DNA of 64,000 nucleotides from assembly GCF_963506605.1 (NCBI RefSeq), contig NC_083282.1:21390001-21454000 (forward strand). The letters are read 5' to 3'. Below, piece by piece: positions 1 to 64,000 of this stretch. The notes beneath the pieces are model-generated. The model ran no database searches. It saw nothing but the letters and a program-made list of their open reading frames with translations, and had not been told where the DNA came from. Each line of letters begins with the position of its first letter. Within the stretch, counting starts at the first letter, position 1. The translations under genes were made by a program, and so were the position numbers. The stretch comes from Zootoca vivipara. Its lineage: Eukaryota.

Positions 1-12944: not shown

Positions 12945-13369
12945 TAGACATTCTGTGCTGGGTTTCTCTCCCTCTGTCCCAGTGCTGTTGCTGGTGACTT
13001 TTAAGTGGGTTAGTGGGCCATGAGGAAAGATTCTCATGAGGCTTGCTACTGCTCCCAGTTTTCTGCAGGCCCCACAACTGGGACAAAGGGCCCATCTCTC
13101 CTAGCAGCTGGTCTTGAGTTAGCACCACAGTAACTGGTAAACAGCTAGAGATATAAAAATACATGTCACATCTGCCGATTATTTAGTACCAAAGTACTAT
13201 GTGACCTTTGGGAGTTATATCTGTGGACCCGAAAGTAGCTTTAGCACATCAATTTCCTCATTTTCACGGCTTGGTTCAAATTGCCCGTGTATTATTATTC
13301 TTTTTACGCTTATTCCTTATTTTCTCAAATAACAATAGGCTCACTACAAGTCAGTACAGATGTTCCCAA
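12945..13369 (-). repeat. MER121 ancient conserved repeat, near full length
   Basis: Minus strand reads gggaac...tgtagtgagcctattgttatt...aataagcgtaaaaagaataataatacacgggcaatttgaaccaagccgtgaaaatgaggaaattg...cccaaaggtcacatagtac...cggcagatgtgacatgtatttttatatctc...aaaactgggagc...catggcccactaacccac. This is collinear with my recall of the ~410-bp MER121 consensus. Confidence 0.85.
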
Positions 13370-14040
13370 AGGACTATTTTGCCATGCAATATAGTTTTAA
13401 ATCTTGTTCCGATTTGGCAAATTTAGCCATTTTAAATGTGATTCATTTTTTTGTGTGCTGCCAATGTTATTAGTTACTGAAGCAGCACATTTACAGATGA
13501 ATCGAATTCAACTTTAGAAGCTCATTTTCAACAACTTTCATTTATTTAAAGAATTAACATGGCTTCAGATGTGACGCATAATACTACTTCTTTGTTCTGT
13601 TCAAGTTGCTACTATAGCTGTTAAAGTTGTCGCGAAGGAATGCTTCCCGGATGGTGATTCATTGTGATTGTTAAAATGCAGAACTACTGAAAATATAAAC
13701 TATGCTGATTGCAGCCTTAGCTTCAGTGCTGGGGTGGCGGCAGGGAGAAGGAACAGGGTGACATTGCCTGAGCTATTGAGACATATTATTATTAATCCTG
13801 GTGATATATTATATTGCCTTTTGGACTTATCTATTACACCGGGTATCCTTCTGTAACTTTCTCTTATTGCATTTTTTCATCTTCCGACTCCTTCCTAATG
13901 ATCCTTTCCTCAGCCTATAAAGCCCAAACTTTCTTTGCCTTTGTAGATTCTTTGAAAAATCCTTGCTCTTCACTCAATAGCATTTAGGTAGTATATCTTC
14001 CCCCACCCCTGCAACATTCCCATTTAATGAATCAGAGAGA

Positions 14041-14290
14041 CAGTCACACCTCGGTTTAAGTACGCTTCAGTTTGAGTACTTTCAGTTTAAGTACTCCACG
14101 GACCCAGAAGTGTTTACGTCCGGGTTCCGCAGCGCACACATGCGCAGAAGCCACCTGCGCACTTCGCGCATGTGCAGAAGCGCTCTATTGGCGCTTCGCG
14201 CACACGCACTATTGCCGCTCGGATTAAGTACTTTTCGGGGTGCGAATGGCACCCCAGAACCAATTAAGTACTTAACCCGAGGTACCACTG
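14041..14290. mobile_element. Tc1/mariner (Tigger/pogo-like) MITE
   Basis: TIRs cagtcacacctcggtttaagtac / gtacttaacccgaggtaccactg, TA on the right flank, CpG-rich core. Confidence 0.85.
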
Positions 14291-14292
14291 TA

Positions 14293-14542
14293 TAAGAAAA
14301 AAATACTGTAAATGATAATTTTTTTCATCTAAAATACTGTCTGATTTATTTTATAGTACAGTACATTGATTATTGCCTTCATTTTATGGATCAATGGTCT
14401 CGTTAGACAGTAAAATTCGTGTTAAATTGCTGTTTTAGGGGGTGTTTTTCATCGTCTGGAACTGATTAATCCACTTTCCATAACTTTCAATGGCAAAGTT
14501 CACTTCAGGAACCAATAAAGTACTTAACCTGAGGTACCACTG
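14293..14542. mobile_element. Right arm of a longer Tigger-like non-autonomous element
   Basis: Ends in the same TIR aagtacttaacctgaggtaccactg followed by TA. No matching left TIR of its own. Confidence 0.7.
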
Positions 14543-14638
14543 TACTATAATAATAATTTTTTTGGCAACTGCTGTGCTTCAGGGGTATTTTGGGGGCGTG
14601 TGCTTTCTTTTCACTCATCCAATACATAGGAAAAGTGA

Positions 14639-14734
14639 AAGGTATCTGACGAAGTGTGCATTCACACGAAAGCTCATACCAAAATAAAAACTTAGTTGGT
14701 CTTTAAGGTGCTACTGAAGGAATTTTTTTATTTT
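14639..14734 (+). mobile_element. Penelope-like element terminal remnant (copy 1)
   Basis: tatctgacgaagtgtgcattcacacgaaagctcatacc...aacttagttggtctttaaggtgctactg, with a 13-bp TSD ataggaaaagtga (14626-14638 / 14735-14747). Confidence 0.8.
14641..14680 (+). ncRNA. Minimal type I hammerhead ribozyme motif (copy 1)
   Basis: Stem I GGUAU/AUACC, core CUGACGA plus one extra A, stem II GUGUG-CAUU-CACAC, GAA, palindromic AGCU in place of stem III, predicted cleavage after C14675. Activity untested. Confidence 0.75.
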
Positions 14735-14985
14735 ATAGGAAAAGTGAGTGAGCCAAATGTTCAGCCAGTACTTAGTGCGTACACTGCCAGCCGAGAAAGG
14801 GGGAAGCTGCGCAGACCCAGTGGCCGCTTTTGAAATTGGCAAGAGTTGGAGACCAAGGATAATCTGGGCAGGTGGGAAGAGAGCACATTTCTGAAATACA
14901 AGATTAATGATGGGATTTGATCTGTTCAACAACGATGAATGTGGATATAGATGCTGCTTAGAGCCTTAGACTGAAAATCAAGTGT

Positions 14986-15090
14986 ATCTGTGTATCTGAA
15001 GAAGTGTGCATGTACACGAAAGCTCATACCTATGACAAACTTAGTTGGTCTCTAAGGTGCTGCTGGAAGGAATTTTTTATTATTTTGTTT
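14986..15090 (+). mobile_element. Penelope-like element terminal remnant (copy 2), inserted in the SCOC retrocopy
   Basis: Same sequence family as 14639-14734, with a perfect 14-bp TSD tgaaaatcaagtgt (14972-14985 / 15091-15104). Confidence 0.82.
14992..15029 (+). ncRNA. Minimal type I hammerhead ribozyme motif (copy 2)
   Basis: Stem I GUAU/AUAC, core CUGAAGA plus one extra A, stem II GUGUG-CAUG-UACAC (one G-U pair), GAA, AGCU, predicted cleavage after C15025. Confidence 0.72.
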
Positions 15091-15107
15091 TGAAAATCAA
15101 GTGTTTG

Positions 15108-15255
15108 TGGAAGGGGTGGGGGAGGGGAGGTTATTGGTTTGTGAGTGTTTTTCTTGTTTTTATTATGCATTTTGTATTTTAGTTTGTTGTTGTGAACTGT
15201 GCTGAGATCTAAGGGTGAAGGGCAGCATACACATTTTAATAATAATAATAATATC
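15108..15255 (+). mobile_element. L2-type 3' tail inserted in the SCOC retrocopy
   Basis: T-rich tract, then gtgaactgtgctgagatctaagggtgaagggcagcatacac-(aat)n. It separates the SCOC codons ENQV from the rest of the coding sequence. Confidence 0.65.
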
Positions 15256-16016
15256 AATAATCTTTGGGGGGGGGGGAGAACACCACATTGATCAAGTTTT
15301 GGAACTCCAGCACACACCTGAAGATCTGTCTGCAAGAATAGATGCAGCTAAAGAAGAAAACCTGAAACTGTAATCAGAAAAACAACAACAAGTTCTTGGA
15401 CAATACATAGAAAATATCATGCCTGTTGATAGTGTTTTTCAGACTACAGACACAAAAAGCAAACGAAAGTAAGGCACTGGTAACCAAATGGTAACATTGT
15501 ATAGTATTGCTGTTGTTTTTGTTTGATTTTTTAAAATTGCACAGGGCTATACGACTTAAGTTAGTTTGTAGCATCACTGGATTTTTGGAGATTTAATGGT
15601 AGTTCTAGACAATTTTGAAGTTTTTAATGAACAACTGAACAGTGCCAGTACCTGGTATAACCTGAATTCTTGGCTCACACCAGAATCCTTGGTTTGATGC
15701 CAGTTCATTCTTGCAGGTTCAAATATGGCATGTGAACTGAGAGAGCATGGTGGTTGCTTCAGGTCGATAACCCTGGTCTCCACTGGTTCATACATTACAT
15801 TTGCAGCCCAATCCGATGCATGTTTAGAACTAAATTCTACTGTGTCCAGTGAGACTTGCTTTCATATAAGTAAGCACAAAATTACAACTGCGCTCGTGTG
15901 AATGTACATTTCCAGAAGTCCAGGCCAACTCATGTGAGCAAAAGCATAGGGTGGAATTCAATGTCGTGTGAATATTATCATTCTGTCATGCAAGCATTTC
16001 TGCTTACCTGATGGTC

Positions 16017-16157
16017 GAGGGACAGCTCAGCTGGTAGAGCATGAGACTCTTAATCTCAGGGTTGTGAGTTTGAGCCCCACATTGAGTGAGAGATTCCTGC
16101 ATTGCAGAGTTGTCCCTTCCAATGCTACAATTCTGTGATTCTGTGATTCTATTCTAT
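16017..16157 (+). mobile_element. tRNA-Lys-derived SINE with CR1-like tail
   Basis: agctcagctggtagagcatgagactcttaatctcagggttgtgagtttgagccccac, followed by gtcccttccaa and attctgtg repeats. Confidence 0.8.
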
Positions 16158-16512
16158 GGAACAATCTCCTTACTCTTCCAACTGCAAGCTGTTCTGTTGG
16201 GTTTTTTGTTTTTTTTAAAAAACCCTATTTCTAAGATCTGGAAATAATTTTCTTCTGCTCTTGAGTCTTGAGTTCAAATGGAAGGATATGTGGTGCAAGG
16301 AAAAAGCCTGACTTTGAGATTTTGGAGGAAAAAAATGCTTGACATTTCACTTAGCAGGGCTAAACCCTGGTTGCTCTAATGGACCGCCTCCACTGAATTT
16401 AATCAGGGACTAGTAGATACAGTGCAATGGACTAAAACAATAAAATTCAACCCTGGCCATTCATTGTTTGTAGTCATGTTTCAAAGGCATCCTCTCAGTT
16501 AGCAGCATATAC

Positions 16513-16763
16513 CAAGGGTCAGCAAACTTTTTCAGCAGCGGGCCGGTCCACTGTCCCTCAGACCTTGTGGGGGGCTGGACTATATATTGAAAAAAAATAT
16601 GAACGAATTCCTATGCCCCACAAATAACCCAGAGATGCATTTTAAATAAAAGGACACATTCTACTCATGTAAAAACACACTGATTCCCAGACCGTCTGCG
16701 GGTCGGATTTAGAAGGTGATTGGGCCGCATCTGGCCCCCGGGCCTTAGGTTGGGGTGCCTGTG
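16513..16763. mobile_element. hAT (Charlie-like) non-autonomous element
   Basis: Starts caagggtcagcaaactttttc, with a perfect 8-bp TSD gcatatac (16505-16512 / 16764-16771). Confidence 0.85.
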
Positions 16764-17768
16764 GCATATACTAATACCTCAGCCACATGGGGACCGTATC
16801 CTGTGCATTCCTATCAATCCACCACTGAGTCTAGGGCTTCAGGAAATATCACAACCTGAGGCAGAAGGCTGGCTGAGGGAGATAATGTAAGGCCCACAGG
16901 TTGTACTTGACTAATCAAAGTTCTGCATTGCCTCAATGTAATTCCCCCTACAGGTGTACTTCACCTATGGATCTGCCATTTGATGAGAAAAGGAGGGAAA
17001 CTGCCTTTGGGACCTGGGTGCAGTCTGATGACTGTCACCTTCAGTTATAACAGTGCTACAAACTCCCTGTAGTAAAGTTGTAGTAAAGTCTGATTAGTGG
17101 CAAATCTCTCTGTCCTTGGTACTAATGAATTCAAATTTTGCACTCTACCCCTTTATTTGCTTCTGCTTTCCCCATGATACATCAGTATGAAGAAAGTGAC
17201 TTTGAAATCAAGTTTCTAAAGACAGCTAAACAAAACAGAGTTTTCAAGGAGTGTGAGCATTCAGGAGAGGAAAATGTCATATTTCATTGTGCACAGTAGA
17301 TTTGGAAAATGCTACTCATTTCATCGTTAGCAAAAGCAAACCCTTAATACCACAGGAATTTCCCACTGGCTGGCTGGTAAAATTCCAACAAAGAAGGGAC
17401 AAAACCCAACCATTAACAACTTGAAATAGTGAGAGTTTTTATAATATTTTAATTTTAAGGGCATTTCCAGATTATTATTATTTAATGCCTTTTTACTTTG
17501 GTGGTATGCACATACTAGTACTGATTAAGCACCAGTCATCATATTCTGTATTCTATACCCAAATGAGAGAAGGGAATAATCACAATGCTTTGTGTGTTTG
17601 TGGAAGAAGTTGCTTTGTATTTTGGCCACACTGCTTTAAGAAAAACTAATATAACACTTGAGTATATTAAGGAATCATGTTTCCCATTCTCTATATATAG
17701 CAAAGTCAAAGTGCAGGCCCTCTACTCAGACTTAGAGCAGTTGGCTTAGATCTGAACTAGTTAGAGTT

Positions 17769-18166
17769 AGGGATGGTGGAGAAATTTGATCCAGTTTGCA
17801 TTTAAAGGCAAATCTACCTGGTTCACACTTTCTGAAAGAATGTGAATTTTACCATGCAGTTCTCCCACCAAGCAATATCTACAAAAATTTATCTATTGGG
17901 GGTGAAGTATGCATTTAAATGCACTTTTAGTGAAGATAACATCCAAAATGCATTATAGTGTGGAAAACTACAGCAACATATATTAGACAAAAGTGCACAC
18001 AAAAATGTGTACAGTATATTAGGTGAACTTAGTACTAAAATGCAGATGAATTTTCACACATTTTTTTTAAATAGCAAACTGATGTGGAAATATGGAGAAT
18101 TGAGTTATATATTGGAAAAGTAAGAAATGGAGAGAAACTGAAAGTGACAGATTTTGCCCATTCCTG
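17769..18166 (+). mobile_element. Old AT-rich non-autonomous DNA transposon (TAGGGATG-type termini)
   Basis: tagggatggtggagaaattt...ttttgcccattcctg. A related partial copy in the opposite orientation lies at ~60070-60304. Confidence 0.6.
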
Positions 18167-19137
18167 CTCAGAGTAGACCTACTAGATTGCCTGTCTTTTG
18201 GTACTTGGCTTTTTAAAATACAGTTATTACAGCTGCCCTACAGGCAAACTTGGTGTGTTGGAATAATGGGAGCCATGTCCAGGGTGGAAAAATTACCAGT
18301 CGCAGAACTGGTTTTATTGGGAAATTTGTTTCCCGCTCCCTCTACTTTTATTGCATTGGGAAGTTTACTCCCCTGTGTGTTTATTAACTAAAATAATCAG
18401 GGCTGTGATCAATCTGACCTTTACATGAGAGACAAAAACAATGAACTGCTGAAGAACTCCGTTAACCTTTCTTTTAACCCTGCTGTGTGAAGTAGCAGCT
18501 GTTCATTCATACATTTTAAAAGTTAATAGATTCATAATTTAAAAACAAAATTACTGAACGAGACGAGTTGTTTCACTAGAAGGATTCTGGCACTTCTTCA
18601 TCCATGAGCCATCCTTTTATTATGCCTGTTGTAAAAACACAGCGGCAACAATATTTTCTGTTTCAGCTTCTTCTGAGCCCAAGTTGTATTCATTAGGAAA
18701 GAGCAATGTCTTGGGGGCCAAGCTTGAAAGAAGGAGAGCTCTGCATTTAGATTTCCTTTAGCAGCTGATTTTCTATCTTAAAGCTGCCAGGGAGCTCCTA
18801 AATCAGCAAGTGACACGTGTGTGTGTGTGTGTTTGCGCGCCTGGGGACTGAGATCTTTCCATTGCACCCGGTACCTAGAAATAGCAAAGATCAGCTGACC
18901 GTAATAGAATAGCTAGGTGCTTTCATTCTCTGGCTTCCTCTATGCTGATAGATCGCAAGCAGTAAATCAAACTTGAAAGCCTTGTCACCACCTCATTCGC
19001 TTGCTGGAGCAAGGAGGGTCTGCTCTGGCACTCCATAGGTTATTCAATCACTTCTACTCTGGAAAAAATTCCCAGAGCTGCATTCCCCCACATCCCTCAT
19101 CTGCTACACCACTGCCCGGGAAATCACACAGGCATTT

Positions 19138-19280
19138 CATAGAGAATCATATTGTAGAGTGGGAAGGGACCACAAGAGTCATCTAGTCCAACCCCCTGCA
19201 ATGCAGGAATCTTTTGCTCCATATGGGGCTCGAACCCACAGCTCTGAGATTACCAGTCTCATGCTCTACCAGCTGAGCTA
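19138..19280 (-). mobile_element. tRNA-Lys-derived SINE with CR1-like tail
   Basis: Reverse complement of the 16017 family: ggaagggaccacaagagtcatctagtccaacc...ggggctcgaacccac...gtctcatgctctaccagctgagcta. Confidence 0.82.
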
Positions 19281-19461
19281 TATGTGTGCTGTGTGTTTTC
19301 TCCTGCAGGTAGATTGGCTACTTCATGGGATGCCATTTAGAATTGAAAAGCAATGCAGAGGAAAAGGTTCCATCTTTTCCTTGGATGGAACTGGAAGCAG
19401 CGGTCAACCAGGAGACAGGAATTGTAGTATGGGACCATAATTCTATGTATTTATGGGAGCA

Positions 19462-19464
<3 letters not shown>

Positions 19465-19509
<45 letters not shown>
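19465..19509. repeat. (GT)n microsatellite
   Basis: Pure dinucleotide run. Confidence 0.95.
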
Positions 19510-19513
<4 letters not shown>

Positions 19514-19859
19514 TTCAAGCCAAGCAAGGTCAATAATATATTAATCCCGGAAGAATCACTGTTGCTCAAACAAAATCCCAGCACAGGCAGGAACTTTGTA
19601 GAACCATTCCTATCTAGGAGAGCCTGAATGAAAGTCTGGGTGGGCAAAGCCAGTTCAGAGCCTGCAAACATTTCACTGCCCAGGAAATAGCCAAAGTGCA
19701 ATTCCAGCAGTCACCTATAGAACTAATAGTTTACATTTTTAACGCTAGCAGCTCCTGGTCCATGAAGCACTTCCATTACTCTCAATCAGCTTTGGTTTCC
19801 CCTTGGTGACCTCTGTCACTCCTGATTGTCTACGTCGCATTGTGTGTATGGCACCATCA

Positions 19860-21105
19860 CATTTAATTAATTAATTGTTGCATCTATATCCAACCTTTTC
19901 TTCAAGGAGCTCAAGGTGATGTATATGGTTCTCTTTCTTGTAAAGAAGCTGGTAAAATGCAGGCTAGACAATGCTACCATTCAGTGGATTTTTAACTGGC
20001 TGACTGACCGAACCCAAAGGGTGCTCATCAATGGCTCCTTTTCATCCTGGAGACTAGTGACTACTGGGGTGCCACAGGGTTCTGTCTTGGGCCCAATCCT
20101 ATTCAACATCTTTATCAATGACTTGGATGATGGGCTTGAGGGCATCCTGAGCAAGTTTGCAGATGACACCAAATTGGGAGGGGTGGCTAATACCCCAGAG
20201 GACAGGATCACACTTCAAAATGACCTTAACAGATTAGACAACTGGGCCAAAGCAAACAAGATGAATTTTAACAAGGAGAAATGTAAAGTACTACACTTGG
20301 GCAAAAAAATTGAAAGGCACGAATACAGGATGGGTGACACCTGTCTTGAGAGCAGTACATGTGAAAAGGATCTAGGAGTCTTGGTAGACCACAAAGTTGA
20401 CATGAGTCAGCAGTGTAATGCAGCAGCTAAAAAAGCCAATGCAATTCTGGGCTGCATCAATAGGAGTATAGCATCTAGATCAAGGGCACCACAGTTCAAG
20501 AAGGATACTGACAAGCTGGAACGTGTCCAGAAGAGGGCAACGAAAATGGTCAAAGGCCTGGAAACGATGCCTTATGAGGAACGGTTTAGGGAGCTGGGTA
20601 TGTTTAGCCTGGAGAAGAGAAGGTTAAGGGGTGATATGATAGCCATGTTCAAATATATAAAAGGATGTCATATAGAGGAGGGAGAAAGGTTTTTTCTGCT
20701 GCTCCAGAGAAGCGGACACGGAGCAATGGATTCAAACTACAAGAAAGAAGATTCCACCTAAACATTAGAAAGAACTTCCTGACAGTAAGAGCTGTTTGGC
20801 AGTGGAATTTGCTACCAAGGAGTGTGGTGGAGTCTCCTTTTTTGGAGGTCTTTAAGCAGAGGCTTGACAGGCATATGTCAAGAATGCTTTGATGGTGTTT
20901 CCTGCTTGGCAGGGGGTTGGACTGGATGGCCGTTGTGGTCTCTTCCAACTCTACGATTCTACGATTCTATGATTCTTTCTCCCCATTATATCCTCCCAAC
21001 AACTCTGAGAGACTAACTGGCCCAATGTCACTCAGTGAATTTCATGGCTGAGATCTCTCATCTCGCAGGTCCTAGTCCAACCGTCTAATCACTCCACTGC
21101 ATGGT
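19860..21105 (-). mobile_element. Old MIR/Squam3-like SINE split by the CR1 insertion
   Basis: caaggagctcaaggtgatgtatatggttctc (left of the CR1) continues as ccccattatatcctcccaacaactctg...ggcccaatgtcactcagtgaatttcatggctgag...cctagtccaac (right of the CR1). Confidence 0.65.
19939..20976 (+). mobile_element. 5'-truncated CR1 LINE (reverse transcriptase C-terminal part plus 3' UTR)
   Basis: ORF 19916-20761 contains GVPQGSVLGPILFNIFINDL and FADDTKL. Frameshift near 20690, then RFHLNIRKNFLTVR. Tail of attctacg/attctatg octamers. Possible 7-bp TSD tctttct (19932-19938 / 20974-20980). Confidence 0.96.
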
Positions 21106-24100
21106 CTCTTGTGTTCATGGTGTGATTCCCAATTGACTGGGATCACTCTTGGAGGGAGAATAAAACCCTTATTGGCTAGGGTGGTGGTTGTGCCTCACCT
21201 TAACAGTCAGGAACTAGGTATCTCATCTGATCACCAATCAGGAAGTGGAAAAATTAGTCCAGCAACTCTTCTAGCATTTTCTGTGTCAGAGAAGAATTAA
21301 GTTTCATATAACTTTTAATTTATTTAGCTGTACAAAGTGCTCTGCTACATCAACTGCAATTTAAATTTGTCCATAAATATGTTTTATTCCTTGCCAATCG
21401 ATAACAAAAAGTTCCCATGTTTTGAGTTATATTGGGAGTTAAAGGAGAACAGAACAGAGAGTAGTGCAGGCACATTTTCCATATGGAAGCACTTGCAAAA
21501 AAAGTCAGCAAGGTGCCAATTTTGCTGAGGTGCTACATTATTGTATAAATAACCTGATGGCTAATTCAGTCCACCCACTCCACTCTGTACTTCAGCAAAA
21601 GTATTGGGTTGTATCTAATGCTAGTCCTACTCAAAGTAGAACCATTGAAATTAATGAATATAACCAACATAGTTCAATTCATGTTAATGGGCCTACTTAA
21701 TTGGCTATGGCCCACTGAGTCACACTGTTTTAGGGTTATTCCCATTTTGCAGATATGAAACTGACATATAAGAAGAATGAAGGCCACTCAGCAAACCTAC
21801 AGCTATGCTAGAATCTAAATAACATATTTCAAAAGGGCTTTCTGTGGCATGTGTCAGTTGCTTTCAAGGATACAGTCACATTGGGGAACTATAGGATGTG
21901 AACCCAAGCTCTTTATCGTTTTCTAAATTGGATTTCTACAATGAAGTGGCACTTTTTCAACTGCCACTATTGCGGGAGTTCAGCCACATCTTTGGAGGTT
22001 CACGTGCCAGTGTGTCCTGGGAGGGCGTTGCATGGAGGCCTGTTGTAACATGTGAACTCTGCTTTGGCCCATGTGCTTTCCAAAAACTGGCAGCAATGAA
22101 TAGAGTTTGAGCTTGGCATTTTTGTTTGGTTCCTTTCCTCCTTTCGCCGCAGACCTGTAATCATCATGTGAAGAAAGTTTGTGCGTGTGTGTAGTTATAG
22201 ATCTTTCATCGCCAAGTGACATTTCTCAAAGGCGCTGGGTAGAAATGACTTCACTGTGACTCTGTGTCTAAGGCTAAATTGTGCATATTTATCCTAGCTG
22301 AAAAGGATCATTAGATTATTATACCCCCTTGCTTGCTCAGATTTGATAGTAACTTGTGCAATGAGCCTCTACCCTATTTTACGACATTATGGCACCGAGT
22401 ATTTTATGCACAAATAGGGCAAGGCAGCAGAGTGCATGCCGGTAGTGCTGGGAGGCATGCAACATAAATCAGACGATGTGTGCATAATTACAAGATAGCA
22501 GAACAGGTCCCAAGGGTATTTTCAGCATCGTAAAGCATTACATAGACCTACGGGCCCCTGGAACATTATCCTTTCCCATTTCTTCACTCTTAGAGGCACC
22601 AGACAGCTTTTGTCTGCAGGACAGCATGGCACAAGAGTGATGCGATGAATTACAACTGCATGAGTACTCTGTGTTTAATTGCAAAGCCACAATTTAAAGC
22701 ACCCTCTGATTAAATTGCCCAAAGCTTCCAATCTTATTTGTTGGATAGTTGCTCAGGGGCTGAGTGCTTTCTTAGCATTTATAGCAGAAAGTCAAGGTGT
22801 CATCTTGCCAACCTGTCCTGAAATACTTTGTCCAGAGAGCATGGCTTCCATCCATTACTGGCAGCAGAAAGTAATGAAAAGAGCAACAAACCTTAAACGA
22901 GCTGGATCTCTCCCATTGAAAAGCAAACATTATTCCCAACCCCGTTATAAAAGGATTCTTTGAAGATACTGTAGGAATGCTGGTCTGGAATTTGTTTTGC
23001 ACGCTAACTTTTGCTTCAGTAATGATTGCATGACATTAATACGAGATCGCAATGCGACTTGTATGAAATAATATAGGATATAACATGGAACAACAGAAGT
23101 GTCTTAAAGAACCATAGGGGTGACCCAGCCTGTGTGTGGATTTGTCTCCTGGCCTGTACAGAGTTTTGTGCATCCAGGGCCCTTTCAAATGTTAATTTTA
23201 CTCCTTCACACTCCTGCCATCAGTGGGCATGAGTCCTATGTTTCAAAGAGGGAATGGGGTGTGTGAGATCATGCTTAGATGCATACTCTTCAACGTTCCT
23301 CAGATGCAAATCGGGACATATTCTATGCCCCCTGTGCCTCTTCCTCAGAGACCGGGGAAGGGACACAGACACAGTGACTGACCAAAGCAAGCTGGAGCCA
23401 AGTGACTGTAATGGCAACGGCCTCATGAAAGGCCCCGCCCACTTCACTGCCGCACTCACTGCTTTCTTTATGGGAGACCAACCAACTGAGGAACAGGGAA
23501 ATGGTGAAAAACTTTCTTAGGTGCATTCGAGTGACCCAGATCTTGTTTTCATACAAATAGGAAATGACGCCATATTGAGACATAGATCTAAGAAGCGTGT
23601 TAGAGGGACACATAGACCTGAACTTCTGGTAATATGCTGAAACACTGTACTGAAGGGAAGCCCCCTTGGGAATTTGAGACTCTGCATGAAAAAGTGAGAA
23701 GCCATGATGGCTTAAGGGTTTTGTGATGGCCCCAGTATTTTCAGGGCAGTTGGATGGTATGTTAGATGTGCTAGTAAGTAGCTAGCCAGGTCGGTCTGTA
23801 TATCCCCAATAGGAGAGGGCTATTACCCTCAAGTCCTGCTTGTGGATTTCCCAGAATCCTATAATGGTAACAATCTGAAGTGGGTAATTTGCTTTTACTT
23901 GTGTAGGCTCTCTTCACAAAGTAGAACCCTGGAAAATCAAGCTTTTACATCCTGCAGGAAACTGACATGAATACAAGCAGGCTGAACACTTGAAAATCCC
24001 AATTTATTTTGAGGGGGACTTCAGGAGAGGCAACCCAAGCAACAGTCCTTGGTGTGCCCCATGGAGACTTAGTAATAGGTCTTAAAACTTTTGCTCACAT

Positions 24101-27100
24101 TGCATAAAAGAAAAAGGGAAAGTCCTTTTGCATATTGAACAGGAAGTCAAAGCAATTAAGCGAGTGATTACCACATTACCATGGAAGGCCCAAATTAAGG
24201 ATAACAATTTGAATTTATTAAAATAGGCATATTCTCTGTGAATATTTAGGAAATGTTTATATTACATTTTCCCTTGCAGTAAATTATGAAATGAGGATAA
24301 TGGTTATGAGATACCTGAAGCATGCTGGTGGCTCATTATCCAATGAATTGATATGAATAAATTGGATAAATCAACCTGCTTGACAGCTAGTAGTTTCCTT
24401 TGCTGAAGAAGTAGCGGGCCAAAGCGGAGGGGGAAAGTTCAAATGGTAAGTAAGAGGAATGTTGAGATCTTGATCTGTGCATCCTCGAACTGTAGTAGCT
24501 GGTAGTCTCAGAAACCAGAAACAGTCTCCATATTTGGGGGGTCAAGGGGAAGAACTTTGCAATGAAAGGGTGGAAGAGGAACAGACCCAAGGGAAAGTAA
24601 GACTGAAAGAGACGCCACCTCTCTGCTGCAAAAACAAACACTAATGCTTCCATATTACGGTATCCCCTTCAACCCTCCATGTTACAACCCACAAAATTTG
24701 TGGAATTATGGTTTAACTCTCACATGTTTTCTTATGGCCTATGGGCTGGATGTAGGCTCCATGTTTCTGTGTGGCCCTGAAGACTCTCCACAGGCTCTGC
24801 TCCATGCCCAATTCAAGATTGATCCTCAGGGTCAATTCCAACTCTATGATTCTATGAGATTCTATGAAGGAATCCTCTGTTTGATGGAAAGTCTAGCTCA
24901 AGACTGGTTTAAAGATAAAGAACCCTATGGAGGGAATGAGGGCAGGGCCCTTGAAGCTGGGTGTCCTATGATGGTAAGAGTCCTGGAAGTTCTCCTGAAG
25001 GAAAAAAGGGACTCATGAGAACCACTCAGTGAATGAGTGTTTGGAGGCTCTAAGGGTAAGTTGAGCCTAAACAAAACTCTCATAGTGAAGGAAAGGCCAT
25101 GAGTAATCTAACACACTTGCTTTTTCAATGTTCCACCCGATCACTCAAAACTTCCAATTTAGCTCCTCCTCTTCCTCCTGTTCCCCTTCTCAAGTTAAAA
25201 CCCCCTTATCTTGGCAAAGTGGTGGCAGCAGGAGAATGGCAGACAGTGGAAGGCTGACCCTGTGGAATCTCTTTTTTGCTGCAGCTTTTCAATGGAGTGT
25301 CATATCCTGCTGGGAATATTTGGTCTTGTAGTTAGGCTGCATGATGTCTACTGGGAAAAGAATGCTTTGCACACCATTTCCTGAGGTAGACAGGCCCTGA
25401 GCCCTTCTCCTGAATTTAAAGAGCCATCCACTGCTTGCTCACCCCTTCCTGGAGATAAGGCCTTTTATTTTGGGGAAGAGGGGACATGAATAAATATGGG
25501 CAAGCAGAGATGAGTTGCAAACCCCAGTTCAATAAAGGACCTGCTCAAGAGTGGGACCACCCTATTTGAGCAAGGTGTGGTTCAAAGTTTTAAGCACTGT
25601 ATACTTCTGATGCCAGTCCTCAGCCCTAAACTGTAGGGTGGTTGTTTGGTCTCCATGCCATAATAAGTTTTAAGCTTGTCTGAGATCACCAGTGAAGATC
25701 TCCCTCCAAGTGTCCCTTATTGAAGTAGTGAAACCTATGGTTGGACAGAACACATACTATACACTGCATGGAATATGTTGCCCAGAAAGATCAAGCTGAA
25801 CTATGCAAATGTTGCTTTCGGAGGACTGCTATGCTATATGCTTCATTTCTGTAACCCACAAGGAGGCCTTTTTACTTAGGCTGGTATGTTCGAGCTTGGC
25901 TTTGCTTCCTCCTGTAGACTCAGGTGTATACCCTGATAAATGCTTAAGTTGGTGAGATTTTCACCCATAGATGCTCTGCAACTGCCAGTTGCCAATGGAG
26001 GTTAGTGGAAATGGAGGACAGAACACGGCAGCGGAAGAGTGGCTATGGAGGGAAAGGAAGAGGTGGAGAAGGCTAGGCTAAAGTTGGGTGGTTCCTATGG
26101 GCAATAAAAGAGGAAAATCTTCCACCATGAACAACTTGTTCGGGCATTTTAATAAACCAAAACCAGAACACCTGGATTGATTAAAAAAAAGAACTTTAGA
26201 CACCACCAAGCATCCATCACTTGGAAGAGATAGGAACCTTTGAGTAGATCTGCAGCTCTTCTTCAGAGTTGATACATATATAATTAACCAATAAGGTTTT
26301 TTCTGAGGCATGGACAACACTCTCAGTTTATTAAAAAGAGATACAATCTCCCAGTGTTCCTAAGGGCATGTGGAGGGAAAAGACAATAATGAAATGATAA
26401 ACATTTTGTTGCACCACTGAAATCAGTTGGCCTGCTATACCCAAAAGTCACAGAGTTCATTGTGTATCTCACTTATTATTTGTGGCTAGTGCTTATCACT
26501 CCTGCCATTATGTGCAAGACTTATTATTTGGCAACTGCTCTGTCCCATCCCCCCTCCCCCCAAAAAACCAACCAAACAAACCCTTCAACAGCACAAAAAT
26601 TGCTAAAATGATGGATCGTCTTGGCTTATGAAAATGGATAGATGTGCAGGTTTTGAGCAGGAGGGATAATGGGCACAATCCGCTGGAAAGTTCTCATTGA
26701 AACGAATTGCGTGCAGACAGTCTTCTGCAACTGCTACGGTGCAGACCAGTCGTTTGGTCTTTTTTAAAAATCTCTGAGTTCATTGTTCAACTTATGGGTT
26801 CATCACTGCCAGATACACACACACACACTTTTAAGTGAGAGGTGTAGTGGTAAACAAAGTGACTGACAAAGGGAGCAGGTACACAGAATCTAATTTCTTC
26901 ATGAGCAGGACCTTTTTTATTGTTGGGGTCAGGGGGTGGGGAGAAAATATTTTTTTATTGCAAACTGCCCCACCCAATATTTTTCTTCTTGGGCAAGACT
27001 GGCCTTTTTAATCCATTTGTGTTTATTTAACATATCTGAATATTTGATATGGGCTTATGCAAGATAATTAACTCCCATTAGGGTTGCGTGCAAGGACTTA

Positions 27101-28177
27101 TTATCGTTATTTTAATTAAAACAAAAGGCTTAGCAGTACTTTGCAGAGGACCAGATGTTTGTTTTCTTTCTGAGACCAGGACTGTGTCTTTCAGGATGGT
27201 GGGGTTGGGGAGAGTAGTTGATAAGACAGACATCGTGACGTTGGTGATCCAATTAGTAGGGCACGTGTTGTGAGCTTCCAGCACCATATTCACTTTGAAT
27301 GAGGAGGTGGGACAGTATCTTGACCTCTGTAGATGTGGCTGATCAAAAGGGAAATGAATTTTGAATTAAGCAAATGCCTGCTTTTAAGAAACTTTAAAGA
27401 TACATTGTGTATTAAGTGCCCACCCCAGTGAAGTACTGAAGGAACTTGCTGTTTCAGTATTTAGAACTGATCACATGGTGGAAAAGACCTTTTTCTAACA
27501 ATTTGGCTTAAATAAAAGGTTATATTCCTGAACATAATATTCACTGTTTTCTGCATCAAAATGGTATGTAATAATTAACTATACTGAGGAAAAGGTATGA
27601 TATAGCTGCAGTTACTAACACAATCCTTACTTCCATTTTACATAAAAGTAAGCCCCAATGTCTTTATTTCAGTCTGTATTATTTAACAGCTGTGTGGAAG
27701 CAAGAAATTTTTATGAACTGAAAGGTGCATTTGGATGAACATGAACCAAACTATTTCATTCCTTCTTTAAAAGGAACTTTCCAGTCACTAGTTGTTAGTT
27801 GCTAATGCAACCCTATTTATTTTATTCAGAAGTAAATCCCTAGAGCCTTTTGTAATGAGTTTCCAGAAATTTATTTCCTCTCTGTGTGTGGAAGTATACT
27901 CATGAGGGTGGGCAGAGGACTAAAACTCTGTTAAGTGCCAAGTATTAATACTTCAAGGTCTAAGTGCCGACCGTTTCTTTGAAAAGGAGTAAGAGAGGGA
28001 AAGAACCAGAACATAGCTTTTCTCTCATCAGAGAAGCAGCTGTGGGCCCACAACATTTTGGCACCTGAGGTGAATCACAATATTGCCCTTCCCCACTGGG
28101 GACGAAAAGAGCTACATTGGGAACAAGGGGAATGAAGATACACATCAGGAACAATGGGGATGGGTGGCAATCAAATC

Positions 28178-28309
28178 CAGAGGCGGAGAAAGGTGGGTGC
28201 GCTGGGTGTGCCCTACGCCCTGGGACGCTCGCCCTGCCCCCGTGGGTGGCTAGCCCCACCCCCTGGGTGCACGCTGCTCCGGATGCCGGAGCAGCTAGCT
28301 CCGCCTCTG
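28178..28309. mobile_element. CpG-rich hAT-type MITE
   Basis: 11-bp perfect TIR cagaggcggag / ctccgcctctg and perfect 8-bp TSD atcaaatc (28170-28177 / 28310-28317). Confidence 0.92.
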
Positions 28310-29667
28310 ATCAAATCAACCTTTCCCGATGGTTGAACTGGGGTTAAAAGGCCATTGCAAGGGGGAAAGGGCCCATTCTGAATCACTCTGGGTGGGTGCA
28401 GGGCCAAGGAGACCCCAGAAGGCAACCTCTGCCATTTCCTTCCTAGGGGTGGGAGAACAATACCAGTGTTTCCTATTCATTGAGAGGTTGCTGTAGAAGA
28501 GACATTGGGCAGGGCTGCCAGTGAGGTGGCAGATCTGGCCTCCAAGGAGTTGTGCTGCAGCAACTACAGCCACTGCGTCAATGGCAGCGGGCAGTGTGTT
28601 CCCTGGTGGCAAGATCAGCTGCCCCTGTGGATCCTGCCATCTGAGGCAGTCACCTCATCTTGCCTCTTGGTGGGCCAGCCCTGGTAGGGAACCCTTCAGG
28701 GCCAAAGTAAGACACTTTTCAGTTTAGTTAGGCACTATGTGTAAAAGTGCTATGCTTAAGTGTCCCACAGTATGTTTGCAAGGGAGGAAGGTGGGGAGGA
28801 AACCAGAACTTGGGCACAAACCCATGACCTTATCGGCCTGTGACAACTTAGCAAACCCAACAGCTGCCATTGCTGTAACTAATGATCAGCTAAGGAAACC
28901 TCTCTGAAAGCTTCAAAACACATCTCGAAAGGGAGGTACTATATTTGCTGGTTGGTGGTTCTAGCAACCTCCTTAGAACTTTGACAGGTGTCAGTCACCT
29001 GACACCATTATGATATCAGGTGACTGATGTGTGAGTGATATATATAATAATTATTATTATATACTGCCTTTCATCTGGAGATTACATGGTAGTTTACACA
29101 GCAGAATGGTCTGACGGACTCCTGAGTGACAGGAGGAGGCCCAAGGTTCTCCATCCCTGATCTAGGGGACATTGATGCTGAAAAATTGCTGATAAAGTAT
29201 TTTCCAACATTAAAAGAAAAAAAGTGGATTATTTTGTCTCCCTCTTAATTCAAGCTACTTCAATGAATGAATCACTGATTGTAAGAAAGAAGGTGGTGCA
29301 AAAATAGCCCTTACCTTTGTACTATCACACCCCAGTGTAGAAACCAGATTCTTTCTAGGTCCTCAGGGATTACAGAAATTCATGGAAGATGAGGCTACCC
29401 CTGACTTCTAGAGTTGTGTGCAAATGGCCCGTTGAAAATTTACGCCCTATTGCTAGGCAGGAAAATTGGGGGAACTGTCTAGTTGACTACTGTAGGCTCC
29501 TAGGATCATTTGTTTGGAAGCTTATTTACTGGTATACTGTTAGGACTGTTTGCTGTTGAACTTTAGCTTGTCTTTTCCTCTCTTGGCAGTTTTCTGAGCT
29601 TAGAGGTTTGCATTGTTTTTCTAGATAGCATCCTAATGTAATAAGTATACAAAACCAAGACAAAATT

Positions 29668-29702
<35 letters not shown>

Positions 29703-30033
29703 ACCATTTAATTTGCAAATGAGCAGCTTTAAATAGCAATAACATTTTAATATTAAATATTGTACTAAGTACTTTTAGTGCACTGTATATGGAAATGAAG
29801 TTGGAAATTTACCCAGAGTAATTACTTTACAATGCTTATTTCAACCGAAGAATTGTGAGATTCATGAAAATACTGCCTTTCATCTATTAGTTAAGCTCCT
29901 CCCCGACTCAATTTAATGCAGCCCAGCGGATAAGGCAGCAATTAGCTCAGCCATGGACACATCAGAATGTGTCAGAAGCAACTTCCCACAATATCACCAC
30001 ACTATGGGGTAATAAATCTGGAACACCCTACAG

Positions 30034-30518
30034 CAGAGGTTTTCAACCGGCTCCCTTGACCAACTACATTCTTTTTGCAGGACTTCTGTGGGGCTCAGTT
30101 ATGTCACCCCTTCCCTGCAGAGCTGGTAGCCTCTCACACTTTTTTCCAAATACCCTCCCTTGTGGAGTGTTTCCTTGGCCTCCTCTCCTCTCCCCTCTCC
30201 TTGGGAGTCCTCTGGACAGGTGCTGCTGGTCTCTGAGCTGTCCCCACCCCACCCCAAAGAGAGGTGCCTCCACCCACTGCTCTACAGGGGCCTGGGAAGC
30301 ACCCCCTGGCCAGCCCCAGAGGCACCATTCGCCTGGGGAGCTTGTGGCCAGGGCTGCTGCAACAAACAGCTGCACAAGCCTTTGAGAGGCAGAGATGCAA
30401 GAGGGCATCAGAAGAGGGAGGGGAGGAAAGAGGGACAGAGGTCAGGGTTGCCCACGGCACCCCTGGCCATCATTCAAGGCGCCTCAGGGTGCCATGGCAC
30501 ACTGATTGAAAACCACTG
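30034..30518. mobile_element. hAT (Charlie-like) non-autonomous element
   Basis: TIRs cagaggttttcaacc / gattgaaaaccactg, 8-bp TSD ccctacag / ccctacaa. Confidence 0.85.
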
Positions 30519-32868
30519 CCCTACAAGATCATTGTTAGATTTTTGGATATAACATGCAGTGCTTTCCAAAGAAGATGTTGCCAATCCAGATCTGGTCACT
30601 ACAGTGCCCCTAAATGGAGATGTAAATATCTATTGACATCAAGCCATATCTATCATTGATGTTTATCTATGTTGAGTCCAGCCTGTTTGGTGGGGTCTCG
30701 ATGAGCATTAATGGTGATAGGAGTATGCATCCAGATACTATTCAGGTATTCACTTGGAAGCTTTCTAACTGGGCTGGATGTTTCCACCACCCTATTTGCC
30801 GGGGGGGGGGGATGCCCCACCACCACCTCCTCGTCTCCTCCTCCTCCTCTGTGGGGTAGAGACCAGAGAGGAGCAGGCAGTGGTAGGGTGGAGTCATGGC
30901 GGTGGCACGTATGGTGGGAGTGCAAGAGATGGTGGTAACAATTGGCATGCTCCATGGCTCAGATCTGCCATCTGAAGTGACTCCCTCATGGGTGGGCCAG
31001 CCCTGCTTTCTAACATGTATGACTTCTGCTGCATATGTTTATACCAGGAGTGGGCAACCTTTTTGGTCCAGTGGGCACAGTTCAAATTTTGAGAAAGTGC
31101 TGTGCGTCCCAGTCACAAAATGGCTGCCATGGGAAGCATCACATAACACAAAACTACAGAGAGTACAGTCCTTGCTGCTCCCCCTCCCCGGCAAGAGAAC
31201 CTCACGCTTACTGAGGGAAGTCGGCTATGTTCTGCTGGTCTTGATCATGAACATCACACACTGTTGATCCCCCCCACCCAGCCCTGAATGATGCTGTTGC
31301 TGTCTGATGACTGGAAAATTAAATATGGTGGTCACATCACACTCAGTCAACCACTCTCGCACATAAAGGACCACACACACTCAATCCCTGTCACCACCAA
31401 TAGGACCAGGGAAGACACCTGTCTGATAACCTGGAGTGCTGATTCTAGTCTAGGCAAACACTACTCAACTAAATGGGCCAATGCTAATTGGCAGCTTCCT
31501 ATGAACCTAACAGCATCCTGTGTTGTCCCCATTGGTACTGAAGTTGGGGTGCCCTTTCCATTATTCTGTGCAGATGAAAAGCAGGCATCCTCCTTTGACC
31601 CACATGGCTTGGGCCAATTCATAAAAACATGAACAATAGTGTAGCATGGGGGAGGGGTACAGGGGCAGTTGCCCCAGGCACAAAATTGTTAGGCGTACCA
31701 AATTTCAACACCCAGTGCTGCCTCAAGACAGCTGTGTGCTTCTGTTGCTGCGTTCTGTTGAAAATGGCTTCTCCATGTGAACCAAGAAGTGACCTCTCCA
31801 GACAATGGAATGACTCTTCTTTTATTTTTGCGGCTGCAGTCTCCTGGGTGACGTGAATGCCGTTAGGCAGTTGAATCCGCATTCATGCTCCATCTGTTTC
31901 CCTCCCTCCTACCCTCCCTCCGCATGACCCCGGGCACTGGCAACCCACAGTATGCCACTGCAAATGAAGAACCCTGATGGATCAGACCAAGAACCTATCT
32001 AGTCCAGCCTCTGGGAAGCCTACAATTAGGACATTGGGACAATAGTCCTCTCCCACTATTGTCCCCCAGGAATTGGTGTTCAGAGGCAGACTGTCTCTGA
32101 TTCTGGAGATCTTATGTGGCATCTGGCTCCATGTCAGCCTTTTTGGTCAGGCATCAGAAGTTGAATAAATTGATTGAAAATTTCAAGAGGACCTATTCAA
32201 CGGAAGGACCTATTCCCGTCTGCACACAAACACCCCCCTCACTATATTCCAATTTACAATCATTCTGGGACTCTGCCATCCGTATTGTTTTGTAGCTCAT
32301 AACTCTTAATTCTAATTGAATTATTTATTGCAAGGGAGAGTTTTAATTATGGTTACTGTGAATAAAAATAATTTACACTTGTTGCCAAGGGGGATTTTAC
32401 GCTGAGATATAGCTTAATTTCAGCTTGAGGCACTCGGCAGTCCTTCATGGTGGATATCTGCCTTAATGCTCTGCGGGCTTTTTTAAGATTCAGCAGCTGC
32501 AGGCAACAGGGATGCCAGAATTTCACAGGAAATGCTCACAAATGACAGCAGCTCAAGGATGGTCCATGAACTATATCACCACAACATCCTATGTGGTTCT
32601 AGCCTGATCAAGAGGTTTCTAAGATGTGGAGCGTATTTGATATAATTCCTTTTTTTAACAGAAAGAATCGTGTTGATTGCTACAAATTATAGGAACATAA
32701 GGAGAGTCCTATCTAGTTCAATATCCTGCTTCCCACCATGGCCATGATGCCTGTAGGAAGCCCAAAATATTTTGGCAAATGAGGCAGACCCCAAAATGGT
32801 GCCCCCACCCTTGGCTAGAGAGGAAGGGATCAAACCTGTGGTGTCCATAGAGGAACCAACAAGGAATA

Positions 32869-33135
32869 GAGTCATACCTCGGGTTGCGAATGCTGCGGGT
32901 TGCATGTTTTTGGATTGCGGACCGCGATGAACCTGGAAGTACCGGAACAGGTTACTTTCGGGTTTCGGCGCTTGTGCATGCGCAGAATCACAAAATAACA
33001 TCACGCTTGTGCATGCGCAGAAGTGCCGAATCGCGTCGCATGCATGCACGCATGCGCAGCGCTGCGGGTTGTGAATGCTGCGGGTTGCAAACGTGCCTCC
33101 CACACGGATCACGTTCGCAATCCGATGTATGACTG
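32869..33135. mobile_element. Tc1/mariner (Tigger-like) MITE
   Basis: TA-flanked, TIRs gagtcatacctcgggttgcgaa / ttcgcaatccgatgtatgactg, CpG-rich core with gcatgcgca repeats. Confidence 0.87.
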
Positions 33136-34545
33136 TACTTAAAAGTGTATGTTTAATTTTCCTGATTAAAAATATATATACCTTATTTTCTTATTGCATG
33201 TGAACTTTGGAAATTTCCCAACTGCTTGCTTGATTAGGATTAGGGAGGAGAGGAAAGGGGGTGTAGTAATATATTTGTTACAATTAATATATCGATTGTA
33301 TCAATTGATCACAATATTTATAATAAAATAAATTCAGTTCCAGATGAAATCATTATCGCAATAAAAGCCACTTGATGCACTTTTAGCATTGATCAAACAA
33401 ATCTATTGAATGGAAAAAAGTCTCCAACTCCCAGAAAAGATTTTAGGGTAGGTTTTCTGCTTTGTTTTACCCCCCCCCCTTTCTTGAAAAAGAACAAAAA
33501 ATAGGTACATTTGCATTACTGAATGCATTGTTTCAAAGCCTGGGGCCATTTAAATTGAGTTTTATGTACTGCATTCAGTTTAGTAAAATATTTAGTACTG
33601 CTCTAATAGTGTAAAGCATTAGGCTGTAATTACACCAACATAATGCAGGGACTAATAGTTCTGTTGGAATACAACTGTGATGCATGATTGCCCTATTATT
33701 ATAACCGATTTGAAGCAATGTGATTATTACAGAAAAAAATTAATCACTGTTACAGTCTTGATTTTGTTACAGGTTGTAATAATAATAAAAATAAAACCCG
33801 TAGGCATTTAACAACAGTTATTTTCACCCTCCCAAGAGAGAGAACAAGGTAGATAGTTTTTTTTCAAGCCCTTTAAGTCAGGAATGGCAAATTGTGGTCC
33901 AGCCCCCAGATGTTTCTGGACACCAACTTCCATTAGCCCCTTGTGGCAAGGCCACAGGTTCCCTTCTCCTGCTTCAAAGTGTCATCTTTGGTGAACCATT
34001 GACAGGGCCAGTCCGCCCAAGAGGCAGGCTGAGGCAGCTGCTTCAGGCAGCAGAAGCCCAAGAGTCGGTGCCCTTGCACACCCCCCACCACCAGCAGAGA
34101 AGTAGTGTTGGTATTGGCACCAGCTTCTGGCAAGATCTCACCAAAATATCACGAGATCTCACCGAAATCGCACTCACTCTCACAGAGGGCATGAGATCTT
34201 ATGAGAGCTCACTAGAACACGCTGTCGCTACTTAATGAGCACCGCCACACAACTCAGGTGAGAGAGGCTTCAAGAGGTGTGGCACAATGGTAGCAGAATA
34301 GGGCAGCCCCCCTCCCATTTTGCCTCAGGTGGTGAAACGGGATGTACCTCCCCTGTCAACTGATCAGTGGAGCTTAGAAGACAGGTGGCCCAATCCTATG
34401 AACTGTGCCATGGAAAGTTTAGAGCAGCCTTTCCCAACTGTGGTTCTCCATATGATGTTGAGAGTTCAGTGTCCATTATGGCTGGGGACACAAGGTTGGG
34501 AAAATCTGGCTTAGAGAACATGGTAAACAAAAAGCTAGGCAAGTA

Positions 34546-34730
34546 CAGTGGTACCTCAGTTTTCGAATGTCTCTGTCGGTTTTCGAACATGCCTCAGAAT
34601 TCAAACATGCCACGCAACTTCCGTATTGAGTTTTCCTTATTGAATTCAATATTGAGTTTTCGGTTTTCAAACGTTTCGGAACTCGAATGGTCTTCTGGAA
34701 TGGATTACGTTCAAAAACTGATGTACTTTG
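34546..34730. mobile_element. Tc1/mariner (Tigger-like) MITE, degenerate right end
   Basis: TA-cagtggtacctcagttttcgaa ... gttcaaaaactgatgtac. Confidence 0.7.
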
Positions 34731-35624
34731 CTTCATTCTCCCCAACAAAATAGAACAGGAACAGGGAACCATTCACCCACCAAACCATACTATGACACTG
34801 TGCATGCAAACTGATATGGTAGCCAGCAAATGGAACATATTCAAAAACAAGAATGCGTTTCATCTTTGCTTCAACATGCTGCTGATGTAAGTGGTTCTGA
34901 TTAAACAGTATATTTTGCCTAAGTAAACAGTGATTTATTTCCAGGCAAATTATAGAATTAAAAAAACAGTCTGGAAAACACACACACACACATCAAATAC
35001 CTGAGAGAAAATAATTTTTCATGCTGATAGCCTTTTAAAAGGAATAATTTAAAACAAGAGGGTGTTTTTTTTAAAAAAAAGCTGGGTAAATGATTACATT
35101 GTTTTCTACTTGGCAATGTGGGCTATAAATGCTTTTTCTTCTCCCAGCATTGCAGGTCTTACACATTTTAACCAACACAGGTACCCCCACAATGCAAAAC
35201 AGCATCACATTAGCCTTAACCCTTCTTGAGCAACCTATAGGCCATGTTAAAATAGCCCACACTTTGAAGAGAACAGTAGCCTAAGTTTGTTGTCCCAGGG
35301 CAGAAGTGGGGATTCCCCCTCCCCCATGTTGTTGGTCTCCACTTCCCATCTAATCCAACCAATATCCCCAATGGGCAGGAGTGATAAGAATTGTAGTGCA
35401 GAAACTTCTGGGTCAGGGCACAGGTCTTCTAGATCACTCAGCACACATATGTTATCCTTGTAAGCAGTGTGCAAAGTGATATCCAAAAGTAGGGATGGAG
35501 AGGTAAGCCTGTTAATAGTCTGTGCCTATTTCCATGTCCATTTATTCTGTTTCTGCATATGTAGGAAAAACAACAGTAAATACAAAAAGTAGGATTTTAA
35601 TGCTGATTCAATTGCAATATATGC

Positions 35625-35940
35625 AGTTCTGGGCAGATGGGGCTCATCAACCTGGGAAGGTAGTCTATCTAGGAGAAGGAAAACTCTGATCCTAAACCTC
35701 TGCTGCCTTGTGGGATATCTTTGGGAGAAGAAAAGGCTATGGAGTAAACCAGGCATAGGCAAACTCGGCCCTCCAGATGTTTTGGGACCACAACTCCCAT
35801 CATCCCTGACCACTGGTCCTGTTAGATAGGGGTGATGGGAGTTGTGGTCCCAAAACATCTGGAGGGCCGAGTTTGCCTGTGCCTGGAGTAAACCCTAGAC
35901 AAATCCGGACTTGAGTTCCCAAGGCAGTTGGATGGTTCAC
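35625..35940 (+). mobile_element. Probable RTE-clade LINE 5' region fragment hosting a MITE
   Basis: atctaggagaaggaaaactctgatcctaaacctctgctgccttgtgg...ggagtaaaccc...aaatccgga resembles reptile RTE-type 5' UTRs from recall. Family assignment uncertain. Confidence 0.4.
35750..35885. mobile_element. Palindromic ~135-bp hAT MITE
   Basis: Near-perfect ~58-bp inverted arms starting caggcataggcaaactcggccctccagatg, perfect 8-bp TSD gagtaaac (35742-35749 / 35886-35893). Confidence 0.93.
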
Positions 35941-36366
35941 CCATGCCACCCTAACCTACTCCCATGTTGTGCCAGTAAATGGTAGCTGCTGTGAAGCTAG
36001 TCCCATGCTGCTATGCCACCATCTGTTCGTTGTCCCTATGTGGAAAGAAAAGAGAAACACAGAAATTTGAAATGACCCGAAATAGCTGCTGCCAGTTGGG
36101 CAGCCAGTTCTCTTATGGCTGGGCTATCTGGGAAAGAGGAGCTACAGAAAAAATCTCCCTGTCCTGCCAAACCACAGTGGAGATACTCAGAGTCATTCTG
36201 CAAGGGAGGTAAGTCTACCATAAGCACATCGACTGGAGTCTCTGGCAGGATAAATTGCTCCATTCTCCCCCACACCACCACCCCGCCAATACCATGGGAA
36301 CGGAGGAGAATTTCCTTCAGCGTACATATTTTAATCAAATCAACCTAATTCACGTATGCAGGACTA

Positions 36367-36622
36367 CAGTCGTACCTTAGTTTTTGAACTCACGCCTTGT
36401 GAGTCAAACGTTTTGGCTCCCGAACGCTACAAACCCCAAAGTGAGTGTTTCGGTTTGTGAACTTTTTTTTGGAAGCTGAATGTCCGATGTGACTTCCGCA
36501 GCTTCAATTGAGTGCAGTAAGCTCCTGCAGCCAGTCGGAAGCCATGTCTTAGTTTTCAAACGTTTTTTGGAAGTCGAACAGACTTCCGGAACAGATTCTC
36601 TCTGAGAACCAAGGTACGACTG
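36367..36622. mobile_element. Tc1/mariner (Tigger-like) MITE
   Basis: TA TSD, TIRs cagtcgtacctt / aaggtacgactg. Confidence 0.9.
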
Positions 36623-36684
36623 TACTATTCAGATCAAAACATACTTATCCTGTGGATTCTGCAAGTCTTCAAATTTTCAATACA

Positions 36685-36758
36685 GAAGAAGAAGAAGAAG
36701 AAGAAGAAGAAGAAGAAGAAGAAGAAGAAGAAGAAGAAGAAGAAGAAGAAGAAGAAGA
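36685..36758. repeat. (GAA)n microsatellite
   Basis: Pure trinucleotide run. Confidence 0.95.
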
Positions 36759-39700
36759 CTGAGGGTAAAATACTTTTAGAAGTGCATGTGTTATTGTTGG
36801 CATCTGTCTGTCTCGAGAGAAAATGGAGTGTGCCTCCAGGGGAGAAGTCAAACAGCTGTGCCAGCAGCACTTAAGTGACCTCCCCAGAGCGCAAGCCTGG
36901 GCAGTGTGTATGGAGGGCCTGGGCTGCCCTGATGACAAGATACCCCTCTTGGCCTTGCTGATGTGGTCCAAAGGAAAGCAGAACAATACATTTGGCACCA
37001 GCTTGGCTGCAGGAGTTACTGGATGTGAACAAAGAAGCTTCACTTCCTTCTTCAACGGAGGTGAAGAGACGTGAGTCTGGGGTCTAAACACCTTCATGCA
37101 TTAACTAGCCCTAAGCTTGCTGGTTATATTTGGCTGCAATTTCCCACATGCTTCCTTGCCCATACTTCCAAGTGTCAGGCAAAACAGTGCACACACATAT
37201 ACCCTCTGCAGGCCAGCACACACTGGGATGTGGGAAATGGAGCCAACTCCCCTACACACCCATATCTTTCCTTAGATGTGATCACCTCTACATCAGATCC
37301 CAGAGCTGGATCAGGAAAGAGTCACACAGCTTCCCTCTTACATCAAAGTTCTCATTCTTCTCTGGTATAACCAACCGATCACAGCAGATATGTGTGGTGT
37401 ATGACAGGGGTACCCAAAGTGCCTAGCAGATGTTGTTGGACATTAAATGCTATCAGCCCCAGCCTGCATGGCCAGGGCTGAGGGATGGTGGCTGAACACA
37501 AACCTCTGGAAGATGCCCTGTTGGCTATCTGTGGCATATGGGGAATAAACTGTATCCCTTATTGGACTTTTTATGTTTCTTTAAAAACGTTCTTCAAACT
37601 TTTGTGCCTGCCAGTCCTTCATCAGTCAGAGTTTTTCTTGGAGCAGATATAAGATTAAATAAAACAGATGCTGTTTTTATATGTTCAGGCTTACTCTCTT
37701 TGTCATCTAGATGCTTAAGGAACAAAGGTGGCGGTCCGAGATTTGTTAATGGGTGGGAGTGCAAGATAGGAGGAGAGAACATTTTTTTCCCCAAGCTCCG
37801 ATTTCTAGGGCACATCAGTTTCTTTCTGAACTGGGAATGGCTCTTGCAAATTATTCGTTTACTGTCACCAGTCCCAGCAAGATGTGCCTTTGCTTGGGAA
37901 AATGTATTGTTTGAAGTTTTGAATCAGAAGATTATGCACACAGCTGGCAGTAGCTCCAAGGAGTGGTAGGAAAGAGTGCCGGTGTGATCACAGGACTTGC
38001 CTCCAGCCATTATTCTGGACATCAATTTTTGCATTATATTTGTCCACACTGGCCCATGCCCAAGGGAAGCTGTTGTTGCATCTCTGTGTGAAATTCATTC
38101 TGCAGACCAGCCATTAAACATTTATCTATCTTGAACTTTAGAACTCTTCAGGTTAATTAAGAGGGAATGGAGACATGAGTTCAACATATGTTTGCGAGAA
38201 AGTTCTCATTAATTCCCAGCGAGAAAGTGTGTGTATTTGTCTGTGTGGCAGGAAGATTCTTCATCTGCGCTTTAGCCACATAGGACTGTGTGTCAACAAA
38301 AGTCTTAACTGAGACCATTTAAATGATCAACAAACACTTAAATGATCAAACCCTGTTGAGAATACATGTGTTAAAGCAATGATTCTCAATGTGTAAACTG
38401 GGATTTTAAGACGTTGTTATGTACTGCCCTGGAACCACTGGGTTGAAGGACAGAATACAAGCAGAAAGAAGCAATATGGGAAAAATGCTAGAAAGCTAAC
38501 ACTTCTGAAAGAGAGCGAGGGAGAAAAGGGCAGATGAAGATGGTCATGATAAAGAGCAAATGGAACATTTGGTAATTTCTGTGCCCTGAAATGGTCATGC
38601 CAGCCTTGACAAGAGTGTTAAATGAAGGATGTTCTTAAATGTTAGCCATAGTCAAAAACATTGAGATCCCTGGCATCTCTTATTTCCTCTATTGCTAAAA
38701 TACCTTTTCATATTTAATATATATTTCCATGCATGAGGATCTTTACACATATCCTAAATAAATACTATAAATTCTGCATATAACCCTGCTCTAGAATATG
38801 TCTAAATAAACACATGCGCACACGCACAAATGTGCATCCACTCTTTGGACTGGCAATTAACCCCGTGCTTTGGCTTCAGCTAAACTTACGTTTTTGATCA
38901 ATATTTAATAGTGATTTTATAAGTGTGTGGGCATGACCATTAAAACAGTGTCTTAGAGAGGGGGAGATGCATTTTAATAGGGAATTAACAAACATGGCCC
39001 TAGGGCAGGAGGTATTTGCTTTGAAGAATCACTCCTGTTTAATAGGATACTTGAAAGGAATATATTAAAATTGTATTTAAAGTTGTTTTCCCACAGAGAA
39101 CAAATCATACTGGACAAATTCTGAAGGGTTTAGACCATTGATAGCCACATCTGTCCCCTGATCCAGTAAGCTTGTAACTCTATTAAAAAAGAAGAAACAG
39201 TAACATGGTCTAGTCTGCATTTTACCAGCTTCTCCACTTTGTTGGAAGCATAGAAGTCAACTCCTAGGAGCTGTGGGGCCTTCACCCTTCCATAAAATAT
39301 TCCATAAAATATTGCCATTCAAATGGTGTCTGTGTGTCACATCATGATTGATTATGCAGGGCAGGGCTTACTTGGGTCCCTCAATATTTTATTCAAGTTG
39401 GCACCCCTGGTTGAAAGCCTTACTGAATTACATCAACTGTGATGGGGGTGGACCATCTTCAGCCTTTGGTAACCAGTTGTTGGGGAGACAAAGTAGGAGA
39501 AGTGCTGTTGTGCTCACCACCTGCTTCTGAGCTTCCCAGATTGGGTTGGCCACTGTGAAAACAGAATGTTGGACTAGATGGGCCTTTGGTCCGATCCAGC
39601 AGGGCTCTTTGTATGTTTTTATATTCTAGCAGTGGGCGTTCCCGGGTGGGGAGCTCCCAGCACTCTTCTGCTGTAACGTGTTAAGTGGAACTGCAGTGAA

Positions 39701-40456
39701 CTTTCCACACTGCTAGATATTTAGTATATGTGTTTGCGTGTGTAACCTACTATGCTCCATCCCCACTAATAGGCAGGGCATATCTGTGGCAGCAGGGAAG
39801 GACAATTTGCTCTCCTCATGGAAGGTGCTCTGAAAGGCAGCTGCTGGAGAGTGCAATGGAGAAAGGGCAGACAAGACAGAGATGCTCAACCTGGAGACCC
39901 AAGTGGCTTAAGGAGCATCGGTTGCCCTTTACCAGCTCTGGCTGGCTTGCCAGCTGCAGCCTTTCCTGATTCTAGTAATTGCTCCTATAATTTAATTAGG
40001 GAAGGTCTTTATAGTTGCTGTTGTTGCCTGCTGTTTTACATTCTGTTTGATAGTGAATTTTATATATAGTTTTGGTTATAACTTTTTGGATTGCTGTTAC
40101 CCACACTGGAACAATGAAAGTGATGAAGTGAATATTAGGATATAAATGTAACTCAACCCACCAGTCAATATTTGTCCTTCCTCTGTTTCTGGTTTACAGC
40201 CTCTGGCATAGGTGTGGGGAAGCTTTGTTGTTGTTGTTGTTGGTTTTTTGTATTTTTAATTTTGATTTTGTGATTTATGTGGAAATTGTTCAGTTTTGTT
40301 GTGTATTTTTAATGTTTTATTTATTGACCACTTTTTGTTATGTTGTAGTTATGTATTTTTTTCATGTTGTAAGCCACCTTGAGCATGGTTTGAACTGAGG
40401 AAAGGTGGCATACAAATAAAAATATGTATGTATGTATGCATGCATGTATGTATGTA

Positions 40457-40829
40457 AAAAAAGGTAAAGGTAAAGGACCCCTGGATGGTTAAGTCCAGTC
40501 AAAGGCGGCTATGGGGTTGCGGTGCTCATCTTGCTTTCAGGCTGAGGGAGCCGGCAGCTTTCTGTGTCATGTGGCCAGCATGACTAAACCGCTTCTAGCA
40601 CAACGGGATGCCGTAACAAGTGCCAGAGCGCATGGAAACGCCGTTTACCTTCCCGCCTCGGCGGTATCTATATATTTACTTGCACTGGCATGCTTTCGAA
40701 CTGCTAGGTTGGCAGGAGCTGGGACGGAGCAACGGGAGCTCATTCTGTCGTGGGTATTCGAATCGCTGATCTTCTGATTGCCAAGCCCAAGAGGCTCAGT
40801 GGTTTTGACCACAGTGCCACCCACATCCC
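40457..40829 (-). mobile_element. Sauria SINE (ggacccctgga-type variant)
   Basis: aaggtaaaggtaaaggacccctggatggttaagtccagtc...cacagtgccacccacatccc, flanked by tatgtatgta. Confidence 0.92.
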
Positions 40830-40847
40830 TTATGTATGTATTATGTA

Positions 40848-41192
40848 AAGGTAAAGGTACCCCTGACCATTAGGTCCAATCGTGACCGACTCTGGGGTTG
40901 CGGCGTTCATCTCATGTTATTGGCAGAGGGAGCCAGCGTACAGCTTTCGGGTCATGTGGCCAGCATGACAAAGTCGTTTCTGGCAAACCAGAGCAGCACA
41001 CGGAAACACCGTTTACCTTCCCGCTGTAGCGGTACCTATTTATCTACTTGCACTTTGACGTGCTTTCGAACTGCTAGGTTGGCAGGAGCTGGGACCGAGC
41101 AATGGGAGCTCACCCTGCCACAGGGATTCGAACCGCCGACCTTCTGATCGGCAAGCCCTAGGCTCAGTGGTTTAACCCACAGCGCCACCCGT
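40848..41192 (-). mobile_element. Sauria SINE (cccctgaccattagg-type variant)
   Basis: Full body, 11-bp TSD tgtattatgta (40837-40847 / 41193-41203). Confidence 0.93.
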
Positions 41193-43403
41193 TGTATTAT
41201 GTAGAGTTCTGTATTATGTAGAGTTGATAGAAATTGTGGTTGAAGCAACATCTGGAAAGCCAAATGTTCTCCATACCTGCTCTAGCACCTAGAAGCAGAG
41301 TCAGAAGGAGCTTGAAAGGTCATCTTCTAAGAAGTGGCTCACCAGGTGGGACAGAGCTACTTTGCTAGTTTCCTGGCAAGTGAGTTGCTGTTGCTTACTA
41401 GGAGGGAAAGGGGATGGGGTGAGATGGAGGCCAGCTCAGTAGAGTGCAAATGCACTGGTAAGAAAACCAAATTGGCTCCACGTCATGTGTTTACACTGCA
41501 CCAACCTCCACACCACCTTGCTTCTGCCCATCCAGCAACCCACCTGCTGGGAAGCTACGGTAGCATAGCAGTTCCACCCTGCCTGGTGAGCAGCTTGTGT
41601 CAAAGGAAAAGTATATGTGTGTAATTTGTAGTTTGTGTAATGTGTAGTTTGGCCCTAGTAAAGATATGATCATAAGTGTAAATCAGATTGTTTTTCAGCA
41701 TGGATTGGGTGGCTGAACAGGGAAATGACCCTATTCCAAGTCTAATCCAAACATTTGTTGGAAAAGGGTTGCCAATGTTTATTTTCAGTGCGGATATTTA
41801 AATGTTAACCTTCAAATATAAAATTCTAATCATGATTTTTTGAATTTGGCAGGGGTGTGTGGAAATGGCATATTTTGGAGTGGTTTTTTTGTAGGATAAT
41901 GGAATTGGTATATTTGGAAGGGACCACAAGGAGATGATTATGTGAAAATGCCAATAGTGAACTATTGCATAAAGTTTTTGAACGTGTCTTTCCGAGCATC
42001 TATTTTGAGAAACGTGAATTTTAGTGGCAGTTGGGTACCCTGGGCTAATCACATGTTAATTCAAGCTCTCTGGCAATGGAGAGAAGTGGTTGTTTGTGTT
42101 CTGAAAGCAAGCAGTGTTTCTGTGTTATTTCCCATCTGATTCTCCCTCCCAACAGACATCTGAAGGCTAATCCTCTGGTATTTGTGTGCTTAGAGTTTAA
42201 TTCACAGCCCTAACCCTTCAACACAATGCCTGTGCTTTTGGGGAGTAGGAGGAAAAGCACATTTGAACAAATGTCCTTGAGGAGCAGAACAACAGAAAGG
42301 GACATCATAATAGCTCGGAGCTTATTTATGCAGATGGGATCCAAGGTAACATATCCGTGGCTCTATTGAAAGCCAACATGTGACAGTAGCATATAGCTCT
42401 CTGAGATCAACCAGCACAATAATAATAATAAAGGCTTAACTTTTCCTCTATCCTGAGGTTGTAGCAGGAAGCATCTTCCATCGAGCACTTGAATTGACTG
42501 TGCCTTACTGTAGAGTTTTGAAAAGGACTGTGATGAGTTCACTTCTATACAGCGACCCTACCTCCTGCTGACATTTTGGGATCCATGAAGCACTGATCTC
42601 AAATGGTGTAATAAAAATCAAAACCTACATGGTCAGTAGGAAAGCAGATACTGGATTTTTCTCAAATAGGCTCATAGGGCTAATAACTGGATAGCAGGGC
42701 TTTGAAAAACTTCTGATTAGGAACACAGGAGCATAGGAAACTGTCTTATACAGAGATTGGGTATTGGGCAAGTACACTTTGGTGAGAGAACTCTAGCAGA
42801 GATTCAAAATCACAAAATATGCAGCAAAGTGTGGTATAGACTTTTAAAAAGTGTGTTAGACTTTTAAAACATGACCTTTTGAGTTCCTTCCAAAACTTCC
42901 CTCTTCTCTTAGCACAAAAAAAGACCATACGTTTGGTAGGTTAAGAAATGGTTTACTTACAAACTCTCCAAAGGTCAGGTTTATGTGCTTTTCTATACAG
43001 CATTCAGAAAACACAGGCAGTAAAACCTGGCTTAGTTAAAGTGGTGAAAGTTCCTTAATTATTGGTATAGCAACTCAAGAAAGGCTTGCTAGAACCATTC
43101 AGTCTTGTAACGCAAGTGAAGTTATAACACGACAGAGCATATGCAGAGTGCCTTTTCTTTTTTTGCAACAATATTTTATTAAGACCTTTCATAATACATT
43201 ACCATAAAAAACAAGCTAATCTTTTTTTAAAAAAAGAAGAGGCAAAGGATTCAAAGTCCTCTTTCACAGGCAGATCTAAACTTGCAGAGTGTATTTTCTG
43301 AACCAAGTAATTAATGTTCCCTCAGCACAACAGAATTAGGCATAAGAGTTTTTAAGTTAGAGGGTGCACCTTCAAGGCAGAGTCGACATTAAGCATTAAG
43401 CAG

Positions 43404-43404
<1 letters not shown>

Positions 43405-43467
<63 letters not shown>
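43405..43467. repeat. (CT)n microsatellite
   Basis: Pure dinucleotide run. Confidence 0.95.
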
Positions 43468-43472
<5 letters not shown>

Positions 43473-44439
43473 TCCATTGCATGATAATAAGAAACTTATG
43501 CATACATGTGTTATCTACATGATCATAGCAGCTACTGAATGAAAGTGATATTCTCGTTCTGAGCACAAACAATAATAAATGATTCTATTTCCTGCTGTTT
43601 GCCTGAGTTCGTCTTTCTTGTTTACTTTTACACCCTGTGCTGGTTTTTGATTAATCCACATTCCTTTTATATCATCAGTATACCTCCACTATGTATTTTT
43701 CATTTGTCTTTATCCGCATCCTCCCCATACCTCTTTGTTTCTTGCATTTGAAAAGCAGGAAACATTCAGACTGAGGTGTTTTATTTTATGCAGCTACAAT
43801 TGCCCTAACAAATGTCTTTGCTGCTTCTTTTGTGTTACAGAAACAAGCCCATTTTGGAATTAACTTGTTTGGAACTATGCAGCAGAACCATCTGTATACC
43901 CCAGTCTCTGTCCCCAAAGAGCTGTATAACCAAATTAATTGACATCAAAGATTTACTCAAGTTATATTTTGAATTCTTAGCCTTACTGACCAGATGTGTT
44001 CTGGTAGTAATATTCAGATGCCTAAAATATCCAGAGTCTAAAGGACTTCAGAGGACAGCCACAAGTTAGCTGCTTGGCCCTCCTAGACAGGTGATATTGC
44101 ACCGCAAGGAAAAGTGTTGCATTGGTTTTATAAACACGAAAATATTTCTGCTTGAAAGAAATCAAAAGGCAAACAGTGCATTGTTTTTAGCACTCCAAGC
44201 AGGAACTTCATCTTGCGATCAGGGCAGTTTCCAAGTTCCTTCTTCTGCAACTCCTTTTTCGCTGGCGAGATTACTGGTGTTAGGTAGTGGTTGGAAAGAG
44301 TGAACAACAGCAGTGGCAGGTGGCAGTGCTCTGAGCAGCACTGGCCTGTTGGTTGTTCCAGCCACTTTAACTTCCCACTATGCCCTGGAGTGGCACTATT
44401 TCAGAGGCATCATGGGACAACGAAATGGTGGCTAAATCT

Positions 44440-45001
44440 CCCATTTGGACTTCTGCAATGAGCTCTATGTGGGGCTACCTTTGAAGATGACTCAGAAACT
44501 ACAATTAATCCAGAATGCGGCAGCTAGACTAGTGACTGTGAGTGGGCACCGGGACCATATAACACTGGTCTTAAAGGATCTACACTGGCTCCCAGTACGT
44601 TTCCGAGCACAATTCAAAGTGTTGGTGCTGGCCTTGAAAGTCCTAAATTGCCTTGGCCCTGTATACCTGAAGGAGCGTCTTCACCCCAGTCGTTCTGCCC
44701 GGACACTGAGGTCCAGCTCCAAGGGCCTTCAGGCGGTTTCCTCACTGTGAGAAGTGAAGTTACAGGGAACCAGGCAGAGGGCCTTCTCGGCAGAGGCACC
44801 GTCCCTGTGGTACACCTCTCATCAGATGTCAAGGAGATAAAGAACTACACAACTTTTAGAAGACACCTGAAGGCAGGCCTGTATTGGGAAGTTTTTAATA
44901 TTTGATGTTATATTATGTTTTTATATGTGTTGGAAGCTGCCCAGAGTTGCTGGGGCAACCCAGCCAGATGGTTGAGGTATAAATTAGAATTATTATTATT
45001 A
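44440..45001 (+). mobile_element. 5'-truncated L2-clade LINE (ORF2 C-terminus plus 3' end)
   Basis: DFCNELYVGLPLK...LQLIQNAAARLV...HITLVLKDLHWLPVRFRAQFKVL is the typical L2 post-RT region. Ends in (att)n. Confidence 0.9.
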
Positions 45002-46627
45002 TCCAACTCCCAGCTTCCCTGACAATTGGCCATGCTAACAGGGACTGAGAGGAGATGTAGTCCAGAAACATCTGGAGACCCGCAGGTCTCCCACCCTTGG
45101 GATAGATGCTCTGATGTCTTAGACTTAGAGCATCAGAGCAAACAAAAATAAATGTAAGGAGCAGGGAGCTGCAGGGCTGATTTCTGTGCTAGCTATCCAA
45201 AGTTGCTAGGTGCTGATGCTGGTCAGGCTTGAGATTAAAATGTGCACCATTAGAATGTAAACAGTTCTAGCGACATGGGAACAAGGACTGGGCAGAAAGG
45301 CCCTGTTCATGGGTTCAGAAATGCCTGATGATCAGGATTGCTCCCATTTTCTCAGCAAGTTTGCCAAAGTCATCAGCTTCCTCCTGCTTAATGCTCTTGA
45401 TATAAAAGGAGCAACTGTGCTTTGTAGGCACATGACCTCAGTTTTATTAATCCCATGGCACCTCTCTTGTTTGTTTGTTTATTTATTGACTGCTTTTTGG
45501 TTGAAGAGCCCTCCAAGTGGTTTATAATAACATCATGAAGCAATTAAAATTCAGAGGAGACATCCAAAATGCAGTTAAATTATCTTACAAGGTAGCAAAG
45601 AGGGGGGGGGGGAATCTTGCCTGAGGCTTCAGGAAGCATCTGCTAGTCAGAATAGGCTCTATTTGGGTAGATGAATCGATGGGCTGATTCCTTTATCCCA
45701 TGTCCTAACTGGTTCTATATATTACGAAGTTTCAAAGCACAGACTTTTGTTTGGTTTTCGTAGGACACGTATTCATAAAAGGCATCGGGTCAGGAGTATC
45801 AAGGAAGCTGAGCAGTAGAAAAAAATATACAAATAAGTCTTGAGATTAATTTACATTGTATATGGAGATCCATTTGCATTCGTCTCACAACTCCCCTTTT
45901 CACTGGCTCCCAGAATGTACACCTGTGGCTTGTTAGCATGCAGTGCTGCCATGATGTGCAAATGAAAGCCGCCATATCCTGGCAATGCGCATGAAACATT
46001 CTCCCCAGGGTTCGTGTTTCTCTTTTACATGCAAAGCCCCATTGAAATGAATGGCCTTATTATTATAATTGGATGTATGCCTGTTAGGGCATCTCATTCC
46101 ATATTAGAGGAGAGAACCTTTCCTTTTGTCTCGGGAAAGTTGGAATGAAACAAAACACAAGCCATGCATAACATTTCTGTCTCCTTTACCAAGGGAGAAC
46201 ATGGAACGATAGGCAGGAAAATAAAATTACCTTTTATAATGTGTTTCCATTTCCTCCCAATTTATCTTCCCTCCCCCTTCCTGTATGGCCTCTTTTTTTC
46301 CATAGGACCCGAGTGCTTTGCGGTGAGTAATGACTTTTTCTCCCACTATGCCTGACTGAGACAGGGAAGCACTGTTTATCCTTACAGAAAACACACGAAG
46401 GAATTGAGGCATAGGAGAAGATCAATGGCTGAAGCCTCCAAAAACTGTGACCAACGTTAGGTCCAAGCTGAAGGCTATTAACAGCTACTAGTGATACTGT
46501 CAGAGATAGCAGGCCTCTGATTATTGGTTGCTGGGAATCCACGCGGGGACCATGCTCCTTGTGCACAGTGCCTGCTTGTAGCCTTCCCCAAGACATCTGA
46601 TTGGTGAAAACAAGATGTTGGAGACAC

Positions 46628-47055
46628 AAGAGAAGTGTATAAAACCATGAATGGTGTAGAGAAAGTGGAACTAGAAATTGTGGGCATCCAATATTGGCGG
46701 AATCAAGGCAGACAAAAGAGAAAGGACTTCATTGAATTATGAAATTTGCTCCCCCAAGAGGGGGAGCAATGATGGCTGCCATCTTGGATGGCTTTAAAAA
46801 ACCTTTAGACATATCATGGAGGAGAAGGCCATTAGTTACTACTACCGGTAACCATAATAGCTATTTTATGCCTCCATAATTGGGGAGGTACGCTCCTGAA
46901 TGCCAGTTGCTGGAAACCACAAGGAGTGGAGAAGTGCTGTTGCGAACAGGTCTTTATTGCTTGCATCTCATACACACTTGTTTGGTCACTGAGAGGACAG
47001 GATGCTGGATTAGATAGGCCATTGGTCTGGTCCAGCAAGCTCTTGTAATGTTCTG
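46628..47055 (+). mobile_element. Old CR1-family LINE 3' fragment
   Basis: gaagtgtataaaaccatgaatggtgtagagaaagtgga...ggatggctttaaaaaacctttagac...ggatgctggattagataggccattggtctggtccagc. Shorter relatives of its UTR lie at ~3420-3520, 31960-32120, 39470-39620 and 57590-57770. Confidence 0.65.
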
Positions 47056-47510
47056 AAACAGCCACCCCCAATGCACCCCCATTCAATGGTGGCCAGAAAG
47101 GGTAGCCATTTTGGTTTGGGGTGCCATTTCTGGCAGAGGCAGTGACTTTTCAACTGGAAGAGACAGAGAGGGGTGGGGAGGACAGACATACCAGTTTCCT
47201 GTGCCACTCTGTATTATCATTATTTATTATAACATTCATTCAATTTGTATGCTTCCCTTCATTTGAAGATCCCATTGCAGTTTACAACATAAGAATACAA
47301 AATGAAAACACAAAATACGAAGCAAAAAACAGAAACAAACCAATAGCCCCTTTCCCATGAACACATCTTAAAGGCCATAAATGGTTTAACCAGCCAAAGG
47401 ACTGGTTATAGAGAAACATTTTCACCTGATGCCTAAAGGGCAGTACATGCTGATGACACAGTGATACTATTACACTGAGAAGTCTTGCAACTTGAGCCTA
47501 GGATCTAGAT

Positions 47511-47648
47511 CAGTGTTTCTCAACCAGTGTGCCTCCAGATGTTTTGGGACTACAACTCCCATCATTCCTGACCACTGGTCTTGCTAGCTAGGGATGATGG
47601 GAGTTGTAGTCCCAAAACATCTGGAGGCACACTGGTTGAGAAACACTG
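47511..47648. mobile_element. Palindromic ~138-bp hAT MITE
   Basis: Essentially perfect inverted arms starting cagtgtttctcaaccagtgtgcctccagatg, perfect 8-bp TSD atctagat (47503-47510 / 47649-47656). Confidence 0.94.
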
Positions 47649-48104
47649 ATCTAGATAACCATTGATGCACAGATTGGCAGTTGTTCCTTTCTTGTTTTTG
47701 TGGTACCATTGCCAGGATCAAGACCCTTATTGGCTGAAATCCTGGGGAGCTGCTATCTCTCAATGCAGCAATACTGAGGAAGCAAGAGCAGTGGTCTGAT
47801 TCCATCTGAGGCAGCTTCCAATTGTTCTATCGTTGCTTAAATGAATGAATCAAAAACCCACCCCTAATTTGGGAACAGCTGCTATTTTGTCCTTCCAGAC
47901 AAAATTACTACTGCATCCAAAGGCTAGGCTACTCTTGTCATTACAAGATTTCCCTTTATATAGCCGGGATCCTTGTTGCTTCATAAACTTTCACTCCTTA
48001 TTAGAGATACTCATTTTTCCTTGACTCTTTATCTGTAGTGGATTATAGAGGAGTCAATTAGTAAAGCTTGATGAAGATGGGATTTATGTACGGAGATCAG
48101 TTAA

Positions 48105-48183
48105 CAGTATAGGGAAGCTTTTAATGTTTGATGTTTTACTGTGGTTTTATAATTTGTTGGGGCAACCCAGTCAGATGGACGGC

Positions 48184-48233
<50 letters not shown>
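48105..48233 (+). mobile_element. L2 3' terminal fragment with (TAA)n tail
   Basis: tatagggaagcttttaatgtttgatgttttactg...ggggcaacccagtcagatggacggcatata-(taa)n. Confidence 0.75.
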
Positions 48234-48234
<1 letters not shown>

Positions 48235-49151
48235 TTCTGTCTTTAGTTACAAGAGTGGATTTTTGGTGAGCTTCCTGTTGGCAGTAGGGGCTATAACAGC
48301 TTGTTTTGGATCTGTGCAATCTCTTGTGTCAAAACCTTCAGCAGCATTCCAAGAATTTTGATTGCTGTGAGTTGCCCTTTGGAGGACATTTTATAGTAAC
48401 AAACTTGTCGTGACTATTTGCTTGCAATTTGGCTCTACATTATTTATGACCCTTTCCTTTTTTTGTTTTCAGGAAATGTTCAAGCGCTCAGAGTATATTA
48501 GGGCAAATACATGTGAAAGAAACATACTGCACTGCTTACAATAAATACTAAAGGTTTCCTTTGGAGCCCTTGCTGTTGCCCACAGTGCCAGGCTGAACCT
48601 TGGCTTACCTCATTGATTTTACTGGCAGGGGATGGGGAGTTGCCTTGTCCGCAAGAGAGCCAGAGTGTGGTATGTTGCCTGAAAGCTGTCAAGGGAACCC
48701 TAGCATGAAAGTGCTACCATCTTTATTTTGTGCAGAGGATCTAAGAAGGTATGAGAGTAAATCTGGGTTGCTTCCTGCCAACTGAGGGCCCACGGAGAAT
48801 GCCTTGCTCAGGGTCCACCACCACCTCATTCTAAAACTGGCTGCAGTTCAGGTATTTTGATAAGGAGACAGCAAGTTCAATTCAGGCAGTGGCCATGGTG
48901 GATTTTGAAATATTTCAAGCCAATCTACATGGAGTGGGATTTAGTTAACCAGCCCTTCCAGGGGAAGCCCTGTGTGAGGAATTTAGCTTCACAATGCTCC
49001 TTGTTCCTTACCCTGCGAGAACCCTACACTCCCAAAATTGACTCAACCCTCCCCCCCAAAAAAAACCCCCAGCACATGAGGAAGAGGGCATCGTTCTGTC
49101 TTGTAAGCGTGTACAGACAAAATGATTGGTGGCTTGCAGTGTTGAATTTCA

Positions 49152-49672
49152 GGGTAAAAAAAAAAAGGTAAAGGACCCCTGGACAGTTAAGTCCAGTCAA
49201 ATGTGACTATGGCAGGCATCCCCAAACTGCGCCCCCCCAGATGTTTTAGCCTACAACTCCCATGATCCCTAGCTAACAGGACCAGTGATCGGGGAAGATG
49301 GGAATTGTAGTCCAAAACATCTGGAGGGCCGAAGTTTGGGGATGTCTGGACTATGGGGTCGCGGCGCTCATCTCGCTTTCAGGCTGAGGGAGCTGGCGTT
49401 TGTTCTAAGACAGCTTTCTGGGTGATGTGGCATGACTAAACTGCTTCTGGCGCAACGGAACACTGTAACAGAAACCAGAGCGCACGGAAATGCCATTTAC
49501 CTTCCTTCCACAGCAGTACATATTTATCTATTTGCACTGGTATGCTTTCTAACTGCTAGGGTGGCAGAAGCTGGAACAGGAGCTCACCCCTCACGGGGAT
49601 TCAAACCACCCACCTTCTGATCGGCAAGCCCAAGAGGCTCAGTGGTTGAGACCACAGCACCACCTGCGTCCC
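49152..49672 (-). mobile_element. Sauria SINE interrupted by a hAT MITE
   Basis: 12-bp TSD tgttgaatttca (49140-49151 / 49673-49684). Confidence 0.92.
49213..49348. mobile_element. Palindromic ~135-bp hAT MITE nested in a Sauria SINE
   Basis: TIRs caggcatccccaaact / agtttggggatgtctg, perfect 8-bp TSD gactatgg (49205-49212 / 49349-49356). Confidence 0.92.
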
Positions 49673-49872
49673 TGTTGAATTTCAACCAGTATGTTTACAC
49701 CAGTTGTTTGCAGTATCTATTTTTTTTTGGAGGGGGCATCTTCTCCAGAAAAAAATGCAAGGACCAGGAACCATTTGCACTATCCATTACTCACTTGCTT
49801 TCTGGATTACTTTCATACGTGTGCAAAAGCTTAGTCAACTGTGCTATACCACAAAGTGGTAGAATAATGTTA

Positions 49873-50113
49873 CAGTGGTAGCTCTAGTTACGAATTTAAT
49901 TCGTTCTGGAGGTCCTTTCTTAACTTGAAACTGTTCTTAACTAGAGGCGTGCTTTCGCTAATGGGGCCCCATGCTGCCATTGTACCACCGGAACACAATT
50001 TCCATTCTCATCCTGGGGCAAAGTTCTCAACTCGAGGTAACTCTTCCAGGTTAGCAGAGTTTGTAACCTGAAGCGTTTGTTACCTGAGGCGTTTGTAACT
50101 TGAGGTACCACTG
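49873..50113. mobile_element. Tc1/mariner (Tigger-like) MITE
   Basis: TA TSD, TIRs cagtggtagctctagttac / gtaacttgaggtaccactg. Confidence 0.9.
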
Positions 50114-51138
50114 TACTGAGAAGCTCGGTTTAGTTCAATATCTGCTCACGGCATGGAATTGTGTGTTCAGTTTGGCTTTGCTATAAGCAGTGAGGATGGC
50201 ACTAACACAAAGGAAACAGAGAGCGCTACAATAGTTCAAACTAAACATTCTCTCACCCCATCAAGTAAAGTCCTAGTTGTTCCCTCTAAATATTCTCTCC
50301 ATAGCAGTTAGTTACTGCACAGACAATTTCCCACAACAGCAGATATGCATAATGAGCTTCTGGGTAACATAAGTGCAAAGGCCTAATTAAGTCTCTGCTA
50401 CCTTCCCATATTTAATGCAAATAGATGCTCTCCTTCAGTTACTAATTCTAGGAAAATAAAGCATCCTCCAGCCAGCATCTTCCACTGGTAATTGGATTGA
50501 GCGTAAATCTACATTTCCTGGGAAATATCTCCACATCTTCCCATGAGGGACATCTCAGGCATCTGACTATGAGTTCTGATTGGTCATGGATCCCTCATGA
50601 TCACCCTGTCACTCTGCAGTGGGGAAATTGCAGTGTGACACTTGCTGATAGCTCATACCTGTGTCTTTTGTCATTTGAAGTCCTTTCCATCCAGCCGTGT
50701 CCTCAACAGGATCACCTTTTGTGTTCAAGCTAATTCCTGTCAAAGAATTTCTTTCCCATGACTGGACTTAGATCAAGGGAGACCTCTTGGCTACTCCTTC
50801 ATCACGGAAACGATTTTTTTCTGTATGTGTTTGATAAGAAGAAACAAGCTATATAGTTAAGGATATGCCTATTGAGTCTTCCATTTCCAGTGAGCTAGCT
50901 CTGCCACCAATCTCCCCCTCTTTGGAAGGACCAGTTGACTTGGCATGCTGGCACCTGTTTGATCTCCCTGAATCTTCCCTGAGTTTTGTTTTGAAATATC
51001 TGAATTTTGTCTGAGAATTCTCCCAGAAAGTTTCTAAAAACCAGATGCACTGTGAAGTGATTTGGGGTGGCAAGTGGCAGTTCACTTCTCACTACAGCTG
51101 TTTCAGGGAATAATCATGCTCATAAGAACTATATAGAC

Positions 51139-51228
51139 CATAGCTGCCAAGTTATCCCTTTTTTTAAGGGATTTTCCCTTATGCTGAATAGGCTTCCTCG
51201 CGAGAAAAAGGAAAACTTGGCAGCTATG
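51139..51228 (+). mobile_element. 90-bp hAT-type MITE
   Basis: 15-bp TIR catagctgccaagtt, perfect 8-bp TSD atatagac (51131-51138 / 51229-51236). Confidence 0.93.
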
Positions 51229-52512
51229 ATATAGACTAGACTCTTGTGGATGCAGGTGAGATTTGGGGCTTAGCACAATCCCTTTCCCTTTGTGCTTGTA
51301 GACTTTTATAGGTATGTATGCATAGAGAATTGTATAAAGCGATCTTCCCAAAGCTGGGGACTTCCTGATGTTGTTGAACTTTACCTCCCATTAGCCCCAG
51401 CCAGCATAGCCAATGGTCAGGGATGATAGGAATTGTAGTGTAGCACCATCTGGAGAGCACTAGTTTATGGAAGGCTGATCTAGAAGAAAATAACAGTGGA
51501 GATGAGGTCATTAGAAAAATAAAACATGTGATAGCATGTGGTTTGTGGTTTTTCATTTTAAAGTATTCCCAAGAGAATACTAGGGGTGAAAAACACAATC
51601 TGATTTTGGGCATATAGTTCAGAAAATTAAAGTAACAATTCGAGAAGCAACTTTGGCTGAACTAGATAAAAATGTAATTTTGCTATGTATATTTACTCAG
51701 TGTAAATCCTTTGAAGGATTGAAAGATGAGAGGCCTGTTATTTGACCTTCATGGCAGTGGTAATTCAAGGGACTCACAGCATGACGCAGCCCTTTCTGGC
51801 ACAGGCAGTGGCGAGGTTTTCCAGCACCTTCAAATGAATGTTTACGATTGCTACGGGTGGTTGTCTGCAGCTTACCTACCTCGTTTTCAGTTTAACATCA
51901 GGGCTGCCTTGGGGGCTGTCCACTTACATGGACAATATAATTGCTTTGTCACTGTGCATAGCCTTTCAATGTCTAAGCCATTGAATTGTTGTTGTCGATA
52001 TAGTGAGTAGTTTTTTTTTATGATAATGATGATCTCCTGTATGAACTGAACATACAGGAGATGGGCCAGATTCTTCTCATGTTCTTCAATGTAGTAAAAT
52101 CTCTTAATCATGGACAAATGTTTTTAGAAGCTGTGTGCCACAAGGAAAGCGGCAGAGTGCATAATTTGCCTACTGTAGTCCCCCAGCTTTAAATATCCCC
52201 CACTTCCACTTAAAAGAATCTCGGATCTGGTTAAAATCCAACATGGTATGTTAAAACAACAAGGTATGTGGAATTTCACATGCTTGGAGTTCTGTATAAG
52301 CTAGGATGCTGGCACTTAAAGGTGCTATATAGTGTGACATACCTTCAGTTTTTAAAATAAAGAAAACCAATGCACAGGAACATCTGCTCCACTCTAGCTT
52401 CATGGTATCTAAACTGTGTCCTTCATCTACTAATCCCTTCAAAACCCTTCCCCCATCAAAGCCCACTGAGTAAGCTGGACTGATAATGAGCATCAGCAAC
52501 AAAATTAATGCC

Positions 52513-52747
52513 ATATTGGCCACCTCATGAGAAGAGAAGACTCCCTGGAAAAGACCCTGATGTTGGGAAAGATTGAGGGCACTAGGAGAAGGGGACGACA
52601 GAGGGCGAGATGGTTGGACAGTGTTCTCGAAGCTACGAACATGAGTTTGACCAAACTGCGGGAAGCAGTGGAAGACAGGAGTGCCTGGCGTGCTCTGGTC
52701 CATGGGGTCACGAAGACTCGGACACGACTAAACGACTAAACAACAAC
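52513..52747 (+). mobile_element. Bov-B (RTE clade) LINE 3' fragment
   Basis: Translates GHLMRREDSLEKTLMLGKIEGTRRRGRQRARWLDSV...WRALVHGVTKTRTRLND, with a (caa)n tail. Confidence 0.93.
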
Positions 52748-52777
52748 ATGGGTGTGATGATGATGATGATGATGATA

Positions 52778-52974
52778 CAGTGGTGCCTCGCTAGACGAAT
52801 GCCATGTAAGATGAATTTTTCGCTTAGCGAAGAGATTTTTCTAGCGGAGGTTGCCTCGCAAGATGAATTCGTTTTGCGAAAAATTCGTCTAGTGAATCGC
52901 GGTTTCCCATAGGAATGCATTGAAATTCAATTAATGCGTTCCTATGGGGGGAAAATTTTCCAATGCATTCCACT

Positions 52975-52975
<1 letters not shown>
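52778..52975. mobile_element. Tc1/mariner (Tigger-like) MITE, internally deleted
   Basis: TA-cagtggtgcctcgctagacgaa...ccactg-TA. Confidence 0.8.
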
Positions 52976-53020
<45 letters not shown>

Positions 53021-53458
53021 CAATAATAATAATGGAACTGTGTTAGATCGTCTGAGGACAAAATGGGATGCCACTAAAGAACAGTCATTTCAAACTCTGT
53101 TGCCAGGCTCCAGTTTCCCACAGTGGCTAAGAAAATGGCTACTCCAGTTGGAATTCCAGGGCAGTGGAGCTGAAATTTCCTATGAAGAGAACGGCACACC
53201 TGAATAAGCTTTCAAATTTGATGGTTCCCCCCCCCCCCAAAAAAAACCCCCTGCACAGACAATCTTGGTTCACTTTACATGCCTATTGATTTTCCTTCAT
53301 CCAGTGTCTGGATTGCCTGTTTCCTATTTTGCAATCTGAAGGCAGTGAAAGAATAGTAGTATAAGTCATCTCAGAAGTAAAAGGGCTTGACATGCTTGCC
53401 CTTTGTATAATTCTAGTTACAAATCTTGAGAATCTGCTGTTGGCTTCAGTGTGAGCAA

Positions 53459-53461
<3 letters not shown>

Positions 53462-53504
<43 letters not shown>
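53462..53504. repeat. (GT)n microsatellite
   Basis: Pure dinucleotide run. Confidence 0.95.
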
Positions 53505-53505
<1 letters not shown>

Positions 53506-53681
53506 TCATTAGGTCAACACTATTAGATTAAAAGTTAATTTTCAGATATATTTCTTTGACTAGTGTGCCATGGAAGGGGACTTTTCTTTAAAATGTCCTT
53601 TTGTAATATGGCTGAGCACAATGTCTGCTAATCTGATACTCTCATTGAAAGCAACACATTTGCTTACAAATTACCATAAAA

Positions 53682-53817
53682 CAGGCATAGGCAAACTCAG
53701 CCCTCCAGATGTTTTGGGACTAAAATTCCCATCATCCCTGACCACTGGTCCTGTTAGATAGGGATGATGGGAGTTGTAGTCCCAAAACATCTGGAGGGCT
53801 GAGTTTACCTATGCCTG
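53682..53817. mobile_element. Palindromic ~135-bp hAT MITE
   Basis: Same family as 35750-35885, perfect 8-bp TSD ccataaaa (53674-53681 / 53818-53825). Confidence 0.93.
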
Positions 53818-54347
53818 CCATAAAATACCTCATCCTCCCCACCTCACTGAATAGTCACATTGTTTTGAAGCGTGCATTTTACTTCATCGTTGCTGCTTCC
53901 AACACCACTTTGATTTGTCCCCTTTCTTGGCTTCTTGTGGCCACCCAGACATTTAATCTGATTGGCTGTGGTAAAACACATGATTTTGTTTCAGTGTCTG
54001 TGTTGTCATGTGAGCCATAATACCCAATGAAATTAAAAAGCAGTGGTGCCAAATGGGATTAGTGAGGTCAAAGGAGAATAAGGAGAGAGTGCCAAAAGTC
54101 ACTGAAACTGGAAAGGCACCTTTTGACATTAACAACAACAAGTGTCTGTAATGTCAGGAGCATTGACGTGACTTTATTGACAAAATTATGTAGGCCACAA
54201 TATCCAATAGGATTAAATGGCAGTATTGGCAAATGAGGCTGAGATCAATGATATTAAATTTATGCCTGAAATGAACGAAGAACTTCAGTTTTCCATAGGC
54301 AAAGAAAAATACGGAGGAGGAATAAATATGGAAGCTACTGTGTCTGT

Positions 54348-54697
54348 AAAGGTAAAGGTAAAGGGACCCCTGACCATTAGGTCTAGTCGTGACCGACTCT
54401 GGGGTTGCGGCGCTCATCTCGCGTTATTGGCCGAGGGAGCCGGCGTACAGCTTCCAGGTCATGTGGCCAGCATGACTAAGCCGCTTCTGGCGAACCAGAT
54501 TAGCACACAGAAACGCTGTTTACCTTCCCGCTGTAGCAGTACCTATTTATCTACTTCCACTTTGACGTGCTTTTGAACTGCTAGTTTGGCAGGAGCTGGG
54601 ACCGAGCAACAGGAGCTCACCCTGTTGCGGGGATTCGAACCGCCGACCTTCTGATCGGCAAGCCCTGGGCTCTGTGGTTTAACCCACAGCGCCACCC
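54348..54697 (-). mobile_element. Sauria SINE
   Basis: aaaggtaaaggtaaagggacccctgaccattagg...aacccacagcgccaccc. No clean TSD. Confidence 0.92.
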
Positions 54698-57600
54698 CCT
54701 CTGGTTGCGGGCAGGCCCTCAACCTAGTCCCCCCCACCCTGGCATGGGTAGAGTAATACCGTCACGCCAGGGTGGCACCATGATCACCCCAGACCTATCG
54801 GCCAATCATTTTGAGTGGTGTGATTGTGGGGGGATATAAAAGCGGCAGTATGACGTGTGCCAAGCACCTGCTTTGCGCTGCTGAATAAGAGCTACATTTT
54901 GACATTAACAGAAACAAAAACAAAGGCTTTTGGATTCAGCTGTACATTTCTTTAATCCCATAATTTGTCTATGGAGAATTGAAATTCTTTAATTGCTTCA
55001 GACCTAAAACTAAAAGGACTCTCCCTTTTAGATTGTGATCACATTTATTTGATGTCGCGACAAATGCCACCATTTGTACACACTACATACTACTTGCAAA
55101 TACTAAACTCCCTGAAAATCCATGCCATAAGAATGACAAAACATGGGATCCCATAATCAGTAAGAATACTGCCTAGAATACTTTAATTTAAATATATATA
55201 ATAAATACTTTTTTACTTTGGCAAGTGATGGACATACCGAAAAGTTGTTTTATGGCAGGGTTTGTATTAGGATAATAGCTGTGTTACATAGCAGATATAG
55301 GAGGTATTTATCAGTGTTTGAAGGCAGAAGCATCTCTCCTTTGCTGACTTTGCATTACGGTGTGCATTTCATTTCCCTTCAATTTCAACAAGACTTTCTT
55401 CCAAATAAGGACAGTTAGGATTTCAGTCTTGGTGGACGTGAATTATTCCTGATGTCTTTTGACTATTCACATATAAGGTTAGTCAACATCTGGAAAAGGG
55501 AAGGTGGAGGATGGGGGACTTAGCTGCAGCTGTTAGCGCTTACTATGCCTCTTGAATCAGCAGAATACTTAAGATGCTCGTTCCAGTCATGCCTTATGGG
55601 AACATAAAAGTGCCACAGAAAAATGCATCAAAAACATGATCAGGGGCATGCTATTTATTTCTTCATTGGACCTTCTGGTCCTCTTTATTGAAAGCTTCCT
55701 CATTTTCTCATGGATCAATGAAATGGAATTTAATTTTTAAGAAGATGAATGCAAGCAGTGTGGGACCTTGCATCCTTAACCACAGCCATCAGTGGCCAAT
55801 GCAGGCCTTCACTTACCCCTGTGGCTGCTGCATCCCAGAGACTGCCTCTGGTATGACCATGGCCCCATACTGAACAGTGGCCCAGTAGCAGGAGCAAGCA
55901 TAGGTTACTACTACTACCTTAGGTCAGGTCAGTCTCTTTTTCCACCTAGCTCAGTATTGTGTTTTCAGATTGGCAACAGCTATCTCCAAGGTCTCAGACC
56001 GTATCTGCCACCTGATCATTCTTTACCATCAGCGTTGGTCCTTCTGCATGCACACTGAGATGCCTCCCCAATTTGCTGGGGCCATTACTGCCTTCTGTCT
56101 CTCACACTGGCCCCATATATGTATTGTGCACAAGGCAAACTTATCAATGGACGAAAATGCAAGAGAACAAAACAAGAGCAGGAGAAATATACCCACCAAA
56201 AAAGAAGTATAGGATGAGGTCCACCCTCAACAGAAGCCCTGTGTAAGGACTTCCACTTGTGCAACTGGGCTTTCCCCTGTGCCCTCTGAGCCCCTCAAAA
56301 TTGGCTTGGATGGTTGGGAGAACCCCTAGAACAGCATGTAGGGGGAGAAGGAGGCTGAAATGCTTGTGCATTTGTAATAGCAGGACACTGAATTCCACCC
56401 ATAGTGGAACAAACTCAATGTCAAATTATGCAGCAGTCACATGGAACACACAGAAACAAATTATGCCCCCCCCAATAAATTCCTCATTTCTGATCAGTGT
56501 GTTATTTCACATTGCAGCACATTTGTAAACATTTTTCCCCCCAAGTATCCATTAGTAGAGAAGTTGACAAGATCAGGAAGTCCAGTTAAGTCAATTTCAC
56601 TGCTCTAGTAGTTTAATGCCGCTGCTCCTCTATCTTCTGTGGATCTAGAAAGCAAAGCTGCTAAAAGAAATTCTTGAAAGAACATCTCTCTCTTCTAACT
56701 CAAAATTCCATCTCTTCCCCTTATAACTTTGTGCTGTTTTTGTGTTACCACTTATGGACCAAAGCTACGGCCTCAGTAGTTCTAAGGTGAAAGTTGTTCC
56801 TGATTTTATATAATGCTTTTTTGTGGTTCACTTTTATGATAGCAGTGTTCCCCCCCCCCCCCCCGAATATGAATAACAAGTTGTGGTGTTATTCTTGACT
56901 ACTATTCTGAACCAGCACATTGAGGGAATAAACTTAACTTGACCAAGCACTTATGCTAAAATAACCACCTTATCCACTGCTCTCTGAATTGCTCTCTATT
57001 ATGCCTATTGAGAAAGAGAGAAAAGGCTGGGAAGCTACACCCCATAATTTTGCCTATTTGCCAGAAAATTATAGATATATTTTAGCACCTTTTTCCAATT
57101 TTTGAAATTTCCATTTTTCGTTTTCAGAGCAGGTCAGACAGTTAATAGGAACAGGGGTTAAGAGTAAAAAGGTTAAAACTTTTTTACACTCTGGTCCTAC
57201 ACATAATTACAGGAAGTAGCTCTGATTTGAATGTGCTATAATCAAATACAAATGTCAGAGTGTTTAAAATAAATATCCACAAAGCTGAAGATTATACCCT
57301 TTTTAGCACAGGTATAAATGTATGCATTAATTAACATTATTTACTTGCATATCTCTCGCAGCAAGTGGGGAAATAAATTTTATTGGACCCCTAAAATGCA
57401 AAACACTGAAAGTGTAATCCTGAGATCAATACAGAGAAGTTTTTCGGTTTTAGGTATTCATGGTAAACATCCTAAAATTGCACCCTTTTTTGTTCTTGTT
57501 TTTAAATGGGACTGAATATTCTCCAGGATCAATTCTGAGGCAGAAACTAGCCATTTGTTAGGCTAGAAACATTTCCCTAAAAACCTCTTAAAGCATTGCT

Positions 57601-58014
57601 TGATCAGTCAGCATCCTGTTCTCACAGTGGCCAACAAAATGCCTGTGGGGGCCTGAGCACAAGTCCCCTCTTCCCACATGTAATTCCCAGCAACTGGTAT
57701 TCAGAAGAATGCTGATTCCAACAGTAGCATTTACAGCCTTACCTTCCACGAGTTTGTCTAATCCTCCTTTACCAACAAAATGTTTAAACACAGTTCAAAA
57801 TCTATGTAGGATAACTGTAGTGTCAAAAACCATAGGCTTGGCTCACATATACACAAACTGCAGGATCCTTTTGGCCCTGAATTTGGCTTACCATAAAGCA
57901 ATTTGCATTATCCCCATTCATTCTATGTTTCCCACCCACCTCATTGTCTGGATGACAATCCTGTTAGATAAGTAGCCCTGATTGAAGCAGGCATTTCTTT
58001 CTTTATTAACTAAA

Positions 58015-58138
58015 TAGTTTCAAAGCAGAGGTTGGATGGCCAGCTGTCATGGATGCTTTAGTTGAGATTTCTGCACAGCAAGGGGGTGGACTAGATGACC
58101 CTCAGAATCCCTTCCAAATGTACAATTATATGATTCTA
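58015..58138 (+). mobile_element. CR1 3' terminal fragment
   Basis: aagcagaggttggatggccagctgtc...gggggtggactagatgaccctcagaatcccttccaa...atgattct. Confidence 0.75.
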
Positions 58139-58523
58139 AGATGGTAATCAAAATGCAATATAAATCACTAAAAGCTACTGTAAACTAAAGATGTGATTCA
58201 CACGTACACACACAATCTAGGTTTTGTGATTGGGGGTCCTTAAAACAGGCATGAAGACGTAATAAGCATGAACTGAATGCCTGCTGAGCTTCTTTATATA
58301 CCAGAATTTTAATGGACCTTTTATCCTACTCATAACCTAGTTTATCTCTTTTTCTGACACTGTTTTTGTATCCTTGCCATTCCTTTTCACCTCCCTTGCT
58401 TTCCTTTCTGTCTCATTTCCTGTGTCTTCTTTTGCTCCCCTCTTTTTCACCCAGCCTCCCCTCCCCTCTGACATTTTACAATTGTTTTTCTAAGCATAAA
58501 ATAAAGCCTATCTTCTTCTTCTG

Positions 58524-58650
58524 CAGCTGCGACACCATTCCAGGCTGCACTAAATTGACACTTCTGAAAGCAACGGTCCTAGTCAGTCACTCCAAGGCTG
58601 CTACCTTCAGAAGTGTCGATTTACTGCTGCAGCAGACAATGCAGCAGCTG
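58524..58650. repeat. Decayed palindromic (hairpin) element
   Basis: Arms taaattgacacttctgaa (58551-58568) / ttcagaagtgtcgattta (58606-58623), outer cagctg at both ends. Confidence 0.7.
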
Positions 58651-59465
58651 TAAAGCTGAGGCAATTTAGAGAGAGAGAGAGAGGTCTAGCAAAAAAAGGA
58701 AAAGGAAAAAGGAAAATCTTTTGTGAGGGATACCCAGAGGGAGTGCAGCGGGAGGGAGAAAAGGCAAGCAGACAAAAAGATGGAAGATGAGAAGCAGGGA
58801 TGTGTAGCTTCAAGGTAGCAGAAATAGGATTGTAACAGACACATAATTCCCAATTGCCAACAAAAATGTTGGATGCATTTTGTGCCAGGACGGCCATGGA
58901 GACATGGAATCTCCCTGCCCCCTCCAACTTTCCCATAAGCCGAAATGTCTTCCCCTCCAAACTGAAATCTGAAATAGCAACTCTTCACATGCTTAAATGC
59001 ATACGAGGGAGAAAATGGTGGGGCTTTTGCACATCTCTGTCAAAATGCAACCACAGCCCAACATGGACTATGCTCCAAAATCAGAGAGAACAACTTTTGG
59101 AACTTGGATGATTTCTGCTTTCTGTTTATTATCGAATCCAAGATATTATTATTGTGTAGGTATGCATCTCCAGTAAAGTTTCCTGAATAGATATCGCAGC
59201 TCAGAGCTAACATTTCTTGTATTAAACATCTGGCCACAACTATCTATTCACAGAGATAGAAGCAAAGGAGGAATGGGTGACTTCAGCCATCTTCCAACTC
59301 TTAGCTTACCTTCCCATGTTAATGGTTTCTGCCTTTTTCCTTTCTAATGTACTTAAAGAACCATGTTCTTATTGCTTGTTTTACAGTGCAATCTGTTACT
59401 TTGTGGAAGTAAAGACACTGCCTAATTAAAGGAAATTTTCAGTTTGGTGTAGGGAGGTTTATAGA

Positions 59466-59555
59466 CATAGCTGCCAAGTTTTCCCTTTTCTCGCGAGGAA
59501 GCCTATTCAGCATAAGGGAAAATCCCTTTAAAAAAGGGATAACTTGGCAGCTATG
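59466..59555 (-). mobile_element. 90-bp hAT-type MITE (inverse copy of 51139-51228)
   Basis: 15-bp TIR catagctgccaagtt, perfect 8-bp TSD tttataga (59458-59465 / 59556-59563). Confidence 0.93.
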
Positions 59556-60975
59556 TTTATAGAAAATAATAAAATGATTATTAATGGCTTGCCTCATCAT
59601 GTCTAACAGAAGAGGCAGATGGGTCAATAAACCTGCAAAAATGCTGTAAGGAATTCTACAAGGATTCACTCTTTGTCCCCACCAAAGGTTTAGCTTAGAG
59701 ATCTGTTCTCAGTACAAGTTTTAAAACTATATTCTTATGTCCTCTTTGACTTAGCTGACATTATTTTAGTGGTGTTATTTCACTTCAAGGAGAAGGCATT
59801 ATCCAATGTTAGGTATTTATTCCACACACTCTGTGGAGGAAGAACAAATATTTTCAAGTCATTTCTAGCTTTGTTGCTACTCCTCAATCTTACCAATTCT
59901 GAGTTTTCAAAATATAAATTCAGAAAAATGCAACATTTTCATTTTCATCACAAAGAGAAGTGCATTTCTACTCACAATCCTTTTTTTCCAACCACAGTGG
60001 CTGTCCAAAGTGAAGACATTCCTTTGCAGAAGAAGAAGAGGATTGGAGTTGAATGACCCCCCCCATTAAAAATGCTTTAATATAATACATTTTTATATGT
60101 TATTTTCACCAACATATTTGTTTATATGCACACATCGCCCTAGTGTGTGCACTTTTCTACACATTACCTGATTGGAGAACTGATTCACAGAAGTGCAAAT
60201 TTTGAAGGTTGGCTGTGCTTTAGTTCCCTTATTGATTTGAAAATGTGAATTGGGTAGGTTCATCTTCAAATGCAGATGAAATAAAATTTCTCCTCCATCC
60301 ATAGTAGAGACTGTAGCTTTTAATCTTCATTGGTGGATTATTTGGCAGCTTTGCTGAGATGGGAGATTTAAAAATGGTGCCACCGTACAAGCACTTCCTT
60401 AATCAATCTCTCCCTTAGCTAATTAGAAGACTGTAGTTCTGAAGTATGCTTACATTTAGAAAGGTTAATTCCTTGTCATAACTGCAAGGTAAAAATTTGT
60501 TGGTGAATATTAGGCCAAAGGGGAGGCCCATGTTGTTTGATGGTCTCCATTTCCAGTATCCCAGAGTGTTCATGTCTCACCTGTTCTGGGAATATGGCAG
60601 AGTGATGGGGAGGAAACAGGTGTGATATAGTTGGGTAGTCAGAGGACTTTTATGCTGAGCAGAAGGTTACCAATTCATGACCTGTTGTGTGAGGAAAATG
60701 GAGCTGTGAACATCTAGTATTTTATTTTTAAGTGCTTAAATGTTTAAATAGCCATGGAAGGATTATCTAACTACAACATAGTTTTTTAGAAATCAAAACA
60801 AAATGTAGCATGTTATGAGAAACTGTATTTAAATGCCTGGGACCGCAATGTTGGTACTAGGGAAAGCTCCCTGGGGAAGGCATTCCACAAATGGAGGGTC
60901 TTCACTGAGAAGTCTCACTCTTCACAATGATCACCCAACTTATCTCGGATGATGATGTTATCTGAAGGAGAATCT

Positions 60976-61650
60976 CTGAAGAGGTCCACCTCCGAGGGCC
61001 TTCTGGCACTTCCTTCACTGAGAAGTGAAGTTACAGGGAACCAGGCAGAGGGCATTCTCGGCAGTGGTGCTCTCCCTGTGGAATGCCCTCCCATCAGATG
61101 TCAAGGAGATAAAGAACTACACAAATTTTAGAAGACATCTGAAGGCAGCCCTGTATCAGGAAGTTTTTAATGTTTGATGTTATATTGATGTTATGTTTTT
61201 ATATGTATTGGAAGTCGCCCAGAGTGGCTGGCGCAACCCAGCCAGATGGGTGGGGTAAAGGTAAAGGGACCCCTGACCATTAGGTCCAGTCGTGACCGAC
61301 TCTGGGGTTGCAGCGCTCATCTCTTGTTATTGGCTGAGGGAGCCGGCGTACAGCTTCCAGGTCATGTGGCCAGCATGACAAAGCCGCTTCTGGTGAACCA
61401 GAGCACCACACGGAAACGCTGTTTACCTTCCCGCTTGGAGCAGTACCTATTTATCTACTTTCACTTTGACGTGCTTTCGAACTGCTAGGTTGGCAGGAGC
61501 TGGGACCGAGCAACGGGAGCTCACCCCGTCGCAGGGATTTGAACCACCAACCTTCTGATTGGCAAGCCCTAGGCTCTGTGGTTTAACTCACAGCGCCACC
61601 CGCGTCCCATGGGTGGGGTATAGATAATAATAATAAAACAACAACACCAA
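60976..61650 (+). mobile_element. L2 3' fragment split by a Sauria SINE
   Basis: Closely matches 44705-45000 (gaggtccacctccgagggccttctgg...gaagtgaagttacagggaaccaggcagaggg). Its AAT/AAC tail resumes after 61620. Confidence 0.87.
61258..61608 (-). mobile_element. Sauria SINE, full length
   Basis: Complete head (gggacgcgggtggcgctg on the minus strand), perfect 12-bp TSD atgggtggggta (61246-61257 / 61609-61620). Confidence 0.95.
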
Positions 61651-63740
61651 CAATGACCTCAATACACATGCTTGGCATGAGAACAAATGTTCTGTCTAGG
61701 TAAGTGACTCAGTAACGGTTGGTGGAGTAGCATGGGGCAGGAATGTTCTGCTTACTTGGCTTCCAATACCAAGGTTGTTGCTGGTTACTAAAATGGAGAG
61801 GGACGAGGTGGTGGGGACGTCTGCATGGTGTAGGCAGATTGGTGGAGTCAACCAAGGCTCCCATTTATTTATTCATTCAATCAGTCTCTCATTTTATTAG
61901 TAGGCTGCTTTTACACACACACAAAAATATCATTCTCAAAGTGACTTACAGCAAAGAAAAAGGAATGCATTTAAAACAAACACTACTAAACACTTTCATA
62001 ATAACATAGCAAAACTTCCTATTATGGCAAAGCAGTAACAGTTTCACAACATAGCAAAACATATAACAGCATACCATAAAACCACATTCCAATACTATAA
62101 ATATAACAAGATTACCAATACCAAGGGAGCTTCACAGCTTCACCTTCACCCCAGAAACACCTGTCACGTGTTGCTCACAGTCCCCCTCCTGCAGCAGTTT
62201 CCTACAAGGCAATGGCTGGGGTAGCTGGAACCCCCCGCCCATGATGTCCCACCACTGTGTCCCCACTCTGTTGACCTCCTAACCTCCTTGCCTCTCCCCT
62301 TCTTGGTAGTAGATGTTGTTGGATTCCCAATTCTTATCAATCTGCAGGATGGCTGATGGACAGCGATGATGGGAACTGGAGTCCCAACAATGTCTGTAGA
62401 GTCATAGGTTGCCCACGCCTGGAGCAGACACATCCATGGAAGATAAGTATCATCTAGTCACAAGACCTAAGCTGATTTTCTGTGCAGAGCAGCACTAAGT
62501 GGGCAAAGACTGACTGATGTCCTAGATGTTGGACTAATATGACAGATGATGGCTTGTGCACTCATGGAGGCATCTGTCTGCCTACCATTAGAGACAAAGC
62601 ACAGGACTGGAGCTTCCTTGGTCTGCTCTAGCAAAGTAATTCTTAGCTTGGGAGGCATACCCCCTCCCCACATCCTCCTGCAGCAGATTCTTTGAAAGAA
62701 ACAAATGTCCCCAAATAAAATAGGTCAAAACATTGCTGGTTTCTTGTGTATGTGTACATGATGCTGATAAATCTCATGCAAGGTTTATATTTCCTCTGGT
62801 GTTAAGCATTCAACATCTAGCATTTTGTTGCCAATGATAATACAGAGCGCGGCTATTGATATTCTGGCCATCTGTTCCTAGCATGAATTATTAAATGTGA
62901 AGTATGGGCACAGTTACGAATTTGTAGAACAAATTATCTGTAGTTTGGAAACTATATATTTTCTAGAGAACTTTGCCAGTATGGTTTCCTTCCTTCCTTC
63001 CTAGCTTATTTATGGTGCAGATTCTTTGAGCGGAAAGCTGCATCAAAAAGAAGCCGTCAGTTCATTATTTGCAGCTAGTCATGTTTGAATGGAGTTGTAA
63101 CATTCCCAGTGGTCTTTTGAGTATACAGGGGCTGCTAACTTGAGTGAGGATTAAAAATAAAAATAAACCAGCCACATTACCTGGGAAGAGTACAATGGGG
63201 TCCTGGTGAGTAGCCCCATTCATGTTTGTTTTGCAAACCTGTGGGAATTAGCTGGACTATTTACAGATTATAACAGTTGGTTGTTGAATGTTTTATTTTC
63301 ATTCCCAGTTGGTGCAATATGTTCAAAGCTGATGCTGATGGCTTGCCCATTTGATTTCACATATGGTCAACTATTTGGGCCCTCTAAGGCTTTCTTTTGT
63401 AGTCCATCTTCTTTATACCTATCATATATTTGGGGTTTTTGTTGTCTGCTGGGAGACAGCTATGAAACTCAGCAACTTGGCAGCTGTGGAGGGAAATGCA
63501 TAGGCCTGTTGTGAAAGATTCAGAGTTATTTGGGTCAAAGTGTCCCAGGAAGAGCATTTTCAATAAGCAGAGAATACAAACAAGTGCTCCACAGGTGAGA
63601 GAATAAAATCTGGCAGATGAAGCAATGGTTGAGTTCCCCCTCCCACCTCTTTGAACCTGTCCTTGGGTTATCCTGGGTTCTTTGGGCACAGCAGGTTACC
63701 TTCAAAGCAAACTTTTATTGTCTGGGGAATCATATAGCCT

Positions 63741-63910
63741 AGGAGAAGGGGACGACAGAGGACGAGATGGTTGGACAGTGTTCTCGAAGCTATGAACATG
63801 AGTTTGACCAAACTGCGGGAGGCAGTGCAAGACAGGAGTGCCTGGTGTGCTATGGTCCATGGGGTCACGAAGAGTCGGACACGACTAAACAACAACAACA
63901 ACAACAACAA
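63741..63910 (+). mobile_element. Bov-B LINE 3' fragment
   Basis: Near-identical to 52583-52747, (caa)n tail, 7-bp TSD atagcct (63734-63740 / 63911-63917). Confidence 0.93.
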
Positions 63911-64000
63911 ATAGCCTGGGAAAGAATCTTTATATGGCGTTTCTGCAGCACTCCATTAATGATGATAACCTCCCTGAGCTTACCTACATGCATTCAGAAA

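Follow-up and report, generated by a model that had tools for sequence, protein, structure and literature searches.

The 64,000-nt window of Zootoca vivipara DNA analysed here contains two minimal hammerhead ribozyme motifs in the same orientation, close to a retrocopy of SCOC. This raises the question of whether the pair constitutes an excision cassette: a sequence-only reading had proposed that any plus-strand transcript could fold into a double hammerhead and cut itself twice, releasing a possibly circularisable 350-nt RNA with host cargo in the manner of a retrozyme. The two motifs are located on the + strand at 14646-14675 and 14996-15025, with a spacing of exactly 350 nt.

14641..14680, + strand: minimal type I hammerhead 1, with a predicted cut after C14675 and no stem III of its own (from sequence and helix count).
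14992..15029, + strand: minimal type I hammerhead 2, with a predicted cut after C15025 and a stem II closed by G-U (from sequence and helix count).

Both motifs carry the CUGAnGA core, the GAA, the palindromic AGCU and C17, with C3 located at 14646 in the first copy and at 14996 in the second. Stem II consists of 5 bp in each case (14654-58/14663-67 in copy 1 and 15004-08/15013-17 in copy 2, the fifth pair of the latter being a G-U wobble), while stem I is one pair shorter in copy 2 (4 bp) than in copy 1 (5 bp), and the AGCU palindromes occupy 14671-74 and 15021-24. The motif description of the sequence-only reading, including positions, core, stems, AGCU followed by C and spacing, was recovered in full. 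One extra A was found per motif (14653 in copy 1, 15003 in copy 2), which PMC4209133 describes as a known trait of the minimal hammerheads (min-HHRs) of Penelope-like elements (PLEs). Indeed, both copies show the set of traits that characterises the PLE minimal type I hammerhead: the core, an extra nucleotide at 9/10.1, G10.1-C11.1, a palindrome at 15-16 and a short stem I. Allowing for up to 3 mismatches, the window contains no third match, and 100 shuffles yielded 0; the motifs are not chance sequence, yet they are not rare either. Running hammerhead covariance models, as had been advised, gave no match to the Rfam hammerhead models at gathering score in the window, nor at E<=10 within 14400-15300. 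It may be that such minimal variants are simply not modelled.

Each motif sits in its own stub of approximately 100 nt. The two stubs can be aligned to one another, unlike their flanks, and each is bordered by its own target-site duplication (TSD).

14626..14638, + strand: left TSD of stub 1, 13 bp, with an exact repeat at 14735-14747.
14639..14734, + strand: stub 1, a 5'-truncated, tail-less pLTR end of a Neptune-type PLE, subfamily 1 (92/94 identity to the pLTR of a full-length unit in locus L078).
14735..14747, + strand: right TSD of stub 1 (sequence repeat).
14972..14985, + strand: left TSD of stub 2, 14 bp (sequence repeat; single occurrence in the parent SCOC exon).
14986..15090, + strand: stub 2, a 5'-truncated, tail-less pLTR end of sister subfamily 2, within the SCOC coding sequence (94-99% matches on many contigs; subfamily diagnostics).
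15091..15104, + strand: right TSD of stub 2 (sequence repeat).

As the 14-bp word of stub 2 is found once in the parent SCOC exon, it represents a true target-site duplication. The separate TSDs and the different subfamilies uphold the earlier view that two independent insertions are present, and the derivation of both stubs from a PLE pLTR confirms the proposed PLE-type identity of the hammerheads. Homology of stub 1 to the PLE pLTR starts at 14642. Using stub 2 as the query, 1,229 candidates were obtained, and the 40 that were scored proved to be 93-99% identical, often with an inverted piece alongside. Stub 2 aligns to the parent pLTR with subfamily differences; the full-length ORF was seen in the subfamily-1 parent (L078). 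The stub 3' ends, at +88 and +94, correspond to the tail-less class and mark both as ordinary 5'-truncated copies; over their ~100 nt each, neither stub contains an ORF, a tail or an inverted arm.

Full-length units of the parent element are 3,030 nt in length and arranged head to tail, each with a single hammerhead; this 3,030-nt spacing of hammerheads was found at two loci, one of them with opposed arms. The parent ORF (L078:4200-6902, 901 aa from the first Met) matches PF00078 (RVT_1, E 3.8e-12) and PF01541 (GIY-YIG, E 5.9e-05), both above cut-off, and longer copies of the stub family run upstream into the GIY-YIG frame. A CX4CxxC linker can be read in the ORF translation beside the RT and the C-terminal GIY-YIG, and the first ATG lies ~100 nt beyond the cut site. 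The ORF with RT and GIY-YIG, the linker, the tandem pLTR units, the inverted copies and the optional tail together identify an EN+ PLE of Neptune/Nematis type. According to PMC8557442, a CX2-5CxxC linker distinguishes the Neptune and Nematis clades. Neptune is preferred over Nematis because, of the two, it is the linker-bearing clade that bioRxiv 10.64898/2026.07.22.740005 reports from vertebrates; the parent is hence a putative Neptune-type PLE on the basis of linker and vertebrate host. All 123 scored copies, from 9,586 family candidates, were 99-100% identical with no stops in the matched part, indicating that the family is young. Loci L078-L081 (G000:C2:103027001-103039000; C9:19330001-19345000) hold this very young Neptune-type PLE as 3,030-nt tandem units with open 925-codon frames, with many near-identical intact copies.

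The copy ends were inspected in a sample of 30. The 3' ends at 30 loci picked by the downstream motif are bimodal, with 15/30 at +71 to +96 and 15/30 at +121 to +140, which is the tail signature of PLEs, while the 5' ends of 30 sampled copies are scattered from -785 to +32. An origin of the stubs as run-off copies from a pLTR transcription start 5' of the hammerhead is not supported by this spread in an unbiased sample, with only 5/30 ends within -23 to +1. Copies starting at the cleavage site were likewise discarded as a candidate, given that 0/30 begin at +30 and four begin at +26 or +32. In a set of 98 motifs (loci L002-L115), 37 and 57 belong to the two subfamilies and 4 fit neither assignment; most changes in these motifs occur at the CpG spanning the stem II end and G12 (12 G-to-A, 8 C-to-T). 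Such CpG-centred changes are as expected from methylation decay, and not from selection on the catalytic core.

The host sequence around the second stub is a retrocopy of SCOC, which is in addition interrupted by an older repeat.

14774..14985, + strand: SCOC retrocopy, 5' part, with exon 1 at 14774-14876 (77%), exon 2 at 14880-14953 (82%) and the start of exon 3 (blastn against locus L066).
15101..15265, no strand assigned: third, older dispersed repeat interrupting the retrocopy and ending in (TAA)n (74-80% matches at many loci, 1100 candidates).
15279..15650, + strand: SCOC retrocopy, 3' part, with the end of exon 3, exon 4 and part of the 3' UTR (84-87% to the parent).

All four parent SCOC exons are colinear in the retrocopy at 77-87% identity, and the three introns are absent. 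The intronless exon joins, together with a stop codon (in frame at 15371-15373) and two insertions in the frame, define a processed pseudogene of SCOC; Pfam PF10224 matches it at E 1e-05 and 8e-04, both below the curated cut-off. The 5' part includes the old start codon region. An SCOC retrocopy between the two hammerheads, as earlier proposed, is confirmed by the intronless exons and the alignment to the parent, with the refinement that only copy 2 lies inside it. Copy 1 is upstream, its right TSD ending at 14747, ~26 nt before the first parent-aligning base at 14774. The predicted 350-nt fragment would comprise 59 nt from stub 1, the TSD, ~26 nt of flank, ~210 nt from the 5' part of SCOC and a final 40 nt from stub 2. 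A search with the spacer returned just two candidates, namely the spacer itself and the SCOC parent gene on contig C9.

Several neighbouring features of the window were noted. The repeat at 15101-15265 resembles a LINE 3' end; its matches include 11 copies of equal score on contig C5 (3.30-4.21 Mb), most of them spaced by ~100 kb, which points to a large tandem segmental array. Nested short, high-copy elements with terminal inverted repeats occupy 14040-14546 and are presumably DNA-transposon MITEs. An open frame of 296 aa at 19871-20761 (RVT_1, E 6.4e-17) represents a LINE fragment, and Rfam RF00005 matches that have no acceptor stems, at 16024-16080 (+) and 19223-19280 (-), are probably tRNA-derived SINEs. 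With respect to host genes, a Pfam scan of 60/100 window ORFs of at least 90 aa gave only LINE RT above cut-off, a scan that short exons would escape.

A comparison with DNA contigs of related organisms bears on the timing of the insertions. The retrocopy is present in organisms B and C, with 14-15 differences over 227 nt, as is the older (TAA)n repeat at 15101-15265. One contig from each (2,226 and 2,209 nt) aligns from exactly 14735, where the right TSD of stub 1 begins, to 14961, and continues for ~1.9 kb upstream. Both contigs show a same-depth indel at 14603, and past 14961 they extend by only 93 or 92 letters; organism B has in addition a same-depth feature at 15108. Organisms B and C thus appear to carry empty sites for both stubs, as read from contig geometry rather than from explicit joints, which would make the pair recent and not conserved. 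In the case of organism A, contigs of samples S3 and S5 enter both stubs by 23-26 letters, consistent with presence of the stubs and under the 31-letter bridging rule.

We estimated how often the arrangement might be expected. The exact hammerhead motif occurs 20,838 times genome-wide (10,374 + 10,464 matches in 1.44 Gb; 0 for a reversed control), and the downstream part of the pLTR has 33,933 matches. Pair frequency was judged from a Poisson estimate, 73 sampled element-centred loci and the first 100 listed motif places. For the 20,838 motifs, the Poisson estimate predicts ~38 pairs on the same strand at distances of up to 350 nt, and 135 at up to 1 kb. Of the sampled loci (some of which overlap), 3/73 contain a same-strand pair no more than 600 nt apart, exceeding the exact-motif Poisson figure of ~0.5, and among the first 100 places, inspected by eye over 2.9 Mb, 3 loci have a neighbour on the same strand within 1 kb. 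Besides chance, local clustering may contribute to the frequency of near pairs; with or without clustering, such same-strand arrangements are common in the genome.

Individual examples illustrate the range of geometries. A same-strand pair 437 nt apart (L025:1500-2030) has the subfamily order of the window and unrelated DNA between its members; another, 598 nt apart (L024:1506-2230), has a second copy with an inverted arm and a 13-bp TSD; and a third pair is 284 nt apart (L099:1280-1600). A complex insertion at L032 (G000:C1:2215300-2217500) contains two inverted hammerhead pairs, separated by 512 nt, and its flank is duplicated in inverted orientation. At L031 (G000:C1:2776500-2781000), a head-to-tail 598-nt array places hammerheads at 1326, 1924, 2522 and 3120. 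Its unit is an internally deleted PLE, in which ~80 nt of ORF start are fused to the ORF end and the whole pLTR with an intact hammerhead, and the array has true retrozyme-like geometry. We considered whether this 598-nt array represents a dispersed family and rejected this, the deletion junction being present 4 times, all at this single locus. A stub of the same family also lies on the opposite strand ~0.9 kb upstream of the parent SCOC exon 1 (L066:1708-1809, G000:C9); its position beside the parent locus too illustrates the density of PLE stubs.

RNA evidence was drawn from three raw runs with the same species label, all from one study, of which ~1.1 Gb (~6%) each was read and whose library type is unlikely to keep small circles. 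At this ~6% depth, the unique spacer (14751-14950) and the stretch 15301-15800 have a depth of 0 in 3/3 raw runs. PLE family RNA is abundant in the same runs and reads pile on the stubs, 98-99% of them continuing into unlike sequence. At the locus-specific letter 14662, the family letter was found in 1,708/1,710, 666/669 and 348/351 reads, demonstrating that the stub reads stem from other copies. The sequence-only reading had itself named a lack of plus-strand transcription as evidence against the cassette, and no such transcription of the locus was seen in the samples and depth examined (three runs, ~6% each). It had further pointed to read ends at the cut sites and to a back-junction as signatures of cleavage. 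The former did not appear, as the family reads of the three raw runs showed no accumulation of ends at 14675 or 15025. For the latter, one near joint was found: in run X21, 4 reads from 2 starts go back 348 nt, from 15022 to 14675, which is 2 nt off the predicted back-junction. This joint lies within repeat sequence common to thousands of copies, has no supporting read in the unique spacer, and is taken as probably a variant copy elsewhere, although it counts to some degree against a silent pair. Contigs of run X18 (presumed RNA) do not cover the spacer and were not counted as evidence.

The proposed double hammerhead can be drawn as a nested structure, with an outer stem I of 6 bp, an AGCU helix of 4 bp, an inner stem I of 4 bp and two 5-bp stems. 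Constraining the RNA to this fold costs 15.7, 22.7 and 26.8 kcal/mol relative to the ensemble for constructs of three lengths. The AGCU:AGCU helix is predicted with a probability of about 0, and 30 shuffled spacers give costs of 14.8-24.6 kcal/mol (median about 16.8), over which the real spacer offers no advantage. For the native 598-nt array, the double fold is 21.3-22.9 kcal/mol uphill. Since native arrays are equally unfavourable, the folding model discriminates poorly and provides no proof against cleavage. The shortest construct has in fact a lower cost than the native 598-nt array (15.7 versus 21.3 kcal/mol), and the outer cross-copy stem I has 6 bp here as opposed to 4 bp in native arrays. 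The predicted 350-nt circle, with a circular MFE of -77.1 compared with -77.9 +/- 4.7 kcal/mol for 40 mononucleotide shuffles, is not more stable than these.

Published activities suggest that the claim of efficient cleavage by dimers of such hammerheads is overstated. Dimeric and trimeric PLE min-HHR constructs are described as having 'some, though low' activity in PMC4209133, and the Xenopus dimers reported in bioRxiv 10.64898/2026.07.22.740005 cleaved in 1/9 cases. For the anole PLE hammerhead, the sections of PMC11167929 drawn on here describe no cleavage without the protein of the element, and state that cleavage is not needed for insertion and that no read ends occur at the site. Efficient cleavage and circles are documented in PMC7229834 for retrozymes with canonical hammerheads. 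By analogy with the anole enzyme, which belongs to a different clade, the RNA excised at the window locus would lack the tail and the ORF start, the region this enzyme needs on its template.

Taken together, we consider it very likely that both hammerheads are inherited parts of separate, recent PLE end-pieces; their proximity is most likely due to chance, and the pair is probably silent, with no function. It is unlikely that chance has nevertheless built a competent double hammerhead, in which case a rare plus-strand transcript would be cut at 14675 and 15025 and free a 350-nt SCOC-bearing RNA as a side effect without function. Every core letter is intact in both copies and the helices of 6, 4, 4, 5 and 5 bp nest; the young family, with its many open 925-codon frames and abundant RNA, may also provide a protein helper, protein-assisted cleavage having been shown for the anole Poseidon PLE in PMC11167929. 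However, the three raw runs contain neither a unique-spacer read nor a pile of read ends at the cut sites, the constrained fold is 15.7-26.8 kcal/mol uphill and no better than with shuffled spacers (albeit in a model that discriminates poorly), and neither stub extends to the tail and ORF start, which would be required by analogy with the anole protein, from a different clade.

We regard as highly improbable a functional or mobile retrozyme-like cassette, from which the 350-nt RNA would be excised, circularised, and retained for a role or re-inserted with its host cargo by the PLE enzyme. Single-copy status of the spacer largely refutes such a cassette, despite a geometry and size like those of animal non-LTR retrozymes (220-240 nt coral units and repeats of 150-450 bp in PMC7229834), the argued derivation of retrozymes from PLE pLTRs (bioRxiv 10.64898/2026.07.22.740005) and the 4-read joint in run X21. 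The locus has no tandem array, the TSDs flank each stub and not the whole unit, the pair is apparently absent in organisms B and C, the predicted circle is no more stable than 40 shuffles, and spacer reads are lacking in the three raw runs. The retrozyme-like unit of the sequence-only reading is consequently unsupported, dozens to hundreds of such pairs being expected in any case. A single event, either a local tandem duplication or one PLE insertion carrying an SCOC piece between two pLTRs (transduction), is just as improbable. The stubs are co-oriented and of similar length, and PMC8557442 reports that PLEs retrotranspose host genes in trans, but the one-event origin is refuted by the two different TSDs, one per stub and the second single in the parent SCOC exon, by the differing subfamily diagnostics and non-aligning flanks, and by the retrocopy itself, which runs on past stub 2 at 13-23% divergence from the parent and is common to organisms B and C, where the stubs seem to be missing.

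Under the preferred reading of two separate PLE end-pieces, an SCOC mRNA would have been retrocopied first, followed by insertion of the (TAA)n-tailed repeat, with both PLE stubs inserted last and in the lineage of the window's species only. The PLE protein, on the model of the PLE literature, would have nicked AT-rich DNA and begun reverse transcription just downstream of the hammerhead, and synthesis would have ended after ~100 nt, as in many copies. If reverse transcription starts there and ends early, the hammerhead is what adjoins the RT start site, and with >20,000 intact motifs in the genome, two copies would repeatedly come to lie on the same strand within a few hundred bases of each other, with host DNA between them.

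In this most likely case the locus matters little, adding two more to tens of thousands of PLE end-pieces. It does advise caution, in that tandem hammerheads in reptile genomes should be checked for TSDs and copy number before they are labelled retrozymes. We think it very unlikely that chance pairs, when transcribed and with PLE protein as a chaperone, cut out or circularise host RNA as raw material for new retrozymes; if true, circular RNAs and new retrozymes would have a further, new way of originating. A limited literature search for chance-built hammerhead pairs around host DNA returned no matching title or abstract start. The young, ORF-intact family, with native 3,030-nt and 598-nt tandem units, offers a better system than the window locus for testing dimer versus protein-dependent cutting, and is also a good experimental system for Neptune transposition.

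Animal non-LTR retrozymes, as presented in PMC7229834 and bioRxiv 10.64898/2026.07.22.740005, share with the window pair the placement of two type I hammerheads on one strand within a few hundred nt, a non-coding nature and PLE-derived ends. These retrozymes are multi-copy tandem repeats of one whole unit, the coral ones having canonical hammerheads and abundant structured circles, in contrast to the unique host DNA of the window spacer, the TSD around each hammerhead, the minimal hammerheads and the lack of RNA seen. No TRF array was found at the locus, and stub similarity is confined to ~100 nt; the spacer matches itself and the SCOC parent only, with one TSD per stub where retrozymes have multi-copy units and a TSD around the whole insertion; and the circular MFE, set against 40 shuffles, is not that of a stable, highly self-paired circle. 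The pair resembles a retrozyme in geometry, and differs from one in tandem unit, copy number and unit-flanking TSD.

Closer likenesses are found among the PLEs. The Anolis carolinensis Poseidon element PAc likewise comes from a lizard and has a hammerhead in its pLTR, two RT start sites that give tailed and tail-less ends, AT-rich targets and, in the sections of PMC11167929 drawn on, no RNA-seq read ends at the cut site. PAc differs in belonging to the Penelope/Poseidon clade and in having an ORF that starts in stem II, whereas the family described here has the linker motif and a first ATG ~100 nt past the cut. EN+ PLEs of Neptune or Nematis type, as described in PMC8557442, resemble the parent family in the RT with C-terminal GIY-YIG, the CX2-5CxxC linker, tandem pLTR units, inverted 5' copies, an optional tail of 30-40 bp and heavy 5' truncation; compared with these, the window copies keep only ~100 nt, with no ORF, tail or inverted arm.

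The pLTR minimal hammerheads of PLEs described in PMC4209133 also have no stem III, a palindromic 15.2/16.2, an extra nucleotide at 9/10.1, G10.1-C11.1 and a stem I of 4-5 bp, and number in the thousands, most of them solo copies left by truncated PLEs; the opposite-strand pairs that inverted insertions produce are a further likeness, and turtles and snakes are among the reported hosts. Stem II has 5 bp in the window as opposed to 7-8 bp in Schistosoma (PMC4209133). The same-strand pairs of that account lie ~3 kb apart around an ORF, while the window holds two solo stubs from separate events around host DNA. The locus most likely represents a known element class in an accidental pairing, with cleavage no more than a candidate activity.
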